Notes under the pieces: model-generated | What the model was told of the DNA's origin: nothing | The model's input: only the letters and a program-made list of their open reading frames with translations | Databases searched by the model: none | DNA from: an uncultured archaeon | GTDB lineage: Archaea; Asgardarchaeota; Thorarchaeia; Thorarchaeales; Thorarchaeaceae | Length of the DNA stretch: 7,865 nucleotides | NCBI GenBank assembly: GCA_964648855.1 | Contig: CAZYLT010000045.1 | Location: 1-7,865, forward strand | Direction: 5' to 3' | In this document: one piece after another, positions 1 to 7,865 of the stretch | Numbering within the stretch: the stretch's first letter is position 1 | Layout: each line of letters starts with the position of its first letter | Translations under genes and position numbers: made by a program

Positions 1-116
1 CCACCGACTCAACCACCTGGAGTGTGCTGGGAGGTGATTTATTTTACAGGGCCCAATTAGGACTTGTCGCTACGCAACCAATCTAGGGAAGTATTCATGT
101 TTGAATACCAAGTGAC

Positions 117-140
117 TTATAAATCTGGAGAGGTTATTAA
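117..140 (+). promoter_or_regulatory. Candidate archaeal TATA box(es) for the 156-1511 gene
   Basis: TTATAAA at 117-123 and TTATTAA at 134-140, upstream of ATG 156. Confidence 0.45.
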
Positions 141-155
141 CTATAGTGATTATTC

Positions 156-1511
156 ATGCGCGCCTTCATAAGCAAAATAGTAACTACTTGGATCGTTATA
201 GCGCTCGTTACTCCATTTGTTTTCTTGCCGTCAATTTCAGCCTACCAGCCGGGTGACGAAGAGGAGATTTTCGGACATTCATTTGAGGAGGAATATTGGA
301 CAAATGATACGATATCTGTGGAGACCAGCGGCGGAAATGCTAGTTTCACTACATCTTATGTGAATCAGGAGAATTTCTCAGCATTTCTCATTGCATTCAA
401 TCGAATTGTGACAAATGATAGCACAGAGATAATCCTACCGTATCAGTTATTCGGAATGAACTACCTGACGCCCGAGGGCAAAGAAGTGTTTATCGGGTCA
501 ATCTTCGCATTCCTGCTTGTCCACAATGAAACTTATGGCGATAACAACTTGCCAGACGTCGGAAATGAGAATGCATGGTATGTTGTCCCTATGTCAACTG
601 GCAACCCATGGGATGACGTTTCTCCAGCTGTTGAATCAATACCTGTAGAAAAGATGGAAGAGGGACACTACCGGTTTGGCATGAGATACATAAACATGAC
701 CGCTAGGGTAGTATCAACTGGTGGAGAGTTCCTTCTAAGTCTACTATTCCCATTCATGACGGTTCTGTTCAGCGAAATCGTAGTAGAATACGACATTCAG
801 ATTGACCAGACGACGGGTGAGGTCCACGCTGAAACCATCTACACCATTGGTCAGGTGAAGCGAGCTCGAATTGGATTTCAGGACAAAGACCCCTCTGAAG
901 TTATCAATGAGAATATGGAAATAAGTGCAGTGCATTATCTATCGACATTTGAGAGCAATTACAATGTAACGCATTCCTCCAGTGGAAATAGTATAGGACC
1001 TCCAACAAGCACCGACCTCTTGGATGATAATCTGACTATCACAATTGGTGATGACCAGGAGCGAGCCTTCGACATTGGATTGGGGAGGACCTACGACCTC
1101 ATCAATGAAACTACGGATGAAACAATACTAGAGAACCAGGATGCTCTTAACGCATTACTAGCCACCCAGCCTGGCGACTTCCTCCTAATAGCATGGCAAG
1201 CCCCGCTTTCTGCATTTCTCTTTGCACATATGGCCTACGGGCTTTCAGCTACAGTTCGGAACAGATATGATAATGCAGGAAAACTCGCGGCTAACGCCAC
1301 GAATGCGTTTCATAGCAGTCATTGGTGGTATTCAGTGACGTTCCCCGAGTGGAATGGATTGAGAGTTCAACAAGATCCCGTCTATACCGCATACACGGAT
1401 CTAGCAGAAGAAATTCTCCCAGGACCTTCAGATGCAAACAATTTCCTCCTATTCATAGGAATTGGTCTTGTTGCAGTAATCGCTATCGTCTGGGTCCTAA
1501 GAAGAAGATAG
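156..1511 (+). CDS. Secreted, C-terminally membrane-anchored surface (glyco)protein of unknown function, 451 aa
   Basis: Long ORF. N-terminal signal-peptide-like segment (MRAFISKIVTTWIVIALVTPFVFLPSISA), acidic Ser/Thr-rich body with 10 N-x-S/T sequons, and a C-terminal hydrophobic helix plus basic tail (FLLFIGIGLVAVIAIVWVLRRR). Confidence 0.85.
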   Translation: MRAFISKIVTTWIVIALVTPFVFLPSISAYQPGDEEEIFGHSFEEEYWTNDTISVETSGGNASFTTSYVNQENFSAFLIAFNRIVTNDSTEIILPYQLFGMNYLTPEGKEVFIGSIFAFLLVHNETYGDNNLPDVGNENAWYVVPMSTGNPWDDVSPAVESIPVEKMEEGHYRFGMRYINMTARVVSTGGEFLLSLLFPFMTVLFSEIVVEYDIQIDQTTGEVHAETIYTIGQVKRARIGFQDKDPSEVINENMEISAVHYLSTFESNYNVTHSSSGNSIGPPTSTDLLDDNLTITIGDDQERAFDIGLGRTYDLINETTDETILENQDALNALLATQPGDFLLIAWQAPLSAFLFAHMAYGLSATVRNRYDNAGKLAANATNAFHSSHWWYSVTFPEWNGLRVQQDPVYTAYTDLAEEILPGPSDANNFLLFIGIGLVAVIAIVWVLRRR

Positions 1512-1523
1512 TCGCAACAGAGC

Positions 1524-1570
1524 ACTTCGAATCCCGTTCCTAGGATTCGGAGTCAGAATTCCTTTTTTAT
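1524..1570 (+). terminator. Hairpin plus T-tract between convergent genes
   Basis: ACTTCGAATCC (1524-1534) pairs with GGATTCGGAGT (1543-1553), 11 bp with one G-U. TTTTTT follows at 1563-1568. Confidence 0.5.
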
Positions 1571-1599
1571 TAACTCTGAACATATCAGGCATTAGAGTA

Positions 1600-2214
1600 C
1601 TACTCATCAATCATGGTGCCTGGAGGATATTCCGTCATGAACTCATCTCGGAGGATATCCATATACAGCAGTCCTTTGTAATCGCCATCCACAAACTCAG
1701 TTTCTCGAAAAACTCCAACCTTCTCGAATCCCGCTTTCTCTGCGACATGTATTGCTCGCGGATTGTCTTCCATAATGTCTAGGTATATGCTATGGAGCCC
1801 TAGTATGTGAAATCCAAACCAGAGCATAAGCCGTGTGGCATCCGTTCCATATCCCTTTAGTCGCTGGTCTGGGTCATAGATTGATACCCCGATAGACGCA
1901 CGCATATGGGGGACTTTGATGTCATAGAAACGGGCTATGCCCAATAAGCTGCGGCTCTCTTTCTCGCATATTGCAAAATACACTCTTCCGTCCTGCCATG
2001 GGTCCAGTCGCACACTCTTGTCGAGCCATTCGCTCATGGCGTCGCGAGACTTCGGAATAGGAACACCCATCCATCTTCTCAAGTCCCACTGATTGTACGA
2101 TTCTGTAATTGAGTCTAAATCAGACATCTCCAATGCGCGGAGATAGACAAGCCTTCCATTGTACATAGGCTGATGAAGGTGTATATGTTGATAAATCTCG
2201 TCAAATATAGACAT
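1600..2214 (-). CDS. GNAT family N-acetyltransferase (RimJ/RimL-like)
   Basis: Typical RimJ/RimL pattern: 'VYLRALEMSDL', acetyl-CoA motif A 'QRLKGYGTDA', 'NPRAIHVAEKAGFEKVGVFRE', C-terminal 'YMDILRDEF'. Substrate unknown. Confidence 0.9.
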   Translation of the reverse strand: MSIFDEIYQHIHLHQPMYNGRLVYLRALEMSDLDSITESYNQWDLRRWMGVPIPKSRDAMSEWLDKSVRLDPWQDGRVYFAICEKESRSLLGIARFYDIKVPHMRASIGVSIYDPDQRLKGYGTDATRLMLWFGFHILGLHSIYLDIMEDNPRAIHVAEKAGFEKVGVFRETEFVDGDYKGLLYMDILRDEFMTEYPPGTMIDE

Positions 2215-2346
2215 GAAAGAGTCATCTGTTAAGGGTCAAGCTCTGGGGTATCCAATTTTTCTGAGTTTAGCTTTTAGGCAAATTATCAAACCAAAATTTG
2301 TCTTGATAGTAACTCATGCCTGAGTGCGTGATATCCATCCAATGCA

Positions 2347-2481
2347 TCACAGCCGTCCTTTATCAAATTGAGCTGGAGCATATTTACCTCTGGCGTATAA
2401 CCTGATATGGATCATATTACTGCCAATGAGTGCAACGAGCATCAGAGCTGTAATCAGTGAAACGATGGTGAGACGCATCAT
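2347..2481 (-). CDS. Possible small single-helix membrane protein (44 aa), or remnant of a frameshifted gene
   Basis: ATG 2481 to TGA 2349-2347 gives MMRLTIVSLITALMLVALIGSNMIHIRLYARGKYAPAQFDKGRL. Hydrophobic N-terminal helix; same strand as both neighbours; too short to appear in the ORF track. Confidence 0.3.
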   Translation of the reverse strand: MMRLTIVSLITALMLVALIGSNMIHIRLYARGKYAPAQFDKGRL

Positions 2482-2555
2482 AGGAAATGGAATACTATAG
2501 AACCAATCCCATCTTTCTTGCTTCTATTCTCGACCATGTCACTGAGCATGAACAA

Positions 2556-4415
2556 TCATATGAATTTGGCTGGAGATATGATGTCGCCGAATCTTTCCCT
2601 TGCCTCCTCAAGCCGTTGCTGCTGCTCATCCAATAGCCGATAGAATATGTCAGGCACATGTTTTACACTGTCTTCGTATGTATTCCGAATACGAGCTGTT
2701 TTCGCAACCAATTGTGGAATTCTTACTGAAAACTGCGTTTCATAATCTTCTTCCGAAAACTCTTTGCCCAAGTGTGTGTCAAACAGTCTCCTGAGGTCGG
2801 AATAGAGAGGAATGTAGCCTGTGGGAGTTCTTATGGCGTCTGCTTCCTTATGAATTCTCAAATCCATCCAATGTAACCAGACAAGTTTGTCTCGTATCGC
2901 ATTCAGATAATTTCCAGCCTCGTCCTTTAGAAAATAATTCACTGAAAATATCTTAGGAGCTTTTGGTACGAATTCACCAAAGTCCAGATGATTCTGAATA
3001 TATTCACCCAATGGAATCGATACAAAATCCATATTTGAAAATGGTTGGAATTTTCTTATGCCACTCTTACCTAGAGTGGCAGCTGTTGTCTCTGACTCTA
3101 AGCTGGCACCCATGGTGATGACGCCATGGTCCCAACTGAATGACTGTTGAACAGGCACCCAAGTGTCAGGATCTCGGCCTCCATAAATAATCCCACCTAT
3201 CGGTACACCTTCGGCTTTATTCAGGCCATCATCTAGATTTGGTAGACCCTGAAGCTCGATTGTGTAGCGGGCATTCTTATGAGCTGGCAAAATCTCCTCA
3301 CCATTAGCATCGACCTTACCCTCATACCAGATTCCAGAGTGGTTTACTCCTCGTTTCGGGGTTTCTCTACCATCACCAAGCCAATATGGCACCCCATTGT
3401 GAACAAGCACGTTAGAGAATATGACAGGTTGGTCTGAGTGCAAGACATCCCAGATAACCGGGTCATTTTCCTTGGAAACCGACCGTATGATGCCAAATAT
3501 GCCACTTTCGACGTTTACTCCCCTAACCTCGTCATCTATGGTCTTCAGATAAGCAATATCGTCGCCTACTATTGTTGCACCTTGAATCATGGATGTGCTC
3601 GTCTTTCCACAGCCACTCGGGAAGGCTCCGGTGAGGTATGTCTTCCTTTCATCTGGCCCATGAACCGCCATCAAGAACATGTGTTCTGCGAGCCAATCCT
3701 CTCTGTCCGCCTTTCGGATCGCAAGTCGCAGTGCCAGTTTCTTCAGGCCGATGGTGTTACCAGCATATTGAGTATTTACGCTATAGACTGTATTCTCCTT
3801 GTAATCAATAGCAACTCCCCGCTTATCCCAGTCAACACTTGTTCCATGAACCAATTTTCCCGAAGAGTGGAGCATCCAGAAAATCTCAGCGTCATTTGGC
3901 AGTTTCTTGAAATATTCGTAGCCCTGGCGATAGAGAAGATCCTCACTATGTGCAACATAGAACGAATCCGTGATCTGAATACAGGGAACTGAAAATGGTG
4001 AGTCCACCGGACCCAAACAAAAGAAACGAGCTACGAGTTTCTTGTTATGCATACTCCCCTTTAGGCGTCTCTTAACCATCTCCAAGCCTTCTTGGCGGTC
4101 CATTTGGGATAGCTGATCTCCCAGGCTTTCACCTTCCGGGACAAGATAGACGGTCCGTTCTTTGTCTCGTGCCTGGTCATAGAAACCGTCAAAGTGAACA
4201 GTATGATTAGGATTGGCAAGCTGAGTTTCTTCTCCGCGAGCTATGGCGGTCTTGCGAATATAACCGACATCTTCTTCTGCGTCATTACAGACGAATACCT
4301 TCATCGGCTCACAGAGGTTGATAGCATTAGCAATAAAATCGTGAACTCGAGGATTTCGAATCTTCATTAACTTTCTAAAATTGGCGTCATTGAGAGACTG
4401 GTCCAGAATCTCCAT
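2556..4415 (-). CDS. pckG: Phosphoenolpyruvate carboxykinase (GTP), archaeal type, ~619 aa
   Basis: Motifs YAGNTIGLKK, WLAEHM (metal-binding His), P-loop GAFPSGCGKTS, kinase-2 VGDDIA, IYGGR and VNYFLKD. Start placed at ATG 4415 (M53 of the track ORF) because the upstream 52 codons overlap the promoter region and ~620 aa fits this family. The exact start could be a few codons upstream (GAGGTG at 4439-4434). Confidence 0.95.
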   Translation of the reverse strand: MEILDQSLNDANFRKLMKIRNPRVHDFIANAINLCEPMKVFVCNDAEEDVGYIRKTAIARGEETQLANPNHTVHFDGFYDQARDKERTVYLVPEGESLGDQLSQMDRQEGLEMVKRRLKGSMHNKKLVARFFCLGPVDSPFSVPCIQITDSFYVAHSEDLLYRQGYEYFKKLPNDAEIFWMLHSSGKLVHGTSVDWDKRGVAIDYKENTVYSVNTQYAGNTIGLKKLALRLAIRKADREDWLAEHMFLMAVHGPDERKTYLTGAFPSGCGKTSTSMIQGATIVGDDIAYLKTIDDEVRGVNVESGIFGIIRSVSKENDPVIWDVLHSDQPVIFSNVLVHNGVPYWLGDGRETPKRGVNHSGIWYEGKVDANGEEILPAHKNARYTIELQGLPNLDDGLNKAEGVPIGGIIYGGRDPDTWVPVQQSFSWDHGVITMGASLESETTAATLGKSGIRKFQPFSNMDFVSIPLGEYIQNHLDFGEFVPKAPKIFSVNYFLKDEAGNYLNAIRDKLVWLHWMDLRIHKEADAIRTPTGYIPLYSDLRRLFDTHLGKEFSEEDYETQFSVRIPQLVAKTARIRNTYEDSVKHVPDIFYRLLDEQQQRLEEARERFGDIISPAKFI

Positions 4416-4482
4416 GGTATCGAGCAGTTTGCACACCTCAACAGAACGTAGTAGCCCTGTCACATTTTGCTTAGGCCGTGTG

Positions 4483-4496
4483 TTTATAATTTCACC
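4483..4496 (-). promoter_or_regulatory. Candidate BRE/TATA promoter of pckG
   Basis: Minus strand reads GGTGAAA-TTATAAA, with TATA at 4489-4483, about 70 nt upstream of ATG 4415. Confidence 0.55.
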
Positions 4497-4679
4497 GTCA
4501 GTTGCAAAAGTTTCACGATGATTCTTACTATCTCTTGAGCAAGAAGTTCTCCCATCTCCCAATATGTCCAATCATGCAGGTCGGTAAAAGCAAGACTGAT
4601 TAAGCACATTGTTTGAGTCGTGTTGTGGGGCATCATCTCGTTGATGCCTAGTTGCACTCAAGCCAACTGGTGACAAATA

Positions 4680-6863
4680 TTGACTATAAAGGAATTCAAG
4701 TATGAAATCCCCAAACTTGAGCACGGTTACAACAACCAAACGCTCTACATCAACCTGTCTGACAATTCAATTCAAATCAAACCGGTTGATGAAAAGATGA
4801 AAGAGGCATTTACTGGAGGCAAGGGTTTTGACCTCTGGTTAATGTGGAATAGCTTACCCAACGACAAGATTGTGAAGTGGGATGACAAAGAAAATGTGCT
4901 CTGCATTGCTTGCGGACCTCTTGGTGGCGTGACGATGTATCCAGGAGCAGGCAAATCTATCGTGACAACAATCTCACCTGCAACTGGTATTCCAATTGAC
5001 AGCAATGTTGGAGGCTATTTTGGACCTAATCTGAAATTCGCAGGATTCGATGCCATGGAGATCCAAGGCAAGGCAAAAGACGACGTCTACATTTTCATCG
5101 ATGGTGATAGGGGCAAAATCGAAATCCACGATGCGAGTGACCTTCCAGATACTGCTTACGAGATTACACGAGTCCTGAGTGAACGACATACCGAGAAAGA
5201 AGGAAAAGATATGTCTGTTGTCGCTGCTGGACCCGCTGCAGAACATGCCTGGATGGGCTGTCTGAATTTCAGCTGGTGGGACATGAGGCGTGATATCCCA
5301 CGTTACAAGCAAGCTGGAAGGGGAGGAACTGGCACAGTGTTCCGCAATAAGAAGGTCAAAGCACTTGCTGCAAAACTAGACAAGATCACTCTTGATATGA
5401 ATAACCCAGCTGACCCGGATGAGCTGAAAGACGTTGGTAGAAGCCACTCCCGAGAAATCCTGCAGCTTGATGAGAAGCAGAACCGCATGAGAGAGATTGG
5501 AACCGCTCACCTGCCGTCTATCATGGATGAATTCGATCTGCTCCCGACTAGAAATTTCAGAGCTGGTAGCGACCCCGAAGCCAAGTATCTGTATGGCGAT
5601 GTCTGGAAAAAATGCTATACCAATGAAGGAAAGGGATGGGACGGCTGTTGGAGACCCTGCGCCATCAATTGTTCTCATTGTATAGAGGACTTTGAGATTC
5701 GTACTGGAGACTTCGCTGGTCAGGAAGTTGTTGTCGACGGTCCAGAATACGAAACAATAGCGGGCTGTGGTTCCAACACTGGCATCTTCGACCCAAAATG
5801 GGTTGCGGAGATAAACTTCTATTGTGATGCATATGGCATCGACACCATCAGTTTTGGAACGACCATGGCCTTTGTCATGGAGCTGTTCGAAGGAGGACAT
5901 ATCGATAAAAAAGCAACAGGTGGCCATATCCTCAATTGGGGTGCTGCAGAACAGGCGCTCGCTGTATTGCATGAGATGGCATCCGGCGAAGGCTTTGGCG
6001 GTAATCACTTCGGAAAGGGTATTCGATATCTCAAGAAATATTTCGGAACTGAATTTGGCGTAGACCAAGATTTGATGCACGACATAGGAATGGAACACAA
6101 AGGGCTCGAGTACAGCGAGTACGTGACCAAAGAGAGCTTGGCTCAGCAGGGAGGTTATGGGCTTACTTTAAAGGGGCCTCAGCATGACGAAGCTTGGTTG
6201 ATTTTCCTCGATATGGTCCATAACTACATGCCAACCTTTGAAGATAAGGCAGAGGCGCTCTACTGGTTCCCCATGTGGCGGACGTGGTTCGGCCTTAACG
6301 GGCTCTGCAAGCTGCCTTGGAACGACGTCGTTCCCGCGGACAATGCAGACACCGATGAACCATCCAAAGTTCCCAAACACTTGCAGTACTATGCCCGATT
6401 CTTCCAGTCTATGACAGGCAGGGAAACAAAGCCCAATGATCTTATCATACAGTCTGAAAGGGTCTACAATTTCCAGCGCTTATTCAACATCCGACAGGGT
6501 AAGGGTCTAAGGCTCCATGACTCGTATATTCCGTATCGAAGCATGGGCCCGGTGACTGATTGGGAATATGAGAGCCGTCAGGACCGCTATGATGAACAGC
6601 TGAAGGAGCTGGGTGTTGACATCGAAGGCATGTCAATCACTGAGAGAAAAGACAGGCTCCGTGAGCATCGAGAAGAGATGTACGGACAGTTGACCGATGC
6701 AGCTTACAAGCGAAGAGGCTGGACACGTAACGGTGTACCAACCATGAAGAAGGTCAAGGAGCTCGGTATTGACTTTTCATCTGTTATCGAATGGGTAAAG
6801 AAATTTGAAGATTCTGAACCGCCCGAGGACACGCTACCCAAGAGTGACGATGCGTGGAAATAA
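4680..6863 (+). CDS. aor: Aldehyde:ferredoxin oxidoreductase family (tungstopterin/4Fe-4S, AOR/WOR family), 727 aa
   Basis: TTG start with GGTGA RBS at 4669-4673. AOR-family motifs: SPATG..DSNVGGYFG..LKFAGFD, AGRGGTGTV, Cys cluster CWRPCAINC, GPEYET, CDAYGIDTISFG, distal Cys in GLCKLPW, C-terminal RGWTRNGVPT. Substrate not determinable from sequence. Confidence 0.93.
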   Translation: MTIKEFKYEIPKLEHGYNNQTLYINLSDNSIQIKPVDEKMKEAFTGGKGFDLWLMWNSLPNDKIVKWDDKENVLCIACGPLGGVTMYPGAGKSIVTTISPATGIPIDSNVGGYFGPNLKFAGFDAMEIQGKAKDDVYIFIDGDRGKIEIHDASDLPDTAYEITRVLSERHTEKEGKDMSVVAAGPAAEHAWMGCLNFSWWDMRRDIPRYKQAGRGGTGTVFRNKKVKALAAKLDKITLDMNNPADPDELKDVGRSHSREILQLDEKQNRMREIGTAHLPSIMDEFDLLPTRNFRAGSDPEAKYLYGDVWKKCYTNEGKGWDGCWRPCAINCSHCIEDFEIRTGDFAGQEVVVDGPEYETIAGCGSNTGIFDPKWVAEINFYCDAYGIDTISFGTTMAFVMELFEGGHIDKKATGGHILNWGAAEQALAVLHEMASGEGFGGNHFGKGIRYLKKYFGTEFGVDQDLMHDIGMEHKGLEYSEYVTKESLAQQGGYGLTLKGPQHDEAWLIFLDMVHNYMPTFEDKAEALYWFPMWRTWFGLNGLCKLPWNDVVPADNADTDEPSKVPKHLQYYARFFQSMTGRETKPNDLIIQSERVYNFQRLFNIRQGKGLRLHDSYIPYRSMGPVTDWEYESRQDRYDEQLKELGVDIEGMSITERKDRLREHREEMYGQLTDAAYKRRGWTRNGVPTMKKVKELGIDFSSVIEWVKKFEDSEPPEDTLPKSDDAWK

Positions 6864-6877
6864 TTTGTAACTAGCAT

Positions 6878-6918
6878 GGAAGGTTGACCAAACAACCTTC
6901 TTGGTAACATTTCTTTCC
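6878..6918. terminator. Inverted repeat between convergent genes, possible terminator
   Basis: Perfect 8-bp stem GAAGGTTG (6879-6886)/CAACCTTC (6893-6900) with a 6-nt loop, 15 nt after the aor stop, followed by pyrimidine-rich TTTCTTTCC. Confidence 0.45.
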
Positions 6919-6962
6919 TAGACGCCAGCAAATACATAGCAATAGGATGTGGTGTAGGCGTC

Positions 6963-7422
6963 CTAGACGACTTCTTCCATTGCTCGTCGAGCTGAATTTT
7001 CCATGGCTTCTACTCTTCTCAGATGCCAGCCCTCAAGCCCGGACTTGAGCACGTCAATATTGTTCAGAATCTCAACTGAGGGGCGGGCTCTAATATGTCG
7101 CAATACTCTATACCGACTATAATGCGTACTGCTTGCACATATTTCCACAAGACGGGTTGTCACATTCTCACCAGCCAACTTGCTGATAGCCCTCAGAGCA
7201 CTTGCACCCCAGTTTCTACCTTTGTTTACAAATGGCAGAAGGCTATCGAGAGACTCCGCCAATCCAATCTCACCAAGCACTCTGAATATCTTAACTGCAG
7301 TATAGTAGTACTTGGTCTGCGATAAGAATTCGTGTAGATGTGGTGCTACAACCGAATAGGCATGTTCCTCTAGATAAACTATTTCTGACAGATTGAGTGA
7401 CCTCAACGTGTCTGAAACTTCT
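6963..7422 (-). pseudogene. HEAT/PBS-lyase-repeat-like helical protein, probably 5'-truncated
   Basis: About 150 open codons with HEAT-like helical pairs (VKIFRVLGEIGLAESLDSLLPFV; ASALRAISKLAGENVTTRLVEI). The track's GTG start (7451) lies inside the GC-rich structured island. In host-like sequence there is no ATG near the 5' end, although an in-frame TTG near 7406 could serve as a start. Confidence 0.5.
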
Positions 7423-7805
7423 GTGTTCCACCCGTCCCCTGCCAGCGTCACCGCCCCCAGCGTACCCGAAGGCCACTGAGTCAGCAGGGGCTTTGTCTGT
7501 GGTCATCGGGATGGGATCCCTCCCACAGTCCTGGCTTCCTCCTCCTGTGCATGTCCTGAGGCATCACTCTCAGCCACAGGGAGGCTTTCCACAGTCTTTA
7601 CCACGGCGGGTTCATGATCACCCTTCCTGGCTCCGTCACCGAAGGCAGCAAGACTCGTCTGAGCATGGTGAACAGCCGCGGACTCTCCGGGAGCTGATGG
7701 ACTTCCTTGTGTGGAGAGTAAGGACCTCCGTCGAGAAGAAGACTTCTTCCCTCGGGCTTTCGGCGGCGAGCTCCGCGCGACGTTGCTGGCCCACTCACCT
7801 AGTCC
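7423..7805 (-). ncRNA. Large structured non-coding RNA (~380 nt); candidate TnpB-type omega/reRNA scaffold
   Basis: About 62% GC (222/360 over 7441-7800) versus about 40% over 7321-7420. Minus-strand hairpins near 7754-7732, 7729-7713, 7623-7608 (K-loop), 7606-7589, 7584-7541, 7528-7497 (K-turn) and 7480-7456 (cUUCGg), with outer stem 7490-7482/7444-7436. Many G-U pairs work only on the minus strand. TATA box 28 nt upstream. RNA ends are approximate. Confidence 0.65.
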
Positions 7806-7826
7806 AGTATTGAGTCTGACGGGGGC

Positions 7827-7833
7827 TATTTAA
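7827..7833 (-). promoter_or_regulatory. TATA box driving the structured RNA
   Basis: TTAAATA (7833-7827) is the clearest TATA-like AT run in this GC-rich stretch. G7805 lies 28 nt from its first T, the usual archaeal spacing, and coincides with the start of the structured region. Confidence 0.55.
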
Positions 7834-7865
7834 GCTGCCACAAAACTCGCGGTGAGCACAGCTAG

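What the first reader, a model, noticed from the sequence alone, without database searches (positions are those of the whole stretch)
7403..7833. Stand-alone, self-promoted ~380-nt structured RNA: candidate orphan TnpB-type guide (omega/re) RNA in an archaeon
Seen: a GC-rich island with at least seven minus-strand stem-loops. Examples are CUCAGUGGCC-UUCG-GGU(A)CGCUGGG (7480-7456; three G-U pairs plus the ultrastable cUUCGg loop) and CCGUGGU-AAAG-ACUGUGG (7606-7589; three G-U pairs). There is a well-spaced TATA box, and the terminal stem CCCCUGCUG/UGGCAGGGG is followed by ACGGGUGGAACAC and then an abrupt switch to ~40% GC host coding sequence. Established: IS200/IS605 TnpB nucleases use an RNA from the element's right end that overlaps the tnpB 3' end, with a 3' guide read from flanking DNA. 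Inference: this is such a scaffold, unusually long, uncoupled from tnpB and separately transcribed, so it could guide a TnpB or nuclease-dead derivative in trans. If it is not TnpB-related, it is still a large ncRNA that I cannot match to a known class.
Basis: partly seen in the sequence, partly recalled or inferred. Interest (0 to 1): 0.85.

Follow-up and report, generated by a model that had tools for sequence, protein, structure and literature searches.

The report
Gene-less mobile element carrying TnpB guide-RNA scaffold
The GC-rich island is the end of a 563-bp, protein-less jumping element in a Thorarchaeota (Asgard) genome that keeps only a promoter and a very large (~435 nt) folded RNA derived from the guide RNA of TnpB nucleases; this is a known kind of element, seen here in a new lineage and at unusual size.

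Summary
Window 7865-7369 (minus strand) is the 3' 497 nt of a 563-bp repeat with about 12-16 copies or fragments in this Thorarchaeota MAG. Many contigs, including this one, break inside it.

- **Origin:** the RNA part (7806-7370) is homologous to the last ~108 codons, 3' UTR and right end of Asgard-type tnpB genes. That is where TnpB guide (omega) RNAs are encoded.
- **Fold:** about 20 helices are supported by covariation in 60 homologues (82% paired versus ~42% in slid controls).
- **Selection:** the tnpB-less copies keep the fold better than neutral drift predicts, although the leftover reading frame is broken in 7 of 11.
- **Promoter:** these copies carry a conserved TATA box about 25 nt upstream of the conserved RNA start, GGACUAGG. 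Full-length genes have coding sequence there.
- **Insertion:** this copy splits a ~390-aa gene at TCTAGA(G). The gene is intact in a sister genome.

Corrections:
- The element ends at 7369, not 7423.
- One proposed hairpin is really two long-range helices.
- It is a mobile deletion derivative, not a unique gene.

Transcription, TnpB binding and guide use are inferred. No closely cognate TnpB is assembled in this genome. Stand-alone omega RNAs are already described, so this is a new member of a known kind.

The parts
7369..7865 (-). 3' 497 nt (element positions ~68-563) of one copy of the 563-bp tnpB-less repeat. The 5' ~71 nt of this copy are on contig C18:71-1 (L118), overlapping by CTAG.
   Evidence: 26+ matches in the genome, sharp ends. 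(C18 and C45 are the two halves of one interrupted gene).
7827..7833 (-). TATA-like box TTAAATA, centred about 25 nt upstream of the conserved RNA start; a purine-rich stretch lies just upstream. It contains the TAA that closes the remnant frame on its 5' side.
   Evidence: TTAAATA / ATAAATA / TATATA is kept at the same distance in 8 tnpB-less copies from two genera, while full-length tnpB genes have coding sequence there. Promoter activity is inferred, not shown.
7370..7806 (-). About 437-nt structured RNA scaffold (omega-RNA homologue), with about 20 helices.
   Evidence: nhmmer hits in tnpB loci begin sharply at this 5' end. (covariation). (window copy 91% paired on a structure derived only from full-length tnpB rows). 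(G.U+U.G 532 versus A.C+C.A 151 cells, which fixes the strand).
7798..7805 (-). GGACUAGG, the nearly invariant 5' motif where nucleotide-level conservation starts; predicted transcription start or mature 5' end.
7503..7829 (-). Remnant of the TnpB C-terminal tail frame: 108 codons plus a stop at the homologous place (...GGIPSR*). It has no start codon and is 45-50% identical to the own-genome TnpB tails.
   Evidence: The frame is broken in 7 of 11 other orphans.
7601..7681 (-). Helix 7 (7681-7675 with 7607-7601) enclosing helices 8-11.
   Evidence: 97.6% paired; coordinates.
7421..7594 (-). Long-range helix 12 (CUGUG 7594-7590 with CACAG 7425-7421), closing the 3' domain.
   Evidence: 99.3% paired, 4 of 5 pairs with double changes.
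7437..7489 (-). Helix 19 (CCCUGCU/GGCAGGG), enclosing the variable UUCG-capped hairpin (helix 20, 7480-7456) and helix 21.
7381..7418 (-). Terminal module: closing helix GUUUC.AGAC / GUC.GAAAU around a hairpin GUUGAG-GUCA-CUCAAU. It holds the family motif G(U)UCACUCA at 7402-7394.
   Evidence: (helices 22-24), (motif in a hairpin loop in 43 of 57 homologues). The motif was noted in PMC10691335.
7369..7374 (-). TCTAGA, the last six bases of the element. The same hexamer precedes or starts the left end in all young copies.
7349..7368 (-). Flank GGAACAUGCCUAUUCGGUUG, the predicted guide if the RNA reads through the right end as in characterised TnpB systems.
   Evidence: The position follows. It is unique in the genome. 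Guide function is inferred, not shown.
6966..7368 (-). C-terminal third of a ~390-aa gene (weak HEAT-repeat match) split by the insertion. The N-terminal 258 residues are on C18:837-64.

Best explanation
The island is the right-hand 88% of a 563-bp non-autonomous mobile element. This element descends, by loss of almost the whole tnpB reading frame, from an Asgard-type TnpB transposon.

What remains:
- a ~100-nt left end,
- an archaeal TATA promoter,
- the complete ~435-nt omega-RNA scaffold, which in full-length elements overlaps the last ~110 codons of tnpB and runs to the right end.

Proposed mechanism:
1. Transcription starts about 25 nt after the TATA box, at GGACUAGG (about 7806). This gives directly the 5' end that full-length elements would have to produce by processing the tnpB mRNA.
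2. The transcript runs through the right end (7369) into the flank, which supplies a ~16-20-nt guide specific to the locus.
3. A TnpB made elsewhere binds the scaffold and cuts the empty site (TCTAGA(G) followed by the guide match). The element is then restored by recombination after excision, as shown for bacterial IS200/IS605 TnpB.

Shown here: homology to tnpB 3' ends, multicopy mobility, insertion into a gene at TCTAGA(G), the conserved fold, selection on the fold after loss of tnpB, and conservation of the TATA box.

Inferred: transcription, read-through, TnpB binding, TAM identity and homing.
For: 1. Multicopy repeat with sharp ends at element positions 1 and 563 and unrelated flanks; many contigs end inside it.
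2. Diverged copies overlap the 3' end of four intact TnpB genes in this genome, and nhmmer finds the same RNA at about 55 Thorarchaeota tnpB loci, starting sharply at GGACTAGG. RuvC D/E/D and the zinc-ribbon cysteines are invariant in the four own TnpBs.
3. Window 7829-7506 aligns with the TnpB tail and stops at the same place.
4. Covariation: a structure derived from 8 orphans gives 82.2% paired cells on 60 sequences against 39-45% for slid controls, and 1046 double-change cells against 251-379; 0 of 500 shuffles reach it. A structure derived only from 49 full-length rows is 91% paired in the window copy. G.U outnumbers A.C by 3.5:1.
5. In full-length genes the tail evolves like RNA rather than protein. 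Identity by codon position is .66/.63/.58 in the tail against .64/.72/.39 in the core.
6. Orphans: the tail frame is broken in 7 of 11, yet all 8 same-origin orphans keep more pairing than random placement of their own substitutions (window .909 versus .858, p=.004; six at 0 of 2000).
7. The TATA box is kept at -29..-22 in all 8 short forms from two genera and is absent from full-length genes.
8. Insertion: the G001 ortholog reads ...TTT CTG GAG AAA CAT.... The own genome reads ...TTT CTA GAG|element|...TATCTAGAG|GAA CAT....
9. Stand-alone omega RNAs working in trans, and PATEs encoding omega RNAs, are described (PMC10691335; 10.1101/2023.03.14.532601).
10. Tail-only copies co-occur with full-length tnpB in other genera, e.g. 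G003, G022 and G021.
Against:
- The RNAs of the four intact TnpBs in this genome are only 49-63% identical to the orphan RNA. The nearest full-length type (L046/L050, 76-81%) is in other genomes, and only decayed remnants of a closer parent are present here (C1:207717, C1:272699).
- No Y1 TnpA was found in the genome, so the mobilising enzyme is unknown.
- The TCTAGA at both junctions fits a target-site duplication as well as a TAM/TEM pair.
- The left end does not match the upstream region of any full-length tnpB locus fetched, so the deletion origin of the promoter is not demonstrated.
- Copy C20 has decayed to 79% pairing.
Confidence: 0.7

Rival explanations
1. Inert relic. The copies are dead deletion products of TnpB elements that spread or persisted passively. 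The RNA, if made at all, has no partner and no function in this genome.
For: - No close cognate TnpB is assembled: RNA identity to the own full-length loci is 49-63%.
- Parent remnants are decayed.
- The tail frame is broken in most copies.
- C20 is down to 79% pairing and many variable pairs have an unpaired copy.
- No TnpA was found.
Against: - Substitutions avoid paired columns, and pairing exceeds the neutral expectation in all 8 orphans.
- There are 10 compensatory pairs among the orphans themselves.
- The TATA box is conserved across two genera at 80-88% overall identity.
- Near-identical young copies break at least 10 contigs, which implies recent spread.
Confidence: 0.2
2. The RNA has a TnpB-independent role: for example a cis-acting structure needed for mobilisation by an unknown enzyme, or a regulatory or antisense RNA acting on the gene it reads into.
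For: - At ~435 nt the scaffold is much larger than the ~116-130-nt functional ISDra2 omega-RNA core (PMC10097598), leaving room for other functions.
- The transposase is unknown.
- A giant unannotated gene accompanies tnpB in at least 27 loci.
Against: - The RNA is conserved as a unit with tnpB in about 55 loci.
- G.U-rich covariation argues for RNA rather than DNA structure.
- Orphan flanks are unique and unrelated, and no second target was found in the genome.
Confidence: 0.07
3. It encodes a small protein: the 108-codon tail frame, or the 138-aa plus-strand ORF 7397-7813.
For: Both frames are open in the window copy.
Against: - The tail frame has no start codon.
- It has stops or frameshifts in 7 of 11 orphans. 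The C8 copy is frameshifted relative to the window, which would shift a frame on either strand.
- The codon-position profile is flat.
- The plus-strand ORF has no Pfam match.
Confidence: 0.02
4. It is a member of an already curated RNA class (RNase P, SRP, group I/II intron, HEARO and the like).
For: GGAAGUCC-like and ACAGAA-like strings first suggested RNase P to me.
Against: No Rfam hit at gathering thresholds, and none relevant at E<=10. The genome's RNase P RNA is at C6:41563-41894, 155 bits.
Confidence: 0.01

Closest known systems
Stand-alone omega RNAs / PATE-like non-autonomous IS200/IS605 derivatives that encode omega RNA (Altae-Tran et al. 2021 as summarised in PMC10691335; Meers et al., 10.1101/2023.03.14.532601)
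   Same: A protein-less, multi-copy element that keeps the transposon ends and the guide-RNA scaffold of a TnpB element. The guide would come from the flank, and the element must rely on TnpB (and a transposase) supplied in trans.
   Different: - The host is an Asgard archaeon.
- The scaffold is ~435 nt.
- A dedicated archaeal TATA box is placed so that initiation would give the mature 5' end.
- No Y1 TnpA is present in the genome, and the classic subterminal hairpins were not demonstrated.
- No close cognate TnpB is assembled in this genome.
Asgard TnpB groups 'Cas1H-Asgard-1/2' with a conserved GTTCACTCA motif downstream of tnpB (PMC10691335)
   Same: [quoted passage not shown]
   Different: - That paper suggested the variable stretch upstream of the motif might be the guide. 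Here that stretch is identical in copies inserted at different sites, and it mostly forms the 5' arm of a hairpin whose loop is the motif.
- Cas1 is not adjacent to tnpB in this genome; a 1,716-aa unannotated ORF is.
- Whether the two families are identical was not tested beyond the motif.
ISDra2 TnpB omega RNA (PMC10097598)
   Same: It overlaps the 3' end of tnpB and the right end. The overlapped C-terminal protein segment is dispensable or disordered there, and here it evolves without a codon signature. The guide lies 3' of the scaffold.
   Different: - The ISDra2 functional core is about 116-130 nt with TAM TTGAT.
- Here about 20 helices span ~435 nt, and the candidate TAM is TCTAGA(G).
- No sequence or Rfam-level similarity was detected.

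Membership tests
TnpB omega RNA (OMEGA guide RNA) | Encoded at or homologous to the 3' end of a tnpB ORF plus the transposon right end | tested here: met
   The window frame 7829-7506 aligns to the TnpB C-terminal tails and shares their stop. The same RNA is found at about 55 tnpB loci.
TnpB omega RNA (OMEGA guide RNA) | Conserved, structured scaffold on the tnpB-sense strand | tested here: met
   82% paired versus ~42% slid; 0 of 500 shuffles; G.U:A.C = 3.5:1.
TnpB omega RNA (OMEGA guide RNA) | Scaffold ends at the element boundary and the adjacent variable flank serves as guide | tested here: inconclusive
   A sharp boundary at 7369 with unrelated, unique flanks is shown. Read-through and guide use could not be tested.
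TnpB omega RNA (OMEGA guide RNA) | Binds TnpB and directs TAM-dependent DNA cleavage | not testable with these tools
   Needs biochemistry.
PATE / non-autonomous IS200/IS605 element | No protein-coding capacity; multiple copies with conserved ends at different loci; insertion absent from an orthologous site | tested here: met
PATE / non-autonomous IS200/IS605 element | Mobilised by a Y1 (HUH) TnpA that recognises subterminal hairpins | tested here: not met
   No PF01797 match in the 94.6%-complete genome. LE and RE instead share an imperfect inverted repeat, read by eye from the copies (TCTAGWTAAA...TGWCAGATT); it was not tested statistically. I therefore describe the element as working like a PATE rather than file it as an IS200/IS605 member.
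PATE / non-autonomous IS200/IS605 element | Insertion 3' of a short specific motif (TAM) without target duplication | tested here: inconclusive
   TCTAGA(G) occurs once in the empty site and at both junctions after insertion. This is compatible with a TAM/TEM pair or with a 6-7-bp target-site duplication at a specific target.
Asgard aCas1-associated TnpB transposons (PMC10691335) | Conserved GTTCACTCA motif downstream of tnpB | tested here: met
Asgard aCas1-associated TnpB transposons (PMC10691335) | Cas1 homologue encoded next to tnpB | tested here: not met
   The own-genome Cas1 genes (C32, C42) are on contigs without tnpB. The conserved neighbour is a 1,716-aa ORF with no Cas1 Pfam match.
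Curated Rfam families (RNase P, SRP, introns, HEARO and others) | Score at or above the family gathering threshold | tested here: not met

The most novel reading that the evidence does not exclude
The orphan elements may be a self-sufficient class of 'RNA-only' selfish elements in Asgard archaea. On this reading a promoter-driven, ~435-nt RNA has been kept under selection for its fold after losing its nuclease gene. It would either recruit distantly related TnpBs (RNAs only 49-63% identical), or its large extra domains (the 5' ~230 nt have no counterpart in characterised TnpB RNAs) would carry a function of their own, such as self-processing or recruitment of another protein (for instance the 1,716-aa tnpB neighbour).
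Probability: 0.15. Interest if true: 0.8.

Novelty: new member of a known kind. Interest (0 to 1): 0.5.

Why it matters
- It defines, with covariation support, a large RNA family absent from Rfam that accompanies TnpB nucleases throughout Thorarchaeota, the archaeal lineage close to eukaryotes.
- It shows that tnpB-less copies with their own promoter spread and stay under RNA-level selection. This is a natural case of guide and nuclease being separated.
- It places the guide at the element's flank rather than at the 'hypervariable' stretch proposed in the literature.
- It gives a candidate TAM (TCTAGA) and exact RNA ends that make the system directly testable, including as a source of new compact editors.
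- Practically, this repeat explains many contig breaks in the MAG and one disrupted gene.

Tried and rejected
- **RNase P.** This was my first reading, from GGAAGUCC/ACAGAA-like strings and a possible 5'/3' terminal pairing. Rejected: no Rfam hit, RNase P is at C6:41563, and the terminal pairing is not kept in other copies.
- **Single-sequence folding energy.** z = -0.75, uninformative.
- **Empty site for the C8 copy.** Not found in sister genomes; flanks are only ~80% identical and the match ends at a contig end. The empty site was obtained instead for the window copy, through the interrupted gene.
- **Origin of the left end and promoter.** No similarity to upstream regions of full-length tnpB loci. 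Candidate parents in G006 and G001 turned out to be further contig-end fragments.
- **Loop-loop pairing GAGUGA/UCACUC.** Not kept in the distant subfamily, so dropped.
- **Cas1 as neighbour of tnpB.** Not found.
- **Second genomic targets for the 20-nt flanks.** None beyond chance 11-14-mers.
- **tRNA scan of the window.** None found.
- **Recurrent single TGA 'stops' in tnpB matches of relatives.** Most, though not all (e.g. G018:C91), are in matches that begin at the first few profile positions, so I guess they fall in an upstream extension of the profile rather than being recoding; I did not check the TGA positions.

Full report
**What is at the coordinates.**
The window is an entire 7,865-bp contig (C45) of a 3.1-Mb, 62-contig genome. 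Homologous loci carry titles of Thorarchaeota MAGs, so the organism is an Asgard archaeon.

The island is real: 60-62% GC against 42-49% nearby. It gave no Rfam hit at gathering thresholds or at E<=10. Its single-sequence folding energy is no better than shuffles (z = -0.75). The genome's RNase P RNA lies elsewhere.

**It is a repeat.**
The minus strand of 7380-7865 has 26 matches in the same genome, many of them at contig ends. Using the complete copy on C8, the repeat is 563 bp with sharp ends.
- Full copies: C8:17520-18082, C56:1075-498, C20:368-942, C6:105878-106449 and C34:5144-4596.
- About ten further copies are cut by contig ends, the window's among them.
- The window holds element positions ~68-563, and conservation stops at 7369 (...TATCTAGA|), not at 7423.

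**It derives from tnpB.**
More diverged matches (65-78% identity) overlap the 3' ends of ORFs of 557-623 aa. These carry the Cas12f1-like TNB domain and weak OrfB_IS605 and guided_TnpB matches. The RuvC D/E/D residues and the CxxC pairs are invariant in all four.

Read on the minus strand, window 7829-7506 is an open frame without a start codon. It is 45-50% identical to the last ~108 residues of these TnpBs and ends at the homologous stop.

An nhmmer profile of the short elements finds the same sequence at the 3' end of about 55 Thorarchaeota tnpB loci. Almost every hit begins at the same place, GGACTAGG (window 7805-7798).

In full-length genes the ~110-codon tail has nearly flat identity across codon positions (.66/.63/.58). 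The upstream core shows the usual coding pattern (.64/.72/.39). The tail also has lower amino-acid but higher nucleotide identity than the core. The tail is therefore constrained mainly as RNA.

**The fold.**
I derived a structure from only the eight same-origin orphan copies and counted it on 60 homologues (alignment A2). It gives:
- 82.2% standard pairs against 39-45% when the partners are slid by 1-3 columns;
- 1,046 cells with changes on both sides against 251-379;
- none of 500 shuffles reaching any of the five observed measures.

A structure derived only from the 49 rows linked to full-length tnpB is 91% paired in the window copy and 87-94% in ten of the eleven orphans. This equals the 91% mean of the full-length rows. 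G.U plus U.G cells outnumber A.C plus C.A by 532 to 151, which fixes the strand as tnpB-sense, the window's minus strand.

The CCGUGGU-AAAG-ACUGUGG hairpin is not. Its two halves belong to long-range helices 7 and 12, and the latter uses the CACAG of 'GGAACACAG'.

The 3' module is a closing helix (consensus UUUCUUGC/GCAAGAAA) around a hairpin whose loop is the family motif GUUCACU.

**Relation to the literature.**
- PMC10691335 describes Asgard TnpB groups with a conserved GTTCACTCA downstream of tnpB. It suggested that the variable stretch upstream of the motif might be the guide.
- In the orphan copies of this genome that stretch is the same at every insertion site, whereas the flank after TCTAGA differs. 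In most homologues it pairs with the sequence in and after the motif. The flank is therefore the better guide candidate.
- The same paper and Meers et al. record that stand-alone omega RNAs and PATE-like elements encoding omega RNAs exist, and that stand-alone omega RNAs work in trans. The kind is therefore known.
- The ISDra2 omega RNA has a functional core of about 116-130 nt. The present scaffold is about three to four times larger.

**What is special about the tnpB-less copies.**
- *Promoter.* Upstream of GGACTAGG the full-length genes have coding sequence (NADRNG...NIARRLI...). The eight short copies, from two genera, have non-coding sequence with TTAAATA, ATAAATA or TATATA at -29..-22. 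In the window this is 7833-7827. That geometry fits an archaeal TATA box, with initiation at the conserved RNA 5' end. This is an inference from established promoter architecture.
- *Frame and fold.* The remnant frame is broken in 7 of 11 orphans, yet substitutions avoid paired columns. In the window copy 3 of 19 substitutions fall in the 46% of columns that are paired. All eight orphans keep more pairing than random placement of their own substitutions (p <= 0.012; six at 0 of 2000). Ten pairs show compensatory changes among the orphans alone.
- *Distribution.* Tail-only copies also occur beside full-length tnpB in other genera: G003, G018, G022 and G021.

**Mobility and target.**
The ORF downstream of the element is the C-terminal third of a ~390-aa protein that is uninterrupted in G001, G008 and G012. 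Its first 258 residues are on contig C18, which ends in the element's left end. The sequences compare as follows:
- G001: ...GCA GCG TTT CTG GAG AAA CAT GCC...
- this genome: ...GCA AGG TTT CTA GAG|TGATGC...element...AGTTTATCTAGAG|GAA CAT GCC...

So the element inserted at a single TCTAGA(G). All young copies start with or follow TCTAGAG and end with TCTAGA. This fits the IS200/IS605 pattern of a transposon-adjacent motif mirrored by a transposon-encoded motif. It fits equally a 6-7-bp duplication of a specific target.

After precise excision the donor joint would be TCTAGAG followed by GAACATGCC.... That is exactly what a right-end read-through RNA would match.

**Caveats.**
- No Y1 transposase was found.
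- Cas1 genes are not next to tnpB.
- The orphan RNA is only 49-63% identical to the RNAs of the four intact own TnpBs. The nearest full-length type is 76-81% identical and lies in other genomes. Only decayed remnants of a closer parent are present here.
- Expression could not be checked.

**Verdict.**
Identity is secure: an orphan, promoter-bearing TnpB omega-RNA element that is mobile and multi-copy. Function as a guide in trans is the most likely reading but is unproven. It is a new member of a known kind. Its added value is the first covariation-supported model of the very large Asgard TnpB RNA and a concrete TAM and guide prediction.

Noticed in passing
L117:417-5567 (-) = G000:C19; also L116:317-3799 (+) = G000:C4, L012:1-2379 (-), L013:5853-8000 (+): A giant ORF (1,716 aa on C19) lies directly upstream of, and divergent from, all four intact tnpB genes of this genome and at least 27 Thorarchaeota tnpB loci. 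Paralogues are 27-57% identical. There is no Pfam, NCBIfam or PDB-sequence match; the only lead is a weak AAA-ATPase-like hit from the protein atlas. It could be the unknown partner or transposase of these elements.
   Followed up: partly
window 6966-7368 (-) and L118 (G000:C18:64-837, -): A ~390-aa gene (weak HEAT-repeat match) is split by the element. Contigs C18 and C45 are neighbours joined through this repeat and overlap by CTAG.
   Followed up: yes
G000:C1:317539, C2:230768, C4:9217, C11:30964 (L036, L037, L038, L014): Four solitary 60-100-nt pieces resemble only the element's left end (CCCC..TTTTCTAGTTAAATTGTCCAATAGAAGTGTCAGATTT). They have no RNA part or TATA box after them. They may be solo ends or ends of another element family.
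   Followed up: partly
L013 (C21), L012 (C28), L079, L049, L107: just 3' of the tnpB-linked RNA: Several full-length tnpB elements are followed within ~30 nt by sequence that looks by eye like the reverse complement of a tRNA 3' half (e.g. GGTGCGGCCGCCGGGAATCGAACCCGGG). This suggests insertion next to tRNA genes. No tRNA scan was run on these loci.
   Followed up: no
L010 (G000:C29:18232-18754, -): A TnpB remnant (last ~128 residues, 78% identical to the C19 TnpB) with its RNA sits upstream of an McrB-like AAA_5 / McrC gene pair.
   Followed up: partly
L012 and L013, upstream of tnpB (C28:~7900-8119; C21:~14114-14330): The left side of full-length elements carries two TTAAATA-containing repeats. 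It also has an inverted copy of the right-end motif (GAGTGAACTC) and a direct copy of ACAGGTCAG, so the two ends are related (also noted by earlier readers).
   Followed up: no
window 156-1511 (+), 1600-2214 (-), 2556-4571 (-), 4680-6863 (+): The rest of the contig is ordinary: an unannotated 451-aa ORF, a GNAT acetyltransferase, GTP-dependent PEP carboxykinase and an aldehyde:ferredoxin oxidoreductase.
   Followed up: yes
G003, G018, G022, G002: Tail-only copies without tnpB outnumber full-length tnpB in some sister genomes (at least 12 in G022). L026 and L029 (genus g3) have a different upstream sequence, which suggests that orphans arose more than once.
   Followed up: partly
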